A stretch of DNA of 64,000 bases, from contig JAJDAY010000025.1 of NCBI GenBank assembly GCA_029261655.1, forward strand, positions 36,390 through 100,389, written 5' to 3'. Origin of the DNA: Nitrospinaceae bacterium. Its GTDB lineage: Bacteria; Nitrospinota; Nitrospinia; Nitrospinales; VA-1. This document shows, piece by piece, positions 1 through 64,000 of the stretch (position 1 is the stretch's first letter; each line of letters opens with the position of its first letter). The notes below the pieces were generated by a model. That model searched no databases. It saw only the letters and a program-made list of their open reading frames with translations, and was not told the DNA's origin. The position numbers and the translations under genes were made by a program.

Positions 1-439
1 CACACCCGGTGATCGGCTTTTCTGATAAAAAATAGTTTCGATAACTGATTAAAGAAGCAAATTTCCTGCCAGAACGGGGAAAAACTATAAATTCAATTAA
101 AATACGGTTTTTCAAGAGCTTTCAACCTTCACTCCGCCCACGAAGCGGATGAAAAGACCACAAATGGATAAATCCAACCCATTGTTTTACTGGCTTTTGT
201 GCCAAATATTGTCATCTCGAAACCTTCGGGTGTTTTGCCGCACTCCCCCTGCCCTGGAGGCAGGGAGTTTAGGCCTGAGAATATTCTGAGACCGGGGGCC
301 TCATTTTTTTAAAATAGGGGAAGGAATTATCGGGGAACTCGAATAGAACCCTCGCGGTGGATTTTCCGCTAGAGCGCCGATCGGGAAAACCCAGGCCGCA
401 ATATTTCTGTCACCAGCGGCTCTGAGTTATATATCCTGG

Positions 440-619
440 TTACATAAGGGTGCGTATTGCGGAAGTCTCATCCTCATCCTCAAGGCTCATGACATGCTCT
501 CTATCTCTCTCTGTAAACTGGGTGCGAACGTAGTCCAGGGATCTTTTCTCTAATTCCGAACGTGTGACAATGTTCATCAATTTTCCGGTGCCGTCATAGA
601 TTCTAACTTCGTACAACAT
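440..619 (-). CDS. small hypothetical protein (59 aa, below ORF-track cutoff)
   Basis: ATG at 619-617 preceded by GGAGGTAAATT. Reads MLYEVRIYDGTGKLMNIVTRSELEKRSLDYVRTQFTERDREHVMSLEDEDETSAIRTLM, stop at 442-440. No family recognised. Confidence 0.35.
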   Translation of the reverse strand: MLYEVRIYDGTGKLMNIVTRSELEKRSLDYVRTQFTERDREHVMSLEDEDETSAIRTLM

Positions 620-1024
620 AATTTACCTCCGGTGCCGAGTGGTTGAATTCGAGTTAAAAACTTACAAAGTGTTGTTGGAAACCATCCGCCAGAAGGGGGG
701 ATCATTGGAGGAGACGTTTTCATCTGACGGATGGAATCCTAACTATTTTTAATGGCGAGAAAATCATCGCCTTGGATGATTACTACTTTGCCATAGCTAT
801 ATCGCAGATCCGTTAAGAGCATGTGACGGTTTGATTACTTTTGAATTTGATTTTAGACACCCGGCCCATGGGAGAATAACCTGCAGAAAATCAACGGGAA
901 ATGAGATGAAGGCATTTTCCTGAAGCAAAAAAATGATCCTCTGTTGGCCGGGGGATGCTTATAAAAAAGAGTTAATTTAAGGGTGGGAATGAAATGGTAA
1001 GAAAAAATGGTTTTTGCAGTTTCT

Positions 1025-1711
1025 TCAAAAAAGGTCGTTTTTATTTGCAACCTTTGATGAAAGAAATTTTAGAGTGTTGTCTTTGAGGTCAATCGTCGCC
1101 CTGGTTGGGGATACCGAGGCTGAAGAAATCAACCGCGCTTGTTTAACCTGAATGCGGGTCACGACTGTTTCTTCCCCTTTGGATGTTCTTACAGACCGAA
1201 TGAATTCAGCGTTGAGTTCTAAAAAACGGATCCCTGAAGAAGAGGAGCCTAGCGTCCCTACTGTATTTTCCGGGAACGGGTCATTTATTAATCTTTCATC
1301 TATTAATCTTTCATCATAATTTTTGGGGTGAAAGTTTTCAGGAGCGGTGGGTTGAAAAGGCGTCAGGGTTTCGGTGACGGGTTTGTTTTCTGGATCAGCC
1401 GATCGACGAGATATAAACGAAAATTTTGCCCCCACCTCGAAATGTCCAGAGGAAGAATAACCGGTGAGCGTTTTACAACGCACCACTTCCGCTTGAATTT
1501 CTTTTGGCTCTGATTCCTGCTTTTGCATGGGAAGGATCAAATCGAACTGCGTGCCGCTGGTGAAATACTTTGGGGCGCAAAAAGATATTCCGTGAATACT
1601 CAAGTCCCGGATGTTGACCTCCGACCGGTTTTTGGCAATGCCCCAAATGATACACGCCGACAAACCCACCTGCATTCTGGGCATTTTTCTTTTTTCCGCT
1701 GACAGATTCAT
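1025..1711 (-). CDS. PilZ domain protein (putative c-di-GMP receptor)
   Basis: The N-terminus carries both PilZ signature motifs, RxxxR (RKMPR) and D/NxSxxG (DLSIHG). Start moved to the ATG at 1711, which has GAGAGGAAG upstream; the ATG at 1741 has no RBS. Confidence 0.7.
   Translation of the reverse strand: MNLSAEKRKMPRMQVGLSACIIWGIAKNRSEVNIRDLSIHGISFCAPKYFTSGTQFDLILPMQKQESEPKEIQAEVVRCKTLTGYSSSGHFEVGAKFSFISRRSADPENKPVTETLTPFQPTAPENFHPKNYDERLIDERLINDPFPENTVGTLGSSSSGIRFLELNAEFIRSVRTSKGEETVVTRIQVKQARLISSASVSPTRATIDLKDNTLKFLSSKVANKNDLF
1287..1316. repeat. 15-bp tandem duplication inside the PilZ gene (encodes DERLI-DERLI)
   Basis: attaatctttcatct / attaatctttcatca read directly. Confidence 0.8.
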
Positions 1712-1970
1712 GCCAATCTTCCTCTCAGTCCAGAGAAACATTCATCATAGAAACATTATTTCTCAGCAAATAAAGCCCCAAAAAGTCCGGCGATCGAAAC
1801 CATAATATCACTATTTTCAATATCTTACAATAACCGTGCGGCCTTGGACCAAAGGGTCCAAAACCTCCAACCGTGACGAAAACGTGACAGGACCTTAACC
1901 CTGTTTAAATATTTATTTGAGATTCTGTTGACTCCAGAAAAGCCATTCACTTTTAATGGGGAGGTCAACT

Positions 1971-2138
1971 ATGGACACTGCAAATTTACCTAAAGAGATT
2001 GCCAGGATAAAATTAAAGGCTCGGTATATAGAGTTTCTGCACTGGAAAAAATTAGGGATGCGGTTGTTATGGAGATCGGTTCTATTGAATTTCCGGATAG
2101 GAAACCGAAAAATGAAATACCTGGTTGGAAGGAAATAA
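1971..2138 (+). CDS. small hypothetical protein (55 aa)
   Basis: ATG at 1971 sits 6 nt after GGGGAGG. Basic product MDTANLPKEIARIKLKARYIEF..., no recognisable family. Confidence 0.25.
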   Translation: MDTANLPKEIARIKLKARYIEFLHWKKLGMRLLWRSVLLNFRIGNRKMKYLVGRK

Positions 2139-2787
2139 ACTTCTTTAAACGCTTATTAAATTTTCTTTAAAAAAAATACCTCACGGCTCCCCGGCGACTC
2201 CCCAAGTGCGGGTCTCGAACCGCAACGCACTCTCTGATCCTGACCCAAGGGACTAGCGCATCGCATCACTTAAGCCCATTCAGACCACTAACTCTCACGG
2301 GAACCCCACGCACCTCATATATTTTCCGGGCCTGGCGTTTTCTCGAGGCCCAAGCTTCCTCTGGAAGAAGCGTCAGCTAATTTGCCCTCCGCATATCGAG
2401 GCGGGAGATTCTGACCCGCTGTTGGGAATCAAAAAAATTTATTTTATTCCCCCCTTTCTTCCAGCAACCCAAACTTGCCCGATTATATTTTGTCGATCAT
2501 TTTTTCTACCACCCGGAATTTATCCCCCACATCAAGGCTTTCTAAATAATATTTATCTTCTGAAAATATGGCGGCGCCGAAATGTGTGCCTCTTAGTAAG
2601 AGGATATACCGATAAATATCCGCCTAACCCATGCCCCTGCCCTTTCATTCCAAAAATTAAGATGAATTCAAAAAGTTGCTATTGCAAAATTTTTAATAAC
2701 TTTGATAGATTAAATGTAGATATGAGGTTTTCACACAGTCCTCGGGGGAGGATGGAACATGGAGGTTAACCACGAAGCGAGGGAATT

Positions 2788-3267
2788 ATGAAATATCTAC
2801 TGACCATCCTGATTTTATTGTTCGCATCTCCTGCGTTCGCCGGAGGAAATTTCGACGCGTTCAGCGGAGCCAATCAATCAAGCGGCGACAATGAACTGTA
2901 TGAGGAACCGGAAATTATCCAGGAAAATCCCATCCAGAAAAGCCCTGTCGCCGAGCAAGAGCAGGAACAGGAACAGGAACAGGAATTCAAAATCAACGAG
3001 AGATTGTACCGGGAAAGCATCGGTTCCAACGGCTACTATGGGGGCGGGTTTTATGGAGAAGAAAAGTATGCGGCCCTGATAGACTATTACACGATAACTT
3101 CCAATAACAGAGATTTTGATTTTGGAACGGGTTTCATTGTGGTGAATGACCAGCTCCTGCCAACAACCAATTTTTTGTCGCCTTTTGTCTCTCCCTTTGT
3201 CCAGGGCGGCATTCTATTTAACAGGGGAATCAGCATAAACCTTGGCAGCTTTAGTTTCAGACGCTGA
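2788..3267 (+). CDS. secreted hypothetical protein with an (EQ)n tract and a Gly/Tyr/Phe-rich C-terminal half
   Basis: Signal peptide MKYLLTILILLFASPAFA-GG and RBS GAGGGAATT before the ATG. Convergent with the Asn-rich paralog at 3386 and shares its terminator. Confidence 0.7.
   Translation: MKYLLTILILLFASPAFAGGNFDAFSGANQSSGDNELYEEPEIIQENPIQKSPVAEQEQEQEQEQEFKINERLYRESIGSNGYYGGGFYGEEKYAALIDYYTITSNNRDFDFGTGFIVVNDQLLPTTNFLSPFVSPFVQGGILFNRGISINLGSFSFRR
2953..2985 (+). repeat. GAR-CAR hexanucleotide microsatellite encoding EQEQEQEQEQE
   Basis: gagcaagagcaggaacaggaacaggaacaggaa read directly. Confidence 0.85.
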
Positions 3268-3301
3268 TAAGCATTACTAAAGATCGGTCAACCTGTCAGA
3301 C

Positions 3302-3347
3302 AAAAAAAACGGCAAGGAGACGTTGCATCTCCTTGCCGCTTTTATTT
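3302..3347. terminator. bidirectional intrinsic terminator shared by 2788..3267(+) and 3386..3985(-)
   Basis: Perfect 10-bp stem GGCAAGGAGA / TCTCCTTGCC (3311-3320 / 3328-3337) with a 7-nt loop. Flanked by A8 (3302-3309) and CTTTTATTT, so a U-tract follows the hairpin on both strands. Confidence 0.65.
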
Positions 3348-3360
3348 AAACCTGCAAAAT

Positions 3361-3380
3361 TGAATCAAACTTCTGATTCA
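3361..3380 (-). promoter_or_regulatory. conserved 3'-UTR hairpin (copy 1)
   Basis: TGAATCA-aacttc-TGATTCA, just downstream of the stop of 3386..3985. Confidence 0.5.
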
Positions 3381-3385
3381 GTTTA

Positions 3386-3985
3386 CTAGGGTACTGCTAT
3401 TACGCGAGGAGCGCCCAACCGGTTGCGGTTAAAGCTCTTCTTCGCTGTGAAGTTTTTGCTGGCATCAATGTCTACACCGATCCACGCGTTGGTGGAGCTG
3501 TTGTAGGAACTGTTGCTATTGTGAGAGTTGTTGACGTTGTAGTTTTTCATCACATCCACGTTCTTGGTCTTGGTGGTGTTGTAAGAATTTTTGTGGTTGT
3601 AAGAATTGATCGTAGAATCATTGATAGAGTTATCAATGTTAACCACATCGCCATCACCTGCGGCACCGGCGCCACCAAACTGCTGAACCACAAATTTTCC
3701 GCCAACCAGGTTGCCCTGAGCATTTACATTAACCTTGGTTTTGTTGGTAACATCGACATCGTAAGTCTTGTTGAAAGAATCTTTGATATCAACATCCAGA
3801 CCATCGTTATCCATGTTGTTCAAAGAACCTGTGACGTCAAGATCCAATCCATCGTCATCTGAATTATCGTTGAAAGATTTTTTGACATCGATATCAGTTC
3901 CGCCCCAATAGCCACCTGCGAAAGCTACGCTGGAAGAACCAACCAAACAAAGTGCGATTAATGCGGACAAGATTTTTTTCTGCAT
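3386..3985 (-). CDS. secreted Asn/Asp-rich repeat protein, paralog A (putative fibre/amyloid subunit)
   Basis: Start moved to MQKKILSALIALCLVGSSSVAFA (signal peptide) with AGGAG RBS. Motifs: recurring SFN(D/K/R), the GKFVVQQFGGAGAAG core, and NIDNSINDSTINS. Paralogous to 4107..4700 and 4826..5404. Confidence 0.85.
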   Translation of the reverse strand: MQKKILSALIALCLVGSSSVAFAGGYWGGTDIDVKKSFNDNSDDDGLDLDVTGSLNNMDNDGLDVDIKDSFNKTYDVDVTNKTKVNVNAQGNLVGGKFVVQQFGGAGAAGDGDVVNIDNSINDSTINSYNHKNSYNTTKTKNVDVMKNYNVNNSHNSNSSYNSSTNAWIGVDIDASKNFTAKKSFNRNRLGAPRVIAVP

Positions 3986-4029
3986 GATGCTTCTCCTTAA
4001 ATTAAAGTCAATTAAAGTTTGGATATAGT

Positions 4030-4060
4030 GCGGCAAGGAAATGCTGTGTCTCCTTGCCGC
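4030..4060 (-). promoter_or_regulatory. intercistronic stem-loop (copy 2 of the GGCAAGGAG hairpin), no U-tract on the coding strand
   Basis: GCGGCAAGGA / TCCTTGCCGC 10-bp stem. It extends to 12 bp with a G-U pair only in the minus-sense RNA. Confidence 0.55.
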
Positions 4061-4081
4061 GTTTGTTAAATCTACAAAACT

Positions 4082-4100
4082 GATTCAAACGTTCTGAATC
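4082..4100 (-). promoter_or_regulatory. conserved 3'-UTR hairpin (copy 2, with a compensatory base-pair swap)
   Basis: GATTCA-aacgttc-TGAATC, versus GAATCA/TGATTC in copies 1 and 3. Confidence 0.5.
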
Positions 4101-4106
4101 CGCTTA

Positions 4107-4700
4107 TTAATTCATTCCGTTTGGAAGTCCACGAAGGCCCCCCAATTGATTGCCATTGAAACTTCTAATGGCTTTGAAGTTGTGGCTCTGGTCAACGTTC
4201 ACATCAACGTCAAGGTCCAGGCTACGGGTGGAGCTACGAGTTTTGTTGAAAGAATTGTTGATCATGGAACTAGAGGTGTAGTTGTGATTAGAGGTATAGG
4301 TCCGGTTGTGAGAATTGGTGTCGTTATGGGAATTAATCGTAGAATCATTGATAGAGTTATCCACGTTAACCACACTGCCAGCACCTGCTGCACCGGCGCC
4401 ACCAAACTGCTGTACCACAAATTTTCCGATCACCCCGTTGCCCTGGGCATTTACATCAACTTTTGTTTTTTTGGTAATATCAATATTGTGAGTCTTATTA
4501 AAAGAATTCGTGACGTCAAGGTCCAAACCATCGTTGTCCATGCCGTTCAATGATTTGTTGACATCAACATCTATCAGATCATCATCAGAACGATCGTTGA
4601 AAGATTTGCTGATATCAATATCGTAGTAACCTGCGAACGCTACGCTGGCAGAACCTACCAGACAAAGAGCCAATACTGCGGACAAGATTTTCTTCTGCAT
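4107..4700 (-). CDS. secreted Asn/Asp-rich repeat protein, paralog B
   Basis: Start at MQKKILSAVLALCLVGSASVAFA with AGGAG RBS. Same motif architecture as paralogs A and C. Confidence 0.85.
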   Translation of the reverse strand: MQKKILSAVLALCLVGSASVAFAGYYDIDISKSFNDRSDDDLIDVDVNKSLNGMDNDGLDLDVTNSFNKTHNIDITKKTKVDVNAQGNGVIGKFVVQQFGGAGAAGAGSVVNVDNSINDSTINSHNDTNSHNRTYTSNHNYTSSSMINNSFNKTRSSTRSLDLDVDVNVDQSHNFKAIRSFNGNQLGGLRGLPNGMN

Positions 4701-4743
4701 GATGTTTCTCCTTAAATAGGTCAATTGAAGCTGGGTTAAAGTG

Positions 4744-4772
4744 CGGCAAGAAGATGTTGTACCTCCTTGCCG
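4744..4772 (-). promoter_or_regulatory. intercistronic stem-loop (copy 3 of the GGCAAGGAG hairpin)
   Basis: CGGCAAGAAG / CTCCTTGCCG. The single mismatch is A-C in plus sense but a G-U wobble in minus sense. Confidence 0.55.
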
Positions 4773-4794
4773 TGCTTGTTAAACCGTTACAACA

Positions 4795-4813
4795 GAATCA
4801 AACGATCTGATTC
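4795..4813 (-). promoter_or_regulatory. conserved 3'-UTR hairpin (copy 3)
   Basis: GAATCA-aacgatc-TGATTC. Confidence 0.5.
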
Positions 4814-4825
4814 CGTTAATCAAAG

Positions 4826-5404
4826 TTAGCGAGGTCCGATACCACCCAAGCGGTTGCGGTTGAAGCTGTTCACTGCTTTGAAGTTTTGGCTTTTGTCGAC
4901 GTCTACGTACACATCGATGTCTGCCGTGTGGCTGGAGGTACGGGTTTTGTTGAAAGAATCATTGATGTTCTTGGTAGAGGTGTAGTTGTGAGTAGAAGTA
5001 TAGGTACTGTTATGAGAATTGGTGTCGTTATTAGAATTAATCTTAGAACCATTGATAGAGTTATCAATGTTGTACACGTCACCAGCACCTGCTGCACCGG
5101 CGCCACCAAACTGCTGAACCACAAATTTACCCTTCACCAGGTTGCCCTGAGCATTTACATCAACTTTCGTATCTGAGCTGGCCCAAACATTAGCTTCTTT
5201 GTTGAAAGAACCTGTGATATCAGCATCGATCAAATCGTTGTCCATGTTGTTCAAAGATTTGTTGACATCAACATCTACATAATCGTCATCAGAACGATCG
5301 TTGAAAGATTTGCTGACATCAATGTCGTAATAACCTGCGAAAGCTACGCTGGCAGAACCTACCAGACAAAGTGCCAATACTGCGGATAAGATTTTCTTCT
5401 GCAT
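4826..5404 (-). CDS. secreted Asn/Asp-rich repeat protein, paralog C
   Basis: Start at MQKKILSAVLALCLVGSASVAFA. The N-terminal ~40 aa are nearly identical to paralog B. Same GKFVVQQFGGAGAAG core and NIDNSINGS motif. Confidence 0.85.
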   Translation of the reverse strand: MQKKILSAVLALCLVGSASVAFAGYYDIDVSKSFNDRSDDDYVDVDVNKSLNNMDNDLIDADITGSFNKEANVWASSDTKVDVNAQGNLVKGKFVVQQFGGAGAAGAGDVYNIDNSINGSKINSNNDTNSHNSTYTSTHNYTSTKNINDSFNKTRTSSHTADIDVYVDVDKSQNFKAVNSFNRNRLGGIGPR

Positions 5405-5454
5405 GATGTTTCTCCTTAAATTAAGCAAGTGATTAAATAAACTGCATTAGGTCA

Positions 5455-5488
5455 AGCAACAATAAAATTTCGATCCTGTGATCGAAAT
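5455..5488 (-). terminator. hairpin plus U-rich tract downstream of the CsgG-like gene (possible partial terminator)
   Basis: ATTTCGATC-ctgt-GATCGAAAT, a perfect 9-bp stem (5467-5475 / 5480-5488). In minus sense it is followed by TTTATTGTTG. Confidence 0.45.
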
Positions 5489-5494
5489 GAAAAA

Positions 5495-6367
5495 TCAGTA
5501 CGATACTTTCTGCCAGTCGTCTTCCTCGTCAAACGGCTCAACTTGGGTAGAAGCCGCGATAGGGGGTGCCTTACGAGCATCTTCAACACCTTCTACATTT
5601 GCGATGATTGACGAGCAGGATTTTGAGTCGATGTCGTAAAGGTCCGTCATCATCTCAAAGACAGCCATTTTCAGCATATTGCGCAATGCGAAGTGGACGG
5701 CTTCACGATGTTGTTCGCCCAAATCGACAGCCACTAAAATATCCCCAAAAAACCGGCCGATATTCGCGCCTATTTCGTCAGCAACAACCTGTTTGAAGAT
5801 GGAAGAATGTCCGACCACTTCTGAAGTTTTGGTGTCGGTTAAAAACAGATCCATCCCGATCAACATGCGGTGCTGGCGATATTTAGCTCCCACCCCGTAC
5901 ACACTGGCGTCGATGCCGCCGCCGGGAAGGAAATCCAGGCTGTTAATAGAACCTGTGATGTGATAGTCGGAACCGATCCATTTCACTTTTCCGCCAAAAG
6001 AGGCTTCCAGCTTCATCACTCGGGGATCACGTCGGTTGACCACGCGGGCAATTTGGGATTGCAACAAGGCGCTCTGAACGATATCGCCAGCCGCCTGGGT
6101 CACAAATTTTCCGTTTCCAGAGTCGGAAATGGAGAACTTACCGGTTTCATCACTGATCGCTCCAACACCGATGCTGGCTTTTTTGCCCAGGTAGGTAGAG
6201 CTCAGGCAGGAAAGCAAAGAATCATAGGGAGTCGTTATTTGATAAACAGGCTTGGGTCCTTCCGTCAATTTCATATCTTGCTTTAAGGGAGTGGTGGCGG
6301 CGCAACCGCTTCCCAAAGCTAAAATACTTAAAGCTAAAAAAAGCTTTGTTAGTCTCTCGTTGAACAT
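5495..6367 (-). CDS. csgG: CsgG/HfaB-family outer-membrane secretion-channel lipoprotein
   Basis: Start at MFNERL with GGAGG RBS. Lipoprotein-type signal ending LALGSG-C. Blocks align by eye to E. coli CsgG: IGVGAISDETGKF vs VSVYNIQDETGQF; ITGSINSLDF..GGGIDASVYGVGAKYRQ vs VEGSIIGYES..GGVGARYFGIGADTQYQ; LFLTDTKTSEVV vs LRVVNVSTGEIL. The symbol is family-level only. Confidence 0.85.
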   Translation of the reverse strand: MFNERLTKLFLALSILALGSGCAATTPLKQDMKLTEGPKPVYQITTPYDSLLSCLSSTYLGKKASIGVGAISDETGKFSISDSGNGKFVTQAAGDIVQSALLQSQIARVVNRRDPRVMKLEASFGGKVKWIGSDYHITGSINSLDFLPGGGIDASVYGVGAKYRQHRMLIGMDLFLTDTKTSEVVGHSSIFKQVVADEIGANIGRFFGDILVAVDLGEQHREAVHFALRNMLKMAVFEMMTDLYDIDSKSCSSIIANVEGVEDARKAPPIAASTQVEPFDEEDDWQKVSY

Positions 6368-6459
6368 TTTTTGTGCCTCCGAATTAAGCAAGGTTATGAA
6401 ACAAGTAATTAGAATTTAAAAATGTCGTTTCGTCGGTTCTGCCATCAAAACTGACGGTC

Positions 6460-6876
6460 TTATTTATTGATATTCTTGTTGATATTCGTATGAGTGGTGT
6501 TCGTATTGGTTGTGTTATTGCTGTTCTGAATGGTTTTATTAATATTCGTCGTTGTCGTCGAAGTTTTGGTTTTGTTAAAAGAATCTTTTGTGTTGAAGGA
6601 ATCGAGCACAGAATCATTTATGGAGTTATCAATTTGAATGATCTGACTCCCAATGTGAGTTGTCTCCGTACCGAAATAGGTGGAAGAACTATTGAATCCA
6701 TCCTCTTCAACGAGTTCGATGGCGAGTGCCTGCTCCACGAGGCGTGCTTTTTCAAATGATGATGGAAAGCCCCAACTATTGTTCCAATCTGCAGAAGGGT
6801 TGGCAAGAGCGGAACTTCCGCTCAGGAGTAGCGCCGCAACCGCAAGCATCAGAATTTTTCCTGAAAATTTACACAT
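6460..6876 (-). CDS. secreted protein with a unique N-terminal domain and an Asn/Thr-rich tail that shares a module with the paralogs (candidate accessory/nucleator)
   Basis: Start moved to MCKFSGKILMLAVAALLLSGSSALA (signal peptide) with GAGAGG RBS. The segment QIDNSINDSVLDSFNTKDSFNKTKT matches NIDNSINDSTINSYNHKNSYNTTKT of paralog A. Lies directly upstream of the CsgG-like gene. Confidence 0.75.
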   Translation of the reverse strand: MCKFSGKILMLAVAALLLSGSSALANPSADWNNSWGFPSSFEKARLVEQALAIELVEEDGFNSSSTYFGTETTHIGSQIIQIDNSINDSVLDSFNTKDSFNKTKTSTTTTNINKTIQNSNNTTNTNTTHTNINKNINK

Positions 6877-7003
6877 GATGAACCTCTCTGGTAAAAAAGT
6901 TATTTTCACAGCCAGGCATTGGTGATCTTTCTCGAACCGGCCTGTGTGAACCCTCTCGAATTAAATGTCTTGAGGTGAATATTGCAGTACGGTTGTTAAG
7001 TTT

Positions 7004-7032
7004 TTATCAATCCAATGTCACAATAGTGTCAA
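7004..7032 (-). promoter_or_regulatory. possible sigma70-type promoter for the 6876-to-3386 gene string
   Basis: In minus sense, TTGACA (7032-7027) followed 17-18 nt later by GATAAA. By-eye match only. Confidence 0.25.
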
Positions 7033-7559
7033 CTTGGGCACTTAAAATTGTTTTCAACACAAGTTATAGAAGCGATGCATCCTCTTAGACCGAACCCTGT
7101 CGGATAACACCCACCAGCCTGTATTGAGCTCCATGATGGACGATGGGTGTTAAGGTTTGGTTAAAGGGATGTCACTGTTTGAAAAAACCTGGGGGGCCAC
7201 TGCAAAAGGGTTGTAAAATCGGCCCTTTGCAAGAACAAAGCGGATGTTTCCTTAGCTTGGAAGGGATTTTTTCAGGGCGGGCAGGAAATCAACCCACGGG
7301 AGGATATGCAAGGATGTGGAAGGGCGATTATGAGGATCGTAACAAGGCTGAAAAAGAATGATCAGGCGAAAGCCCGCCTCTATAAAGCGAAGATCTCATC
7401 TGCCCTCGTAGCCTATGAGACCGGGAGCGGTCGACGAGGGGGGGCGGCCTGCTGTCTCAGATTCAATTTTTCTTCGTAAACCTCAAGTTTTTTCGCTCAT
7501 TAACCGTTACGAAAATCAGGAGGCTCCGATTCAAATTTTTATATAAGAGGTAAGAGATC

Positions 7560-7709
7560 ATGGAAAAAGTGAAAGTCATTTACCCAATCCCGGCAACTTT
7601 GAGTGGCGAAAACGATTCCTACGGTTCCCGCCAGTTCATCATGAAGACAATCGCCGCGTCTCTTTGCGGAGCCGTCGTTCCCGCGATCATTTTTTATTTT
7701 ATGATGTGA
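7560..7709 (+). CDS. small hypothetical protein (49 aa) with a C-terminal hydrophobic helix
   Basis: ATG preceded by AAGAGGTAAGAGATC. Reads MEKVKVIYPIPATLSGENDSYGSRQFIMKTIAASLCGAVVPAIIFYFMM. Below the ORF-track cutoff. Confidence 0.3.
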   Translation: MEKVKVIYPIPATLSGENDSYGSRQFIMKTIAASLCGAVVPAIIFYFMM

Positions 7710-7868
7710 TTCATCGCCTGCTTGGCCGCTGCTTTCCGTGAATTTCTTAACGATTCCAGGATAAACTTGTAGGGCCGTGCGTGCCATCCGCCTTATACCT
7801 GCCTTGATAGATCACTCCGTCTTTATTAAATCACTCGTTCTGCGTTAAAACACTCGTACCTCGTTGGA

Positions 7869-8540
7869 TCACTCGTTTTTTCGGGGAGTCTTTTTTTGTT
7901 CCTCGCACTCGAAAGTCGTGTCCGAAGTCCATTTTATGTTGAGATGATCGGGAAGCTTCGTGGTGTTATCCACCACGGCAGACTCGAGATCTTTACACGA
8001 TAATTTTCTTATATTGCGTAAATCCGCTCCCTGGAGCAAGACACCCTTCAAACAAGCTCCCTCCAGATTAGAACCCTTGAGATTGGCTCTCTGGAGATCG
8101 GAGCCTTCGAGATTGGCTTCCTCTAAATGCGCCTGGGGGATCTGAGCATCTTGCAGGTTAACGCCCTTTAAGTTTGCCCGCCTGAGGTTTGCCTTCATCA
8201 GAAAACTTTCGCGTAAATTTGCCTGACTGAAATTCGCCCCCTTCAGAAACGCACCTTCGAACTTAGCCCTTCGTAGAAAAGCCTCTGTCAGATTTGCCCC
8301 GCTCAAGTTGGCTTTATAAAAATTTGCGCCGCTCAGGTTGGCTTTATTAAGGTTCGCTTTATTCAAATTCGCATTTGAAAAATCAGCCTCGCTCAAAAAA
8401 GCCTCGCTGAGATTGGCTTCCCGAAGATCGCCATAACTGAAATTGGCTTTACCAAGATCCAGAGTGGAGAGATCTGCGCCCTTGAGGTTGTCTTTTTCAG
8501 CGATGATTTTCTTGCGGTCAAAATGTAAATTTTCTGGCAT
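7869..8540 (-). CDS. pentapeptide-repeat protein
   Basis: Long run of A(D/N)LxX pentads, e.g. ANLNKANLNKANLSGANFYKANLSGANLTEAFLRRAKFEGAFLKGANF. Confidence 0.9.
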   Translation of the reverse strand: MPENLHFDRKKIIAEKDNLKGADLSTLDLGKANFSYGDLREANLSEAFLSEADFSNANLNKANLNKANLSGANFYKANLSGANLTEAFLRRAKFEGAFLKGANFSQANLRESFLMKANLRRANLKGVNLQDAQIPQAHLEEANLEGSDLQRANLKGSNLEGACLKGVLLQGADLRNIRKLSCKDLESAVVDNTTKLPDHLNIKWTSDTTFECEEQKKTPRKNE

Positions 8541-8691
8541 GGTATTATCCCTGGTTGTTACAGAACTTCAGATAAAATCATTGACCTAAATTGTATCAAA
8601 GGTTAAATTCGAAACCGCGTTGCCATTTTTGATTGAAGTTTTTTCAGGTATCCTATCATACCTGTTCACGACCCCACCAAGGATTGTAAAT

Positions 8692-9261
8692 ATGAGCACA
8701 CACCATGATGCCGTGTTATACGAAATTCGACAAACCGTCCAGGAAACCGTCAACCGATCCAACCGTATCGCCGGACCCATAAACTGCGATGTAGCGAGCC
8801 TGCAATACGGATTGGGATTTATCGTTTGCCGGGGTTTTCTGGAAAAGGAAATGAATAAAAAATGCACCCTCCCAGCCCCGGGGAAATTTCCCAAACGCAT
8901 GAAAAATATTTCCGGCAAACCCTTCGTCCGGGCCATAGACTACTGGCAGTACAAATTCGACCCCAAAATCACCTGGTACGGCTGGGAGGAGTTGACCCTT
9001 TTTTTCCGGCTGACAGATTGCTTCAGCGAAAGCGGAGGAACCTTGAATGGCAAGGGAGTGCGGATCAAAGCGTTTCTAAAACAGTTGGAGGCAGGCGAAA
9101 TTAAAAACCGCAAAAAGAAACCGGTCGATCCTTATTTTGATATCAATGACCAGGGCAAACTGAAATTACAGGATGAAGCGCTGGAACGGTTCACATCCCT
9201 GTCCGGGGAACTGGTTCATCTGGCGGAAAAATTTCTGCGCAAGAAAAAAAGGTCCTCGTAA
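8692..9261 (+). CDS. hypothetical protein
   Basis: ATG at 8692 (MSTHHDAVLYEIRQ...). The track version starts at an upstream TTG. Basic C-terminus, no family recognised. Confidence 0.55.
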   Translation: MSTHHDAVLYEIRQTVQETVNRSNRIAGPINCDVASLQYGLGFIVCRGFLEKEMNKKCTLPAPGKFPKRMKNISGKPFVRAIDYWQYKFDPKITWYGWEELTLFFRLTDCFSESGGTLNGKGVRIKAFLKQLEAGEIKNRKKKPVDPYFDINDQGKLKLQDEALERFTSLSGELVHLAEKFLRKKKRSS

Positions 9262-9273
9262 AACAATATTTAT

Positions 9274-11946
9274 TCAATGCGCTTCGTTCCAGTTGTTGCC
9301 CCATCCCATATCGACAATGATGGGAACGGAAAATTTATAGACCCCTTCCATTTCCTTTTTCACCAGAGCCTGCATTTCTTCTTTTTCAGCGGGCGGGCAT
9401 TCAAAAACCAATTCATCATGGACCTGCAGGATCATCTTCGATCGCAGTTTGCGCTTTTTCAATTGCCCGGACAAATTGATCATCGCCACTTTAATAAGAT
9501 CGGCGGCGCTTCCCTGAATGGGCGAGTTGATCGCGATCCTCTCCGCCGCCTGCTTCACCTGTTTGTTTTTGCTGTGAATGTCCGGCAGGGTGCGTTTGCG
9601 GTTCATGATCGTGATCGTGTATCCCTTCTCACGGGCCTGGGCGATGGTGTTGTCCATATAAGTCTTGATGCGCGGATACAAATCAAAATACTGATCGATG
9701 AATGTCTTGGCTTCTTTCATGGAAATTTTTAATTGCCTGGACAGGCCAAACGAACTCAATCCGTAAATGATGCCAAAGTTCACCGCCTTGGCCATCCGGC
9801 GGGCTTCCTGATCGACATTATCGAGAGCCGTTCCAAAAATTTCCGCCGCCGTCCGGCTATGAATATCCTCTCCCTTCTTAAACGCTTTTATCAGGGTTTC
9901 ATCTTCTGAAAGATGCGCCAGAATTCGGAGTTCGATCTGCGAGTAATCGGCGGACAACAACTTGTCTTCCCCTTCGGCGACAAACGCCTTTCTTATCTCT
10001 TTGCCCATGTCCGTGCGGATAGGGATGTTTTGCAAATTGGGATCACTGCTGCTCAAACGCCCGGTCGCCGCCACCGTTTGATTGAACGAGGTGTGCACCC
10101 GACCGGTTTTTTTGTCAATCTCCAAAGGCAGCGTGTCGACATAAGTCGATTTTAATTTCCCCAATTGGCGAAAGACCAGTATATTCGCAGGCAAGTCATG
10201 CTGGTCGGCCAGTTCTTCTAAAACCGAAACGTCGGTGGAATATCCGGTTTTGGTTTTTTTGACAACCGGAAGTTTGAGCTTCTCAAATAAAATCACCGCA
10301 AGCTGCTTGGGTGAATTGATATTAAACTCTTCCTCGGCGAGCTGATAGATTTTCTGCTCGTAGGTGCGTAGTTTCTTTTCTATCTGCTTTGACAAATCCG
10401 CCAGGTGTTGTTTATCCAGAAACACACCGTTCAATTCCATTTCCGCCAGCACTTCGAGAAGGGGCATTTCCATTTCGTTGAACAATTGAAGCAGTTCATC
10501 GGTCAACTTTGGTTTGAGATTTTTGTAAAGCCGCCAGGTAATATCAGAATCCTCCGCCGCATACTCCGTGGCCCGTTCAACGTCCACCTCGTCGAAGCCG
10601 ATTTGTTTGGCCCCGGTTCCCGTCACATCCTTATAGGTGATGGTTTGATGCCCGAGCAATTCCAGAGCCAGCGCATCCATGCCATGCCCCCGGCGCGAAG
10701 GGTCCAGCACATAAGAGGCGAGCATGGTGTCAAATGAAATTCCCTTGAGATGAATGCCTTCGTTTAGGAGGACGATCAGGTCGTATTTGATATTATGCCC
10801 GATTTTGCCTATTTTTGGATTCTCCAGAATAGGCTTTAATTTCTGGAAAACCATTTTAGGGTCCAACTGTTCCGGCACACCCAGATACCTATGAGTGAGC
10901 GGGATGTAATACGCCTCATTTTCCTCAAATGCAAAAGAAATCCCCACCGATTCCGCATCCACCGGGTGCAGGCTGGTGGTTTCCATGTCGAGAACAAACT
11001 CTTCCTGAAAACCAAGGTCAGCCAGCAACGCATCAAACGCTTTTTCTGTCAAAATGGTTTGATATTTATGCGGCGCTCGAACAGGCGTTTTTTCTTCCTT
11101 GGGGATCAGGGAAGAAAACTCCAACTCCGTAAAAATTTTGGTGAGCGCTGTCATATCCACCGCCTGAACTTTCAGATCATCGATGGAACAATTGACCGCC
11201 ACGTCCGTGTCGATGGTGACCAGCTTCCGGCTCAGTTCAGCATTTTCCCGGTCCGTCTCCAGCTTTTCTTTGAGCTTTTTTTTGTCGATCTCATTAATAT
11301 GCTGGTAAATATTTTCAATCGAGCCGAATTTCTGAATCAATTCCGCCGCCGTTTTTGGCCCCACCCCTTTCACGCCGGGAATGTTGTCGCTCGAATCGCC
11401 CATCAACCCCATCACATCAATGACCTTATCCGGTCCCACGCCGAATTTTTCGATCACTTCCTTTTTGCCGAAACGTTTATTTTTCATCGTGTCCAGCATC
11501 TGGATGTCAGGCTCGATCAACTGCATCATGTCCTTGTCGCCTGAGACAATGACGACCTTCAAACCCGCTTTTTTCCCCTGCCGGGCCAGAGTCCCGATGA
11601 TGTCGTCGGCCTCGACACCTGGAATGCGGATCGAGTGAATATTGTGAGCGGCAACCAGACGTTCAAAATAGGGGAACTGTTTTTGCAAATCTTCTGGCGG
11701 GGTGTCCCGGTTGGCTTTATAATCAGCGTACATTTCATGGCGAAATGTCTTTTCCTTGCTGTCAAAAGTCACGGTCAGGTAGTCAGGACACTCATCCCGC
11801 ACCACTCTTTGCAACATGGTGACAAACCCGTAAAGGGCATTGGTGGGAAGACCTTTTGACGTGGAAAGATTTTGCCTGACTCCAAAATAAGCCCGGAAAA
11901 TATAAGAAGACCCGTCTATCAAATAGAGGGTTTGTTTGTCGCTCAT
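9274..11946 (-). CDS. polA: DNA polymerase I
   Basis: Contains the 5'-nuclease, 3'-5' exonuclease and Pol A palm motifs (RRMAKAVNFGIIYG, QVHDELVFE). Start moved to MSDKQTLYLIDGSSYIFRAYF. Confidence 0.97.
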   Translation of the reverse strand: MSDKQTLYLIDGSSYIFRAYFGVRQNLSTSKGLPTNALYGFVTMLQRVVRDECPDYLTVTFDSKEKTFRHEMYADYKANRDTPPEDLQKQFPYFERLVAAHNIHSIRIPGVEADDIIGTLARQGKKAGLKVVIVSGDKDMMQLIEPDIQMLDTMKNKRFGKKEVIEKFGVGPDKVIDVMGLMGDSSDNIPGVKGVGPKTAAELIQKFGSIENIYQHINEIDKKKLKEKLETDRENAELSRKLVTIDTDVAVNCSIDDLKVQAVDMTALTKIFTELEFSSLIPKEEKTPVRAPHKYQTILTEKAFDALLADLGFQEEFVLDMETTSLHPVDAESVGISFAFEENEAYYIPLTHRYLGVPEQLDPKMVFQKLKPILENPKIGKIGHNIKYDLIVLLNEGIHLKGISFDTMLASYVLDPSRRGHGMDALALELLGHQTITYKDVTGTGAKQIGFDEVDVERATEYAAEDSDITWRLYKNLKPKLTDELLQLFNEMEMPLLEVLAEMELNGVFLDKQHLADLSKQIEKKLRTYEQKIYQLAEEEFNINSPKQLAVILFEKLKLPVVKKTKTGYSTDVSVLEELADQHDLPANILVFRQLGKLKSTYVDTLPLEIDKKTGRVHTSFNQTVAATGRLSSSDPNLQNIPIRTDMGKEIRKAFVAEGEDKLLSADYSQIELRILAHLSEDETLIKAFKKGEDIHSRTAAEIFGTALDNVDQEARRMAKAVNFGIIYGLSSFGLSRQLKISMKEAKTFIDQYFDLYPRIKTYMDNTIAQAREKGYTITIMNRKRTLPDIHSKNKQVKQAAERIAINSPIQGSAADLIKVAMINLSGQLKKRKLRSKMILQVHDELVFECPPAEKEEMQALVKKEMEGVYKFSVPIIVDMGWGNNWNEAH

Positions 11947-12114
11947 GGGTCCATGGGGAAATAATTTTTCTGGGGAAGGGGAAAACGCCCCCGTGAATGA
12001 AAAACGATTATAGGGGCGGCCGATTGCCGAGTCCAACGAATTATGCTATGATGCCTCTCGTTTTAACCACTAAACTTATTGTAAACAAAGGACTATAGTG
12101 CGACTCCGCGTGTC

Positions 12115-13122
12115 ATGGGCGAGATGAAAACCTCCCCCAAAAGTTCCAGTGAAAAAACCGCATCGCTGATTTTAAGAGCCCAACGGGTGCTGAAAATCGA
12201 GAGCGATTCCGTGGCCGGTCTCATCGCCAGAATAGACGACCGCTTCGCCCAGGTGGTCCAGGCGCTCGATCAATGCCAGGGTCATGTGGTGGTCACCGGC
12301 ATGGGAAAATCCGGATTGATCGGCCAGAAAATTGCCGCCACCTTCTCCAGCATCGGCGTTCCTTCGGTTTTTCTGCATGCGGCAGAAGCCAGCCACGGGG
12401 ACGTGGGTATCCTGTCCAGAGGCGATATCGTCATCGCTATTTCCAACAGCGGCGAGACCGAGGAAATCATAAAACTGCTTCCCACTCTCAACCGCATCAA
12501 ATGCTCTTTGGTGGCGATGACCGGAAACCCGGTCTCAACGCTTGCGAAACGGAGCGACCACCTTCTCGACATCAGCGTCGAGGAAGAAGCCTGCTCGATA
12601 GGGCTGGTCCCGACGGCCAGCACCACCGCGGCTTTAGCGATGGGCGACGCTCTGGCAATGGCAATTTTGGATCTGCGCGGATTCCGCGAGGAAGATTTTG
12701 CCTTGAACCACCCGGGAGGCAGTCTGGGACGCAAACTTTTAATGACCGTGGGCGACCTGATGCACACAGGAGACGAAATACCCAAAGTGTTGGAAGACGC
12801 CAATATCTACGACGTGATCAAAGAAATGAGTCAGAAACGCCTGGGGACGACGCTCGTCGTGGCCCAAAATAGCGATCTTAGGGGAATCATCACCGATGGC
12901 GATCTCAGGCGGCTCATTGAAAATAAAAAGGACATTTCAGGCACCGTGGCCGGCGATTTGATGGGAAAGAACCCAAGGTGCATTCCAAGGGATCGCCTGG
13001 CCCAAAAAGCGGTGCAGATCATGGAAGAGAATGCCATCACGTCCCTGGTGGTTTCTGAAGACGGCAAACACATAGAAGGCATCCTTCATCTGCAGGATTT
13101 ACTGAAAGCCGGGATCAATTGA
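12115..13122 (+). CDS. kdsD: arabinose-5-phosphate isomerase (KpsF/KdsD; SIS plus tandem CBS domains)
   Basis: VVTGMGKSGLIGQKIAATFSSIGVPSVFLH, ISNSGETEE, and a C-terminal CBS pair. Confidence 0.88.
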   Translation: MGEMKTSPKSSSEKTASLILRAQRVLKIESDSVAGLIARIDDRFAQVVQALDQCQGHVVVTGMGKSGLIGQKIAATFSSIGVPSVFLHAAEASHGDVGILSRGDIVIAISNSGETEEIIKLLPTLNRIKCSLVAMTGNPVSTLAKRSDHLLDISVEEEACSIGLVPTASTTAALAMGDALAMAILDLRGFREEDFALNHPGGSLGRKLLMTVGDLMHTGDEIPKVLEDANIYDVIKEMSQKRLGTTLVVAQNSDLRGIITDGDLRRLIENKKDISGTVAGDLMGKNPRCIPRDRLAQKAVQIMEENAITSLVVSEDGKHIEGILHLQDLLKAGIN

Positions 13123-13225
13123 ACCCGCCTGAAGGCTGGACCAAAAATTAACAAACGAAGAGAATATGGCTAACGACACCCTCTTCATGCAAGATATTTC
13201 ATCCTTTATAGATTGATGGTTTAAA

Positions 13226-15862
13226 ATGACCGGCAACGAACTCAGACAAAAATTTCTGCACTATTTTGAAGGCCAGGGGCACACCGTCGTTCCCAGCAGT
13301 TCGCTGGTTCCGAAAAACGACCCCACTTTGCTGTTCACCAACGCCGGCATGGTTCCCTTCAAAAACGTTTTTCTGGGAGAAGAGGACAGAGGCTATACCC
13401 GCGCAGGATCTGTACAAAAATGTGTCCGGGCGGGCGGCAAACACAACGACCTTGAAATGGTCGGGCACACCGCGAGGCATCACACGTTTTTTGAGATGCT
13501 CGGCAATTTTTCCTTCGGCGATTATTTCAAAAAAGAAGCCATTCATTACGGCTGGGATTTTTTAACTCAGACGATCGGGCTACCCAAAGACCGTCTTTAT
13601 GTGTCCGTATACCACGACGATGACGAAGCCTTCGACCATTGGCGAAAAGACATTGGCCTCGACGCAAACCGGATCTCCCGTCTGGGCGATGAAGATAATT
13701 TCTGGGCGATGGGCAACACCGGCCCCTGCGGACCCTGCTCGGAAATTTTCATCGACCAGGGTGAAGCCATCGGTTGCGGCAAACCCACCTGCGAGGTGGG
13801 TTGCGATTGCGACCGTTACCTTGAAATCTGGAACCTGGTCTTCATGCAGTTTCACCGCGATGAGTCCGGGAAGATGACGCCCCTGCCGAGTCCCTGCATC
13901 GACACCGGCATGGGCCTCGAACGCCTGTCAGCGGTGGTTCAGGGACAACATTCCAATTTCCACTGCGACCTGTTGATGGGGTTGATTGATAAAGTCAGCC
14001 AGGTGACGGGGAAAAAGTATGGCCAACAAAAAGACAACGACGGTTCCATTCGCGTCATCACCGATCATGCCCGCGCCGTGGCTTTTCTGGTGGGCGATGG
14101 GGTTTTGCCTTCGAACGAAGGCCGGGGCTATGTGCTCAGGCGAATCCTGAGAAGGGCGCTCAGGCACGGAAAACTTCTCGAACAAAACAAGCCGTTTTTT
14201 TTCCGCATCACCGATGAAGTGATCGCGCAATACAAAGAGGTGTATCCCGAACTGGAAATCAATGCCGGATTCATCCAGAAAGTGGTGCAGAACGAAGAGG
14301 AAAATTTCAGCAACACTTTGAACATGGGTTTCCAAAGAGTGGAGGAACTTCTCACCGATCTTAAAAATAAAAAATCAACCACTCTCCCTGGTGAAGAAAT
14401 TTTCAAACTTTATGACACCTATGGGTTTCCTGTCGATCTGGCCCAGGAGATGGCCCGTGATTCCGGAGTCGAGTTGGACATGGCGGGGTTCGACCGGGCC
14501 ATGCAAAACCAGAAGGAAAAAGCCCAGGCCTCCTGGAAAGGTTCCGGAGAAAAAACGGTGGCGCCCTTCTTCAAGGATTTGATCAAAACTTCCCCGCCGA
14601 CGGTTTTTCAAGGGTACGGCAACACGCAGGGAGAAGGAACCGTGCTCGCCATCTTAAAAGAGAATGTTCCCGTTAAGAACGCATCCCAGGGCGACGAGGT
14701 GGAGGTCCTTCTGGACCAGACTCCGTTTTATGGGGAGTCCGGCGGACAAACCGGAGACCGTGGACTTGCGTATAATCAGACCGTCCACCTGGAGATTTTA
14801 AACGCGACCAAACCCCTGTCGGAATTGATCGTCCATAAAGCACGCGTGTCGAGCGGAACTTTAAAAGTGTCCGACAAGCTCAAGCTTGAAGTCGAGGGAG
14901 AAACTCGCGCCAGCACGGCACTCAATCACACCGCCACCCATCTGCTACATTCCGCGTTGCATGAGATTCTTGGCGACCACGTCAAACAGGCGGGATCGCT
15001 GGTTGCTCCCAACCGGCTGAGGTTCGACTACACCCACTTTTCTCCCCTGAGCGAACGGGAAAAAATCAGAATCCAGAATCTTGTCAACGAAAAGATTCGC
15101 GCAAACATTCCTGTCACCACTCAGGAAATGAAAATAGAAGACGCCATGAAAGAAGGCGCGATGGCCCTGTTCGGAGAAAAATACGGGGGCGAGGTTCGTG
15201 TGGTTTCGGTCCCCGGTTTCAGCAAGGAATTGTGCGGAGGCACGCATATCAACGCCACGGGAGACATCGGCCTGTTTCAAATCATTTCCGAAGGCGGGAT
15301 CGCCGCAGGCGTCAGGCGCATTGAGGCGGTCACAGGAAAAGCGGCTCTGGATAAAATCCAGCAGGAAAACGAAACTTTAGCCGGGATTCGAGCCTTACTC
15401 AAAGTGCAACCGGAGGAAGAAATCACCCGGCTGAAAAAAATACTCGAGAAAACCCGCGAAGCTGAAAATGAAATCGCCGACCTCAAGGAAAAACTGGTCA
15501 GCGGCAAGGGTGCCGGACTTCTGGACGATGTTAAAAAAATTGGCGACGTGTCCGTTCTGATAAAGCGCGTGGAGGGAATGGACCCTAAAACCCTGCGCTC
15601 TTTCATAGACAATGCCAAGAACCAGATTCAATCGGGAGTGGTGGTGGTGGGCACAGCCACGGGCGGAAAAGTGATGTTGGCGGCGGGAGTCACAAAAGAC
15701 CTCACCGACCGGTTTCAGGCCGGAGCCATTATCAAGGAAATCGCCGGCATCGTGGGCGGATCAGGCGGAGGGCGGCCCGACATGGCCCAGGCGGGAGGCA
15801 CGAAAGTCGATAAAATAGACGAGGCGCTTGCAAAAGTGGAGTCCCTCCTCAATGAGAAATAG
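13226..15862 (+). CDS. alaS: alanine--tRNA ligase
   Basis: FTNAGMVPFK, RAGGKHNDLE, the editing-domain HTATHLLH motif, and the C-terminal DHHA1 GGGRPDMAQAGG. Confidence 0.98.
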   Translation: MTGNELRQKFLHYFEGQGHTVVPSSSLVPKNDPTLLFTNAGMVPFKNVFLGEEDRGYTRAGSVQKCVRAGGKHNDLEMVGHTARHHTFFEMLGNFSFGDYFKKEAIHYGWDFLTQTIGLPKDRLYVSVYHDDDEAFDHWRKDIGLDANRISRLGDEDNFWAMGNTGPCGPCSEIFIDQGEAIGCGKPTCEVGCDCDRYLEIWNLVFMQFHRDESGKMTPLPSPCIDTGMGLERLSAVVQGQHSNFHCDLLMGLIDKVSQVTGKKYGQQKDNDGSIRVITDHARAVAFLVGDGVLPSNEGRGYVLRRILRRALRHGKLLEQNKPFFFRITDEVIAQYKEVYPELEINAGFIQKVVQNEEENFSNTLNMGFQRVEELLTDLKNKKSTTLPGEEIFKLYDTYGFPVDLAQEMARDSGVELDMAGFDRAMQNQKEKAQASWKGSGEKTVAPFFKDLIKTSPPTVFQGYGNTQGEGTVLAILKENVPVKNASQGDEVEVLLDQTPFYGESGGQTGDRGLAYNQTVHLEILNATKPLSELIVHKARVSSGTLKVSDKLKLEVEGETRASTALNHTATHLLHSALHEILGDHVKQAGSLVAPNRLRFDYTHFSPLSEREKIRIQNLVNEKIRANIPVTTQEMKIEDAMKEGAMALFGEKYGGEVRVVSVPGFSKELCGGTHINATGDIGLFQIISEGGIAAGVRRIEAVTGKAALDKIQQENETLAGIRALLKVQPEEEITRLKKILEKTREAENEIADLKEKLVSGKGAGLLDDVKKIGDVSVLIKRVEGMDPKTLRSFIDNAKNQIQSGVVVVGTATGGKVMLAAGVTKDLTDRFQAGAIIKEIAGIVGGSGGGRPDMAQAGGTKVDKIDEALAKVESLLNEK

Positions 15863-16033
15863 GCCGTCTGTTTTGTCGGTTCACCGAAATTTGAAGCCCG
15901 TCTTTTCTAAAGGAAAAAACGATTTGTCATTGCAGAATGAAGGCCGGTCCTATATTCTTGACGAACTCCTGAAAAAATATTCTCCTGAAAATATTTAACC
16001 TTCGGTGATCGATGGGCCGGGAAGGATAGAGAA

Positions 16034-16381
16034 ATGGACCAAGAAAAAAAAACAGACATGGATAAAAAATGGACAGCGATTGCCGCCCGCGCGGTGACGG
16101 ACGAAGATTTTAAAGCGAAACTCGTGGCCACCCCGATCGACCTGATGCTGGCGGGTGGATTGACTTTACCGGAAGGTGTGGACATAAAAGTGGGCGCGGG
16201 GCAAGTTCAATCCTTACCAATTCCTTCAAATGCGTCGGCTGAAACCAAAGAAGAAGTCAAATGGTGGATGTGGCGGCTCGACAGTATCCGCGAATTTGGA
16301 CGCGAAAAACCAGAGAAAACCGTGGGGCATATGTCCATGAGCGCCCAGGAAGCCGATGACGATGAGTCCGGACTGGGTTGA
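16034..16381 (+). CDS. NHLP-like (nitrile-hydratase-related leader peptide family) domain protein, orphan
   Basis: KKWTAIAARAVTDEDFKAKLVATPIDLMLAGGLTLPEGVDIKVGAG..LPIP follows the NHLP / nitrile hydratase alpha N-terminal pattern. AAGGA RBS. Confidence 0.6.
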   Translation: MDQEKKTDMDKKWTAIAARAVTDEDFKAKLVATPIDLMLAGGLTLPEGVDIKVGAGQVQSLPIPSNASAETKEEVKWWMWRLDSIREFGREKPEKTVGHMSMSAQEADDDESGLG

Positions 16382-16422
16382 AATAAAACGATTGCTTCCG
16401 AAAAACAATCCATCAAAAATAC

Positions 16423-16496
16423 GCGCCCGTAGCTCAGTTGGATAGAGTGACGGATTCCGAATCCGTAGGTCGGATGTTCGAGTCATCCCGGGCGCA
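16423..16496 (+). tRNA. tRNA-Arg (anticodon CCG)
   Basis: Cloverleaf read by eye: acceptor GCGCCCG/CGGGCGC, D-arm AGCTCAGTTGGATAGAGT, anticodon stem ACGGA/TCCGT with loop TTCCGAA, T-arm GGATGTTCGAGTCATCC, discriminator A. CCA is not encoded. Confidence 0.9.
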
Positions 16497-16664
16497 CTCC
16501 TTAAGCAGAAGACAAGTTTGTTGACGTTGCTCCCCGCCTTCGGGGCTATGTGCTGGCACACTGAATTGCTCTTTGGTTAAGATTTGGATTTGTTCTTTAC
16601 CAAAAGATCTGCTGAAACATCTTGCCCCTTGATTTGTCAAACCATCATTTTTTTCTAACCCACC

Positions 16665-17093
16665 CTAATACCGCCCCCCTGAGGTCCGCGTTCCTGATGA
16701 TCGCGTTCCTGATGATCGCGATGTGGAGTTCTGTCTCGTATAGCTCCCTTCCGACGATGACTGCTGTGGAGGGGGCTGATAGGTTCTTCCCGCTGGCGCC
16801 TGAACCAAACCTGGCCGGTATTTTTTTGGTTGCGGACTCGTGTTTGGTTTGGCGTTACCAGAAAACGAAACCGGGGTTTTATCACTCTCGGAATCTTTGG
16901 AGGGGTTATAAGTGAAATAAGTTTCTTCTTCGTCATCAACCCATTCGGAATCCTCGCTCTTTAAAGGTTGATCCGAATAGTGAACGATTCCGCTGTCATC
17001 GACCCATTTGAAAGTTTCAGCTTCCAGGGAAGACGAGAAAACGAAGAGCAATATTAAAAAGACTATCCATACCGAATAAGTTTTCACCGCCAT
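16665..17093 (-). CDS. secreted DUF4124-like protein with a Ser/Gly/Thr/Arg-rich tail
   Basis: Signal peptide, then FKWVDDSGIVHYSDQP (typical of DUF4124). The tail is SRSSGTRSSGTRTSGG. Confidence 0.65.
   Translation of the reverse strand: MAVKTYSVWIVFLILLFVFSSSLEAETFKWVDDSGIVHYSDQPLKSEDSEWVDDEEETYFTYNPSKDSESDKTPVSFSGNAKPNTSPQPKKYRPGLVQAPAGRTYQPPPQQSSSEGSYTRQNSTSRSSGTRSSGTRTSGGRY
16687..16716. repeat. 15-bp tandem duplication (cgcgttcctgatgat x2) encoding SSGTR-SSGTR
   Basis: read directly. Confidence 0.85.
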
Positions 17094-17218
17094 AACGCCC
17101 CCTAATGTTTTTTTATTTATTACTATAATAATTATATAGACGGATAAGGCAGGCAGGGGATTTTATGTCTTAATCAGCGAAAAATCAGGGCTTTTTTTTC
17201 GTCATAACATCCGGCTTG

Positions 17219-17494
17219 TCAATCGCTCGATGCAATCTCTTCGGAATCATCATCGGTTTCGTTTTCCTGGAGAAAACGTTCTTTTAATGAGTGCAGATCT
17301 TTTTTATTTTTGGTCACGCTTTTTAAAAGATGTTTGATGTCCTCATCCGGAAACAGGGCATTGAGGTCGGCCTCCGAATCTGGAAAAAGAAGGTTCAGAT
17401 CAATCTCTTTTTCCACGGGTTCCAAAGGACGGGTCGGGCTTTCACCCTGGGTTTCGGATACAGTCTCCGCCGGGGGTTTCACTTCTTCATTCAT
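17219..17494 (-). CDS. acidic hypothetical protein
   Basis: 91-aa ORF with an internal repeat, DLNLLFPDSEADLNALFPDED. No family recognised. Confidence 0.5.
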   Translation of the reverse strand: MNEEVKPPAETVSETQGESPTRPLEPVEKEIDLNLLFPDSEADLNALFPDEDIKHLLKSVTKNKKDLHSLKERFLQENETDDDSEEIASSD

Positions 17495-17544
17495 TTTTCA
17501 TCCTCTCAATTTTCTTGGCTTGCTCAAAATAGATTTTTTTGCGC

Positions 17545-18027
17545 TTAAAACCTTGCCAGCCAGATGCCTAAAAATACAGCCCCTGTGAGAGTGGCCAGAA
17601 TCATTTGACCGAAGGTCTTCATCTTTTGCAAGGTAGCGGGAACCATCTCACGGTTCTCAGGGCTCAAGTCCAGGTTGGCGATGCGTGCGCGCAGGGTGAA
17701 GGTGTGGTACACACTGAGAAACAGGGTGATGATCACAAACACCATCTTGACCCCGAACAGATTATAATAACCGGGAGCCAGATCCACCTGCCGGGTGTAG
17801 TTGGTCAGCAAATAATAAATACCGGTGCCGATGAGCATCAATACAGCGGCCAGAACCGTCGGCGCCAGCACCTCCAGAGCTTTATAAGCCACCCTATGCT
17901 CTTCCTTTGTTTTTTCTTCAGGCAGTTTTTCCATGGCCGGCAAAAAGAACAAGAGGCAATAGGCCAGACTGCCCACCGCAATAGCCGCTGACATCAGGTG
18001 GATGAAAATGAGAACATTATTTTCCAT
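17545..18027 (-). CDS. integral membrane protein (4 predicted TM helices)
   Basis: Four hydrophobic segments. Any resemblance to CopD/DUF-type small membrane proteins is tentative. Confidence 0.65.
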   Translation of the reverse strand: MENNVLIFIHLMSAAIAVGSLAYCLLFFLPAMEKLPEEKTKEEHRVAYKALEVLAPTVLAAVLMLIGTGIYYLLTNYTRQVDLAPGYYNLFGVKMVFVIITLFLSVYHTFTLRARIANLDLSPENREMVPATLQKMKTFGQMILATLTGAVFLGIWLARF

Positions 18028-18184
18028 GTTATTTGGCCGCCCCGTTATACAGGGAGGAAACTTAGGGCTGACGCTACGCGCGGCCTCGAAAAAAAGTTAC
18101 ACGGTGTGAGCAATCTCCCCCTCGCCGGGCGAGCGCCCTCCCCGGAGGTGTCCGCGTTTCGGGAGCCACTTTCTCTGGAGTCAT

Positions 18185-19723
18185 TCATTTTACTTTTTTG
18201 GCTTCCTTTTCCAGAAAATGAACCAACAGCCGAACGCCAAACCCGGACGCGCCTTTGGGAGTATAAGGTTTTTTCTCGCCCCAGGAAGTTCCGGCGATGT
18301 CCAGATGCGCCCAGGGTTGATCGCCTGCGAAAGGTTTTAAAAATGCCGCGCCCATGGTGGTCCCGGCGCCCACTCCCGGCGACGCGATATTTTTAAGATC
18401 GGCGATGTCGCTTTTGGTGGCTTTATCGTGCTCGTCCCAAAGCGGCAGTTGCCACAATCTTTCTCCCGTGAGAGTGCCGCTGGCTTTTAATTTTTCGATC
18501 AGCTTTTCGTCGGTTCCCAGAACCCCTGCTGCAAAATGACCGAGCGCCATGATGACAGCTCCCGTCAAGGTCGCAAGGTCGATGACCGCACGCGGTTTGA
18601 ACCGGGCCGCATAACTCAATGCGTCCGCCAGAATCAACCGGCCTTCGGCGTCGGTGTTCAGCACCTCGATGGTCTTGCCCGACATGCTCTTTAAAATATC
18701 TCCAGGTTTAATAGCCGAGCCACCCGGCATATTCTCTGTGGCGGGGACCAGACCGACGACGTTGATCGGCAGTTTCAGGCTCGCCACTGCTTGCAGAGTC
18801 CCGATCGTCACGGCTCCGCCCGACATGTCCATCTTCATTTCGTCCATGTTGGCAGGAGGTTTGAGCGAGATGCCGCCCGTGTCGAAAGTGACGGCTTTGC
18901 CCACAATGGCGATGGGGGCAACGTTCTTTTTTCCGCCCTTGTATTCAAGGATGATGAATTTGGGTGGCTCATGACTGCCTTTGGCCACACCGAGCAGGGA
19001 ACCCATCCCCAGTTTCTGCATTTCTGTTTTACCCAGAATCTTACAGGTGATTTTATGTTTGGCGGCGATTTTTTTTGCGGTGTCCGCGAGGTAAGTAGGC
19101 GTCGCGGTGTTGCTCGGTTGCGATTGCAAATCACGGGCCAGGCAAACCCCCTCAGTGACCTTGGTCGCGCGTTCGCTCGCCTGTTTGAGTTTGGCAAGCG
19201 CTGATTTGGAATTTGACAACAGGGTGATCTCTTCTATGCGGCTGGACTCCTCGCCTTTTTCAACGCTTTTATATTGATCGAAGTGGTACAAGGCCAGACA
19301 ACTGCCTTCAACCACCGCGCAGGCAGGTTCACTGGAAGAAAGTTTTTTGTCTTTGGTCAGGATCTTTTCGATTTCTCCCGAAGGGAGATAAAACGTTATT
19401 TTTTTAAATTGAGAGCTTTCCGCAAGGTTGGCGGCGGTTCCGGCGGCCTGGCGCAAACCTTCTTCCGTCACTTCCTTAGGTTTGCCGATGCCAACGAGCA
19501 GAACATTATCCGCTTTCATGGCGCCGCGAGCGTTTAACAGAATGGTCTGATTGGGCTTACCCTCAAAACGTTTTTCTTTGAACGCGGACGTCACCGGGCC
19601 TTGCAAGGCTTCGTCAATATTTTTCAAATCAGCCCCGGGTTTTTTGCTTTCAGAGCAAAACAGCACCAGACAGGGGGTCTTGTGTTGAAATAGTTTTTCG
19701 TTTTTAACGGTTGTTTTTATCAT
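18185..19723 (-). CDS. pepA: leucyl aminopeptidase (M17)
   Basis: NTDAEGRLILADAL signature, VGKAVTFDTGGISLKP. Confidence 0.95.
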   Translation of the reverse strand: MIKTTVKNEKLFQHKTPCLVLFCSESKKPGADLKNIDEALQGPVTSAFKEKRFEGKPNQTILLNARGAMKADNVLLVGIGKPKEVTEEGLRQAAGTAANLAESSQFKKITFYLPSGEIEKILTKDKKLSSSEPACAVVEGSCLALYHFDQYKSVEKGEESSRIEEITLLSNSKSALAKLKQASERATKVTEGVCLARDLQSQPSNTATPTYLADTAKKIAAKHKITCKILGKTEMQKLGMGSLLGVAKGSHEPPKFIILEYKGGKKNVAPIAIVGKAVTFDTGGISLKPPANMDEMKMDMSGGAVTIGTLQAVASLKLPINVVGLVPATENMPGGSAIKPGDILKSMSGKTIEVLNTDAEGRLILADALSYAARFKPRAVIDLATLTGAVIMALGHFAAGVLGTDEKLIEKLKASGTLTGERLWQLPLWDEHDKATKSDIADLKNIASPGVGAGTTMGAAFLKPFAGDQPWAHLDIAGTSWGEKKPYTPKGASGFGVRLLVHFLEKEAKKVK

Positions 19724-20286
19724 TGAATTCGCTTTGAAGGTTAGGGGTGTTTAATAGATGTTATCCAGAATTCTTGGATTTTTTATCGAAGCTAGAGTTT
19801 ATATTTAAGCCCCAATCCGATCAACCTTTTTCCTGACAGACTGTATTCATTCGTCTTTAAGGGTTGTTATAAATCATTCCCGACCAACGACCCTGACCAA
19901 AAGCGCCCGCGTGACCAGGTACCCGAATGCCCCCCCTCTTTATCTGCTGATTCAAGATTCCTAAAGCCCATGAACAATTCCCCCCTCAAGGGAGCAGGGG
20001 CACGGCTATTTCCTGCCTGGGTCAAGAGGCGGGAAAAACACCCATTTTTGGGATTAACAGTTTGATTTTATTAAAAGTTCTGATTTTCTCAACTCAGGGG
20101 TGGCGTGGAAGAAAAAATAGCGGGTTCTGTCACCGGAAATGCTGGAATTCTGCGCTGTTTTATGCCATTCTTGTACGTCCAGATCAATGGTTTTCAAAGG
20201 GGTGCCCGGTTGCGGTTCATCCTGTGAATTGAATATAAGCTTTCCAAATTTTTCAGATAAATATCCAGGAAAAGGGAGATAGTTTC

Positions 20287-22113
20287 ATGGAAGCGGTTGA
20301 AGAACAAACCCAGGCGACTGAAGAGAAGCAGGGAACGGTTAAAATCACCGTGTGTCTCAGCTTGAGCGGCGTGGCCGAGGGCGGCGAAAAAGTCTATCAG
20401 GAATTTGAGAAACAAATTGCGGCCATGAGCGCAAACGCCGAGCTGGGTGACCGGCAATGCAATATGGGACAGGTGGGCTGTCGCGGTTATTGCAGTCGTG
20501 ATGTTCTGGTCGATGTCTACATTCCCGGGCAGGATCGGGTGACTTATGAAAAAGTCAAACCCGAAATGGTCTCGAAAATTTTAAAAGATCATGTCGTGGG
20601 CGGCAAAGTATTCAAAAAAGCCGCGGCCAAGGACGACTATTACGAACAGATAAAGAAACAGACCCGGGTCGCGCTGGAGTTTGGCGGCGTCGTCGATCCT
20701 GAAAACATCGACGAATACCTTGCGGTCGGCGGTTACGAATCTTTGAAAAAAGCCCTGACCGGCATGAAGCCGAAAGAAATCAGGGACGAGGTTATCAAGT
20801 CCGGCCTGCGCGGCAAAGGCGGGGGCGGGTTCGTCACCGGTCATAAATGGGAGAAAGCGGCGATCGCTCCTTCGCACGATGGCGCACGTTTTATTCTGGT
20901 CAACGGCGACGAAGGCAATCCTGCATCCTATATGGACCGCAGCGTCATGGAAGGCTGTCCTCACCAGGTGCTGGAAGGGCTGATCATCGGCGCGTACGCC
21001 ATCGGAGCCACCGAAGGCATTATTTACACCCGGTCCGATTACACGATTGCCGTCAAGCGACTGAACATGGCGCTTGAGCAGGCCAGAGAGCGCGGGTTTC
21101 TGGGCAAGAACATTCTGGGGACTGATTTCAGCATTGATATTTCCGTCCATGAAGGCGCTGAAGCGTTTATTGGCGGTGAGTCCACGGCTTTGATGTCCTC
21201 CATTGAGGGCAAACGTCCTTTTCCCAGGGCGCAACCGCCGCATTCCACTGAAATAGGGCTGTGGGGACGACCCACTTTGCTCAACAATGCCGAAACCTGG
21301 GCCACCGTCCCCTCGATCATCAAAAACGGCGCCGACTGGCACGCCGGCAAGGGAACTCCAAATGCCAAGGGTTTCAAAACCTGGGCCATCGCGGGCAACC
21401 TGAAATACAACGGCCTCATGGAACTGGACATGGGATTGACCTTCCGTGAAGTCATTGATGATATCTGCGGCGGCATCGTCAAGAAAAAGGAACTCAAACT
21501 CGTCCATATTGGCGGCGTCACCGGTGGTTTTCTGCCTCCGGATAAAATCGACATCACGATGGATTACGAAAGCATGCTGGATGCCGGAGTCCTCATGGGA
21601 CAGGCCAGTTTCTCAGCCTACGACGACTCGGCCTGCGTGATCGACCTGGCAAAGTTTTCCATTGGCTTCAATGAAGGTGAAACCTGCGGGAAATGCACCC
21701 CCTGCCGAATCGGCCTGACCCTCATCAAAAACAAGTTGGACGATATTTCCGAAGGCCGGGGCAAGATGGAAGACCTCGATAAATTGCAGGCCCTGTGCGA
21801 AGAAATAAATGTGACTTCGCTGTGCGGCCTGGGGGAAACCGCTGTCAAATGCGTTTTGACCGGCTTAAAGTATTTCCGCAAGGAGTTTGAACGGCACATC
21901 AATGACCAGATTTGCGATGCCGCAAAATGCACAGGACTCTACCGTTATTATGTAAAAGAAGAAGAGTGCGTTGCCTGCGGCGCGTGCATCAAGCCCTGCC
22001 CCACCGGCGCTATAACAGGGGGAACCCGTAAGGTGGCGGCGCACATTGATATGGATTTATGCATCAACTGCAACGCCTGCTACGAGGCCTGCGGTTTCCT
22101 GGCGATTTTATAA
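20287..22113 (+). CDS. NuoF-like NAD(P)H-binding FMN/Fe-S flavoprotein, with an N-terminal thioredoxin-like domain and a C-terminal 2x[4Fe-4S] ferredoxin domain
   Basis: GLRGKGGGGFVTGHKW (FMN site), GDEGNPASYMDR, ETCGKCTPCRIG...SLCGLG (N3 cluster), and the C-terminal CVACGACIKPCP / CINCNACYEACG. Confidence 0.88.
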   Translation: MEAVEEQTQATEEKQGTVKITVCLSLSGVAEGGEKVYQEFEKQIAAMSANAELGDRQCNMGQVGCRGYCSRDVLVDVYIPGQDRVTYEKVKPEMVSKILKDHVVGGKVFKKAAAKDDYYEQIKKQTRVALEFGGVVDPENIDEYLAVGGYESLKKALTGMKPKEIRDEVIKSGLRGKGGGGFVTGHKWEKAAIAPSHDGARFILVNGDEGNPASYMDRSVMEGCPHQVLEGLIIGAYAIGATEGIIYTRSDYTIAVKRLNMALEQARERGFLGKNILGTDFSIDISVHEGAEAFIGGESTALMSSIEGKRPFPRAQPPHSTEIGLWGRPTLLNNAETWATVPSIIKNGADWHAGKGTPNAKGFKTWAIAGNLKYNGLMELDMGLTFREVIDDICGGIVKKKELKLVHIGGVTGGFLPPDKIDITMDYESMLDAGVLMGQASFSAYDDSACVIDLAKFSIGFNEGETCGKCTPCRIGLTLIKNKLDDISEGRGKMEDLDKLQALCEEINVTSLCGLGETAVKCVLTGLKYFRKEFERHINDQICDAAKCTGLYRYYVKEEECVACGACIKPCPTGAITGGTRKVAAHIDMDLCINCNACYEACGFLAIL

Positions 22114-22127
22114 TCTTCGACCAACCA

Positions 22128-22167
22128 AAAAGCCCCTGGCGATTAGATCGTCATGGGCTTTTTTTTG
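22128..22167 (+). terminator. possible intrinsic terminator after the NuoF-like gene
   Basis: AGCCC...GGGCT stem followed by T8 (22159-22166). The loop is long, so this is only moderately convincing. Confidence 0.4.
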
Positions 22168-22221
22168 CCCACGCCTTTAAAAGCAAGCCCTTGTTAAAAT
22201 AAAATCATAAGGAGCAGGCCT

Positions 22222-23004
22222 TTGCAATGGACCGCTTTAGAAAACCGCTGGGTGGAAGTTTTTCAGACTCTTGAAAACTACCAGCTTTTTGCGTTTGATA
22301 ATATCGCGACCGCTTCCCAGTACTGGATGGTCTACGATCATTTTCTAAAATCGGTTCCAAGGCCCCAAGCCACGGTTTTGGATTGGGGTTGCGGGAGCGG
22401 TCATTTCAGTTATTTTTTATTGAACAACGGATTCAAGACCGAATCGTTCAATGTGAATGCCGGCGATTCCTACCATCCCGATGGCATCAAAATTGCCGAC
22501 CTTCTCACGACCCGGTTCAAAGACGCATTCACCTTTAAAATCTCGTCCGGCGACCCGGTGCAATTGCCCTACCCCGACCAATCGTTTGATGCGGTGGTCT
22601 CGGTCGGCGTGCTGGAACATGTGCGTCAGGAAGGCGGGGATGAAATAAAAAGTCTCAAAGAAATCCGCCGTGTCCTGAAAAAGGACGGCGTGTTTTTGTG
22701 TTTTCATTTTCCGAATAAATACAGCTGGGTCGAAGCCCTCGCCAGGCAAATCCCGTCCAAGCACCACCACCCTTATTTATTCACGCGACAAAATATTCAC
22801 GCTTTGAATGAGGCCGCGGGGTTCACTGTGGAAGAAGTCAAAGGGTATGCGGTTTTGCCCAGAAACGAATTGGCGCGCCTGCCGGAAGCAATAAAGAACA
22901 ACCCCTCTTTCGTGAAATTTTATAATCTGGCGGATCGACTTCTCCCAAAGGTTTTGCCCCCCATTTTTCAAAACTATTATTTCCGGTCGAGAAAACCAGG
23001 CTGA
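22222..23004 (+). CDS. class I SAM-dependent methyltransferase
   Basis: VLDWGCGSGHFS (motif I) and FDAVVSVGVLEHV. TTG start 7 nt after AAGGAG. Confidence 0.8.
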   Translation: MQWTALENRWVEVFQTLENYQLFAFDNIATASQYWMVYDHFLKSVPRPQATVLDWGCGSGHFSYFLLNNGFKTESFNVNAGDSYHPDGIKIADLLTTRFKDAFTFKISSGDPVQLPYPDQSFDAVVSVGVLEHVRQEGGDEIKSLKEIRRVLKKDGVFLCFHFPNKYSWVEALARQIPSKHHHPYLFTRQNIHALNEAAGFTVEEVKGYAVLPRNELARLPEAIKNNPSFVKFYNLADRLLPKVLPPIFQNYYFRSRKPG

Positions 23005-23089
23005 GCCTGCACTGACGTGCGATGGACTTATTGCTGACTCATTTTTCATAGCTAATTTTTCTGTGGCAGAGCCATTTTTACGAACCCTT

Positions 23090-23515
23090 TCACATCCCCA
23101 GATGATCTTTCAAAATTTTGGAATCTTTGATTTTTGGATTGTCAGGCGCAAGTTTGAGCGCTTCACCAAAATGCGTGGTCGCGCCGCCATGATCACCCAG
23201 TTGGTCGAGAGTGAGGGCCATATTATAATGCGCCTCGGCCAATTTGGGACCGGCGGCGACAGCTTCCTCAAAGTGTTTCAATGATGTTTTCCAGTGACCT
23301 TCCTTATAATGCCCAACGCCTTCATTATTTTCAGAGGCCCCAGGTTCGGTATCCGGGGCTAAGAGAGCGCCGGCCGGGATCTTATCTCCAACCGCGGAAA
23401 TGGGTTTCTCGTTTTCGGTCGATTGCTTCCCGGTGGTCGTTCCTTTTTCACAACCGGTGGCGATCAATATGATGGCGACCCCTAGCAGAAACGTATAGTA
23501 AAAAGAGTTTTTCAT
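23090..23515 (-). CDS. TPR-repeat lipoprotein
   Basis: Signal ending IATG-C. TPR-like helices: AEAHYNMALTLDQLGDHGGATTHFGEALKLAP. Confidence 0.7.
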   Translation of the reverse strand: MKNSFYYTFLLGVAIILIATGCEKGTTTGKQSTENEKPISAVGDKIPAGALLAPDTEPGASENNEGVGHYKEGHWKTSLKHFEEAVAAGPKLAEAHYNMALTLDQLGDHGGATTHFGEALKLAPDNPKIKDSKILKDHLGM

Positions 23516-23658
23516 TGCGGCTCCTCAGGTCAAAAAAATCGTGAGATACTAAAAACCATGTTCGACAACGGATGGTATCTTTCAGGCATGAAAACACAAT
23601 CTAGGTCAGCGGACCCGTTTTGTCAACGGAGCCGGGTTTATCTGCCGGAGCCTGGGGA

Positions 23659-24204
23659 ATGAATTGTCCGTCCTGCAAGCTGGAACTTCATAAAATAACG
23701 GCCGGGGGACTTTCCGTTTTCGTCTGTCAGGGAGGCTGTGGCGGACTATGGTTTGGCCGGCTTGAGGTTTTGAAATTGGATGGGCAAAGCCTGGGAAACG
23801 GGAAACGACTATTGAACGTCCCAAGGGCGGAAGGCGTCCGGTTTTTCCGCAATGTAGAAGCCATTTGCCCTTACTGCAAAACCACACTTTTGTTACGACA
23901 TTTTTTCAGCAGGGAACAAGAGGTGGAAGTGTGTCAATGCGCAAAATGCAGTGGGTTCTGGGTCGATTCAGGGGAACTGGCAAGAATCATTGAGCCTTCA
24001 TTTGCAACGGAGGAAAAACAAAAACAGGCGGTGTCGTCCTACTTTAAAGTTATTTTTGACCAGCGAATCGCGAAAATGAATTTGGCCAACGTGGATATAA
24101 TGGAATCGGGCCGATCCATCGTCAAAATTTTTTTATTTTTATGCCCGGAAAAATTTCAGCCTCTCAAAACTTCCCTGCAACAGAAATTTTTCAGTAACCT
24201 CTAA
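23659..24204 (+). CDS. protein with two TFIIB-type zinc-ribbon modules
   Basis: CPSCKLEL...CQGGCGGLWF and CPYCKTTL...CAKCSGFWVD. Start set at MNCPSC. Confidence 0.6.
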   Translation: MNCPSCKLELHKITAGGLSVFVCQGGCGGLWFGRLEVLKLDGQSLGNGKRLLNVPRAEGVRFFRNVEAICPYCKTTLLLRHFFSREQEVEVCQCAKCSGFWVDSGELARIIEPSFATEEKQKQAVSSYFKVIFDQRIAKMNLANVDIMESGRSIVKIFLFLCPEKFQPLKTSLQQKFFSNL

Positions 24205-24238
24205 GGCTCAGGCGTACAAAAAACCCCAAAGTAAATTT

Positions 24239-24616
24239 TCAGGTTGTCGGCTGGATCTCGGGTTCCAAATCTTTGTTCAATATTTTCAACGCTCGTTCAT
24301 CGTAATTCCGGGCCTGTGTCAAGTCACCCACGGCCTCGTAAAGCCCCGCCAGCGTTTGCAAAGTCACCGCCACGTCGTAATGATCCGGACCCTGGGTTCT
24401 TTCCCGGATTCTTAAAACTTTTTTGGCAATGGGGAAAGCGGCCTGATATTTTCCGGCATGGTAAAGGGTCATCACTTTTTGACTCAGGGATTCAGCTGTT
24501 TCAACCTCGGCCTGACCGGCGCGTGGAAAGGCAAAATAAAAGGTGATTATCACCGATATCAATAAAGTAATGGCGATCTCAAACGAAAATGTTTTAGCGG
24601 TCGATTGATTGCTCAT
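24239..24616 (-). CDS. membrane-anchored TPR protein
   Basis: N-terminal TM helix, then TPR_10/12-like helices (DHYDVAVTLQTLAGLYEAVGDLTQARNYDERALKI). Confidence 0.65.
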   Translation of the reverse strand: MSNQSTAKTFSFEIAITLLISVIITFYFAFPRAGQAEVETAESLSQKVMTLYHAGKYQAAFPIAKKVLRIRERTQGPDHYDVAVTLQTLAGLYEAVGDLTQARNYDERALKILNKDLEPEIQPTT

Positions 24617-25058
24617 GAATTCCCCCTTCTCCTTTAACCTTGGAACGCAAAAAAACGAACGCTCGGTTTTTCAATGTTTTTTAGGGATGCCTACTTTTAA
24701 CTGCAAAAAAAACAAACGTCAAGAACTTTTTCAACTTCATTGAATTCAGCATACCGAACTTTCGTCACATGGCTATTATGCCTGGGTCACAAAATTGTTA
24801 AATTCGGGCAATAGACAAAGACCTTTTTTTTCAGGCATTAAACCAGATCAAGGCCTCCAGAAGACCGCCTGCGCCAACAGGGCCTGAGGGATCAAGGGGG
24901 TTTGGCGGGGCAAACACATACGTGGGGTTGAGCAAACGCCGGAAAACCAACGGTCACAGTAGAAGAAATAGGGGGTGGGGTTCCAACAAGACCAACACAA
25001 AGATCAGAATGTCAGCCGGGACAGGAATGCCTTGAACGCATTCTTTTTAACAACCTGC

Positions 25059-26537
25059 TTAAAATCGGAGGGTTTCGATTTTTTTGAAGCGCGGGGACTC
25101 TTTCATGAAAAGCCCATCTTCCACTTTAAATTGGTTGCGGCGAAGATCCAGTTTCTTCAGGGATTGCAAGTTTGGGGAAGCTGAAAAAAATTCAACGCCC
25201 GACCGGGTGATGGCGTTGCCATTTAACTGCAACTCTTCCAGCCCGCCGAACTGGCCCGAATTGGCAATCGACCAAAAGCCGAGATCGCCCATAAAAATAT
25301 CCATCACCCGCAATTTTTTCAGGTGCTGAAAGTTTTTTGATGTGGACAGAACGTGGACTCCTTTTTCTGTTATGTCGTTGAGGCTGATGTTAAAATCCTC
25401 AAGCTCCTTGAGTTGATCTGACCGGGCCAGCGCCAGGAACCCCGGAAAAGTGATCCGGGTTTTTTCCAGATTGAGAGTATTCAACCGGGATAATATCGGG
25501 GATTGAGCCAGCAGTACAGCGCCTTTATTGCCAATCTTATTGTCCATCAGGTTCAAGGATTTCAGCTTTTGCAACGCACCCGATTCGGTCAGAGCGCGCA
25601 GACCCCGGTGATCGAAATCATTGGCGCGAAGAGACAGCGTCTCCACATCTCTTAGCTTTTCCGATCGGGCCAACGCTTCCAGATCTTTGTTGTTGAGACG
25701 GCTTTCATTGAGGTTCAACACGGTCCCGGCCAGGTTTTTTTTCACCAGAAGCCTGATCTGCATATCCTGTAAGAGGGTTTCCCCCAATCCTGTGAATGCA
25801 TTATCGTGCATGTAAAGGGCGTACAAATTCGACAAATGTTTGGAATCCGCCAGGGCACGGGCCCCCTCATTGCCAATGCTATTGGAATCGAGAATCAGCT
25901 CCTGAACCCCGCTCAAGGTCGGAGCCTTGGCCAGGGTTTTGGCTCCGTGGTCGTGGATGTTGTTCCATCCCATATTCAAATGTTTTAAATGGCTGAAAGC
26001 GCCGGTTTGCACCCAGTCGGCCAAAGTGATGTCGCCGATTTGATTGCGTCTTAAATTCAATAGTTTGAGCGCGGGGTTGGCGGGACCGTCGGGAAATGTT
26101 GTCAACCGGGTTCGACCCACGCGATTCATCTCAAGCTCCAGCGTTTGCAGGGCTTTAAGGGTGGATGATTTTATCAGGTTGAGGGCCCCTTCGTCGCCCA
26201 CTCGATTGTTGACCAGGCTGATGGTTTGCAATTTTGCCAAATGGGGAGACCGGGCCAGAGAGTTGATCCCGGCATTGCTGATTTTGTTCGCGTCCAGAAT
26301 CAGAACCGTCAGGTTGGACAATGAGGAGCATTCAGCAAGAGCTTTCAGGCCGTGGCTGGTCATCTCATTCCAGCTCAAGTCCAGCCTAGTGACCGAGGCA
26401 AGATCGAAACTCCTGGCAAGCAGAGTGACCCCCTCATCTCCGATCCGTTCATACCGGAGGTCAAGAACAGAGTCCTTCAGTTCTACTTTTTCCCGCAGAA
26501 GGCGAACCAGTTGTAAATCGCGTTTATTTACGTTCAT
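25059..26537 (-). CDS. ribonuclease-inhibitor-type leucine-rich repeat protein (about 16 repeats)
   Basis: About 28-aa period, L..L.L..N.IG..GA.ALA.S, throughout. No signal peptide. Confidence 0.85.
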   Translation of the reverse strand: MNVNKRDLQLVRLLREKVELKDSVLDLRYERIGDEGVTLLARSFDLASVTRLDLSWNEMTSHGLKALAECSSLSNLTVLILDANKISNAGINSLARSPHLAKLQTISLVNNRVGDEGALNLIKSSTLKALQTLELEMNRVGRTRLTTFPDGPANPALKLLNLRRNQIGDITLADWVQTGAFSHLKHLNMGWNNIHDHGAKTLAKAPTLSGVQELILDSNSIGNEGARALADSKHLSNLYALYMHDNAFTGLGETLLQDMQIRLLVKKNLAGTVLNLNESRLNNKDLEALARSEKLRDVETLSLRANDFDHRGLRALTESGALQKLKSLNLMDNKIGNKGAVLLAQSPILSRLNTLNLEKTRITFPGFLALARSDQLKELEDFNISLNDITEKGVHVLSTSKNFQHLKKLRVMDIFMGDLGFWSIANSGQFGGLEELQLNGNAITRSGVEFFSASPNLQSLKKLDLRRNQFKVEDGLFMKESPRFKKIETLRF

Positions 26538-26540
26538 GTA

Positions 26541-27206
26541 TCAGTCATTCGCGACAAACAAATCTGTCTTCACCGCCTGCATGGCCTGCAAGCGTTTTGA
26601 GTCTTGCATGATCTGTAAGCCTTCGGGATCGAGTTTATTATATGTCAGGTTGAGGGTCGTTAAGCTTGGAAGCCCTGTGGATTGGGCAAAAGCCGCCATA
26701 CCGTCGTAGCCGATACGGTTGGCGTCCAGATGCAGAACCTTCAGGTTTTTTAAATGTGTGGAGTTGGCAAATGCGATCGCACCCTGGTCGCCAATCCGGT
26801 TGAACGAAAGATCCAGAGTTTCCAGATTGCCAAGCGAGGAAGACTCAGCCAAAGCGACCGCCCCTTCGTCGCTGATCCGGTTGGTGTACAAGCTCAGGTA
26901 TTTTAATCCGGTCAGTTGCGGAGATTCCGCCAGTGCCTGGGCCCCGTCGTTGCCGATCAGGTTTTCGTACAACCACAATTCTTTAAGAGTTTCAAACAGT
27001 TCCGATTGAGCCAGCTCTTCCAATCCTATGTCTTTAATTTTGTTGGTGTGCAGGTATAAAATTTCAAGGTCTGGAACCGCCATATTCTCGGCAATTTCCA
27101 GAGCCTCCGGGTTGCGGATGCCTTTTCCTGAAAGATCGAGCGTGAGTCCGTCCTTACTGATGCCTTTACGCAACCACTTACGAATGTAGGAGATATCGTC
27201 AGCCAT
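26541..27206 (-). CDS. ribonuclease-inhibitor-type leucine-rich repeat protein
   Basis: LKELWLYENLIGNDGAQALAESPQLTGLKYLSLYTNRISDEGAVALAESSSLGNLETLDLSFNRIGDQGAIAF. Its stop lies 3 nt before the next LRR gene's start. Confidence 0.85.
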   Translation of the reverse strand: MADDISYIRKWLRKGISKDGLTLDLSGKGIRNPEALEIAENMAVPDLEILYLHTNKIKDIGLEELAQSELFETLKELWLYENLIGNDGAQALAESPQLTGLKYLSLYTNRISDEGAVALAESSSLGNLETLDLSFNRIGDQGAIAFANSTHLKNLKVLHLDANRIGYDGMAAFAQSTGLPSLTTLNLTYNKLDPEGLQIMQDSKRLQAMQAVKTDLFVAND

Positions 27207-27283
27207 GAATTTTATGGAATGGGTTAAAGGTTTTTATTCTAGCGATGTCCCTTGAAAAGTAAAGAATTAATATAAAGCAAAGA

Positions 27284-28906
27284 ATGCTATTCTTTCGGCT
27301 TATGAGTGCGATTGTCATCTTCAAAGAAAAACATCGTCGTCTCGAAACTCTGGGCATTGCAGTGAGCTTTATCCTGATGGGGATACTGGTCGCCTGCTCC
27401 GATGTCAAAGTCGATAAGGAACGTTCCTTCCGCATGGCGGTCCGGGCCGAACCGCCCACTTTGGACTGGACGCTGGCCACCGACAGCATATCCGTCAATC
27501 TGCTCACCAACCTGATGGAAGGGCTCACCCAATATAACGCCGACTTGGAACCCATTCCCGCCGTGGCCAAACGCTGGGAGTTTTCTGAAGAAGGAAGGGT
27601 CATCACTTTTTATCTGCGCGACGATGTGTTCTGGAGCGATGGCAAACCCGTCACCGCCCAGGACTTTGAGTATTCCTGGAAACGACTGCTCAATCCCCGA
27701 ACCGCCGCGCAATACGCTTATTTTTTATTTGACCTTGAAAATGCCGCCGAATTCAACGCGGGAAAAATCACCGATCCCTCCAGGGTGGGGGTACGCGCAA
27801 TTTCCCCTCTGGTGCTTGAAGTCCGCCTGAAAAAACCGGTGGTGTATTTTCCCAGCATCACCACCTTCATGGTGACCTTCCCGCAACGCCAGGACATCAT
27901 CGAGAAATATGGCGATCAATGGACAGACCCCGAACACATCGTGACCAACGGCCCGTTCATCCTTTCCGAATGGAAGCACGAATACAAACTGATCTTAAAA
28001 GCCAACGACCGGCATTACGAAGGCCGTCCCGCAATCGACCGGGTTCTGGTGTATGTGGTGGAAGAGCCGACCACAGCGTTGACGCTTTTTGAAACCGGGG
28101 AGCTGGACATACTGGAACTGCCGCCGGTCGCCATTCCACATTATAAAAATGATCCGCAATTCACCCGCAAACCCCAGCTGCGCGGTTATTATTACGGGTT
28201 CAACGTTAACAAGCCTCCCTTCGACGATGTGCGCGTCCGTCAGGCGTTCGCGCACGCCATCGATCGTTCCCGCATTCCCGTTATCTTAAAAGGCGGCGAG
28301 ATTCCAACGTCCTCGTGGATTCCCAAAGGCATGTTCGGCTACAACCCGGACATCGGGCTCAAGTTCGACCCGGAAAAAGCGCGACAGCTGTTGGCGGAAG
28401 CCGGTTATCCAGGGGGGGAAAACTTCCCAAAAACACAAGCCATGTTCAACACCGAAAGTCGCAACCAGCTCATTGCCGAGTTTTTGCAAGCCCAGTGGAA
28501 GCAACATCTCAAGTTGGACATTGAGTTAGAAAGCCAGGAATGGAAGGTGTTTCTCAATCGTTTGCAGATGGACGCGCCGGCCCTGTTCCGCCTGGGCTGG
28601 GGAGCGGACTTTCCCGACCCCGACAATTTCATGAACCTGTTTATTTCCACCAGCGGCAACAACCGTCTGGGATGGTCCAACGCTCTATATGACGAACTGG
28701 TGGCCCAAGGCCCCGTCATCCGCGAACCTGAAAAGCGACAAGCCCTTTATGACCGGGCGCAAACGATTTTAACCGAAACAGACGCCGCGATGATCCCGCT
28801 TTTTATTCAGGTACAGAACATGCTCATCAAACCCCACGTCAAAGGGCTGGAAATGAATTCGATGGAACTGCTTTATATCAAGAGGATTCGTCTTGAACCG
28901 TCCTGA
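27284..28906 (+). CDS. ABC-transporter substrate-binding lipoprotein, family 5 (peptide/nickel type)
   Basis: Lipobox LVAC. The mature region has the typical OppA/DppA-family layout (LTQYN..LEPIPAVAKRWE, WSDG.PVTAQDF). Exact start uncertain. Confidence 0.85.
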   Translation: MLFFRLMSAIVIFKEKHRRLETLGIAVSFILMGILVACSDVKVDKERSFRMAVRAEPPTLDWTLATDSISVNLLTNLMEGLTQYNADLEPIPAVAKRWEFSEEGRVITFYLRDDVFWSDGKPVTAQDFEYSWKRLLNPRTAAQYAYFLFDLENAAEFNAGKITDPSRVGVRAISPLVLEVRLKKPVVYFPSITTFMVTFPQRQDIIEKYGDQWTDPEHIVTNGPFILSEWKHEYKLILKANDRHYEGRPAIDRVLVYVVEEPTTALTLFETGELDILELPPVAIPHYKNDPQFTRKPQLRGYYYGFNVNKPPFDDVRVRQAFAHAIDRSRIPVILKGGEIPTSSWIPKGMFGYNPDIGLKFDPEKARQLLAEAGYPGGENFPKTQAMFNTESRNQLIAEFLQAQWKQHLKLDIELESQEWKVFLNRLQMDAPALFRLGWGADFPDPDNFMNLFISTSGNNRLGWSNALYDELVAQGPVIREPEKRQALYDRAQTILTETDAAMIPLFIQVQNMLIKPHVKGLEMNSMELLYIKRIRLEPS

Positions 28907-28927
28907 TATTCCCAGAAAAAATTTCTA

Positions 28928-30394
28928 ATGACTGCCCCCCTCAAGGAAAATACTGATAAAGCGGAAAAACTGGTGAAGAATTCCATCTGGTTGTTCACCG
29001 CGGAAGGCTTTTCCAAAATCATTGCGCTCATGACCCAGATTTTTGCCGCCCGGTTCCTGGGGGGAGAGGGTTACGGCATTTTCAGCGTGGCCTTTGCCTT
29101 GACCGGGGCCTTCATCGTGTTCATCGACACCGGCCTTGGCACTTTCATCACTCGTGAAGTCAGCCGCCATCCAGAAACCTTTGCCACCTGCCTGCGCAAT
29201 GTTTTCAGATTGAAGTGGAAATTATCTCTTGGGACCAGCTTTGTTTTAGGCGCGGGGTTGGCGATGGCTTCTCTGGGGCAGGAAAGTTTTTTCTCTGCCA
29301 TCGCGATCGGGCTGGCTCTGATGATCAACGGTTATACGGAAATGTACCTGGCCGTATTCCGGGCTTTTGAGCGCATGCGAATCGTGTCGATTTTAATGGT
29401 TTCCCATAGAGTCCTGTTTTTTATTCTGGGACTGGCCGTGTTGATATGGGGAGGGGATGTCGTTTTATTCTCATCAACGTTTCTTCTCGTCTCCCTGATA
29501 CTTCTGATCGTCACCCGACAGCAGGCGAACCTCAAGCAGAGTCCTCCCACTACAATGCCCAAAGATCAACAGGCTATCGAGATTTTCAAGGAATCTTTAC
29601 CCATTTGCGGATTGATCTTATTCACCTATATTTATTTTCGCAGCGACGCCGTCCTGGTTTTTTTCCTGCTCGGAAAACTGGAGGCAGGATTGTATTCCTC
29701 CGCGTTCAAATTAATTGAAACGCTTTCCTTACTCATTGCCAGCATCCGGCTCGGGGTTTTTCCAGTGTTGTCGAAAACTTTCAAGGAAGGGAGCGATCAT
29801 TACCAAAAAATCTGGCAGGAAACCACCCGTTATTTATTTCTGATCAGCATCCCCGTGTCCGTCGGCATGATTCTACTTGCCTCGCGGATTCTCGGCCTGC
29901 TTTACGGGACCGCTTTTGAAGCTGCGGGACCGGTTCTACAGGTCATGGCTCTTGGGTTTCCCCTGCTGTGCTTAAACGACCTGGCTTCCTATCTGCTGTT
30001 GTCGCAAGACAAAACCCGAAGTGTCTTACGGATCACAGGGGGAGCGGCCCTGTTCAATCTGGTTCTCAACTTTTTTCTGATACCCAAATGGGGGTTGATC
30101 GGCGCGGCCTGGGCCATCACGCTGACCCAGGGATGGGTGTTCTCTGCGTACTATTTAAAGGTCCGGGAAATCTGCGGTCAAACGGGAATCCCTAATTTGC
30201 TCTGGCGGCCCGTGCTGGCCTCCCTTGGAATGGCAATGCTATTGATTGGCTGGGACTCCCTGCCGTTGATTTTGGCGATTCTATTGGGGGGGACGGTCTA
30301 TGTTTCCGCCTTGCTTGCTTTCAGGACGTTCAATGATTTTGATCGTCTGGTTTTCAGCCGAATTTTTAACCGGGACTCGCAGATCGAACGTTGA
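28928..30394 (+). CDS. polysaccharide/oligosaccharide flippase (MOP superfamily, Wzx-like)
   Basis: About 12-14 TM segments. The N-terminus, KNSIWLFTAEGFSKIIALMTQIFAARFLGGEGYG, is typical of the polysaccharide biosynthesis protein family. Confidence 0.8.
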   Translation: MTAPLKENTDKAEKLVKNSIWLFTAEGFSKIIALMTQIFAARFLGGEGYGIFSVAFALTGAFIVFIDTGLGTFITREVSRHPETFATCLRNVFRLKWKLSLGTSFVLGAGLAMASLGQESFFSAIAIGLALMINGYTEMYLAVFRAFERMRIVSILMVSHRVLFFILGLAVLIWGGDVVLFSSTFLLVSLILLIVTRQQANLKQSPPTTMPKDQQAIEIFKESLPICGLILFTYIYFRSDAVLVFFLLGKLEAGLYSSAFKLIETLSLLIASIRLGVFPVLSKTFKEGSDHYQKIWQETTRYLFLISIPVSVGMILLASRILGLLYGTAFEAAGPVLQVMALGFPLLCLNDLASYLLLSQDKTRSVLRITGGAALFNLVLNFFLIPKWGLIGAAWAITLTQGWVFSAYYLKVREICGQTGIPNLLWRPVLASLGMAMLLIGWDSLPLILAILLGGTVYVSALLAFRTFNDFDRLVFSRIFNRDSQIER

Positions 30395-30417
30395 TTTTGG
30401 ATCCAGCGTCACGCTGG

Positions 30418-31644
30418 TTAAACGAGGGTTTTCTTGATGGCTGTCAGGACCTGCTCGAAACTGTCGAGAAACTCGTTCTCATCGTGCACATGAACGCGGA
30501 AAGACACCGCTCCGGCATGACCGCCACCGCCCATGTATTTGTCCTGGAAAACGTCTCTTAAATGACTCTCGGTGGTTCTGAGGTCAATTCCTGAATAATG
30601 GCCGGAGCACCGGATTTTTATATAAATACAGTCTTTATCCTCCGCATTTTTGCCATGAAAATAAACACACCCCAGTTTCGTGGAGGATGTGGAGTCTTCG
30701 GAAATCTGGCTCAACAGAAAACCAATGATATAGGTGAACCAGGGAGAATCGAAGGGCCGGCAGTACTCCTCGACTTCGGGATAAATCGAGTTCAACAGGT
30801 TCAGCGATTCCACATCGCCATCCTCCACCCCTCGTTCCTTCAGGGCGTTGATACATCTCGCCTGTTCTGTGGAAAGCCGGGTCAAATGTTTCTGGATCTG
30901 CTGGGGATTCGCAAACTTGGTTTTTCTGTCATCTCCGGGGCGTGCGCCATTGGGTTTTCGCAAACGTGTATTTCTTTTGAGTTTATTTCCCAGGGTTCCC
31001 ACCCATTGAACGTAACTTTGTTTATGGGAAACCACCCGTCCGCCCATCGTGTCCCCTAAAATACCGGTCAGGATGCTGATAACAATATTCCTCTGGTTAA
31101 AAGGGTGCGGCAGGGCCGGGTTTTTTTTGTGGATTTTTTTGAGAAGCTCGCCTGTGATTTCCGTTGTGGCATTGGCGTACTGGTAAAGAGTCACCGCCTG
31201 ATCGGTCAGTTTTTCACTGTCCGCGCCAAAATGATGGTCTATTTCAATGACGGGGACCTTCCTGGAAAGCAGGTGTTCTTTGATAAATGGAAAAAACGGG
31301 ACCAGTTTAGAATTTGCGGTATCGCAGAAAATAACCACGTCGACGCCATTCTTGATGCCGGATATTTCGTCTGTATTACGAAGGGTGTGGATATTGTTGT
31401 AGGCGATCATCTTCTCCAGATGATCCAGGTTTTCTCCGAGCGAACTGGAAAGGACGATGTAAACCTGCTTGCCCATCATTCTAAGGTACAAAGAGAGGGA
31501 CACCATGGCGCCGACGGAGTCAGGATCGATATCGGCGCTGAACAGAAAGGTCTCATTGGATTGGATCAGGGAGGCCGCCTTTTCCAGATTGTCCTCCCAT
31601 AAATTTTTTGCGGTCGGGACTTTTTGTCTCATCATAAAAATCAA
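30418..31644 (-). CDS. DHH/DHHA1-family phosphoesterase (NrnA-like)
   Basis: DPDSVGA, IEIDHHFG, and C-terminal GGGHAGA motifs. Which of the N-terminal Met codons is used is uncertain. Confidence 0.8.
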   Translation of the reverse strand: MIFMMRQKVPTAKNLWEDNLEKAASLIQSNETFLFSADIDPDSVGAMVSLSLYLRMMGKQVYIVLSSSLGENLDHLEKMIAYNNIHTLRNTDEISGIKNGVDVVIFCDTANSKLVPFFPFIKEHLLSRKVPVIEIDHHFGADSEKLTDQAVTLYQYANATTEITGELLKKIHKKNPALPHPFNQRNIVISILTGILGDTMGGRVVSHKQSYVQWVGTLGNKLKRNTRLRKPNGARPGDDRKTKFANPQQIQKHLTRLSTEQARCINALKERGVEDGDVESLNLLNSIYPEVEEYCRPFDSPWFTYIIGFLLSQISEDSTSSTKLGCVYFHGKNAEDKDCIYIKIRCSGHYSGIDLRTTESHLRDVFQDKYMGGGGHAGAVSFRVHVHDENEFLDSFEQVLTAIKKTLV

Positions 31645-31887
31645 TCGGGTTGAAGCGAGTTGCTTATATTATAACGCCTCATGATACGCTTGCGATGACA
31701 GTTTGGTAACCGATCGGTCACAATCCGGGGCATTTGGGCAAGGCCCTGACGGGACCCTGAACAACCCAATAATTATAAGTGGGATTCGTTGTAAATTACA
31801 AGGGAAAACCATTGAAAAATTGGACAATACCTTATTTAAGGCGGGAGTCAGTCTTGAAAAAACCTAGGCGGGATTTAACAAACCCGG

Positions 31888-32316
31888 TCAATATCCGGGG
31901 TCATCGTCGAAAATATCGTTATAATCCTCCGATGTTTCCTCATCGGGAGCCGGGCGGCACCAGTCAAAATCGGAATCTGCCGGGTCTTCATCCTCCATTG
32001 AATCAAGGCTATTGGCTTCCTTGGCCAAAAGGGGGATGGACGGGGAGGCCTGCAAAATGAGATTCGTGCTGTTGCACCGGCAGGTCGACTCCCCCAAGGT
32101 GATTGCAGTGTCCCTGGATAAAAGCAGGGTCATGCCACAGTCCCCGCACACAACTTCCTTGTGGGAGTCCATGAGTTCCATATCGATCAAACCCTCCCGG
32201 CACTGACTGCACACAGCAGGCAATCCGGGCGTATAATCGACGAGCAAATTCTCAATTCCGCAACTTCTGCACGAAATAAGAAGCTCTATGGGTTTCGGTG
32301 ACGACATGAAAAGCAA
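31888..32316 (-). CDS. Cys-rich (zinc-ribbon-like) protein with an acidic tail
   Basis: CRSC...CSQC...CGDC...CRC pairs. C-terminal DEDPADSDFDW...DDDPGY. Confidence 0.5.
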   Translation of the reverse strand: MLFMSSPKPIELLISCRSCGIENLLVDYTPGLPAVCSQCREGLIDMELMDSHKEVVCGDCGMTLLLSRDTAITLGESTCRCNSTNLILQASPSIPLLAKEANSLDSMEDEDPADSDFDWCRPAPDEETSEDYNDIFDDDPGY

Positions 32317-32328
32317 TTCCGGGTGTGA

Positions 32329-32748
32329 TCAGGATTCTGCTTTTTCCTCACCGCCGGCATCAGGCGTGAGTCCCATAGATTTAGCCATTTCTTCACGCGA
32401 CATGCCCCCCATCATCTTTTCCATCATATCAGGAGACATTTCACCCATTTTGGTGATGTCGATTCCCGCTTCCTTGAGAGCGCCGGAAAACGGACACTTG
32501 CTGGCATTGCTTTTGGGAGCCTCAGACTCCTCAGCCTGGGTTCCGGTTTCCCCGGCTTCCAGTTGCCCGGCTTCGGCCAAAACCATCCAGTGCAGGGAAT
32601 CAATCTGTTGATTTTTCTCGCTGGCGTACTTTTTCAGGGTTTCCCTGGTTTCGTCGTGCGTGGAACAGTTGATGGCCTCTTTGTATCTTTCCAGAGCTAA
32701 TTTTTCATGCTCCATAGCCTTTTTTAAGGCTTCGGCGGCAGCGGACAT
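32329..32748 (-). CDS. hypothetical protein with a rubrerythrin/ferritin-like helical N-terminus and a Met-rich C-terminus
   Basis: ALKKAMEHEKLALERYKEA... then MGEMSPDMMEKMMGGMSREEMAKSMG. Confidence 0.55.
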   Translation of the reverse strand: MSAAAEALKKAMEHEKLALERYKEAINCSTHDETRETLKKYASEKNQQIDSLHWMVLAEAGQLEAGETGTQAEESEAPKSNASKCPFSGALKEAGIDITKMGEMSPDMMEKMMGGMSREEMAKSMGLTPDAGGEEKAES

Positions 32749-33015
32749 TGGGCACTCTCCTTAAAATGAATATTATTGCGGATTTAGCGATCCTAGAATA
32801 TAGCAAATATGAGGATAGCATTCAAGGCTATCAATGAGCGAACCTTTTTCCAAACAAACCGATGGTTTACAAATGGCTCCCCAGGACTTATACCTATCAG
32901 GAACAAAATCAGGTGAGAGGATATCTTTCGAAATTATAGAGGGAATCGAAGGAGTGGAAAATAACGCAACTTAAAGCCATATCCGCAAACGAAACCAGGC
33001 TCATGAGGGATCTGA

Positions 33016-34251
33016 ATGGAGAAAGTCACTTGTTTTAGAAATATAGGTCAATTAATTCAGGTGCAATCCGGGGGAGAAACCCCGACGATTGTGAAGAAAA
33101 CCCGGTGCGCCTTATTGGTGAGCCAGGGACGAGTGAAAAAAGTGATCCCGGATTCGGAAGTCCATCTCCATGATTTTTTCAGGGAAGTCGATCTGGCGGG
33201 CCGGGCCGTTCTTCCTGGATTCGTGGACTGCCACACTCACCTCATACACGCTGGCAACCGCAAAGACGAGATGGAACAGCGGATGGCTGGAGCGTCCTAC
33301 ATGGAGATCCACAAAAACGGCGGCGGCATTCTAAGCACCGTCAAAGCCACCCGTCAGGCGACAGAAGACGAGTTGCATGAAACGGCGCGTCTGCGTGTGC
33401 TTCGGATGATGACGCTTGGGACGACGGCGTTTGAAATCAAATCCGGGTACGGGCTCGATCTGGACACAGAAAAAAAGATGTTGCGGGTCGGTCGGCGTCT
33501 CAGAAAAAATCTCAAGATCCCCGTCACCCTCACTTATCTGGGCGCCCACGCAACTCCCAAGGGAAAAACAAGCAACCAGTATTTTGAGTTTGTCATGGAG
33601 CATCTGCCCGAATTTCGCAGCCTGGCTGACGGGGTGGACATTTTCTGTGAAAAGGGCGTGTTCACCGTCGCCCACCTTCGACGGCTTTTCCTGCACGCAA
33701 AGCTGGTGGGGTTTCATCAACTCAGAGCGCATGTGGATGAGTTCTCTCATCAGGGCGGATGCCACAACGCCGCCCGATTGGGCGCTATTTCCTGCGACCA
33801 TCTGGAGCACATCACCCCGCATGACATCCGCGCGCTCCAGCTTGCCGGAACCACAGCCGTGCTCATGCCGGGGGCAAACTTTTCTCTCGGAAGTAAAAAA
33901 ATTCCGCCCGTGCATGCCATGCTAAAAGCGGGAGTGAATTTAGCCCTGGCCACCGGCTACAATCCCGGAAGCCACCCCTCCTACAATATGCAGACGGTCC
34001 TTGGCATGGCCCAGTCTCTATACAGAATCACTCCCGATCAGGCGTTGATCGCGGCCACCCATGGTTCCGCCCGCGCCTTGGACAGCCACGAGGATTTTGG
34101 CGGACTCCGCCTGGACCAACGGGCGGATTTCATCGTGCTCAAAACGGGCGATTACCGTGATCTGTTTTATTGCGTCGGGGAAAATTTCGTCGAACAAACT
34201 TATTCGGCGGGGAAAAAAGTAAAAGGCTGGAAAAACCCGGTGACTTTTTAA
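33016..34251 (+). CDS. hutI: imidazolonepropionase
   Basis: PGFVDCHTHL, GGGILSTVKATRQATEDEL, EIKSGYGLD and DEFS..GG match the HutI pattern. Confidence 0.88.
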   Translation: MEKVTCFRNIGQLIQVQSGGETPTIVKKTRCALLVSQGRVKKVIPDSEVHLHDFFREVDLAGRAVLPGFVDCHTHLIHAGNRKDEMEQRMAGASYMEIHKNGGGILSTVKATRQATEDELHETARLRVLRMMTLGTTAFEIKSGYGLDLDTEKKMLRVGRRLRKNLKIPVTLTYLGAHATPKGKTSNQYFEFVMEHLPEFRSLADGVDIFCEKGVFTVAHLRRLFLHAKLVGFHQLRAHVDEFSHQGGCHNAARLGAISCDHLEHITPHDIRALQLAGTTAVLMPGANFSLGSKKIPPVHAMLKAGVNLALATGYNPGSHPSYNMQTVLGMAQSLYRITPDQALIAATHGSARALDSHEDFGGLRLDQRADFIVLKTGDYRDLFYCVGENFVEQTYSAGKKVKGWKNPVTF

Positions 34252-34299
34252 AAGCAAAATCTTTTCCCCGGGAAGGACCGTATAGAAAGGTTTTTCCCG

Positions 34300-35409
34300 T
34301 CACACCCCGGCCGCTTTTTTGCCTTCAATTTTTTTCAGCAGTCGCGCCACAGCCTGGGCCACATCCTTCACCGTGATGTCTTCCAGGCAGAAAGGCTTGT
34401 TGTGCGATGAAGGTTTGCATTCCTTGAAAAATTTTTGCCGACAGGGAGAGCAGTCAAAATTTTTGCTCACGATTTCAAGTTTCCCAGGGTCCATGAAAGG
34501 CCCGCTGGTCAGAGGACTTCCCGGACCAAAAATGCCCACGACCGAAATGTTCATCATGCTGGCAAGATGCATCATGCCGCTGTCGTTGCCGATGAACAAA
34601 TGACACCTTTCGAGGAGGGCGGCGACTTCCCGCAAATCCATATTTCCAGGCAGGCAAACCACATGCTCAGGTGAAAACCTTTGTATCTGCGCCAGCATTT
34701 GCGCTTCGTTTTCCTGCCCAAGAACAATGATTTTAACAGGATATTCCTTGGCCAGTTTCTGACACAAAATGCCGAACCTCTCGACATGCCAGCCCCTTTC
34801 CGGTTTGGACGTGCCCGGATGAAGGGCGATCAAAAACTGGTTTTCCCGCCAGCCGATTTTTTTTACAAATTCATCGACCGCCTTTTCTTCCCGGTTTTTG
34901 TTCAACGGTAAAAATCCGCGTTCGTCCGGGTTCAGTTTGAGAGTGGATAAAAGGTTGAAAAAATAATCGACCCGGTACTCGGTCCTTTTTGCGTGCGAGG
35001 TGACCTCGACCGCATGGGTTAAAAAAACTTCCCGGCAGTCGGTGGCGTAGCCCAGACGATTTTTTGCGCCAGAGACGGACAGCAAAAAACCACTGTGAAA
35101 GGAATTGGGGAAAACGACTCCAAGGTCGAACTGGTATTTTCTGAGCTTACAGGCAAATCGCAGTCCGGACAGAAAACCTTTTTTCTCACCCGACGGAACC
35201 TGCATCACCGTATCCACCGCCGGATGGCTCAACAGCAGTTGGTCTGCCGGAGCCTTTACCACCGCCGTTATTCTGGAGTGAGGGAATTTTTTCCGCAAGG
35301 CCTGCAAGGTCGGCATGACCAGAATAACGTCGCCGATCCAGTTGGGCATCCACAACAGGATATTGTGAAAATCTTGTTCGTGTAATGGAACGTCTTCTGA
35401 ATCGTGCAT
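34300..35409 (-). CDS. glycosyltransferase family 9 (LPS heptosyltransferase-like)
   Basis: MPNWIGDVILVMPTLQALRKKFP and GNDSGMMHLA motifs. Confidence 0.88.
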   Translation of the reverse strand: MHDSEDVPLHEQDFHNILLWMPNWIGDVILVMPTLQALRKKFPHSRITAVVKAPADQLLLSHPAVDTVMQVPSGEKKGFLSGLRFACKLRKYQFDLGVVFPNSFHSGFLLSVSGAKNRLGYATDCREVFLTHAVEVTSHAKRTEYRVDYFFNLLSTLKLNPDERGFLPLNKNREEKAVDEFVKKIGWRENQFLIALHPGTSKPERGWHVERFGILCQKLAKEYPVKIIVLGQENEAQMLAQIQRFSPEHVVCLPGNMDLREVAALLERCHLFIGNDSGMMHLASMMNISVVGIFGPGSPLTSGPFMDPGKLEIVSKNFDCSPCRQKFFKECKPSSHNKPFCLEDITVKDVAQAVARLLKKIEGKKAAGV

Positions 35410-35492
35410 CGGCTTATCGGCCTTTTAGTGAAAAAGTTTTTCTAGCGAAGCGCAACCCCTGAAGTTTTCCTCTGGTTACCCATTTTCCCGGT

Positions 35493-36749
35493 TCAACTGA
35501 CGCGGCGGATATTCGCGCCCAGTCGGACCAGTTTTTCTTCGATCCCTTCGTATCCCCGGTCGATATGATACACGCGGGAAATAACCGACTCGCCCTTTGC
35601 CGCCAAAGCGGCCAACACCAAAGACGCGCTCGCCCGCAAGTCGGTCGCCATCAGGGGGGCGCCGGACAACTGTTCGACGCCTGTCACAATGGCGGTGTGC
35701 CCGTCCAGAAAAATTTCCGCGCCCATGCGTTTCAGTTCCGCCGCGTGCATGAACCGGTTTTCAAACACATTCTCCACAATGATACTCTGCCCTTTGGCTA
35801 AAGTCATCAACGCCATTGTCTGCGCCTGCAGATCGGTGGGGAACCCTGGATGCGGCTGGGTTTTAATGTCGATCGACCGGAAACCACCGTTGCCAAGAAC
35901 TCTCAGGCTCCGTTCGCCGGTCTCAACCTGAATGCCTGCTTCCCGCAATTTGTAAATCAGCGGCTCCACATGCAACGGGACGCAGTTGGTTATTTCCACA
36001 TCTCCGCCGGTGATAGCGGCGGCAATCATGAAAGTCCCGGCTTCGATGCGGTCGGGAAAAATCCGACATTCAATGGGCCTGAGCGCGCCGGTTCCCTGGA
36101 CAATGATGACATCCGTCCCCTGGCCGACGATTTTTGCTCCGGCCAGATTAAGAACATCCGCTAAAAAAACGACCTCAGGTTCTCTTGCGGCATTTTCCAA
36201 AATCGTTTCGCCTTCTGTGAGCGTCGCGGCCATCATGAGATTTGCCGTTCCTGTCACACTCACTGTATCGAAATAAATACGATTTCCGTTGAGTCCTTTT
36301 TGCGCGGTACCCTGAATATAACCTTGATTGAGGTCGAGTTTCGCCCCCAGCGCTTCAAGACCCTTGATGTGCAAATCCATGGGACGGGCTCCGATGGCGC
36401 ACCCTCCCGGCAGGGAAACTTTTGCCTGGCCCAAGCGGGCTAACAAAGGTCCAAGCACCAGGCAGGAGGCACGCATGGTGGACACCAGTTCATAAGGCGC
36501 TTCCGATTTATTCACGCCTGTGGTGTCGATCACCAAGGTATCGCCTTCAAAGCTTTCGAGCTTCGCACCGAGATAGCTCAAGAGACGAATCATGGTGAAC
36601 ACATCGCGCACCCTGGGCACGCCCTGAATTTCGTTTCTGCCCGCGGTCAACAAGGTGGCGGCCAAAACAGGCAGGACCGCGTTTTTTGCCCCGCTGATGG
36701 CAACTTTTCCCTTGAGCCTTTGTCCTCCTTCGACGATGAATTTATCCAT
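35493..36749 (-). CDS. murA: UDP-N-acetylglucosamine 1-carboxyvinyltransferase
   Basis: MDKFIVEGGQRLKGKVAISGAKNAVLP, active-site LPGGCAIGARPMDLH. Confidence 0.97.
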   Translation of the reverse strand: MDKFIVEGGQRLKGKVAISGAKNAVLPVLAATLLTAGRNEIQGVPRVRDVFTMIRLLSYLGAKLESFEGDTLVIDTTGVNKSEAPYELVSTMRASCLVLGPLLARLGQAKVSLPGGCAIGARPMDLHIKGLEALGAKLDLNQGYIQGTAQKGLNGNRIYFDTVSVTGTANLMMAATLTEGETILENAAREPEVVFLADVLNLAGAKIVGQGTDVIIVQGTGALRPIECRIFPDRIEAGTFMIAAAITGGDVEITNCVPLHVEPLIYKLREAGIQVETGERSLRVLGNGGFRSIDIKTQPHPGFPTDLQAQTMALMTLAKGQSIIVENVFENRFMHAAELKRMGAEIFLDGHTAIVTGVEQLSGAPLMATDLRASASLVLAALAAKGESVISRVYHIDRGYEGIEEKLVRLGANIRRVS

Positions 36750-37617
36750 GGCTCTTTTTCTTTTGTGCGGAAACCACCCGTTCCATCCCCATATAATCCA
36801 GAGTCACCTCTGGCGCATGATAACCGCCGTGGCCCTCAATGAGAGACAACACGTCATTCACCTGGCCGTTGCCTATCTCCAGAAACAAGACTCCATTTTC
36901 TTCCAAATGCTGTGAGGCCTGGAGCAGGATCTGCCGGTAACAGGCAAGACCGTCCGGCCCGCCAAACAACGCCTGTTCAGGCTCATAATTTCGCACATCG
37001 GGCATCAGGGAATCTCTCTGGTCTTCTTCGATGTAAGGAGGGTTGGACAGGATGGCATGAAAGGAGGTTTTCAATTCGCAGGCGAACATATCGCCCTCGA
37101 CAAAGCGAACCCGATCCGCCACTTCATGCACCCAGGCGTTCGCCTTGGCGATCGCAAGCGCGGATCTGGAAATGTCGACCGCCGTCACCCGGCTTTTGGG
37201 CAGTTCTTTGGCCACCGCAATGGCAATGTTTCCCGAACCCGTTCCAAGGTCCAGAATTCGTAGCGACTCTGGAGACGATTCCGAGGCAGTCCATTGTAAA
37301 AATTTTTCAACCAGAATTTCCGTTTCCCAGCGAGGGACCAGGACATCGGGGGTGACTTGAAATTCCAGGCCCCAGAATTCCCGACGACCCAGAATATAAG
37401 CCACAGGCTCTCTTAGAAACCGCCTTTCCACGAAACTTTTTGAAAGCACCCTTTCCGCCTCGCCCAATTCGCGGTCGGGGTTTCGGTACAGGTCTTCGCG
37501 GCTTGAATGCAGCCCCCTGGCCAGCAAAATCTCAGACTCCAGCCTGGGGGAGTCGATGCCCGCCTGGGCTAAACGTTCGGCGGACCATTCTAAAAACGAT
37601 TTGGATGTCCAGGTCAT
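36742..37617 (-). CDS. prmC: release-factor glutamine N5-methyltransferase
   Basis: LDLGTGSGNIAI and NPPYI motifs. Start moved to MTWTSKSFLEW (37617). The longer track ORF would overlap prfA. There is an 8-nt overlap with murA. Confidence 0.9.
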   Translation of the reverse strand: MTWTSKSFLEWSAERLAQAGIDSPRLESEILLARGLHSSREDLYRNPDRELGEAERVLSKSFVERRFLREPVAYILGRREFWGLEFQVTPDVLVPRWETEILVEKFLQWTASESSPESLRILDLGTGSGNIAIAVAKELPKSRVTAVDISRSALAIAKANAWVHEVADRVRFVEGDMFACELKTSFHAILSNPPYIEEDQRDSLMPDVRNYEPEQALFGGPDGLACYRQILLQASQHLEENGVLFLEIGNGQVNDVLSLIEGHGGYHAPEVTLDYMGMERVVSAQKKKSHG

Positions 37618-37672
37618 TTTTTCGGACTCTTTAGTATGAGAAAATATCCGATTCGCCCCGTTCACTTTCTGG

Positions 37673-38779
37673 TCAGGCCGTCGTTCTCGCCTGTTCTTCT
37701 TTTTCCATTCCACTGATATTTTCTTTGAGAGCCTCGGCCTGAAAGTGGAGAGTGAGGCTGTCGATGATGGCGTCCAGGTCGCCTTCAAGAATCTGGGAAA
37801 GTTTGTGCAGGGTCAATCCAATGCGATGATCGGTCACGCGTTCCTGGGAAAAATTATAGGTGCGGATGCGTCCACTGCGGTCGCCGGACCCCACCTGTTG
37901 TTTGCGCTCCTTTGCCATCGCATCGTTTTGCTTTTGCTGGATCTCATCAAAAAGGCGGGCCCTTAAAACTTTCATCGCCTTTTCCTTATTTTTGTGTTGG
38001 GACTTTTCGTCCTGGCAGGTCACCACCAGCCCCGTCGGGACATACGTGATGCGCACCGCGGAATCCGTCGTGTTGACGCTCTGACCGCCCGGCCCTGAGG
38101 CCCTGAACACATCGAATTTCAAGTCGGCTGGATTGATGCTGATGTCTACCTCTTCCGCTTCCGGCATGATGGCCACAGTCACAGCAGAGGTATGGACCCG
38201 GCCCTGGGTCTCCGTTTCCGGGACTCTCTGCACTCGATGCGTTCCGCTTTCATACTTCAGCCGGCTGAAAACGCCCTGACCGCTGATACTGAGGATGATT
38301 TCCTTGAACCCGCCTTTACCGGTGACATTGGTGCTGAGGATTTCCGTTTTCCACTTATGCGCTTCGGCGTGCCGGGAATACATGCGAAACAAGTTCGCGG
38401 CGAACAGAGCCGCCTCTTCCCCCCCTGTGCCGGCGCGGATTTCCATAATGACGCTTTTACCGTCTCGTGGGTCCTTTGGCAACAACAGCTTTCTCAAGGT
38501 TGTCTCGACCGTTTTACGGGTCTCCTTCAACACGTCGAGTTCTTCCCTCGCCATCTCCAAAAGTTCCGAATCCTTTTCCTCGGCCAGCAGGGTTTCATTT
38601 TCTTCCAGTTGTCGAACGATTGTTTTCAGCTCGTTGACTCCTGCCACGATCGGCGAAAGCTCGGATTGTTCGCGCGCATACTTCTGGTATTCCGCTTGCT
38701 GGGCAATGATGTTGGGATCGCTCAGCAGTTCGTTGAGTTTGTTGTAACGTTGTTCAATGGCTTCGAGTTTTTCAATCAT
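37673..38779 (-). CDS. prfA: peptide chain release factor 1
   Basis: GGQ motif ([11 protein letters not shown]) and an RF1-type tripeptide region, [11 protein letters not shown]. Confidence 0.96.
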
Positions 38780-38891
38780 GGGTCGGCCTGAGGGGACCTC
38801 AGGCTACTTGGACAACTGAGTTGGCTGATAATTTCAGGGAACTTCATGCCCCAATCATCAGAGCATATATGCTTTTTGGCGAGGAATGAAG

Positions 38892-39131
38892 CTAACCTGC
38901 GGCTGTGGGTTCGGGATCGCTTTCGGCAGATTTTTTCTTGCCGTATTTCTTGTTGAATTTTTCAATGCGACCGGCCGTATCCAGAAGTTTTTGTTTGCCG
39001 GTATAAAACGGATGACAATTGGAACAAATTTCAAGATGCAGATCCTTCACGGTCGAACCGATATTGACTTCGTGCCCGCAAGCGCAACGGATCATGGTTT
39101 CATGGTATTCAGGGTGGATTCCCGATTTCAT
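38892..39131 (-). CDS. rpmE: 50S ribosomal protein L31 (Zn-binding type)
   Basis: [21 protein letters not shown]...[10 protein letters not shown]. Start moved to 39131. Confidence 0.93.
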
Positions 39132-39148
39132 AATAGATTCTTCCTCAA

Positions 39149-40408
39149 TCAAGTATTCATCGCGGCCAAAAATTCGGCGTTTGTTTTTGTTTCCTTAATC
39201 TTCTGCAGGAGAAGGTCCATCGTATCATGAATCCCCATCGGCAGTAACACTTTTCTCAGCAACCAGACCCGCTGGAGATCCTCATCCGGCAGGAGCAACT
39301 CCTCTTTCCGTGTTCCTGAACGGTTGATATCGATGGAAGGAAAAGTTCTCTTATCGGCCAATTTACGATCCAGAACGATTTCCATATTACCGGTTCCCTT
39401 GAACTCCTCGAAAATCACGTCGTCCATTCGGCTTCCCGTATCAATCAGCGCCGTGGCTATGATGGTCAGGCTTCCTCCCTCTTCCAGATTCCGGGCCGCG
39501 CCAAAAAACCGCTTGGGCCTTTGCAGGGCGTTGGAGTCCACACCCCCTGAGAGCACCTTGCCGCTTGGCGGCACAATGGCGTTATAAGCCCGGGCCAGGC
39601 GCGTGATGCTGTCTAATAGAATCACCACGTCTTTTTGGTGTTCCACCAGCCGTTTGGCTTTTTCGATCACCATTTCCGCGACCTGCACGTGACGCTGGGC
39701 CGGCTCGTCAAAGGTGGAACTGATGACCTCTCCCTTAACGGAACGTTCCATATCCGTTACTTCCTCAGGGCGCTCGTCGATCAGCAATACCATCAGGACA
39801 ACTTCAGGGAAATTGGTGCTGATGCTGTTGGCGATCGACTGCAGGAGCATCGTCTTACCGGTTCTGGGCGGAGCCACGATCAATCCGCGCTGGCCCTTGC
39901 CGATGGGAGTCATCAGGTCCATGACTCTTGCGCTGTAGTCTTTGCAGTTCGGTGTTTCCAGACGCAGACGCTCTTCCGGATAAAGCGGCGTCAAGTTGTC
40001 GAACAGGATTTTATCTTTGGTTTTTTCAGGATTTTCAAAGTTGATGGCTTCAACTTTCAGCAAAGCAAAATAACGCTCGCTGTCTTTGGGAGGTCGAATC
40101 TGGCCGGAAATGGTGTCACCGGTCCGCATGTCAAATTTTCGGATTTGCGAGGGAGAAACATAAATATCATCAGGCCCCGGCAAATAGTTGTAGGTCGGCG
40201 CCCGGAGAAAACCAAACCCGTCCGGCAGGATCTCAAGAACCCCCTGGCCAAACATCAAGCCGTCCTTTTCCGTTTTGGCTTCCAGTATCTTGAAAATCAG
40301 GTCCTGCTTGCGCAAGCCACTGTGCCCCTGAATCTTCAGATCTTTAGCAATGTTAGTGAGTTCGGAGATGGTTTTTGACTTTAGTTCTTCAATATTCATT
40401 TGGCTCAT
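39149..40408 (-). CDS. rho: transcription termination factor Rho
   Basis: N-terminal RNA-binding domain (GFGFLR), Walker A PPRTGKT, and the C-terminal ATPase. Confidence 0.98.
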
Positions 40409-40874
40409 AGGTCAGGGTCTCTTTGAAGTAGAGATTTTTAGGTTGGTTATTGTTTTGGATTTGGGTTTGGGGATAAAACTAAAATTCTCGTTTATTTATA
40501 GGTATTAGATATATTGCAAATAGATGTTTATCTATGAAGGGTAGAAAATAAGCCGGGTTGTTTGGTCGGAGTTTTTTGGGAGCTATTGGAGATCAGTACT
40601 CAGGTTAGCTAGTAAAAACCTTTTTGTCAAATTTTTTTAAGCCCCCACGCCAATCTTCTCATCGCCCTCGATTGGGTTCTTAAAAAAGATCAGGCGTCCC
40701 CCTTTATTTACCTTCCTTAAAGTGCCACCTGGTCCCAGAAAAGTCACGAGGATGAGTAAAGTCTGGATCATTGAACCGCTTGTTGTTTGACTTCAAACTC
40801 TTTTGCAGGCAGAATGGCTTGCTAAATTTTGGCGATAAAAAACTCCGCAATGCTGAGAAAAAAGGAACATTTGA

Positions 40875-41288
40875 ATGAAAACAAAAAGCAAAAGAGATGA
40901 CACCAGCCAATGCGAAAAATGTTTACCAGCTTATTGCTGCAATTACTTCGCTTTTGGGTTGGACGAGCCGGAAGACCGAAGGGATTATGAAAGTCTGCTA
41001 TGGAAACTGGCGCACGAGAAAGTCTCAATTTATATCTATCGTAACGACTGGTACATCATGATAAACACTCGTTGCAATTTCTTAACCATCGACAACAAAT
41101 GTGCCATCTACGAAACCCGCCCGTATATGTGCCGGGAACACAGCACCGAAAACTGTGAATACACAGGCTCTGACTATGGTTTCACCGAGCATTTCAAAAG
41201 CTACGACGAGCTGTTGGCCTGGATCAAGGAAAACACAAACTTCCGGTTCAAGCAAAAACCCACCGGTGTTCCGGCTAATATTCTTTAG
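40875..41288 (+). CDS. YkgJ-family Cys-cluster (CxxCxxCC) protein
   Basis: CEKCLPAYCC ... CNFL..NKCAIYETRPYMCREH. Confidence 0.72.
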   Translation: MKTKSKRDDTSQCEKCLPAYCCNYFAFGLDEPEDRRDYESLLWKLAHEKVSIYIYRNDWYIMINTRCNFLTIDNKCAIYETRPYMCREHSTENCEYTGSDYGFTEHFKSYDELLAWIKENTNFRFKQKPTGVPANIL

Positions 41289-41294
41289 GCGTGA

Positions 41295-41765
41295 ATGAAC
41301 CTTTCCATTGATGTCGCGTCTTCCTCAGACGCCCCGACAATCGCACACTTGGAAAAAGCGCTGTTGGAAGAAATCATGGACGCCACAGGACAGCGTCATT
41401 TTGATGTCGATTCCCAAGAATTAATGGCCCTGGCGAAAAAATATATCGAAGAAGAAAAGTCCACATTCATAATTGCAAAGTCCAGGCAAACAGCGGTCGG
41501 TTTTATAGCGGTTTATGAAAGCCATGCCCTCTATGCAGGTGGTTCCTATGGCACCATTTCTGAATTGTTTGTGATAAAAGAAAAGCGATCTCAGGGAATT
41601 GGCAAACGACTGCTTAGTAAAGCCCGTGAACATTTGGCGGGTCAAAATTGGAGTTTTTTTGAGGTGACGACACCTCCCCTTCCCGAATTTGGACAAACCA
41701 TCAATTTCTATAAAAATAATGGGTTTGAAGTTTCAGGGGGAAGAAAAATGAAATTGAAATTATAG
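41295..41765 (+). CDS. GNAT-family N-acetyltransferase
   Basis: Acetyl-CoA binding pattern, RSQGIGKRLLSKA, and the overall GNAT layout. Confidence 0.8.
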   Translation: MNLSIDVASSSDAPTIAHLEKALLEEIMDATGQRHFDVDSQELMALAKKYIEEEKSTFIIAKSRQTAVGFIAVYESHALYAGGSYGTISELFVIKEKRSQGIGKRLLSKAREHLAGQNWSFFEVTTPPLPEFGQTINFYKNNGFEVSGGRKMKLKL

Positions 41766-41845
41766 CGGCTTACTGAGGAACACTATTGGAGTGTTGATCT
41801 GAAATTCTCTTTCCGGTCATTTTCTTTCAATCAAAAATTGCTTTT

Positions 41846-42421
41846 TTATTCCTTTGGCTTTTTCTTTTCATCCTTCTTTACAGATGATGTGGCTTTTTTA
41901 GGTTTCGGATCGGTTTTATTCGCTTCCGCTTTTTTGGTGGGAGGCTTTTCGCTCTTCGTCGTTTCCGCCTTGGCTTTTGGCTCCGCCTTTTTCGCAGGTT
42001 TTTTCTCGCCGGTTTTCTGGGCCTTGGCTTTTCCTTTTGCCGGTTTTTCCGGCGCCTTTTCCTCGGGACCTTCCACAAGCTCTATGAAAGCCATTGGGGC
42101 TGAATCGCCTTTACGATTGCCGATCTTTATGATGCGCGTGTAGCCGCCATTTCTCGTCGCAAACCTCTCGGCGATGGGGCCGAAGAGTTTCTTAAGGGCT
42201 TCTTTCTCCTGCACGGTACGAAACGCCAGACGCCGGGCGTGGAGGGTTCCCTTTTTTCCCAGGGTGATGGTTTTTTCCGCTTTACTTCGCAGTTCCTTGG
42301 CCTTGGCAAGGGTCGTGCGAATCCTTTCCCGTGTGATCAGAGCTGTCACAAGGTTGCGAAACAGGGCTTTCCTGTGCGCTGATGTACGCCCTAATATCCT
42401 GCCGGCTTTTAAGTGACGCAT
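41846..42421 (-). CDS. rplQ: 50S ribosomal protein L17 with a ~74-aa Lys/Ala/Pro/Glu-rich C-terminal extension
   Basis: [24 protein letters not shown]...[19 protein letters not shown] core, then a [28 protein letters not shown]... tail. Confidence 0.95.
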
Positions 42422-42594
42422 GAATTTTTTTGCTCTCCAGAAAGTGGCCAGCGTGACACTGGACCCAATGTTTACTCACTATAGATAATTTAATCTATAG
42501 TTTCTTAAGGGACTCGTGAGCGAACTCATCCCCGGTTAAGGATGTCAGCCCCATGTTTCTTCCCGCGCTTATGAGCGAAAGAAAAACCCGGGGT

Positions 42595-43623
42595 TCATCC
42601 CACCAGATCGGTTTCGACTTCTTTCTTTTTTCTCACCTGGTTGATTTGCTTTAAATCTTCTTCATCGATTTTAATTCCCAGATGCAGTCCCATGTCTTCA
42701 AGGATTTCCTTGATTTCATTCAAGGATTTTCTGCCAAAGTTCCGGGTTCTCAGCATTTCTCCATCGGTCTTTTGAACCAGTTCGGCAATGGTTTGAATAT
42801 TGGCATTCTTGAGACAATTGTAGGAACGAACCGAAAGCTCCAGTTCTTCGACGCATTTCGCCAGATTGGCAAGAACCTTCTGCTTCTTTTCATCCACCTG
42901 CGGTTGCACAGGCTCAGGCTCTTCATCAAAGTTGATAAAGATCTGCATATGGTCTTTCACGATTTTAGCCGCATGCGCCACCGCGTCGTCGGGGGTGATG
43001 CCGCCATTGGTCCACAACTCCATGACCAGTTGGTCGTAGTCTGTGGATTGCTCTACCCTGGTTTTTTCGACCAGATAGGTCACTTTTTCGACCGGAGAAT
43101 AAATGGCATCGATGGGAATCATCTGCACCGATTCATCCTCCAGATTCTGTTGCTCAGAGGGAACATATCCGCGTCCCCGGCGAACGATCATTTCCACATC
43201 CAGACTGCCGTTTTGATCGATCGTTGCAATGGGGTGTTCCGGGTTCAAAATGGTGATATCCGCATCGGCTGTGATATCCGCCGCAGTCACAACACCGGGG
43301 GTGTCTTTTTTAATATAAATTCTTTTATCAGAAGCCTCCCCGGCCATTCTAATATTCACCTGCTTTAGATTGAGTATGATTTCAGTGACATCTTCCAGGA
43401 CTCCGGGAACCGATGAAAACTCATGGTAGATCCCTTCAAATTTCACCCCGACAATTGCCGCGCCCTCAATTGAGGACAGCAACATCCTTCTGAGCGAATT
43501 ACCGATGGTCACTCCATACCCTCTCTCAAAGGGACCCGCAATGAATTTCCCATAGTGAGAGGTTTTATTTCTTTTGTCGAATTCCAAGCGTTTGGGTTTG
43601 ACAATATCCTGGGCTGTATACAT
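42595..43623 (-). CDS. rpoA: DNA-directed RNA polymerase subunit alpha
   Basis: GVTIGNSLRRMLLSSIEGAA, and the C-terminal domain ELELSVRSYNCLKNANI. Confidence 0.97.
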   Translation of the reverse strand: MYTAQDIVKPKRLEFDKRNKTSHYGKFIAGPFERGYGVTIGNSLRRMLLSSIEGAAIVGVKFEGIYHEFSSVPGVLEDVTEIILNLKQVNIRMAGEASDKRIYIKKDTPGVVTAADITADADITILNPEHPIATIDQNGSLDVEMIVRRGRGYVPSEQQNLEDESVQMIPIDAIYSPVEKVTYLVEKTRVEQSTDYDQLVMELWTNGGITPDDAVAHAAKIVKDHMQIFINFDEEPEPVQPQVDEKKQKVLANLAKCVEELELSVRSYNCLKNANIQTIAELVQKTDGEMLRTRNFGRKSLNEIKEILEDMGLHLGIKIDEEDLKQINQVRKKKEVETDLVG

Positions 43624-43709
43624 GTAGCCTCCGGTGCTTTTTCTATTTATGCAAGTTATGCATTTAATTTATTAACGACAATAAGTGAACGACCAAACTG
43701 ACGAGGTGG

Positions 43710-44336
43710 TTACCTGGAGTAAAGCTCGACGATCAACTGTTCTTCAATAGCCAGGGTAACATCTTCTCGTGTAGGCAGGGACTGGACCAAGCCCTGTTTA
43801 CTTTCTACATCGAAGGAAAGCCAATGTGGCAGGGTTTTTTCCTTCGCCTGTTCCAACGCTTTTTTTATGGGCGCCTTTTCAATTTTTCTTTGGTTGGGAG
43901 AAATAACATCCCCCTTTTTTACAATGTAGGAGGGAATGTTGACACGCTTCCCATTGACTAAAAAATGATTGTGGCTGATCAATTGTCTTGCGGCATTGCG
44001 GGATTCACCCAGACCCATTCGATAAATGACATTGTCCAGACGCGATTCAAGTTTCTGCAGCAGGTTTTCACCCGTGACCCCTTTTTGCCGGTCCGCCGCC
44101 GCAAAATAAACTCTGAACTGTTTTTCCAGCACTCCGTAAAATCTTTTGACTTTCTGCTTTTCCCTTAGCTGCACACCGTATTCGGAGAATTTCTTTCGGC
44201 CTTGACCATGCTGACCGGGAAGGTAGGCTCTCCGATCGATGGCGCACTTGGCCGTCTCGCACCGGGTCGCCTTCAGGTACAATTTAACACCCTCACGTCG
44301 GCACAAGCGACAAACAGAATCCGTATATCTTGCCAA
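43710..44336 (-). CDS. rpsD: 30S ribosomal protein S4
   Basis: (M)[18 protein letters not shown] start at 44336 after GGGAGAG. The longer track ORF would run into rpsK. Confidence 0.93.
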
Positions 44337-44367
44337 AATTTCTCTCCCGTATAAAAAAAGTTGTGGG

Positions 44368-44760
44368 TTATACCCTTCTGCGTTTCCTGGGCCTACAGCC
44401 ATTGTGTGGAATCGGGGTTTTATCGCGAATCACCAATATTTCCATGCCTGCGGCCTGAAGCGACCGAATGGCGGACTCCCGCCCAGGCCCTGGTCCGCGC
44501 ACATGAACCTCCAGTTTTCTCATCCCCATGTCACGGGCTTTTTGCGCGGCTTTTTCAGCCGCTACCTGCGCCGCGAACGGCGTGCTTTTCCTGGAACCTT
44601 TGAAACCCTGCGCCCCGGCGCTGGACCAGGAAACCACGTTTCCCGATGTGTCGCTGATGGTCACAAGCGTGTTGTTAAACGTGGCCTGAATGTGGGCAAT
44701 CCCCGTTTCCGGCACCGTCTTTTGCTTTTTCTTTCCGCCTTTGGCTTTACCTTTATCCAT
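44368..44760 (-). CDS. rpsK: 30S ribosomal protein S11
   Basis: [18 protein letters not shown]...[11 protein letters not shown]. Confidence 0.96.
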
Positions 44761-44777
44761 TTCCGGTTCCCTTTAGA

Positions 44778-45152
44778 TTATTTTTTTGAAGCCCTGGCTC
44801 CAACCGTTTTCTTAGGGCCTTTGCGCGTTCTGGCATTGGTGTGAGACCTCTGCCCTCTAACCGGCAATCCCTTGCGGTGGCGCAGTCCGCGGTAGCTTCC
44901 TATATCCATGAGCCGCTTGATGCTCATACTGACATCCCGGCGTCGGTCGCCCTCAACTTCATAGTTCTCAGAGATGATGGAACGAATTCTGGTGACTTCG
45001 TCTTCCGTCAAATCTTTCATGCGGATGTCTTCGGACACCTTGGCTTTTGCCAGAATCTGCTTTGACGATGTATTTCCGATTCCAAAAATATAGGTCAACG
45101 CGATTACCGCTCGTTTGTCCCTCGGAATGTCTATTCCCGAAATTCTTGCCAC
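44778..45152 (-). CDS. rpsM: 30S ribosomal protein S13
   Basis: [14 protein letters not shown]...[23 protein letters not shown] pattern. Confidence 0.96.
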
Positions 45153-45213
45153 GATCTCTCCTTTTTTCCTGTCGTTAGCGTCTGGATTGCAACCAAACTG
45201 CTTTTTTCAATAT

Positions 45214-45327
45214 TCAGCCCTGGCGCTGCTTATGTTTGGGGTTTGAACACAGCACCCGCACAACGCCGCGTCTTCTAATCACTTTACATTTAATGCAAAT
45301 TGGCTTTACTGAGGATCTGACTTTCAT
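45214..45327 (-). CDS. rpmJ: 50S ribosomal protein L36 (37 aa; absent from ORF track)
   Basis: Hand translation: [37 protein letters not shown]. Canonical position between infA and rpsM. Confidence 0.93.
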
Positions 45328-45354
45328 AATTCTAACCGAGTTAGTTGCTTCTTT

Positions 45355-45573
45355 TTATTTATAGCGATAGGTGATCCGACCCCGGGTCAGATCGTAAGGG
45401 GAAAGCTGAACCTTCACCTTGTCTCCCGAAAGGATGCGGATGAAATGCATCCTCATTTTCCCTGAAATGTGGGCGAGAACTTTATGACCGTTTTCAAGCT
45501 CCACTCGAAACATCGCATTGGGCAAAGGCTCTAAAACCGTCCCTTCCATTTCAATGGATTCTTCTTTTGACAT
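45355..45573 (-). CDS. infA: translation initiation factor IF-1
   Basis: [41 protein letters not shown]. Start moved to 45573. Confidence 0.96.
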
Positions 45574-45655
45574 AATGAACGACCCCGCCCTGAACAAACA
45601 GGGTCTCCGAAAAGTTTTTTTATTTATCCGCCGTCGTCAAATCACCTTGCGAGAA

Positions 45656-46297
45656 TCAGGTCACCAGGGCTAAAACCTGGGAAAAAATTTCATCGACGGA
45701 ACCCCGACCCACCAGGGTCTTTAAGTTTCCCTGCTTTCTGTAATAATCCTTGAGCGGCGCTGTTTCATTTTCATACACCGCAAGCCGCTTGAGAATCGTT
45801 TCTTTGTTGTCATCCGTACGCTGGAAAAGCTTATGACCGCAATGATCGCATACTCCAGCTTGCTCCGGGGGCCTGGTTTCATCGTGAAACATGGCTCCGC
45901 AATCAGAACAGGACCGCCTTCCAGTCAGCCGGACGATCAACTCCTCGGGGTCCACCTCAATGTCAATCACGGCATCGATCTTAAGCTTCATTGCCTCAAG
46001 TGTTTCACCGAGCTTTTGCGCTTGCACAATGGTCCTCGGAAACCCGTCCAGAATAAAACCCCTGGCGCATTCATCCTCTTTTATCTTTTCCTTGATGAGG
46101 TCAACAACCACCTCATCCGGAACCAAACCGCCATCGCCCATATAGGCTTCAGCTTTCTCCCCAAGCTCTGTGCCGTTGCTCACCGCCTTGCGCAAAATAT
46201 CACCGGTCGATATTTGCGGGATGTTGAACTTCTCTTTCAACATCTTGGCCTGCGTTCCTTTGCCGGCACCTGGGGGACCCAATAAGATCAACCGCAT
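45656..46297 (-). CDS. adk: adenylate kinase (Zn-lid type)
   Basis: MRLILLGPPGAGKGTQA. Lid CSDCG...CDHCG. Confidence 0.97.
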   Translation of the reverse strand: MRLILLGPPGAGKGTQAKMLKEKFNIPQISTGDILRKAVSNGTELGEKAEAYMGDGGLVPDEVVVDLIKEKIKEDECARGFILDGFPRTIVQAQKLGETLEAMKLKIDAVIDIEVDPEELIVRLTGRRSCSDCGAMFHDETRPPEQAGVCDHCGHKLFQRTDDNKETILKRLAVYENETAPLKDYYRKQGNLKTLVGRGSVDEIFSQVLALVT

Positions 46298-46300
46298 GGA

Positions 46301-47617
46301 TCAACCTCGACGGCTTTTCAGTCTACCTTTTTTAACAAAACCGTCATAACTTCGCATGACCAGATGCGATTCAATTTGTTGCATGGTGTCCAAAGAAACA
46401 CCCACAACAATCAAAAGGCTGGTTCCTCCGAAGTAGAACGGAATATTGAAGTACTTTATCAAATAATCAGGCAAAATGCAGACCAAAGAGAGGTAAACCC
46501 CGCCGTAAAAGGTCAATCTCGAAAGAATCATGTCTATATACTCGGAAGTCTTTGATCCTGGGCGAATTCCCGGCACGAAGCCCCCATGTTTCTTCATATT
46601 ATCGGCCACGTCCACCGGATTGAATATGACCGCTGTGTAAAAATAGCAAAAGAAAAAGATCGCACCTACAAAAATAACGCTGTACCCCGCCGTTCCCGGA
46701 GTCAACATCGCGGACACGGTCTGCATCCAGGGATGATCCACGAACTGCGCGATGGTCGCCGGAAACATGATGATGGAGGACGCAAATATCGGCGGTATGA
46801 CCCCTGACGTATTGACTTTCAAGGGCAAGTGCGTGCTCGTCCCGCCATACATTTTTCTTCCGACCACTCGCTTGGCATACTGAATGGGTATCCGCCGCTG
46901 GCCCCCTTCGGTGAAGACGATGGCGCCAATCACCACGACCATCAATACCACCAGAAACAGCATGAGCAGGACCGGTAGTTCTCCGGTGCCCATCAGGTCC
47001 AGGGACTGTAAAATCGCGGCGGGAGTTCCGGCAACAATGCCGGAAAAAATGATCAGCGATATTCCGTTGCCAATGCCTCTTTCTGTTATCTGTTCTCCCA
47101 GCCACATGAGAAACGTCGTTCCCGCAGTGAGGGTGATGATCGCCATCAACCTGAAACTCCATCCCGGATCCGGGACGATGGCCGTGCCTACGGGGCTCTT
47201 CATGGCTTCAAGCCCGATCGCGATTCCCGAACCCTGCACCGTACACAAAAGAACGGTTCCATAGCGTGTGTACTGAGTGATCTTTTTCTGCCCGGCCTCG
47301 CCTTCCTTTTTCAGTCGCGCAAGATAGGGGGAGACCATGGTCATCAACTGGATAATAATCGACGCACTGATATAGGGCATGATGCCCAGAGCGAATATCG
47401 TCAGCCGGCTGAGCGCACCGCCGGAGAACATATCGAAAAAACCGAGGATAGTGCCGCGCGCCTGCTCAAATAATTCCGCTAAAGCGGCAGAGTTGATTCC
47501 CGGCGTTGGAATGTGAGCGCCGATCCGGTAAACGATGAGAATTCCCAGCGTGAACAGAACCCGTTTTTTCAGCTCAGGAATTTTAAAGATACTTCCAAAT
47601 GCCGCCGCGCCACTCAT
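46301..47617 (-). CDS. secY: preprotein translocase subunit SecY
   Basis: 10-TM protein with an N-terminus (ELKKRVLFTLGILIVYRIG) typical of SecY. 1-nt TAATG overlap with rplO. Confidence 0.97.
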   Translation of the reverse strand: MSGAAAFGSIFKIPELKKRVLFTLGILIVYRIGAHIPTPGINSAALAELFEQARGTILGFFDMFSGGALSRLTIFALGIMPYISASIIIQLMTMVSPYLARLKKEGEAGQKKITQYTRYGTVLLCTVQGSGIAIGLEAMKSPVGTAIVPDPGWSFRLMAIITLTAGTTFLMWLGEQITERGIGNGISLIIFSGIVAGTPAAILQSLDLMGTGELPVLLMLFLVVLMVVVIGAIVFTEGGQRRIPIQYAKRVVGRKMYGGTSTHLPLKVNTSGVIPPIFASSIIMFPATIAQFVDHPWMQTVSAMLTPGTAGYSVIFVGAIFFFCYFYTAVIFNPVDVADNMKKHGGFVPGIRPGSKTSEYIDMILSRLTFYGGVYLSLVCILPDYLIKYFNIPFYFGGTSLLIVVGVSLDTMQQIESHLVMRSYDGFVKKGRLKSRRG

Positions 47618-48057
47618 TAAACGGTCACTACCTTCCCGCCGGATTTTTCAATCTTATCTTTGGCGGATTCACTGAATTTATGGGCATGCACCGTGATCGA
47701 CCGAGCCAGATCTCCATCCCCCAGCACCTTGACCGCGTTGGACTTTTTAATCAAACCATGTTCTTTCATTATTTCGGGAGTGATGGGAAAGTCTCCAGAG
47801 ATCTTTTGCAATTTCACAAGGTCCACGATTTCATATTCTTTTCTGAAAATATTGGTGAACCCTCTCTTGGGAACTCGCCGGTACAGGGGCATTTGCCCAC
47901 CTTCAAACCAGGGATGCGGCTTTCCGCCGGATCGGGATTTTTGCCCCTTCTGGCCTTTTCCACTGGTTTTCCCGGTTCCTGACCCGCGCCCACGGCCCAC
48001 CCGTTTAGGGTTTTTCCGAACACCAGGGGCTCTTTTCAAACTGGATAATTTTATCAT
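47617..48057 (-). CDS. rplO: 50S ribosomal protein L15
   Basis: KRVGRGRGSGTGKTSGKGQKGQKSRSG. Confidence 0.96.
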   Translation of the reverse strand: MIKLSSLKRAPGVRKNPKRVGRGRGSGTGKTSGKGQKGQKSRSGGKPHPWFEGGQMPLYRRVPKRGFTNIFRKEYEIVDLVKLQKISGDFPITPEIMKEHGLIKKSNAVKVLGDGDLARSITVHAHKFSESAKDKIEKSGGKVVTV

Positions 48058-48108
48058 TGGCTTTATTTAACCGTTCTTAACTGAAATTCACCTGCATTAA
48101 TCGGGACT

Positions 48109-48612
48109 TTAATTTGCCGCCTTAGCTTTAACCGATACACCACGCATTTTAGCAATATCTTTGGCATCGCGGAGACCGGACAACCCTTCGATGGTTGCTT
48201 TCACCACATTGTGCGGGTTGTTGGTACGGATACATTTGGTCAAAATATCCCGGACGCCGACGGCCTCCAAAACAGCGCGAACCGCGCCGCCCGCGATCAA
48301 CCCGGTCCCACGGGATGCAGGCTTCAGCAACACTCTGCCCGCTCCATAGGCGCCAATGACTTCATGGGGAATCGTGGACCCTTCAAGGCTGACCTGAATG
48401 AGACTTTTTTTAGCTTTTTCCACGCCCTTGCGAATGGCTTCCGGAACTTCGTTGGCTTTACCCAACCCCCAGCCCACTTCGCCTTCCCGATTACCAACCA
48501 CAACCAGAGCGCTGAAACTAAACCGGCGACCCCCCTTGACCACCTTGGCCACCCGATTGATCTTGACCACTTTATCAACGTAGTCCTGCTTGTTGTCCTG
48601 TTGTTGTGCCAA
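48109..48612 (-). CDS. rpsE: 30S ribosomal protein S5
   Basis: [31 protein letters not shown] start at 48612, 5 nt after GGAGG. The track ORF has an unsupported 19-aa N-terminal extension. Confidence 0.93.
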
Positions 48613-48681
48613 TGAAACCTCCAATATTCCGTCTGCAAATGTTTTTCCCAGACGAAAAATACCAGGCAATGCCGGGCTGGT

Positions 48682-49047
48682 TTAAAATTTGATGCCTGTC
48701 TCGCGCACTGCGTCGGCAAGGGCCTTCACCCGGCCCGTATAACGAAACCCGTTACGGTCGCAATAAACTTCCTTGATCCCCTGGCTTTTAGCCTTCTCTC
48801 CCAGCAGGCTTCCCACCACCACGGCGGCCTTGACATTGCCTCCGTTTTGCATTTTTTCCTTGAAGGCCGAAGACACACTGGATGCGGACACCAGGGTTTT
48901 CCCGGCCCGATCATCGACGATCTGCGCATAAATGTGTTTGCTGCTCCTGAAAACGGACAATCGAAGTCTTTCCTGACCCACCTGCACCTTGCGCTTGACC
49001 CGGCGTTTTCGGTTTAATCTTAAGCGTTGTCTTTCTGCGATTTTCAT
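48682..49047 (-). CDS. rplR: 50S ribosomal protein L18
   Basis: RLSVFRSSKHIYAQIVDD...DRNGFRYTGRVKALADAVRE. Confidence 0.96.
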   Translation of the reverse strand: MKIAERQRLRLNRKRRVKRKVQVGQERLRLSVFRSSKHIYAQIVDDRAGKTLVSASSVSSAFKEKMQNGGNVKAAVVVGSLLGEKAKSQGIKEVYCDRNGFRYTGRVKALADAVRETGIKF

Positions 49048-49055
49048 AAGTTAAT

Positions 49056-49607
49056 TTAACCCTTCGACCCTATAGCCGCTTTACCGGCTTTTCTGATGAT
49101 TCTTTCGGTTGCATACATGACCCCTTTGCCCTTATACGGCTCAGGAGGCCTTAAACTGCGGATTTCCGCCGCCGTCTGCCCGACTTTTTCCTTGTTCATC
49201 CCTTTCACGGCAATCGAGTTTTTTTTCGTATCCACCTCGAACTCGATCCCATCAGGCGCCTTGTATTCGATCGTATGCGAATACCCGAGGTGAAGCGTCA
49301 GATTTTTTCCCTTGAGTTCCACTTTGTAGCCCACACCCACGATGTTGAGATCTTTGGAAAACCCGTCGGTGACACCTGTGACCATATTATTAATGAGTGT
49401 TCGGGTGAGACCATGCAGGGACCGGTCCATCCGGCCATCCGTGGGCCTCAGGACACGGATCTCTCCGCCTTCAATTTCAATCTTCATGTTGGAATGCAGG
49501 TTCCGCTCAAGCTGACCCTTCGGACCCTTGACCCGAAAAGTTTCACCCTCGGATTTACAATCCACTCCTGAAGGTATTTTGATAGGTTGTTTTCCAATAC
49601 GTGACAT
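49056..49607 (-). CDS. rplF: 50S ribosomal protein L6
   Basis: MSRIGKQPIKIPSGV...GYSHTIEY...PEPYKGKGV. Confidence 0.96.
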   Translation of the reverse strand: MSRIGKQPIKIPSGVDCKSEGETFRVKGPKGQLERNLHSNMKIEIEGGEIRVLRPTDGRMDRSLHGLTRTLINNMVTGVTDGFSKDLNIVGVGYKVELKGKNLTLHLGYSHTIEYKAPDGIEFEVDTKKNSIAVKGMNKEKVGQTAAEIRSLRPPEPYKGKGVMYATERIIRKAGKAAIGSKG

Positions 49608-49617
49608 AATTATTTAT

Positions 49618-50013
49618 TTACCAGACGAAACCCAGCACTTCACCGCCAATGCCTTTTTCTTTGCATTCTCGGTCAGTGATAACGCCGGAAGAGGTGGAAA
49701 TGATCGCGGTTCCCAATCCATTCAGCACATTGGGAATTTTCTCGCGCCCGACATAGGACCGCCGACCGGGCTTGCTGATTCGCTTGATGCCGGTGATCAC
49801 GGGGTTATCGTCATGATACTTCAGATAAACCCGCAAAATTCCCTGCTTGTTGTCCTCGAAATTCCGAAAGTTCTGGATATAACCTTCATTTTTTAGAATC
49901 TCGGCGATCCGCACTTTCATACGCGAACTTGGAATATCAATTTTACCGTGCCCTACCATCAGACCGTTTCGAATACGGGTGAAAAGGTCGGCAATAGGAT
50001 CTGTCATAGACAT
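49618..50013 (-). CDS. rpsH: 30S ribosomal protein S8
   Basis: [17 protein letters not shown]. Confidence 0.96.
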
Positions 50014-50052
50014 GTTTTAACGCATCTCCCCAATGTTTAAAATGGATTCACT

Positions 50053-50238
50053 CTACCAGCTTGCCTTGGTCACTCCGGGAATTTCACCTCTCAGCGCCCG
50101 TTCCCTGAAACAAATTCTACACATTCCAAACTTGCGCAGAAAACCACGCGGCCGACCGCATACCCGACACCGGCTGTAATTTCGAACTTCAAACTTGGGC
50201 ACCCTTTTCGATTTTGCGATCAACGATTTCTTAGCCAT
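50053..50238 (-). CDS. rpsN: 30S ribosomal protein S14, type Z (zinc-binding, 61 aa)
   Basis: [12 protein letters not shown]...[23 protein letters not shown]. Start moved to 50238. Confidence 0.95.
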
Positions 50239-50277
50239 AAAACCCGCCAATGATAAATGTAATACAAAAAGTGATTA

Positions 50278-50817
50278 TTATTTTCTCAACGGGAGCCCTA
50301 AATACTTGAGCAAACACCGACCCTCTTCATCCGTTTTGGCGGAAGTGCAAATGGTGACATTCATTCCCTTGACCTGATCGATTTTATCATAATTGATCTC
50401 AGGGAAAATCAATTGCTCCTTAACTCCCACCGTGTAATTCCCGCGCCCGTCGAACGCTTTCGGGGACAGCCCCTTAAAGTCACGCACTCGGGGAAGAGCG
50501 AAAGAAACGAACCGCTCGAAAAATTCATACATCCTGCGCCCCCGCATGGTAACACACACGCCTATGGGAACGCCCTCCCTCAACTTGAAATTAGAGATCG
50601 CTTTTTTCGCCTTGGTCACGACCGGCTTTTGCCCGGTGATCATTTTCAACTGTTCAACCCCGGCTTCAATCAGCTTGGCGTTCTGCAGGGCTTCACCCAG
50701 GCCCATATTAACCACAACCTTCACCAGCTTGGGAACCTGCATGACATTTCCAAGCCCAAGATCTTTTTGAATTTGCGCCTGATACTTTTCTTTATATCGC
50801 GTTTCCAAATTTGACAT
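50278..50817 (-). CDS. rplE: 50S ribosomal protein L5
   Basis: [19 protein letters not shown]...[20 protein letters not shown]. Confidence 0.96.
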
Positions 50818-50818
50818 A

Positions 50819-51157
50819 TCAAACCTTATCCATCACTTCATTACATTTCACGCAAACACGAACGCGCTTACCGTCTTCCAGCTTTTTGCGCTTGACGCGA
50901 ACGCCCTTGCCGCATTTATCACAATACAAGGCGACATTGGAGATATTCATTTTACCTTCACGCTCGACAATGCCTGCCTGCTGGGTTTTTCCATCGCCCT
51001 TCATATGGCGCTTGAACATATTCAGCTTTTCAACGAGGATGCGGTTTTCCTGGGGGAGCAAAGAAAGCACCTTGCCTTTTTTACCCTTTTCACGCCCGGA
51101 AATGACTTGAACAATGTCGTCTTTTTTAATTTTTGTTTTCACGGGAATTGTCTGCAT
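50819..51157 (-). CDS. rplX: 50S ribosomal protein L24
   Basis: [22 protein letters not shown] (KOW motif). Confidence 0.95.
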
Positions 51158-51525
51158 TATAATACCTCCGGCGCCAGCGAAAGAATTTTCATGTATCGCT
51201 TGGCCCTTAGCTCACGCGCCACGGGACCGAAAATACGCGTTCCCAGGGGCTCTTTTGCGTCGTTGATCAACACCGCGGCATTGCTGTCGAATTTAATATA
51301 ACTGCCTTCCCCACGGCGCACTTCCTTGCGCGTACGAACGACAACCGCCTTTTTAACTTCGCCTTTTTTCAACGCTCCATGCGGCTCGACTTCTCTAAGA
51401 GCGACCACGATAATATCCCCAACTCTGGCGTAGCGCCTGCGAGACCCTCCAAGCACCTTGATGCACTGGACTATTTTGGCGCCCGAATTATCCGCCACTT
51501 CCAATACGGTTCTCAGCTGTATCAT
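51157..51525 (-). CDS. rplN: 50S ribosomal protein L14
   Basis: [28 protein letters not shown]. Confidence 0.97.
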
Positions 51526-51803
51526 TTCGCTTGTCCTTGTTCCACCAGTGTCGCTCTTTTTAAAATTTCAATGAGACGCCAACGCTTTTCTTTACTCAGG
51601 GGCCGGGTTTCACACACGCTCACAAAATCGCCCGGCAGGCACTCGTTTTTTTCATCGTGAATCTTATATCTCTTGGTTGTCTTGACAACCTTTTTAAGCG
51701 TCGGATGAGCAAACTGGCGCACCACTTTGATCACCGCCGTCTTTTCCATTTTGTTACTGACAACCGTTCCTGTCAGGGTTTTCTTGTTGACCGCACTTTT
51801 CAA
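51522..51803 (-). CDS. rpsQ: 30S ribosomal protein S17
   Basis: [21 protein letters not shown]...[17 protein letters not shown] start at 51803, 6 nt after AAGGAG. The upstream TTG at 51845 used by the track has no RBS. Confidence 0.9.
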
Positions 51804-51958
51804 AAGCTTCTCCTTGAATTCCCACAAGCTCCTAGCCAGGGGCAAAGGGCAAAATCATTTGCCTCAATAATGTGTCTGCCGGTAATAAATGCTACTGTCA
51901 AAAGGGTTTTCCCGTAACCGAACCGCTTTGCGACCAAACCGCTCTTAAAAACAGACAT
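51800..51958 (-). CDS. possible 52-codon ORF in the rpmC-rpsQ spacer, with its stop overlapping the rpsQ start (TTGA)
   Basis: Hand translation: [52 protein letters not shown]. Weak RBS, no family recognised. Confidence 0.2.
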   Translation of the reverse strand: MSVFKSGLVAKRFGYGKTLLTVAFITGRHIIEANDFALCPWLGACGNSRRSF

Positions 51959-51975
51959 TGAATGTCCATCCGTCC

Positions 51976-52194
51976 TCAGGCTTTTGACTCTTCCTTACTT
52001 TCGCCCTCAGCCGCCAATTCTTTCTGGATGGTTTTTATCCTCGCAATATCCCGGCGCATCAGCCTCAACCGTCCGGGGTTTTCAATCTTCCCCGTCGCCA
52101 ATTGAAACTTCAGGTTAAAAAACTCCTGCTGCAAATCATCTATTTTTTCCTGTCTCTCTTTATCCGAGAGCTCTCTGACTTCCGATGCTTTCAT
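51976..52194 (-). CDS. rpmC: 50S ribosomal protein L29
   Basis: [47 protein letters not shown] at 52194 (the track starts at a TTG two codons upstream). Confidence 0.93.
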
Positions 52195-52227
52195 GGTCAA
52201 TCCCGCAAACGCTAAAATTATTTCCGA

Positions 52228-52632
52228 TTATTTGTTAAGAAACCGTGTCGATATCGGCAGTTTATGCGCCGCCAACCGAAAAGCCTCTTTTGCTGTTGCC
52301 TCAGGCACTCCTTCCATTTCATACAGCACCCGACCGGGTTTGATCACAGCCACCCAATACTCCGGGTTGCCCTTGCCTTTTCCCATGCGGGTTTCGGCGG
52401 GCTTTTTAGAAACCGGCTTATCTGGAAAAATCCTCAGCCAGATCTTGCCGCCGCGCTTGACATAGCGGGTCATCGCGATCCTGGCCGCCTCAATTTGCCG
52501 ATTGGTGATCCTGCCGCATTCGGAAGCCTGAAGACCAAACGAACCGAAGCTCAAGACGCCGCCACGATAAGCGGTTCCGCGCATACGGCCTTTATGCCGC
52601 TTTCTGTATTTTACCTTCTTGGGCATCAACAT
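52228..52632 (-). CDS. rplP: 50S ribosomal protein L16
   Basis: [22 protein letters not shown] at 52632, 9 nt after GGAGG. Confidence 0.95.
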
Positions 52633-52707
52633 GATGCCGGCCCTCCAACGGAATACAATATTTAAATAATGAAATCCCCGCCAAAAACTCAAGCAGACAA
52701 ATCTGGA

Positions 52708-53394
52708 TTACTTTCTCGCCGACCCTGACTCGCTTTTAAAATTCACGGGACCGGTCGCGCCCTTCTCAGGAATAATATCTCCCCGGTAAACCCACACCTT
52801 CACGCCGATCACCCCAAAGGTGGTGTTGGAACGTGCGGTGCCATAGTCAATATCGGCACGCAGTGTGTGCAATGGAACCCGGCCCTGCCGATACCATTCG
52901 CTTCTGGCAATTTCAGCCCCTCCCAGTCTGCCGGACACCCGAATCTTGATTCCCTTGGCTCCGAACCTGAGGGCCGAAACCACGCTCTTTTTCATGGCCC
53001 GGCGAAACGATATTCTTTTTTCAAGTTGCAGGGCGATATTCTGGGCGACCAGAGTCGCATCGAGTTCGCCACGCCGCACTTCTTTAATATTGAGAGCGAC
53101 CTGCTTGCCGTTCATCACCCGTTGCAACTCTTCTTTCAGCTTGTCAACCTCCAGGCCTTTTTTCCCGATGATGATGCCCGGTCTCGCGGTGTGGATGTTT
53201 ATCCGCACCCGATTGGCCGATCGCTCGATCTCTACCTTGGAAATTCCCGCATGCGACAGGGAGGCCGTAATGTATTCTCTGAGCTTGATATCATTGATCA
53301 GAAAATCCGCATAGTCCTTACGGGCGTACCAACTGGAAATCCATGTTTTGTTGTACCCCAACCGAAACCCATAGGGATGAACTTTTTGACCCAC
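52708..53394 (-). CDS. rpsC: 30S ribosomal protein S3
   Basis: [20 protein letters not shown] domain. Confidence 0.97.
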
Positions 53395-53427
53395 GTTATT
53401 TCTCCAAAACCAGGTTTACGCCTAAAA

Positions 53428-53763
53428 TCAATTCTCGTCTAAAATCAAAGTAATATGACTTGTTCTTTTTCTTATGATCGTCGCCATCCCGCGCGCGCGC
53501 GGCATATTTCGCTTCCAGGTCACGCCCTCGTCAACACAGACTGTTTTAACAACCAGGTCGTCAACGTCCAGAACCTTGTGGTTCTCCTCGGCATTCGCGA
53601 TCGCCGATTTAAGCAGTTTCTGAAATTCTCCCGCGACGCGTTTTTGCAGAAAAGTAAGAATATTCATCGCGTCATTTACGTTTTTCCCGCGAATCATATT
53701 TGCGACCAAACGGGCTTTTTGCGGTGTCGTTCGTGTATGTCTAAGAATGGCTCTAACTTCCAT
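53428..53763 (-). CDS. rplV: 50S ribosomal protein L22
   Basis: RTTPQKARLVANMIRGKNVNDA. Confidence 0.96.
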   Translation of the reverse strand: MEVRAILRHTRTTPQKARLVANMIRGKNVNDAMNILTFLQKRVAGEFQKLLKSAIANAEENHKVLDVDDLVVKTVCVDEGVTWKRNMPRARGMATIIRKRTSHITLILDEN

Positions 53764-53787
53764 GATTATTTATTTTTCCGTTCTGAC

Positions 53788-54069
53788 TTATTTGGTCACG
53801 GCTTTTTTGGTTTTCCCGCCATGGGTCCGAAACGTCCTGGTGGGTGAAAATTCTCCAAGCTTATGACCCACCATGTTTTCACTGATAAAAACCGGGATGA
53901 ATTTACGGCCGTTGTGAACCGCCATCGTGTGCCCGACAAAATCCGGGGTGACGGTGGACCGGCGCGACCAAGTCTTAATGATCTTCCGGTCATTCTGCTG
54001 ATTCATCTCATCCACCTTTTTTTGCAGATGTTGGTCTACAAAAGGCCCTTTTTTTAATGATCGCGCCAT
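53788..54069 (-). CDS. rpsS: 30S ribosomal protein S19
   Basis: [15 protein letters not shown]...[17 protein letters not shown]. Confidence 0.97.
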
Positions 54070-54096
54070 AGTTTCCTGATCCAGCCTAACGGCTCT

Positions 54097-54927
54097 TTAT
54101 TTTCTTTTTCGTTTTGATAAAATATATTTACTGGAATCTTTTTTCACTTTCCGGGTCTTCAATCCTTTGGCAATCTGCCCCCAGGGACTACAGGGATGCC
54201 TGCCGCCTGACGAACGCCCTTCGCCGCCGCCCATCGGATGATCGACCGGGTTCATCGCCACCGCCCGAACTCTGGGCCGCCTCCCCAACCATCTTGTCCT
54301 GCCCGCTTTGCCGATAGAAATATTTTCATAATCGGCGTTGCCAACAACCCCAATCGTCGCCCGGCATTTCTTTTCCACCCGGCGGACTTCCCCGGATGAA
54401 AGTTTAAGCGTTGCATACCGGCCCTCTTTCGCCATCAACTGGGTCGAGTTTCCAGCCGTTCTCGCCAACTGCCCGCCCTTACCCGGACGCAATTCCACAT
54501 TATGCACCAAAGTGCCATCGGGAATATTTGCCAGAGGGAGACAATTGCCCACACTGACTTCAGCCTCGGGCCCGGAAGTAACAACATCATCCACTTTTAA
54601 TTTAGCGGGGGAGAGTATATACCTCTTTTCTCCATCCTTATAAAATAAGAGCGCAATATTTGCGGACCGGTTGGGATCATACTCAATCGCCGCCACCCGG
54701 GCCTCGATACCGTCCTTTTGCCGCTTGAAATCAATCAGGCGATATTGCTTTCTGTGTCCGCCGCCTCTGCGCTTCGCCGTGATCCTGCCGTTGTTGTTGC
54801 GTCCGCCTTTTCGGGCAATGGAAACCAGCAGGCTTTTTTCCGGCGTGGATTTGGTGACCGCGTCAAACCCGGAAATGGTTTGAAAACGGACCCCCGCGGA
54901 ACGTGGATTTAATTTCCTGATGGGCAT
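54097..54927 (-). CDS. rplB: 50S ribosomal protein L2
   Basis: [12 protein letters not shown]...[17 protein letters not shown] at 54927 after GAGGGAG. Confidence 0.96.
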
Positions 54928-54932
54928 ACCTG

Positions 54933-55220
54933 TCAAACTCCCTCGAACATTTCGATTTTGTCACCGTCTTTCAATCGAAGCATGGCCTTTTTCCAGCCCT
55001 TCGACACACCGACGTTTCTGCCAAAGCGCTTGGTCTTGCCCTGCACATTCAGCGTGTTCACCTGCAAAACAGTGACATCAAAAATCTTTTCTATCGCCGC
55101 CTTGATCTGTATCTTATTCGCGTCCGGATGAACACGAAACGCCAGCCAGTTGCCGTCCTCCTGCAAGGCCGTACTTTTTTCAGTGATCAGGGGTTTTTGT
55201 ATAATACGAAACACGTCCAT
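54933..55220 (-). CDS. rplW: 50S ribosomal protein L23
   Basis: [12 protein letters not shown]....KIEMFEG. Position in the S10 operon. Confidence 0.95.
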
Positions 55221-55846
55221 CAGGCCAATCGCTCCTCAATTTTTTTCAGCGCCTGTGGCGTGCAAACAATTTTTTCAGCCGCCAACAGGTCATACACGTT
55301 GAGCCCGTCAACCAGAAGAACATTCACATGGGGCAAATTACGAACACCCAACTCCAGGTTAGGGTTTTTATCGGCAAGCAAAAACAGGGTTTTTGCGGGA
55401 GAACCCAAGTCATTCAACAATTGCAACGCTTCCTTGGTCTTAGGGTTCGCCAGCGCCAACTTATCAACCACCGTCAACATCTGATTCTTCACCCGGTCTG
55501 TCAATATTGACCTCAGCGCGCTCTTTCTGGATTTTTTTGACATTTTCAAACTGTAATCCCTGGGGGTCGGCCCAAACACCGTCATCCCGCCCCGCCAAAG
55601 GGGAGACCGGGAATTGCCTGCGCGGGCGCGGCCTGTCCCCTTTTGCTTCCAGGGTTTCTTCCCGCTTCCGTGCAATTCACCCTTATTACTTTTTGTCGCG
55701 GCATTGCCTCCCCGCCTGGCGGCGAGCTGGCCCACAACATACTGTTGCACCAGATGTTCGCGCACCTCGGCGTCGAACACCGAAGGGCTGGCCTCGACGG
55801 TTCCTATCTTTTTATTATTTGCGTCCAACAAATCCAACTCTGGCAT
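55220..55846 (-). CDS. rplD: 50S ribosomal protein L4
   Basis: GSGKKPWKQKGTGRARAGNSRSPLWRGG. Confidence 0.96.
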   Translation of the reverse strand: MPELDLLDANNKKIGTVEASPSVFDAEVREHLVQQYVVGQLAARRGGNAATKSNKGELHGSGKKPWKQKGTGRARAGNSRSPLWRGGMTVFGPTPRDYSLKMSKKSRKSALRSILTDRVKNQMLTVVDKLALANPKTKEALQLLNDLGSPAKTLFLLADKNPNLELGVRNLPHVNVLLVDGLNVYDLLAAEKIVCTPQALKKIEERLA

Positions 55847-55849
55847 TGA

Positions 55850-56479
55850 TCAAGCTCTTTCGGATTTAATGATTCGAACCATTCGCCCATTCGGGCCAGG
55901 TACTGCGCCCCGAACCAGAAGAACATTATTTTCCTTATCCACGCGAACCACCTTGAGGTTTTTGACATGAACCTTCACGCCCCCCATCCGGCCCGGCATC
56001 TTTTTCCCCTTCAACACGCGACCGGGATACGTGTGCATGCCGATCGAACCGCCGCCGCGAAAAATTTCCGCATGTCCATGAGACGCAGGCGCTCCGCCAA
56101 ATCCGTGCCGCTTCAGAACCCCGGCAAAACCCCGGCCCTTGGACACTCCGATCACACTGACCAGATCGCCTTCACCAAACATTTCCACGTTCAGGGGCTT
56201 CCCAAGCTCCGCCTCATCAATGGTGTGATCGCGGAACTCCGTAAGAATCCTGGCGGGAGAAACTTTATGCTTATCGTAGAATCCCTGCAAGGGCTTGTTG
56301 GTGTGCTTGGGTTTTCTCTCCCCATACGCCACCAAAACCGACTGATACCCATCTTTTTCTTCGGTTTTTTGCAGGACAGGAACGCATTTCTCCACCTGAA
56401 TCACCGTGACAGGAACACAAGCCCCCTGCTCAGAGAAAACTTGCGTCATCCCTACTTTTTTACCCAATAGTCCGTTCAT
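55850..56479 (-). CDS. rplC: 50S ribosomal protein L3
   Basis: MNGLLGKKVGMTQVF...GVSKGRGFAGVLKRHGF. Confidence 0.96.
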   Translation of the reverse strand: MNGLLGKKVGMTQVFSEQGACVPVTVIQVEKCVPVLQKTEEKDGYQSVLVAYGERKPKHTNKPLQGFYDKHKVSPARILTEFRDHTIDEAELGKPLNVEMFGEGDLVSVIGVSKGRGFAGVLKRHGFGGAPASHGHAEIFRGGGSIGMHTYPGRVLKGKKMPGRMGGVKVHVKNLKVVRVDKENNVLLVRGAVPGPNGRMVRIIKSERA

Positions 56480-56515
56480 TATTTTCCATTTTCCAGCGAA
56501 ACCCCGCCTTCAGGA

Positions 56516-56824
56516 TTAAAGCTTGATCTCGATGTCCACTCCACCGGACAAATCCAGCTTCATCAAGGCATCCACCGTTTGCGGTGTGGGTTCCAGAATT
56601 TCCAAAATTCGCTTATGCGTCCGAATCTCAAACTGCTCGCGCGATTTCTTATCGACATGCGGGGACCGCAAAACCGTCCACCGGTTCCTCACCGTTGGCA
56701 AAGGAATGGGTCCCACAAGCTTTGCGCCTGTGCGCCGAGTTGTTTCAACAATTTCACTCACCGACCAGTCCAGCAATTTATGGTCGTAAGCTTTGAGCTT
56801 TATCTTGATCTTTTGGTCGCTCAT
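56516..56824 (-). CDS. rpsJ: 30S ribosomal protein S10
   Basis: [15 protein letters not shown]...[21 protein letters not shown]. Confidence 0.97.
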
Positions 56825-58014
56825 TATTCAAGAATCTTATTTACAACTCCGGCCCCAACAGTGCGACCGCCTTCGCGAATCGCGAATCGAAGCCCCTCCG
56901 CCATAGCTACAGGAGTGATCAATTGAATTTCCAATCGAACATTATCGCCAGGCATGACCATCTCCACCCCTGAAGGAAGAGTCGCCACACCTGTAACATC
57001 CGTGGTCCTAAAATAAAATTGCGGTCGGTAGCCGTTGAAAAACGGAGTGTGCCGCCCACCCTCATCTTTGGTGAGGATATAAACTTCCGCGCTGAACTTG
57101 GTGTGCGGCGTGATGGTCCCAGGCTTGGCCAGCACCTGACCGCGCTCGATATCTTCCCGCTTGGTTCCACGCAACAGAATACCCACGTTTTCACCGGCGC
57201 GACCTTCATCCAGCAACTTGCGAAACATCTCAACGCCTGTGGCCGTGGTCTTCGTGGTGTCACGGAAACCGACAATCTCGACCTCCTCACCCACCTTGAG
57301 GATACCCGTCTCAATACGACCCGTCGCAACCGTTCCCCGACCGGAGATACTGAAAATATCTTCAATCGGCATCAGAAAGGGCTTGTCAACCGGACGATCA
57401 GGAACCGGGAAATATTCATCAAGAGCCGACATCAAGTCCCAGATGCACTTGGTTTTTTCCTCGTCATCGGGATTTTCCAGGGCATGCAAAGCACTTCCCC
57501 GAATGACCGGAACTTCATCCCCGGGAAACTCATACTTGTCCAGCAATTCCCGCACTTCAAGTTCAACCAGATCCAAAAGCTCAGGATCATCGACCATGTC
57601 CACTTTATTCATGAACACAATGATTTTGGGAACGCCGACCTGACGCGCCAAAAGAATGTGCTCGCGGGTCTGCGGCATCGGACCGTCCGACGCGTTCAAG
57701 ACGAGAATGGCTCCGTCCATTTGCGCGGCACCCGTGATCATATTTTTGACATAATCCGCATGGCCGGGGCAATCGACATGGGCGTAGTGCCGCTTTTCAG
57801 TGTTGTACTCAACATGGGCGATTGCGATCGTAATACCGCGTTCTTTTTCTTCCGGCGCTTTGTCGATCTGATCGAAGGCGATCGTTTCCGCAAAACCCTT
57901 CTTTGACAAAACTTCCGTGATCGCCGCTGTCAAAGTCGTCTTCCCATGATCCACATGACCAATGGTTCCAACATTCAAATGAGGTTTATCCCGGACAAAT
58001 TTTTCTTTTGCCAT
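56824..58014 (-). CDS. tuf: elongation factor Tu
   Basis: [22 protein letters not shown]. 1-nt TAATG overlap with rpsJ. Confidence 0.98.
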
Positions 58015-58049
58015 GCCGATTCACTCCAAATATTGTTTTTTTATATTAA

Positions 58050-60149
58050 TTAGACCGTTAATTTTTCTTTGCCAGCCGCTTTAGCAACCAGCTCTTCCGC
58101 TATGGCCGCGGGAATCTGCTCATACTTAGAAAATTCCATCGTGTAAGTTGCCCGACCCTGAGTTGCCGACCTCAAATCCGTCGAATAGCCGAACATCCCG
58201 GAAAGCGGAACTTCCGCACGGATGACCTTAGCGCCGGACCGGTCGCTCAGATCGATTATCTTGCCGCGTTTGGAATTTAAATTCCCAATCACATCTCCCA
58301 TGAAATCCTCAGGAGTCACGACCTCAACCTCCATCACAGGCTCCAGCAAAACCGCACTGGCCTTGGTGCAAGCCTCTTTAAAAGCAATGGATGCACAAAT
58401 CTTGAAAGCCATTTCCGAGGAATCCACCTGATGAAAAGATCCATCCAGCAAGGTGACACCCACATCCACGACCTTGTTACCACAAAGAACCCCCCGCTCC
58501 ATCGTTTCCACGATCCCTTTTTGTACGGCGGGAATGAATTCCCGGGGAATGGCTCCACCCGTGATTTTATTCACAAACTCAAACCCGGTTCCAGCCTCCC
58601 TGGGCTCGACCTTAATCACGACATGCCCAAACTGACCACGGCCACCTGTCTGCTTCACATACTTGTAGCTATGCTCAACGCTCTTGGTGATCGTCTCTTT
58701 GTAAGCCACCTGAGGCTTGGAAACACTGACGTCCAAAGAAAACTCACGCCGCATCCGGTCGACGAGTATCTCAAGGTGCAATTCACCCATCCCGGAAATA
58801 ACCGTCTGATTGGTTTCCTTGTCCACCTTGACACTGAACGTGGGATCTTCCTGAAGGAGCTTGATGAGGCAATCGGACAATTTATCCTGCTCAGCCTTGG
58901 TTTTAGGCTCAATGGCCACAGATATGACAGGCTCGGGGAAAGTGATGGCCTCCAAAACAACCGGATTCTCCTGAACACACAAGGTATCGCCGGTAAAAGT
59001 CTTTTTGAGTCCGACTGCGGCGGCGATATCCCCCGCCTTCACGGACTGAACTTCCTCCCTTTTGTTGGCGTGCATCCTGAGAAGACGCCCCACCCGTTCG
59101 CGTTGATTTTTAGTGGAATTATAAACGTAGGACCCGCTCTTCAACTCTCCGGAATACACCCGGACAAACGCCAACTGCCCGACAAAAGGATCGGTCATGA
59201 TCTTAAAGGCCAGCGCCGCCAGAGGCTCCGCGGCATCGGGTTTTCGGACCATCTCTTCCTGAGTGTTGGGGTTCATCGCTTTGATCGGAGGAATTTCCTG
59301 AGGAGAAGGAAGGTAATGCACAACGGCGTCAAGCAACTGCTGCACGCCTTTATTTTTAAAAGCCGCCCCACAAAAAATAGGAGTGAACAACAACTCCAGA
59401 GTTCCCTTTCTGACAGCGGCAATCACTTCTTCCTCGGAAACCTCTTCGCCGCCGAGAAATCTCTCCATAATACTCTCATCAACATCTGACACCGCCTCCA
59501 TCAGATACTCTCTATATTCCCTGGCCAGCTCAAGACAATCATCAGGAATGTCCACCACATCGTAGACTTCTCCCTTGTCTTTTTTATCACTGTAAATATT
59601 GGCCTTCATGGACACCAGATCAATCAACCCGACAAAATCCGCTTCGCTGCCAATAGGCAATTGCAGAGCAACCGGATTTCCTTTCAGCCGATCTTTTATC
59701 TGCCCCATACAGTTCAGGAAATCCGCGCCCGAACGATCCATTTTATTGATGAAGCCCATCCGGGGAACCTCATACTTCGACGCCTGACGCCACACGGTTT
59801 CCGACTGCGGCTCAACACCGCCCACCGCACAAAATACTCCGATGGCCCCATCAAGCACACGCAAGGACCGCTCCACCTCGGCTGTAAAATCCACATGACC
59901 CGGGGTGTCAATGATATTGATCTGATGGTCCTTCCAAAAACAAGTCGTCGCGGCGGATGTGATCGTGATGCCCCGCTCCTGCTCCTGCTCCATCCAGTCC
60001 ATTGTGGCAGTGCCGTCGTGCACTTCGCCAATTTTATGGCTTCGCCCGGTGTAATACAAAATCCGCTCGGTCGTCGTGGTCTTACCCGCGTCGATGTGAG
60101 CGATGATTCCGATATTACGTCTTTTTTCTACCTGCAACTTTCCACTCAT
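58050..60149 (-). CDS. fusA: elongation factor G
   Basis: [25 protein letters not shown]. Confidence 0.98.
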
Positions 60150-60188
60150 GCTAAATAGTCACTCTTCGTATTTGGTTCCGATTAAAAT

Positions 60189-60659
60189 CTACCAGCGGTA
60201 ATGCGCAAACGCTTTGTTTGCTTCTGCCATCCGGTGCACTTCTTCCCGCTTTTTAATTGCGCCGCCCGCATTATTATAGGCGTCCACTATTTCACCTGTG
60301 AGCTTCTCCGACATGGTCTTTCCTGCGCGCGCTTTCGCGTTTTGAATCATCCAGCGGATGCTCAGCGCAATACGCCGACTCTCATTGACTTCGACAGGCA
60401 CCTGATAAGTCGCGCCACCCACCCGGCGGGACCGCACTTCCAGCATCGGAGCCGCGTTCTCAATCGCCTTGCGAAAGACCTTGACCGGGTCTTCCTTGAT
60501 CTTTTCGGCAACCGCGTCCAGAGCGGTATAAAACAATCTCTCCGCCAGACTCTTTTTTCCCTGCCTGAGGATATTATTGATAAACCGCCCGATAAGAATA
60601 TCGTTGTACCTGGGGTCGGGAACCACTTTCCGTTTTTGCGCTTCTCGTCTTCTTGCCAT
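60189..60659 (-). CDS. rpsG: 30S ribosomal protein S7
   Basis: MARRREAQKRKVVPDPRYN... Confidence 0.97.
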   Translation of the reverse strand: MARRREAQKRKVVPDPRYNDILIGRFINNILRQGKKSLAERLFYTALDAVAEKIKEDPVKVFRKAIENAAPMLEVRSRRVGGATYQVPVEVNESRRIALSIRWMIQNAKARAGKTMSEKLTGEIVDAYNNAGGAIKKREEVHRMAEANKAFAHYRW

Positions 60660-60692
60660 GACTGCCGTTTTCTATAGAACGATTATTAAAAA

Positions 60693-61070
60693 CTAAGAGG
60701 CTTTGGGCCTTTTGGTGCCATATTTGGATCGGCTCTGCTTCCTGCTCTCAACCCCAAGCGTATCCAGGGAACCCCGCACCACATGATACCGAACACCAGG
60801 CAAATCCTTCACCCGGCCGCCACGAATCATGACGATGGAATGCTCCTGCAGGTTATGCCCGACCCCGGGAATATAAGTTGTAACTTCCATGCCGTTCGTC
60901 AAACGAACCCTGGCAACTTTCCGCAAAGCCGAATTGGGCTTTTTCGGAGTGGAGGTATAAACCCTGACACACACCCCTCTTTTTTGCGGACAAGCTTTCA
61001 ACGCCGGACTGGCTGTTTTTTGCACCGGTTTTTTTCGACCGGACCTGACGAGCTGATTGATGGTTGGCAA
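60693..61070 (-). CDS. rpsL: 30S ribosomal protein S12
   Basis: [14 protein letters not shown]...[17 protein letters not shown]. Confidence 0.97.
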
Positions 61071-61240
61071 GTAACCCTCTCCTTAATATAAAAGCACAAA
61101 ATACGGGCAACCCGGCCTTGGGTTCCGCTCATGCCACAATAAAATCAAATGGTTGTAATTCGATTATTCGAGGCGTGGAAAGCCAGTGATTCTAGCATCC
61201 TTTTCAAATGAGTCAAGGAAAATACGCTGTTTATTATCGT

Positions 61241-64000
61241 TTATTCCACTTCCGCAGGAACCGGTTCCGGTTGCGTGTCGACCTCCTCTATTTCCGGCTC
61301 CTCAATACGGATATCGGAATAGGCGCGACAACCCGTCCCAGCGGGAATCAACCGACCCATGATCACATTTTCTTTTAGGCCGATCAGGTCATCGCGTTTG
61401 CCGCTGACGCTGACCTCGGTCAGCACTCGCGTCGTTTCCTGAAAAGACGCCGCTGAAATAAAACTTTCGGTACTGAGGGAAGATTTGGTGATCCCCAGTA
61501 GAACCGGCATTCCTTTTGCGGGTTTTTTCTTATTTTTTATAACTTCCTGATTCTTTTCATTGAAAACTTTTTTAGTCACCTGCTCACCCAGCAAAAAGTC
61601 CGTATCACCCGAATCCTCAATGACCAGGTGACGGAGCATCTGCCGAACAATCACTTCAATGTGCTTGTCATTGATGGCAACCCCCTGCAACCGATAAACC
61701 TCCTGCACCTCATTGACGAGATAGTTCTGCAACTCCTTCTCTCCCAACACCTTGAGGATATCGTGCGGGTTGGACGCTCCATCCATCAACGCTTCACCCG
61801 CGACCACTTCGTCGCCCTCATGCACATTGATGTGTTTTCCGCGCGGGATCAGATAATCGCATTCTTCCCCGGATTCGTTTTCTACAATGACCTTTCTCAT
61901 TCCCTTGACGAAACCGCCGAATTTTATTTTTCCGGAAATTTCCGCAATGGTCGCTTGCTCGTGAGGCTTCCTGGCCTCAAAAAGCTCGGCAACACGCGGA
62001 AGACCTCCGGTAATGTCCTTGGTTTTGGCCGACTCGCGCGGAATCTTGACGATGACATCGCCCGCGTTCACCTTGTCTCCCTCGTGAACATTGATGTGCG
62101 CGCCTGCAGGCAGAATATAACGGCGAAGAGTTTCCCCCTTGGCATCCTTTATGGAAACGCGGGGCTGTTTCTTTTCGTCTCGGTGACTGATGATGACCTT
62201 GGTGGAAAGACCGGTGATCTCATCGAAGTCCTCCTGCATGGTCAGGCCTTCAACCACGTCTCCAAAGGCGATGACGCCTTCGACTTCCGTCAGGATGGAA
62301 TTCGTATAGGGGTCCCATTCGACCAGGGTCTGATTTTTCTGAACTTCCTGGCCATCACTGACCTTCAGCTTGGCGCCATAAACCACCGAATATTTTTCTT
62401 TTTCCCGGCCGTTTTCATCCAGAATCATAAGATGACCGTTTCGGTTCATGACGATGATTTCTCCGGTCAAACTCTTGATGGTGCGCAACCCTTGATACTT
62501 CACCGTCCCGGTTCTTTTCGCGCTCAGGGTCGTTTGCTCAACCACCCGGCTTGCGGTGCCGCCAATGTGAAACGTCCGCATGGTGAGCTGGGTTCCAGGC
62601 TCGCCGATAGACTGGGCCGCGATGACGCCAACCGGCTCGCCCACTTCCACCCATTCCAGGGTGGCCATATTACGCCCATAGCATTTGACGCAAACTCCAG
62701 CTTTCGATTCGCAGGTGAGACAGGAGCGCAGTAAAACGCTTTCTATCCCGGCATTGTCTATTTCTTCCACCTTTTTTTCGTCGATCAGATCGTTTGCCCG
62801 AACCAGCACATCGTTGGTGAAGGGATCGATAACGTCCTCCAGCGCGGTTCTGCCGAGGATCCTTTCGTTGAGCGGCTGGATAATTTCACCGGCCTCAACG
62901 AGGGAGGAGACCAAAGCCCCTTTCATGGTGCCGCAATCCTCCTCATGAATGATGATATCCTGCGCGACATCCACCAGACGCCGGGTCAGATAACCCGAAT
63001 TGGCAGTTTTAAGGGCCGTGTCCGCCAGCCCCTTGCGCGCTCCGTGGGTGGAGATAAAATACTGGATGACCGACAAACCTTCACGAAAGTTCGCAGTGAT
63101 CGGTGTTTCGATGATCTCACCTGAAGGCTTGGCCATCAAACCGCGCATTCCAGCCAATTGACGAAGCTGTTGGGCGCTTCCCCTGGCCCCTGAATCGGCC
63201 ATAATGAAAATGGAATTAAAATCATGTTCGTCTTTCCCGGAACCACTGGCTTCATCTTCTTCTTCTAACTCACGAAACATCTCTTCGGAAACTTTTTCTG
63301 TCACATGGGCCCAGATATCGATGACCTTGTTATAGCGTTCTCCGTTTGTGATGAGCCCATCGCGGTATTGGTTGTACACCCGCAACACTTCGGTATTGGT
63401 TTCCTTAACCAGTTTTGCCTTGGCTTCGGGGATGCGCATTTGGTCGATGGAAATAGTCAGACCCGCTTCAGTGGCATACTTGAAACCTAATTTCTTAATA
63501 TCGTCCAAAACCAATACCGTTTTCTCGCTTCCCATCTTGAGAAACACTTTGGAGATCAGGTCGGAAAGCGATTTTTTATCCAAAAGCCGATTGGCCAGGG
63601 AAAAAGGCATTCCAGCGGGCAAAATATCCCCAATCATGACTCGTCCTGTGGTGGTTTGCTCCAGTTTGCCGTTGATCCTGACAAGAATTTTAGCCTGCAA
63701 ATCCAACTCGTCGGCGTCGAAAGCGGAAATCACTTCTCCGGGACCGGAAAATACTTTACCTTCCCCCTTCATTCCCCCCCGGGGTTTGGTCATGTAGTAA
63801 CACCCAAGCACCATGTCCTGAGAAGGCACGGCGATGGGCCGACCATTGGAGGGCGACAACACATTGTTGGACGACATCATCAACATTTTACATTCGACCC
63901 TGGCTTCCATGGAAAGCGGTACGTGAACGGCCATTTGATCGCCGTCAAAATCGGCGTTGAACGCTGTACAAACCAGGGGATGGATCTGAATGGCCTTGCC
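61241..64000 (-). CDS. rpoC: DNA-directed RNA polymerase subunit beta' (C-terminal ~920 aa; 5' end lies beyond the window)
   Basis: The frame stays open to the window edge. Residues just upstream of the track Met read [23 protein letters not shown], which includes the catalytic NADFDGD motif. Confidence 0.97.

Follow-up and report, generated by a model that had tools for sequence, protein, structure and literature searches.

A candidate type-VIII-like export and surface-assembly module centred on a CsgG/HfaB-family lipoprotein in a Nitrospinota genome

The lipoprotein CsgG is required for curlin secretion by the type VIII (curli) system of Escherichia coli, coded for by csgBAC-csgDEFG, and in Caulobacter HfaB is needed for the surface localisation of HfaA and HfaD, two mutually dependent proteins that form SDS- and heat-resistant multimers (PMC6707917; bioRxiv 10.1101/2022.07.20.500906). 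Some other CsgG/HfaB-family lipoproteins serve polysaccharide or pilus biogenesis and not amyloid export, a precedent that counts against reading the locus described here as an export module, and the family also includes a widespread, uncharacterised and biofilm-matrix-linked three-lipoprotein cluster of the Acinetobacter D1G37_12595-12605/Neisseria GNA1162 type (bioRxiv 10.1101/2021.05.19.444899).

The stretch of DNA analysed (64 kb, hereafter the window) derives from a marine nitrite-oxidiser-type Nitrospinota genome and carries five minus-strand ORFs in the same orientation, A, B, C1, C2 and C3, all of which were found where a first-pass annotation made from the sequence had placed them, together with a convergent sixth gene, E:

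A, 6460 to 6876, minus strand: 138-residue secreted partner protein, signal peptide ..SSALA/NP
B, 5495 to 6367, minus strand: 290-residue CsgG/HfaB-family outer-membrane lipoprotein, lipobox LGSG/C
C1, 4826 to 5404, minus strand: 192-residue secreted Asn/Asp/Ser/Thr-rich paralog, putative major subunit
C2, 4107 to 4700, minus strand: 197-residue C paralog
C3, 3386 to 3985, minus strand: 199-residue C paralog
E, 2788 to 3267, plus strand: 159-residue protein with a signal peptide, gene convergent with those of the cargo, candidate accessory component

No paper describing the A-B-C module was found in the accessible literature.

Lipoprotein B and its described relatives

Both profile searches and predicted fold, transmembrane hairpins included, upheld the first-pass assignment of B to the CsgG/HfaB family. 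The Pfam CsgG model scored 48.1 bits (cutoff 20.8), PDB CsgG was matched at the sequence level (E 4.7e-5), and the best named NCBIfam match was HfaB (94.6 bits, E 5.5e-27, below the equivalog cutoff of 300), whereas the CsgG equivalog, with a cutoff of 505, gave only 23 bits. The AF2 model (pLDDT 67) displayed two long beta-hairpins (residues 135-178 and 184-221), and a Foldseek search with it returned CsgG for each of the top 25 matches, membrane-inserted CsgG ranking first (6l7c_A, E 6e-14, TM 0.63). B is thus a predicted channel, with a conserved acidic/aromatic C-terminal tail (..VEPFDEEDDWQKVSY), through which A and the C proteins would be exported.

Among characterised systems the Caulobacter hfaA-hfaB-hfaD holdfast anchor (plus HfaE) comes closest, ahead of curli, because B scores far higher with HfaB than with the CsgG equivalog and the genes follow one another in the same order, a CsgG-family lipoprotein lying in each case between a small upstream and a larger downstream secreted protein; the interdependence of HfaA and HfaD likewise parallels the pairing proposed below for A and its cargo. 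The two systems differ, however, in that B falls short of the HfaB equivalog cutoff, the cargo slot is variable and in the window triplicated, the extra gene E is conserved, holdfast polysaccharide genes are not adjacent, and the host belongs to a Nitrospinota lineage and not to the Caulobacterales; A and C are set apart from HfaA and HfaD by model and source names only.

As in E. coli curli, the lipoprotein has a CsgG fold with transmembrane hairpins and the substrates, predicted to be unfolded, depend on Sec, while the nucleator CsgB corresponds conceptually to A, as a cell-bound protein with cargo-like sequence in its tail, and CsgF to the role of channel-bound adaptor. By way of contrast, the present module has neither curlin repeats nor CsgE, CsgF and CsgC, and its cargo has one core motif where curlin has five repeats. 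In the three-lipoprotein cluster the partners are not A, C or E but two lipoproteins (GNA1162/TolB-like fold), and a distantly related CsgG/HfaB cluster carried by a Vibrio plasmid (27% identity to B) is without an A gene.

Partner protein A and the cargo slot

The signal peptide of A is followed by a conserved N-module (S.DWN.SWGF....EK..L.EQALAIELVE.DGF) and then by a variable, cargo-like C-terminal tail (IDNSINDSVLDSFNTKDSFNKTKT..). Like C1, C2 and C3, the protein had no match in Pfam (Curlin_rpt included), NCBIfam or the PDB, and none of the 52 members of its family carries a name. The gene neighbourhood, whose conservation the first-pass annotation had proposed as a check, is kept in relatives: in each of the ~27 loci having upstream sequence A immediately precedes B, a strict linkage that spans Nitrospinota, Alphaproteobacteria and Betaproteobacteria (marine alphaproteobacterial MAGs, Brucella/Ochrobactrum, Thauera and Pacificitalea included), and in the Proteobacteria the start of B is often overlapped by the stop of A. 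The suggestion that A is a fourth cargo protein was accordingly rejected, since it is only 30% identical to the C paralogs (common core of ~40 residues, IDNSINDS..S.N.T.T), forms a separate, universally B-linked family located always upstream of B, and is cargo-like in its tail only. A relationship of that tail with the C core was found by hhalign (78%, E 1.9e-5); A and CsgF showed no similarity (1.6%), a result which counts against a type-VIII-like module.

The slot downstream of B is always filled by at least one signal-peptide protein, of families that differ between loci. In the lineage of the window it holds two or three C paralogs, and in sister Nitrospinota a single protein containing eight or nine ~47-residue repeats which, against the module reading, showed no hhalign similarity to C, A or CsgA. 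An HMM of type-1 A tails scored 16-36 bits with C (z 5.5-10.7, reached by none of 300 shuffles) and did not match the repeat cargo; type-2 A tails did not match C and gave a modest signal with the repeat cargo (2.6-11 bits, z 1.8-5.9); and alphaproteobacterial A tails scored 12-13 bits with the cargo of their own locus (z ~7.3). As judged from sequence statistics, the A tail is thus similar to the cargo coded for in the same locus but not to the other cargo type.

The C1, C2 and C3 proteins are mutually 63-75% identical, and their DNA forms tandem units of 704-727 bp (75-90% identity, intergenic hairpins included) in which substitutions are concentrated at the third codon position (32/28/61). 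The family is rare, only 13 clusters among 1.84 billion representatives matching its profile. As the first-pass annotation had stated, all four non-channel products have signal peptides and are rich in Asn, Asp, Ser and Thr (44-50% of the mature proteins, from which Cys is absent), and the alternating Asp patterns it had pointed to proved to be enriched (five D-hydrophobic-D occurrences against ~0.8 expected, p <= 0.002); N-x-S/T sequons were not enriched above the composition-based expectation. It had further anticipated a beta-solenoid or Asn ladder. AF2, applied to C2 with a shallow 38-sequence alignment (hhalign Neff 2.7), gave a mean pLDDT of 40.7 and no secondary structure, so that the C monomer is predicted to be disordered and the solenoid is not supported, in contrast to the fold that AF2 generally gives CsgA. 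The lack of a predicted fold of any kind counts against the module reading, as does an N+Q content of 17-21 in 80 residues, below the 30 that defines classical Q/N-rich prion-like domains.

Gene E, regulatory elements and neighbouring genes

Direct reading of the sequence placed Shine-Dalgarno motifs before the ATG starts at 6876 (AGAGAGG) and 6367 (GGAGG), and TTAAGGAGAAACATC-ATG, comprising both motif and start, before each C paralog. Ribosome-binding sites are strong at every C gene, and the sole strong terminator follows C3. The non-coding features, together with a nearby gene, are as follows:

3305 to 3343, minus strand: strong intrinsic terminator following C3, with a stem of 18 bp and then a T-run
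4031 to 4070, minus strand: conserved GC-rich hairpin after C2 (GCGGCAAGGAG..CTCCTTGCCGC), without T-run
4744 to 4783, minus strand: conserved copy of that hairpin after C1, without T-run
5467 to 5488, minus strand: weak terminator-like hairpin in the B/C1 gap
7148 to 7175, minus strand: non-coding element conserved ahead of A (GTGACATCCCTTTAACCAAACCTTAACA), with CCTTAAC directly repeated 11 bp apart
6994 to 7021, minus strand: degenerate second copy of the same element
1025 to 1741, minus strand: PilZ-domain protein (c-di-GMP receptor family; Pfam PilZ 34.2 bits, cutoff 22.5)

The hairpin after C2 is likely to be a partial terminator or an mRNA stabiliser. The element upstream of A, near-invariant in nine Nitrospinota loci and present in the 64 kb as two copies only (0 expected by chance), is a candidate regulator site or promoter. 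E gave no match in Pfam, NCBIfam or PDB searches and belongs to the locus as its sixth conserved gene, since it directly follows the cargo genes in ten loci and is kept whatever the cargo type, even where other flanking genes differ. The PilZ gene adjoins the module in five loci, and a functional link between them is only suggestive.

Alternative readings and a proposed mechanism

That the ORFs are low-complexity artefacts and not genuine genes might be argued from their extreme composition, the absence of database annotation and the large shadow ORFs on the opposite strand; conservation has nevertheless already refuted it, homologues in many independent metagenomes keeping the same signal peptide and motifs, with excess third-position substitutions, conserved ribosome-binding sites and terminators, and conserved synteny, and the probability left to it is negligible. 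Divergent but otherwise ordinary curli, in which C would be degenerate single-repeat curlins and A an orthologue of CsgB or CsgF, is largely refuted and very improbable. The C core (KFVVQQFGGAGAAG..V.NVDNS) does look by eye like curlin repeat R4 (MTVKQFGGGNGAAVDQ), and C2 and C1 are the top hits for E. coli CsgA among the 608 ORFs of the window, but at E 0.18-0.26 with an approximate query, and the 27 C-profile columns aligned by hhalign fall on CsgA 22-48, the N-terminal Gly-rich segment and not R4, at a probability of only 12%. Curlin_rpt matched none of the 38 family members even at E <= 10, in agreement with the first-pass view that a curlin repeat array is lacking; its view that the flanks carry no recognisable gene for CsgA, CsgB, CsgC, CsgD or CsgE also held, no ORF like CsgA, CsgB, CsgC, CsgE or CsgF being found in the whole 64 kb (with approximate E. 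coli queries) and the Pfam and NCBIfam scans of neighbouring gene products giving no regulator of the CsgD type. The poor CsgG equivalog score and the lack of a predicted solenoid also count against divergent curli. B appears, as had been proposed, to be paired with a different cargo and accessory set.

An anchor embedded in the outer membrane, in which A, B and C tether exopolysaccharide or another adhesin and form no free-standing fibre, deserves more weight, yet is still judged unlikely. It draws on HfaB as the best named match of B and on a gene order equivalent to that of hfaA-hfaB-hfaD (PMC6707917). Genomic context also favours it: five sister loci have, adjoining A, an asparagine-synthase-family gene that scores best (582-596 bits) with the XrtA/PEP-CTERM EPS amidotransferase model, in one locus the module is flanked by glycosyltransferase genes, and c-di-GMP-related genes are nearby (PilZ in the window, EAL in Brucella). 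Against it, B lies below the HfaB equivalog cutoff, HfaA and HfaD appear in no model or source name matched by any of the proteins, the window has no asnB-like gene, and polysaccharide genes are lacking within ~4 kb of the module; moreover, we are not aware that a holdfast has been reported from the Nitrospinota. Decidedly improbable is a role for B as a structural lipoprotein of the envelope, in line with proposals for other CsgG-family clusters, with A, C and E reaching the periplasm or surface by another route, there to bind ions, minerals or ice or to condition the envelope. The Asp-rich alternating strands and DNDG motifs read directly from the sequence do look like Ca2+ ligands, the Thr/Asn-rich tails resemble ice-binding surfaces by composition only, and the Acinetobacter CsgG homologue affects PNAG and pili, not amyloid (bioRxiv 10.1101/2021.05.19.444899); however, the strict A-B adjacency, the stop/start overlap across phyla, the covariation of A tail and cargo, the membrane hairpins in the CsgG fold of B and the failure of antifreeze and RTX families to match all argue against such a role.

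The reading favoured here, with modest confidence, is that the locus codes for a type-VIII-like (curli/holdfast-anchor-like) export and surface-assembly module. All five products would be carried across the inner membrane by Sec, and B, once lipidated, would oligomerise in the outer membrane into a beta-barrel channel of the CsgG type. The N-module, conserved across phyla, would dock A at or through B, and the tail, a copy of the core motif of the local cargo, may act as a cell-bound template or anchor, A so combining roles held elsewhere by CsgF and CsgB, or by HfaA. C1, C2 and C3 would be the abundant, swappable subunits; they are acidic, lack Cys and as monomers are predicted to be unfolded, properties that suit passage via a narrow CsgG-type pore; polymerised on A at the cell surface, they may yield a fibre (possibly amyloid), mat or anchor, their alternating Asp/hydrophobic strands perhaps bridged by Ca2+ or Mg2+. 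E would serve as an accessory protein, and regulation may possibly proceed via the conserved upstream DNA element and c-di-GMP, given the PilZ neighbour. The A-B-C module probably adds a new variant to the machinery with which bacteria build surface fibres or anchors, and A is a previously undescribed partner protein within that module.

The locus and its channel protein

An ORF listing of the window confirmed the five minus-strand genes that the first-pass annotation had interpreted as a CsgG-channel operon with four non-curlin secreted proteins and as a candidate type-VIII-like fibre or amyloid system. The relevant features are as follows.

6460-6876 (-): A, small secreted protein with a conserved N-module and a variable tail
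5495-6367 (-): B, CsgG/HfaB-family lipoprotein
4826-5404, 4107-4700 and 3386-3985 (all -): C1, C2 and C3, tandem Asn/Asp/Ser/Thr-rich paralogs
2788-3267 (+): E, 159-residue signal-peptide protein
7148-7175 and 6994-7021 (-): element upstream of A, GTGACAT..CCTTAAC(N4)CCTTAACACC..CATCATG, with CCTTAAC as a direct repeat

Reading of the sequence located Shine-Dalgarno-type motifs that back the proposed ATG starts (AGAGAGG before 6876, GGAGG before 6367), and an identical TTAAGGAGAAACATC-ATG preceding all three C paralogs. The latter share 63-75% protein identity and belong to DNA units of 704-727 bp arranged in tandem, the shared part of which includes the intergenic hairpins. Substitutions between paralogs were highest at codon position 3, which, together with the recurrence of homologues across many metagenomes, shows that these are real genes. 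In their mature form, A and C are acidic (pI 4.7-5.1), Cys-free and composed to 44-50% of Asn, Asp, Ser and Thr, with D-hydrophobic-D alternation approximately six-fold above shuffles; enrichment of N-glycosylation sequons beyond composition was not significant (p 0.05-0.12). A strong terminator was found only after C3, C1 and C2 each being followed by the common hairpin without a T-run. A sigma-70 promoter scan gave no excess over shuffles, and an Rfam search at E <= 1 across window positions 1-12000 detected neither a c-di-GMP riboswitch nor any other relevant RNA upstream. This CsgG/HfaB-type module is conserved, has not been described before and is real, its interpretation as an artefact being essentially excluded.

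The proposal that B is a CsgG-family channel was upheld by a Pfam PF03783 match of 48.1 bits (gathering cutoff 20.8), in which B residues 62-244 correspond to profile positions 8-202 of 210. The best named NCBIfam match was HfaB (NF037935; 94.6 bits, E 5.5e-27), below the equivalog cutoff of 300, and the curli CsgG equivalog NF011731 returned 23 bits, below its cutoff of 505. Since alphaproteobacterial and Thauera relatives likewise reached just 86-98 bits on the HfaB model, B and its relatives constitute a sister subfamily; the Pfam and NCBIfam scores plus the fold place B within the CsgG/HfaB superfamily but not as an orthologue of either characterised member. The AF2 model, based on 53 homologues (mean pLDDT 67), comprised an alpha/beta core and two long beta-hairpins (strands 135-156/159-178 and 184-207/210-221). 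When this model was compared with the PDB using Foldseek, the top 25 matches were all CsgG, with membrane-form chains ranked above pre-pore chains, the best being membrane-inserted CsgG (6l7c_A; E 6e-14, TM 0.63). B is predicted, on this model, to carry the CsgG alpha/beta fold plus two hairpins of the transmembrane-barrel type.

The lipobox of B reads MFNERLTKLFLALSILALGSG|C, with Gly at position -3 where Leu is canonical, and its Cys (C22) is nearly invariant across the 53 homologues. In E. coli CsgG the pore is lined by a constriction loop containing Tyr51, Asn55 and Phe56. The loop at that position in B, DETGKFSISDSGNGKFVTQ, contains invariant G84, G86, T90 and Q91 plus an N-G-K-F motif, but was modelled at pLDDT <50 (78-87) and aligned poorly in sequence to CsgG. 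Beyond the CsgG fold, the C-terminus of B (window 5495-5590) is a low-confidence linker closing in a conserved acidic/aromatic motif, VEPFD-E-EDDWQKVSY, which could be a short linear motif recruiting a periplasmic partner; in L004 (L-numbers denote homologous loci fetched from other contigs) the C-terminal segment is triplicated (VEPFDTEAEPVA x3). The closest homologues of B (74-95% identity) were from Nitrospinaceae/Nitrospinota MAGs, and the family extends at 41-55% identity to Alphaproteobacteria (marine MAGs, Ochrobactrum/Brucella, Aureimonas, Pacificitalea) and Thauera.

Protein A, the cargo and their correspondence

The C family proved to be very rare, with 39 members, none of them named, recovered from 5.8 billion proteins by word-indexed search and 13 clusters recovered from 1.84 billion cluster representatives when these were searched exhaustively with the profile. 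No meaningful Pfam match was obtained for its members. The earlier observation that curlin repeats are absent was borne out, Curlin_rpt matching none of 38 C-family members, nor the A proteins, at E <= 10; with no match of the C profile to the PDB, and an hhalign probability of 12% against E. coli CsgA, C as a curlin was rejected. The companion expectation of a beta-solenoid failed, as AF2 with a 38-sequence alignment predicted secondary structure for the signal peptide only, at a pLDDT of 40.7. On this evidence the C monomer looks intrinsically disordered, which fits a substrate of a narrow CsgG-type pore and proves nothing on the assembled state. Amyloid proxies were equivocal, combining AF2 disorder with an N+Q content under the Q/N-rich prion-like threshold, on which count C was rejected as a protein of that type.

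Protein A, previously counted as a fourth cargo-type protein, turned out to be a different kind of protein belonging to its own family of 52 members, none named in any source, and its resemblance to C was limited to a core of ~40 residues (hhalign 78%, E 1.9e-5). Right behind the signal peptide, at about residues 28-65, lies a strongly conserved N-module, S-x-D-W-N-x-[SN]-[WF]-x-F-x4-E-[KR]-x3-L-x-Q-A-x2-I-E. Classification of ORFs with HMMs in 30 fetched loci plus the window showed B to be immediately preceded by an A gene wherever upstream sequence was available, in Nitrospinota as well as in Brucella, Thauera and Pacificitalea. Overlap between the stop codon of A and the start codon of B is frequent in proteobacterial loci, and in annotated plasmid records RefSeq labels the partner proteins 'hypothetical protein'. 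No A accompanies a distant CsgG/HfaB gene carried by a Vibrio plasmid. The view of the N-module as a portable unit is supported by a second A-like protein of 118 residues in marine alphaproteobacterial sequences (L008 9698-10054 (-); P0209-P0218), which has the same N-module joined to an unrelated Trp-rich tail (..IDRSGDFWADWSVAGVTV). A resemblance by eye of A (WNNSWGFPSS..LVEQALAIE) to CsgF (NPNFGGNPNN..LLNSAQAQ) was rejected as homology (hhalign 1.6%), leaving a functional analogy only.

In Thauera, the genes just ahead of the A-B pair encode two bactofilin-domain proteins (L013 4465-5551), and the cargo (the secreted protein or proteins encoded downstream of B) of alphaproteobacterial L009 gave a weak bactofilin match (E 0.006). 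On L006, a contig binned as Campylobacterales, B is 67% identical, A is present and the cargo is a 344-residue repeat protein; the module lies beside an SMC/SbcC-like gene and a 1838-residue ribonucleotide-reductase-like ORF that, from its translation, apparently contains an intein. Mis-binning of the contig, a mobile element or horizontal transfer could account for this locus.

Two or three C paralogs follow B in the window, L002, L017 and L031. L003 holds two complete tandem A-B-C modules (8536-12801) with nearly identical B copies, so that the whole module, beyond the cargo gene alone, can duplicate. In sister Nitrospinota whose B is 74-88% identical (L004, L005, L010, L018, L021, L023, L033), the slot instead encodes a single repeat cargo of 283-517 residues, with up to approximately nine repeats of ~47 residues each, xFxTxNINKGxVxAxTxTxAxxDVxxNxIxTxAxGAxxxIxxxG; that of L005 lies at 8958-10361. 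Distant C members (GNVAAQAN..LLAVGNSMSL) resemble one such unit by eye, a relationship rejected when the repeat profile gave 0.1-1.6% in hhalign against C, A and CsgA; a signal came only from the tail-specific HMM tests. The A tails of Nitrospinota are of two types, type 1 (IDNSINDS..) and type 2 (AIGSQVNIDVNGD..DGNTAAQ, AIGSQVNI..), and HMMs built from A tails alone were scored on real versus shuffled cargo.

Table. Scores of Nitrospinota A-tail HMMs on the two cargo types
Tail HMM; C cargo; repeat cargo
Type 1 (IDNSINDS..); 16-36 bits, z 5.5-10.7, reached by 0/300 shuffles; no signal
Type 2 (AIGSQVNI..); no signal; 2.6-11.2 bits, z 1.8-5.9

In Alphaproteobacteria, A tails matched the cargo of their own locus at 12-13 bits (z ~7.3) in two of three loci; the remaining locus gave 4.7 bits (z 2.7). 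The same tails matched the Nitrospinota repeat cargo (8-14.5 bits) and not C, for which reason the repeat cargo looks ancestral; as judged from sequence, the window's lineage looks to have changed its cargo and A tail together. This tracking of cargo by the A tail, the main new result of the analysis, argues that the tail must match the cargo in the fashion of a nucleator or anchor, a role that we infer.

Otherwise unrelated cargo families share an aromatic dyad right behind the signal-peptide cleavage site (A|GYYDID, A|GGYW, A|DSYYQGN, A|DYWATLN, A|DFWEGF, A|DDFWTG), as seen in C1-C3 of the window, the repeat proteins of L004, L005, L010 and L033, and the cargo of L006-L009 and L024. Present at the mature N-terminus of 36 of 38 C-family members, the dyad may serve to target cargo to the channel.

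Flanking genes and the upstream element

Protein E follows the cargo, of either type, in ten Nitrospinota loci, and is kept in L010 although other flanking genes differ there; profile scans matched it to nothing known. The upstream element, ~50 nt long and almost invariant in nine Nitrospinota loci, has two copies near A and none elsewhere in the 64 kb (0 expected by chance); it might bind a transcription factor or act as a promoter of unusual type. Synteny extends to a PilZ protein (1025-1741) in five loci, and the Brucella module has an EAL protein next to it.

Five sister loci (L003 6144-8090, L005 5070-7010, L031, L032, L033) carry, upstream of A and in divergent orientation, an asparagine-synthase-family gene that passes the asn_synth_AEB cutoff, its nearest model being the XrtA/PEP-CTERM EPS amidotransferase. 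A 35-residue remnant persists in L004; the gene is absent from L001, L002, L018 and the window (position ~6910-7868), where the gap upstream of A holds no asnB remnant. Its position is of note given a neighbouring cargo of 15-16% Asn, or as a possible link to exopolysaccharide. Between polA and the module lie a pentapeptide-repeat protein (7869-8540, -; Alr5209 family, 165.7 bits) and an unannotated 213-residue ORF (8620-9261, +), both syntenic across Nitrospinota loci and probably background synteny outside the system.

Relation to known systems and proposed role

In curli (E. coli csgBAC-csgDEFG), unfolded curlins CsgA and CsgB are exported by CsgG, aided by CsgE and CsgF. At the window locus, by contrast, curlin subunits, CsgE and CsgF were not found: neither partner was detected among the neighbours by Pfam and NCBIfam, nor in the 64 kb using E. 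coli query sequences. The predicted fold of B is that of CsgG. Divergent curli is essentially excluded as an explanation of the module. The partners in a three-lipoprotein CsgG cluster (bioRxiv 10.1101/2021.05.19.444899) also differ from those at the window locus, and a literature search found nothing on the A-linked B subfamily or on CsgG in Nitrospina.

The closest analogue is the Caulobacter holdfast anchor, encoded by the hfaA-hfaB-hfaD operon (bioRxiv 10.1101/2022.07.20.500906), as indicated by gene order and the profile preference of B for HfaB. The lipoprotein HfaB is needed for surface delivery of the mutually dependent HfaA and HfaD, and HfaA is a small, curlin-like protein forming SDS-resistant multimers (PMC6707917; bioRxiv 10.1101/2022.07.20.500906). 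The A-B-cargo order of all loci likewise comprises a small secreted protein, a CsgG-like lipoprotein and a larger secreted protein. A holdfast-style anchoring role, the main rival explanation, draws on these likenesses; unlike the Hfa system, B falls under the HfaB equivalog cutoff (94.6 versus 300), and no polysaccharide genes were found in the immediate neighbourhood of the module. A and cargo had no NCBIfam match at E <= 10, in a library not confirmed to hold HfaA/HfaD models, and no homologue of A goes by the name HfaA in its source. We consider anchoring unlikely, and lean, by slightly more than an even chance, towards an export-and-surface-assembly module in which A would act as a docking or templating protein and C1-C3 as the subunits. 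The two readings overlap mechanistically.

A more general proposal, which we regard as tentative and rather less probable than the export-and-assembly reading, is that A-B is a modular platform for secretion and assembly that has so far gone unrecognised and spans phyla: the N-module would plug into or dock on the CsgG/HfaB-type pore, the A tail would be a built-in template matching the cargo, tail and cargo would be swapped together, and the aromatic dyad would be a shared cargo signal. If so, lineages would exchange the displayed polymer by jointly replacing cargo and A tail, the window would record a co-switch from the 47-residue-repeat cargo to the C family, and [DG]x0-2[YF][YW] just behind the cleavage site would be a common cargo targeting signal.

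CsgG, with CsgF, is already used as a pore in commercial nanopore sequencing, and for this reason a naturally occurring CsgG-like pore whose lumen binds a different partner could have practical value. Nitrospinota are the main nitrite oxidisers of the ocean, and we know of no account of the means by which they adhere to particles or form a matrix. To our knowledge, the only CsgG-family export systems that are understood are curli and the Caulobacter holdfast anchor; the present locus defines a third, phylogenetically broad subfamily, with an obligatory partner A and interchangeable cargo, the A and cargo families being in neither Pfam nor NCBIfam, and the match between A tail and cargo yields a testable rule for the nucleation of surface polymers at the pore.

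Follow-up and report, generated by a model that had tools for sequence, protein, structure and literature searches.

The window analyzed here, a 64,000-nucleotide stretch of DNA from a Nitrospinaceae bacterium (contig JAJDAY010000025.1), carries a gene cassette that reads along the minus strand from a small secreted protein, through a CsgG/HfaB-family lipoprotein, to three tandem paralogs in the order C, B and A (Table 1). In the open reading frame list, the stop of A and the start of C are the exact limits of the segment 3386-5404. A preliminary description of this DNA had proposed three tandem paralogs with a single fixed layout, and alignment of the three minus-strand reading frames recovers every block that it listed. 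Each paralog is preceded by TTTAAGGAGAA(A/G)CATC-ATG. Paralogs B and C are 75% identical in the alignment and B and A 64%, with A the most diverged of the three. The dN/dS values among them (0.30-0.43) indicate that they are real coding genes under purifying selection. All three are free of cysteine and hydrophilic (GRAVY about -0.75, about 60% N/D/S/T/G/K), a composition resembling that of CsgA; mature A has a mass of 19.0 kDa and a pI of 4.8.

Table 1. Genes and hairpins of the cassette and its convergent neighbor, in coordinates of the window
Feature	Position	Strand	Length	Remarks
Paralog A	3386..3985	-	199 aa from MQKK	Leader 23 aa, mature protein 176 aa
Paralog B	4107..4700	-	197 aa	Mature protein 174 aa
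Paralog C	4826..5404	-	192 aa	Mature protein 169 aa; first cargo gene past the channel gene
Channel	5495..6367	-	290 aa from conserved MFNERL start	CsgG/HfaB-family outer-membrane lipoprotein, presumed secretion channel
Small secreted protein	6460..6876	-	138 aa	In the hfaA position
Hairpin after A	3305..3343	-		Same as after B and C; 18-pair stem, then T-run TTTGTCTGAC
Hairpin after B	4030..4060	-		GCGGCAAGGAG..TTCCTTGCCGC; no T-run
Hairpin after C	4744..4772	-		CGGCAAGGAG..CTTCTTGCCG; no T-run; part of duplicated unit
Secreted G/Y/F-rich protein	2788..3267	+	159 aa	Convergent; no Pfam match

The hairpin behind paralog A is terminator-like and probably marks the end of the operon. The convergent G/Y/F-rich protein accompanies the cassette as a conserved neighbor at other Nitrospinota loci, irrespective of cargo type (alignment A9, 8 loci), and is possibly an accessory factor. 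A PilZ protein provides a c-di-GMP-related neighbor. Pfam and NCBIfam searches with the three paralogs and their neighbors returned matches for the channel and the PilZ protein only, and an Rfam search of positions 1-12000 returned no RNA family.

Architecture and relatives of the paralogs

All three paralogs begin with the Sec leader MQKKILSA(L/V)(I/L)ALCLVGS(S/A)SVAFA, which ends in AFA and is followed by G. Behind it lie an acidic half composed of hDhDh-x-K-SFN units of 16-17 residues each, a Q/G core (KVxVNAQGN..GKFVVQQFGGAGAAG), the segment DNSIN(D/G)S(T/K)INS, an N/S/T/H/Y-rich stretch and the C-terminal block NF(K/T)A..SFN(R/G)N(R/Q)LG. SFN had been described as recurring three to four times per protein, and our count gave 3, 4 and 4 copies, numbers reached in composition-preserving shuffles with a probability of <=1e-4. 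The acidic half is genuinely repetitive, with a period of 16-17: its best self-match over 10 residues scores 41, 36 and 36, where the 95th percentile of shuffles is 32-34. The repeat motif, hDhDh-x-K-SFN-x-x-D-D/N-D-G, contains D-rich, N-x-D-x-D-G-like turns that may bind cations. Membership of the RTX/beta-roll family (tandem GGxGxDxUx nonapeptides) was considered and ruled out, given the lack of a Pfam HemolysinCabind match, the repeat period of 16-17 and the motif hDhDhxKSFNxxDDDG.

No family in Pfam, NCBIfam or the PDB matched the paralogs. A profile search run exhaustively over 1.84 billion representatives recovered 13 relatives, whose named sources are all Nitrospinota, and 40 related sequences from other samples retain the paralog architecture; A, B and C are present in this relatives set as the identical sequences P0003, P0001 and P0002. 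Conservation across the wider family sits in the central core rather than at the termini, with QGNxVxG(K/H)hVVQQFGG...DNSIN strongly conserved in most members and missing in the most diverged (P0037-P0041). The paralogs form separate orthologous groups, each represented once in three related metagenome contigs, with A as the outgroup, in agreement with the sequential duplication suggested in the preliminary description. When representative genomes were scanned with the paralog alignment, tblastn confirmed 0 of the pattern matches, probably owing to low-complexity filtering; the channel alignment, used in the same way, identified five Nitrospinota MAGs. Taken as a whole, the paralogs constitute an unannotated family of small secreted proteins that are probably disordered.

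The leader and the G-Y-Y/W that follows it are nearly invariant, including where the mature parts are unrelated, as would be expected of the common export signal that had been proposed. An RNA-level explanation was ruled out as the main cause of this invariance: only 68% of same-residue codon pairs are identical between genomes, and conservation is therefore chiefly at the protein level.

The presumed channel, the small secreted protein and their linkage to the paralogs

The channel belongs to the CsgG family, scoring 48 bits against Pfam CsgG (PF03783; gathering cut-off 20.8). Its best curated match is NCBIfam HfaB (NF037935; 94.4 bits, E 6e-27), at a score below the 300-bit equivalog cut-off, compared with 23 bits against NCBIfam CsgG; in the PDB, CsgG is matched weakly (E 5e-5). 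Judged by these sequence scores, HfaB is a closer relative of the channel than the CsgG of curli, a point that the preliminary description overlooked. Its lipoprotein leader, ending ...LALGSGC and followed by AATT, is invariant in 7 loci.

Linkage to CsgG-like genes had been named beforehand as a point on which the original proposal could fail. It held in every contig examined (7/7), with genes carrying the paralog leader found directly downstream of a CsgG/HfaB-family gene in one to three tandem copies. The same strand and tight spacing are kept in all seven, also where the cargo body has been replaced. The same gene order recurs at 12 further loci that are Nitrospinota or Nitrospinota-like and at 4 that lie outside this group, and in one locus (L005) the small protein, channel and cargo have been duplicated together as a unit. 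Across the Nitrospinota loci the channel remains 82-93% identical, whereas the cargo falls to 34-45% identity or is unrelated, some cargo bodies having been replaced outright behind a near-invariant leader.

The pair of small protein and channel also recurs in a Thauera genome, in a metagenome contig that is unplaced and, with a weak small-protein match, in a contig of Brucella/Ochrobactrum type, each having a different third gene. Cassettes annotated as 'hypothetical protein - CsgG/HfaB family protein - hypothetical protein' are found in Thauera mechernichensis and on the Brucella pseudintermedia plasmid NZ_CP137606, where a channel gene related to that of the window stands in the same gene order. 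The channels of these two cassettes are 45-50% identical to the one described here and the gene order is the same, but in the Proteobacteria cassettes the product of the third gene is one secreted protein, 267-288 aa long. Homology to the small protein of the window is clear for the one from Thauera (hhalign 95.8%, E 7e-9) and weak (hhalign 76%) for the one from the Brucella/Ochrobactrum-type contig, whose channel shares 81% identity with the Brucella plasmid channel. In the unplaced contig (L013), which has the same order, the third-gene product is homologous to the large-repeat cargo of other Nitrospinota. None of the third-gene products from the Proteobacteria cassettes or L013 is detectably related to the paralogs of the window.

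The small secreted protein has 63 homologs in our set, the named ones being from Nitrospinota. In its conserved N-terminal part, DWNNSWGFP precedes a predicted helix, EKARLVEQALAIELVEE; its C-terminus carries a module in common with the paralogs, IDNSINDS..DSFNKT(T)n, which the first reading of the sequence had missed. This C-terminus is homologous to the paralog core (hhalign 89%, E 2e-6), and one small-protein homolog (P0046) matches the cargo profile at E 1e-4. Smith-Waterman comparison of small protein and cargo gives z values of 7-14.5 in the lineage with DNSIN and of at most about 6 outside it, where cognate pairs reach about -0.1 to 4.4 and non-cognate pairs score equally well. The idea that small protein and cargo co-vary in all lineages was rejected: co-variation is strong in the DNSIN lineage only and marginal elsewhere.

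AlphaFold2 predicted neither a fold nor strands for the paralog family (40-sequence alignment, pLDDT 44.6), and gave a low-confidence model for the small-protein family (62 sequences, pLDDT 49.3), in which a coil of roughly 16 residues precedes a 20-residue helix. In this model the predicted topology resembles the CsgG-binding N-terminus of CsgF, for which a coil and helix provide the comparison (PMC7304575). PDB profile searches returned one chance-level match to an unrelated protein for the paralog family and nothing, CsgF included, for the small-protein family; the paralogs have no detectable sequence similarity to CsgA, CsgB or any other solved chain. At E<=1, no NCBIfam model matched the small protein or the paralogs, except for one chance-level match. 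The earlier suggestion of head-to-tail polymerization through conserved termini finds no support here, as no fold was predicted and the conserved part of the family is the central core. The absence of a predicted fold in the cargo does fit passage as an unfolded chain, a mode of transit described for substrates of CsgG (PMC10192328, PMC3521004).

Possible functions of the cassette

Because they always lie just downstream of a curli/holdfast-type channel gene, the paralogs are most likely to be the exported surface cargo of that channel. We lean, with some reserve, toward a reading in which they evolve fast, are the cargo of a channel that is HfaB-like and type VIII-like, and assemble at the cell surface, templated by the small protein. 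In this model each paralog would cross the inner membrane by the Sec route, be cut after AFA and stay unfolded in the periplasm, consistent with its Cys-free, polar composition and lack of a predicted fold, before passing through the channel encoded immediately upstream. Once on the surface, the paralogs would build a fibre or an anchor layer attached to the cell. The small upstream protein would seed or anchor this assembly: its N-terminal coil and helix may dock on the channel in the way that CsgF binds CsgG, and its C-terminal DNSIN...SFN module may template the cargo as CsgB templates CsgA. The acidic 16-17-residue repeats and the Asn-rich tail could supply strands and Asn ladders, possibly stabilized by divalent cations. 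The analysis shows that the genes are linked and the channel homologous, and it shows a secretion signal, the common module, predicted disorder and purifying selection; we infer export through the adjacent channel, docking, templated polymerization and an adhesive or anchor role.

A more ambitious version, which we offer tentatively, is that of a modular export system. Here an HfaB-like channel and its adaptor in the HfaA position would stay nearly constant, while the cargo slot is refilled time and again with unrelated, fast-evolving repeat proteins that share only the invariant Sec leader and a G-Y-Y/W N-terminus, a short segment that would act as a targeting code. The C-terminus of the adaptor would co-evolve to mimic the cargo at hand and nucleate a non-curlin functional amyloid of a new type, or an Asn-ladder fibre, built from three distinct subunits.

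Several alternatives were weighed against these readings. That the paralogs are divergent curli subunits, homologous to CsgA/CsgB, and the locus a curli operon, appears very improbable. The adjoining CsgG-family gene and the CsgA-like, Cys-free composition would suit such an assignment, as would a superficial likeness between the core FVVQQFGGAGAAG and MTVKQFGGGNGAAV, a curlin repeat of CsgA. However, the paralogs have no Pfam match at E<=1 and so none to the curlin repeat PF07012, and their family profile found nothing in the PDB beyond the chance-level match. The minimal curlin motif is X6-Q-X-G-X2-N-X10 in tandem (PMC3521004), and Q-x-G-x-x-N is absent from all three paralogs and from the small protein, compared with 5 occurrences in E. 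coli CsgA. Neither is a beta-solenoid predicted, the pLDDT of 44.6 standing against 83 +/- 9 for 2,686 CsgA homologs (PMC10192328), while the three flanking ORFs scanned (6460-6909, 2788-3267 and 1025-1741) gave no Pfam match to CsgE, CsgF or CsgC and the HfaB model gives the channel a better score than the CsgG model does. We regard curli membership as largely refuted.

It is unlikely, in our judgment, that the paralogs are exported without polymerizing, as a hydrated, acidic and disordered surface coat or cation-binding layer for which composition and short motifs suffice and whose rapid sequence turnover is driven by phage, grazers or antibodies. The lack of a predicted fold, the D-rich repeats with their N-x-D-x-D-G-like turns, the rapid divergence of the mature cargo relative to the channel and the outright exchange of cargo bodies all favor such a coat. 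Against this, the core is strongly conserved in most members (P0037-P0041 excepted), three distinct paralog types are maintained, and the core is common to cargo and small protein, which argues for a specific structure or interaction beyond composition. Adjacency to the channel is itself no proof of export, because CsgG/HfaB-family cassettes without a known secreted substrate exist, as in the Acinetobacter lipoprotein cluster (bioRxiv 10.1101/2021.05.19.444899), and HfaB is thought to have roles other than secreting HfaA and HfaD (bioRxiv 10.1101/2022.07.20.500906). The paralogs might accordingly be periplasmic or outer-membrane proteins, such as envelope hydrophilins or metal buffers, that are merely syntenic with a channel serving another substrate or a polysaccharide. 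We consider this distinctly unlikely, given the tight same-strand arrangement retained in 7/7 contigs despite cargo replacement, the duplication of small protein, channel and cargo as a unit, and the presence of the cargo module in the small protein that precedes the channel gene.

For CsgG-type channels, mechanistic detail is available for one cargo class, the curlins, and genetics for a second, HfaA/HfaD. The locus would supply a third class, with a proposed cargo that has no detected sequence relationship to curlins and no NCBIfam match to HfaA or HfaD. Its relatives form a natural series in which one channel and adaptor are kept while cargo bodies have diverged or been swapped. This series bears on recognition by type VIII-like channels, for which the invariant leader and the G-Y-Y N-terminus are candidates, on how an adaptor or nucleator tracks its cargo, and on functional amyloid formation by Asn/Asp-rich, non-curlin proteins. 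Nitrospinota include the main marine nitrite oxidizers, and their surface and aggregation biology has been little studied; our literature search found no paper linking Nitrospina to curli. A surface-fibre or anchor system, if confirmed, would bear on the attachment of Nitrospinota to particles.

Comparison with the curli and holdfast anchor systems

The cassette resembles the curli system in having a channel of the CsgG family and a cargo that is Cys-free, polar, rich in N/G/S/D and probably disordered, as well as a minor protein bearing a module of the major cargo, as CsgB does with CsgA. The predicted N-terminal coil and helix of the small protein may likewise correspond to the CsgG-binding part of CsgF (PMC7304575). 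It differs from curli in its lack of curlin repeats and of a predicted beta-solenoid, in the absence of CsgE, CsgF, CsgC and CsgD homologs among the flanking ORFs scanned, and in that a single small protein, whose gene precedes that of the channel, would combine the putative adaptor and nucleator roles.

The closest functional analog is the HfaA-HfaB-HfaD holdfast anchor of Caulobacter. In that organism, HfaA and HfaD reportedly require HfaB to reach the surface, are mutually dependent and form SDS-resistant multimers (PMC6707917; bioRxiv 10.1101/2022.07.20.500906). The order of small secreted protein, CsgG-like lipoprotein and secreted cargo is that of hfaA-hfaB-hfaD, HfaB is the best curated match of the channel, and here too a c-di-GMP-related PilZ protein lies nearby. 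The differences are that the channel, at 94 bits, falls well below the 300-bit equivalog cut-off, that the cargo is present in 1-3 tandem copies of about 170 residues each, and that the host belongs to the Nitrospinota, whereas Caulobacter is a stalked alphaproteobacterium.

Organisation and conservation of the three paralogs

A, B and C are three tandem minus-strand genes, each with AGGAG 7 bases 5' of its ATG, and B is 75% identical to C and 64% to A in the alignment. The modular layout ascribed to them in the preliminary description is borne out, with all listed modules found in the alignment. SFN occurs 3, 4 and 4 times per paralog (P<=1e-4, composition-preserving shuffles), and the acidic half contains an internal repeat of period 16-17, hDhDh-x-K-S-(F/L)-N-x-x-D-(D/N)-D-(G/L), present in three copies with a degenerate fourth at the C-terminus and a self-match score above the 95th percentile of shuffles; both the motifs and the repeats exceed chance. 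The dN/dS values among the paralogs (0.30-0.43) identify A, B and C as coding genes under purifying selection.

Among the paralogs, synonymous divergence is uneven, with dS of 0.2-0.38 for the leader and central Q/G core against 0.7-1.4 for the acidic repeats, while the N-rich stretch gives 0.7-1.4 for pairs with A and 0.49 for B-C, a mosaic that suggests partial, localised gene conversion. The duplicated unit takes in the intergenic region with its conserved GC-rich hairpin, which is followed 3' by a T-run only at the last copy (3343-3305). A second, upstream hairpin, GAATCAGA.CGTTTGATTC, is likewise duplicated. By stabilising or attenuating transcripts, these hairpins may fix the ratios of the subunits. 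The A, B and C types form separate orthologous groups, one of each occurring in three related contigs of the window's sub-lineage, and A is the outgroup to B and C. This grouping supports the earlier proposal of sequential duplication, after which three non-redundant types were retained.

Features of the locus (window coordinates)
Feature	Position	Strand	Description
PilZ-domain protein	1025-1741	-	Pfam E 3e-8
Secreted G/Y/F-rich protein	2788-3267	+	159 aa; (EQ)n tract, C-terminal GSFSFRR; convergent to operon
GC-rich hairpin	3305-3343, 4030-4060, 4744-4772	-	GCGGCAAGGAG...CTCCTTGCCGC; one copy 3' of each paralog
Paralog A	3386-3985	-	ORF, 199 aa from MQKK
Paralog B	4107-4700	-	ORF, 197 aa
Paralog C	4826-5404	-	ORF, 192 aa
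Leader codons	5336-5404, 4632-4700, 3917-3985	-	Sec leader MQKKILSAVLALCLVGSASVAFA
Channel	5495-6367	-	CsgG/HfaB-family lipoprotein, directly upstream of paralogs; Pfam, NCBIfam and PDB matches
Small secreted protein	6460-6876	-	138 aa; upstream of channel gene
Pentapeptide-repeat ORF	7869-8540	-	223 aa; long run of A(N/D)Lxx repeats (ANLSGANLTEAFLRRAKFEGAFLKGANFSQANL...), read from translation

The family is real, narrowly distributed and unannotated. No Pfam or NCBIfam model matched the paralogs, and a family profile had no meaningful hit in the PDB sequences. The word-indexed search, over 5.8 billion proteins, returned 42 relatives, while 13 (E<=1e-3) came from 1.84 billion cluster representatives searched exhaustively with an HMMER profile. 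The one relative with a taxon name comes from a Nitrospinaceae MAG, and a genome scan using the channel gene found Nitrospinota, Nitrospinaceae and Nitrospinales MAGs only; the window accordingly belongs to a Nitrospinota bacterium. Conserved across the family alignment are the leader, a G-Y-Y/W mature N-terminus and DSFN-type motifs, with a central core in most members (QGNxVxG(K/H)hVVQQFGG...G(D)V..(D)NSIN.S.I.S.N..DS.N). In the literature searched, we found no paper linking Nitrospina with curli and, as far as the resources searched show, the family is undescribed.

A constant channel and leader with changing cargo

The channel protein scores 48 bits against Pfam CsgG (cut-off 20.8), 94 bits against NCBIfam HfaB (under the 300-bit equivalog cut-off), 23 bits against NCBIfam CsgG, and E 5e-5 against PDB CsgG. 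The predicted linkage of homologs to CsgG-like genes was seen throughout: small protein, channel and one to three tandem cargo genes follow one another in 7/7 contigs looked up for family members, namely those of five members with long contigs and of two alike in little but the leader. In one metagenome contig (L005, 2353-6534) this entire module is tandemly duplicated, with diverged cargo copies and almost identical channel copies. The G/Y/F-rich protein, which has no Pfam match, lies beside the cassette at 8/13 Nitrospinota-type loci and is conserved whatever the cargo type (L001, L002, L003, L006, L009, L010, L011), with a gene of like size and orientation at that position in L017. L002, L003 and L006 also have PilZ-domain genes 3' of the cassette, a hint of control by c-di-GMP.

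Across seven Nitrospinota loci the channel is 82-93% identical, and cargo identity falls to 34-45%. In five MAGs (L007-L011, about 5970-7380) a single 375-470-aa protein occupies the cargo slot; it is built from a repeat of ~40 residues (NINKGxVKAKTxTxAxDDVxxNxISTxAIGAxTxI) and matches no Pfam model over the gathering threshold. Against the window family, hhalign pairs only its leader and G-Y-Y (83%), whereas the third gene of a metagenome cassette, L013, encodes a homolog of it (hhalign 98%). The leader plus G-Y-Y/W is nearly invariant (L001-L011, L017, L018) on cargo that is divergent or unrelated; the family members P0042 and P0045 retain it on almost unrelated bodies. Such invariance is unusual for a signal peptide. 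Between genomes, leader residues are 86% identical, with identical codons at 68% of the same residues; since synonymous codons vary, the constraint lies on the peptide, mainly at the protein level.

There are 354 channel homologs, the closest outside Nitrospinota (45-50% identity, annotated 'CsgG/HfaB family protein') being from Alphaproteobacteria and Thauera. The three contexts examined encode a 146-150-aa small protein, the channel and a 267-288-aa secreted protein, in that order. The small protein of Thauera is homologous to the Nitrospinota ones (hhalign 95.8%, E 7e-9), and that of an Ochrobactrum/Brucella-type locus matches them weakly (hhalign 76%). A Brucella pseudintermedia plasmid has the same three-gene order; its channel shares 81% identity with the one on the Ochrobactrum/Brucella-type contig, both flanking genes are annotated hypothetical and an EAL protein lies two genes further downstream. 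The L013 cassette (1-8828), in which the repeat protein accompanies a small protein and a CsgG/HfaB-like channel, sits amid many short ORFs together with UvrD-like, HTH and DprA-like genes, a neighbourhood that looks like a phage or other mobile element.

The small protein as a candidate adaptor

The N-terminal part of the small protein is strongly conserved among 62 homologs (..SSDWNNSWGFP..EKA.L..QALAIELVE..GF.), and AlphaFold2 predicts, at low confidence, a ~16-residue coil and a 20-residue helix followed by disorder. This predicted topology matches the CsgG-binding N-terminus of CsgF, a 12-residue loop, linker and helix (PMC7304575); a Pfam scan and PDB profile search gave no sequence match to CsgF. 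In the window's lineage (the DNSIN lineage) the C-terminus (IDNSINDSVLDSFNTKDSFNKTKT...) has the module that also makes up the cargo core. A profile-profile alignment of small-protein and cargo families returned a probability of 89% (E 2e-6, 52 columns), and one small-protein homolog matched the cargo profile at E 1e-4 in the exhaustive search. Smith-Waterman z over shuffles is 7-14.5 for DNSIN-lineage small proteins against DNSIN cargo, and 0-6 for small proteins against cargo of other lineages. Elsewhere AIGNQVNI...DGNVAAQNN is the C-terminal sequence of the small protein, whose likeness to its own cargo is marginal (cognate-pair z from about -0.1 to 4.4), so co-variation is solid only for the window's lineage. 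Together with the pairing of an invariant leader and interchangeable cargo, this copying of the cargo core by the putative adaptor is what stands out in the system.

Proposed export and comparison with known systems

The evidence best supports reading A, B and C as cargo of an HfaB-like, type VIII-like channel. In this model they would be exported by Sec and held unfolded, cross the outer membrane via the channel and form assemblies on the surface; the small protein would serve as adaptor and template in one. We infer export, docking and polymerisation from gene linkage, channel homology, the shared module and analogy. One main rival accepts the adjacency of paralogs and channel as synteny alone, with no export. 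The other is that the proteins form a non-polymerising, disordered acidic coat. Mature A, B and C are ~19 kDa, Cys-free and ~60% N/D/S/T/G/K (pI 4.7-5.1), with an acidic N-terminal and a neutral-to-basic C-terminal half, and AlphaFold2, given a 40-sequence alignment, predicted no structure except the signal-peptide helix (mean pLDDT 44.6).

We rejected A, B and C as curli subunits: the curlin repeat is absent, AlphaFold2 predicts no solenoid (compared with PMC10192328), Csg accessory genes were not found among the flanking ORFs scanned, and the channel is nearer HfaB than CsgG. The gene order of the Nitrospinota and proteobacterial cassettes equals that of hfaA-hfaB-hfaD, the holdfast anchor of Caulobacter. 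In that system HfaA and HfaD need HfaB for surface localisation; the two proteins are mutually dependent and, as SDS-resistant, amyloid-like multimers, hold the holdfast in place (PMC6707917; bioRxiv 10.1101/2022.07.20.500906). On the reading proposed here, the A/B/C family is a new cargo for an already known kind of secretion system.
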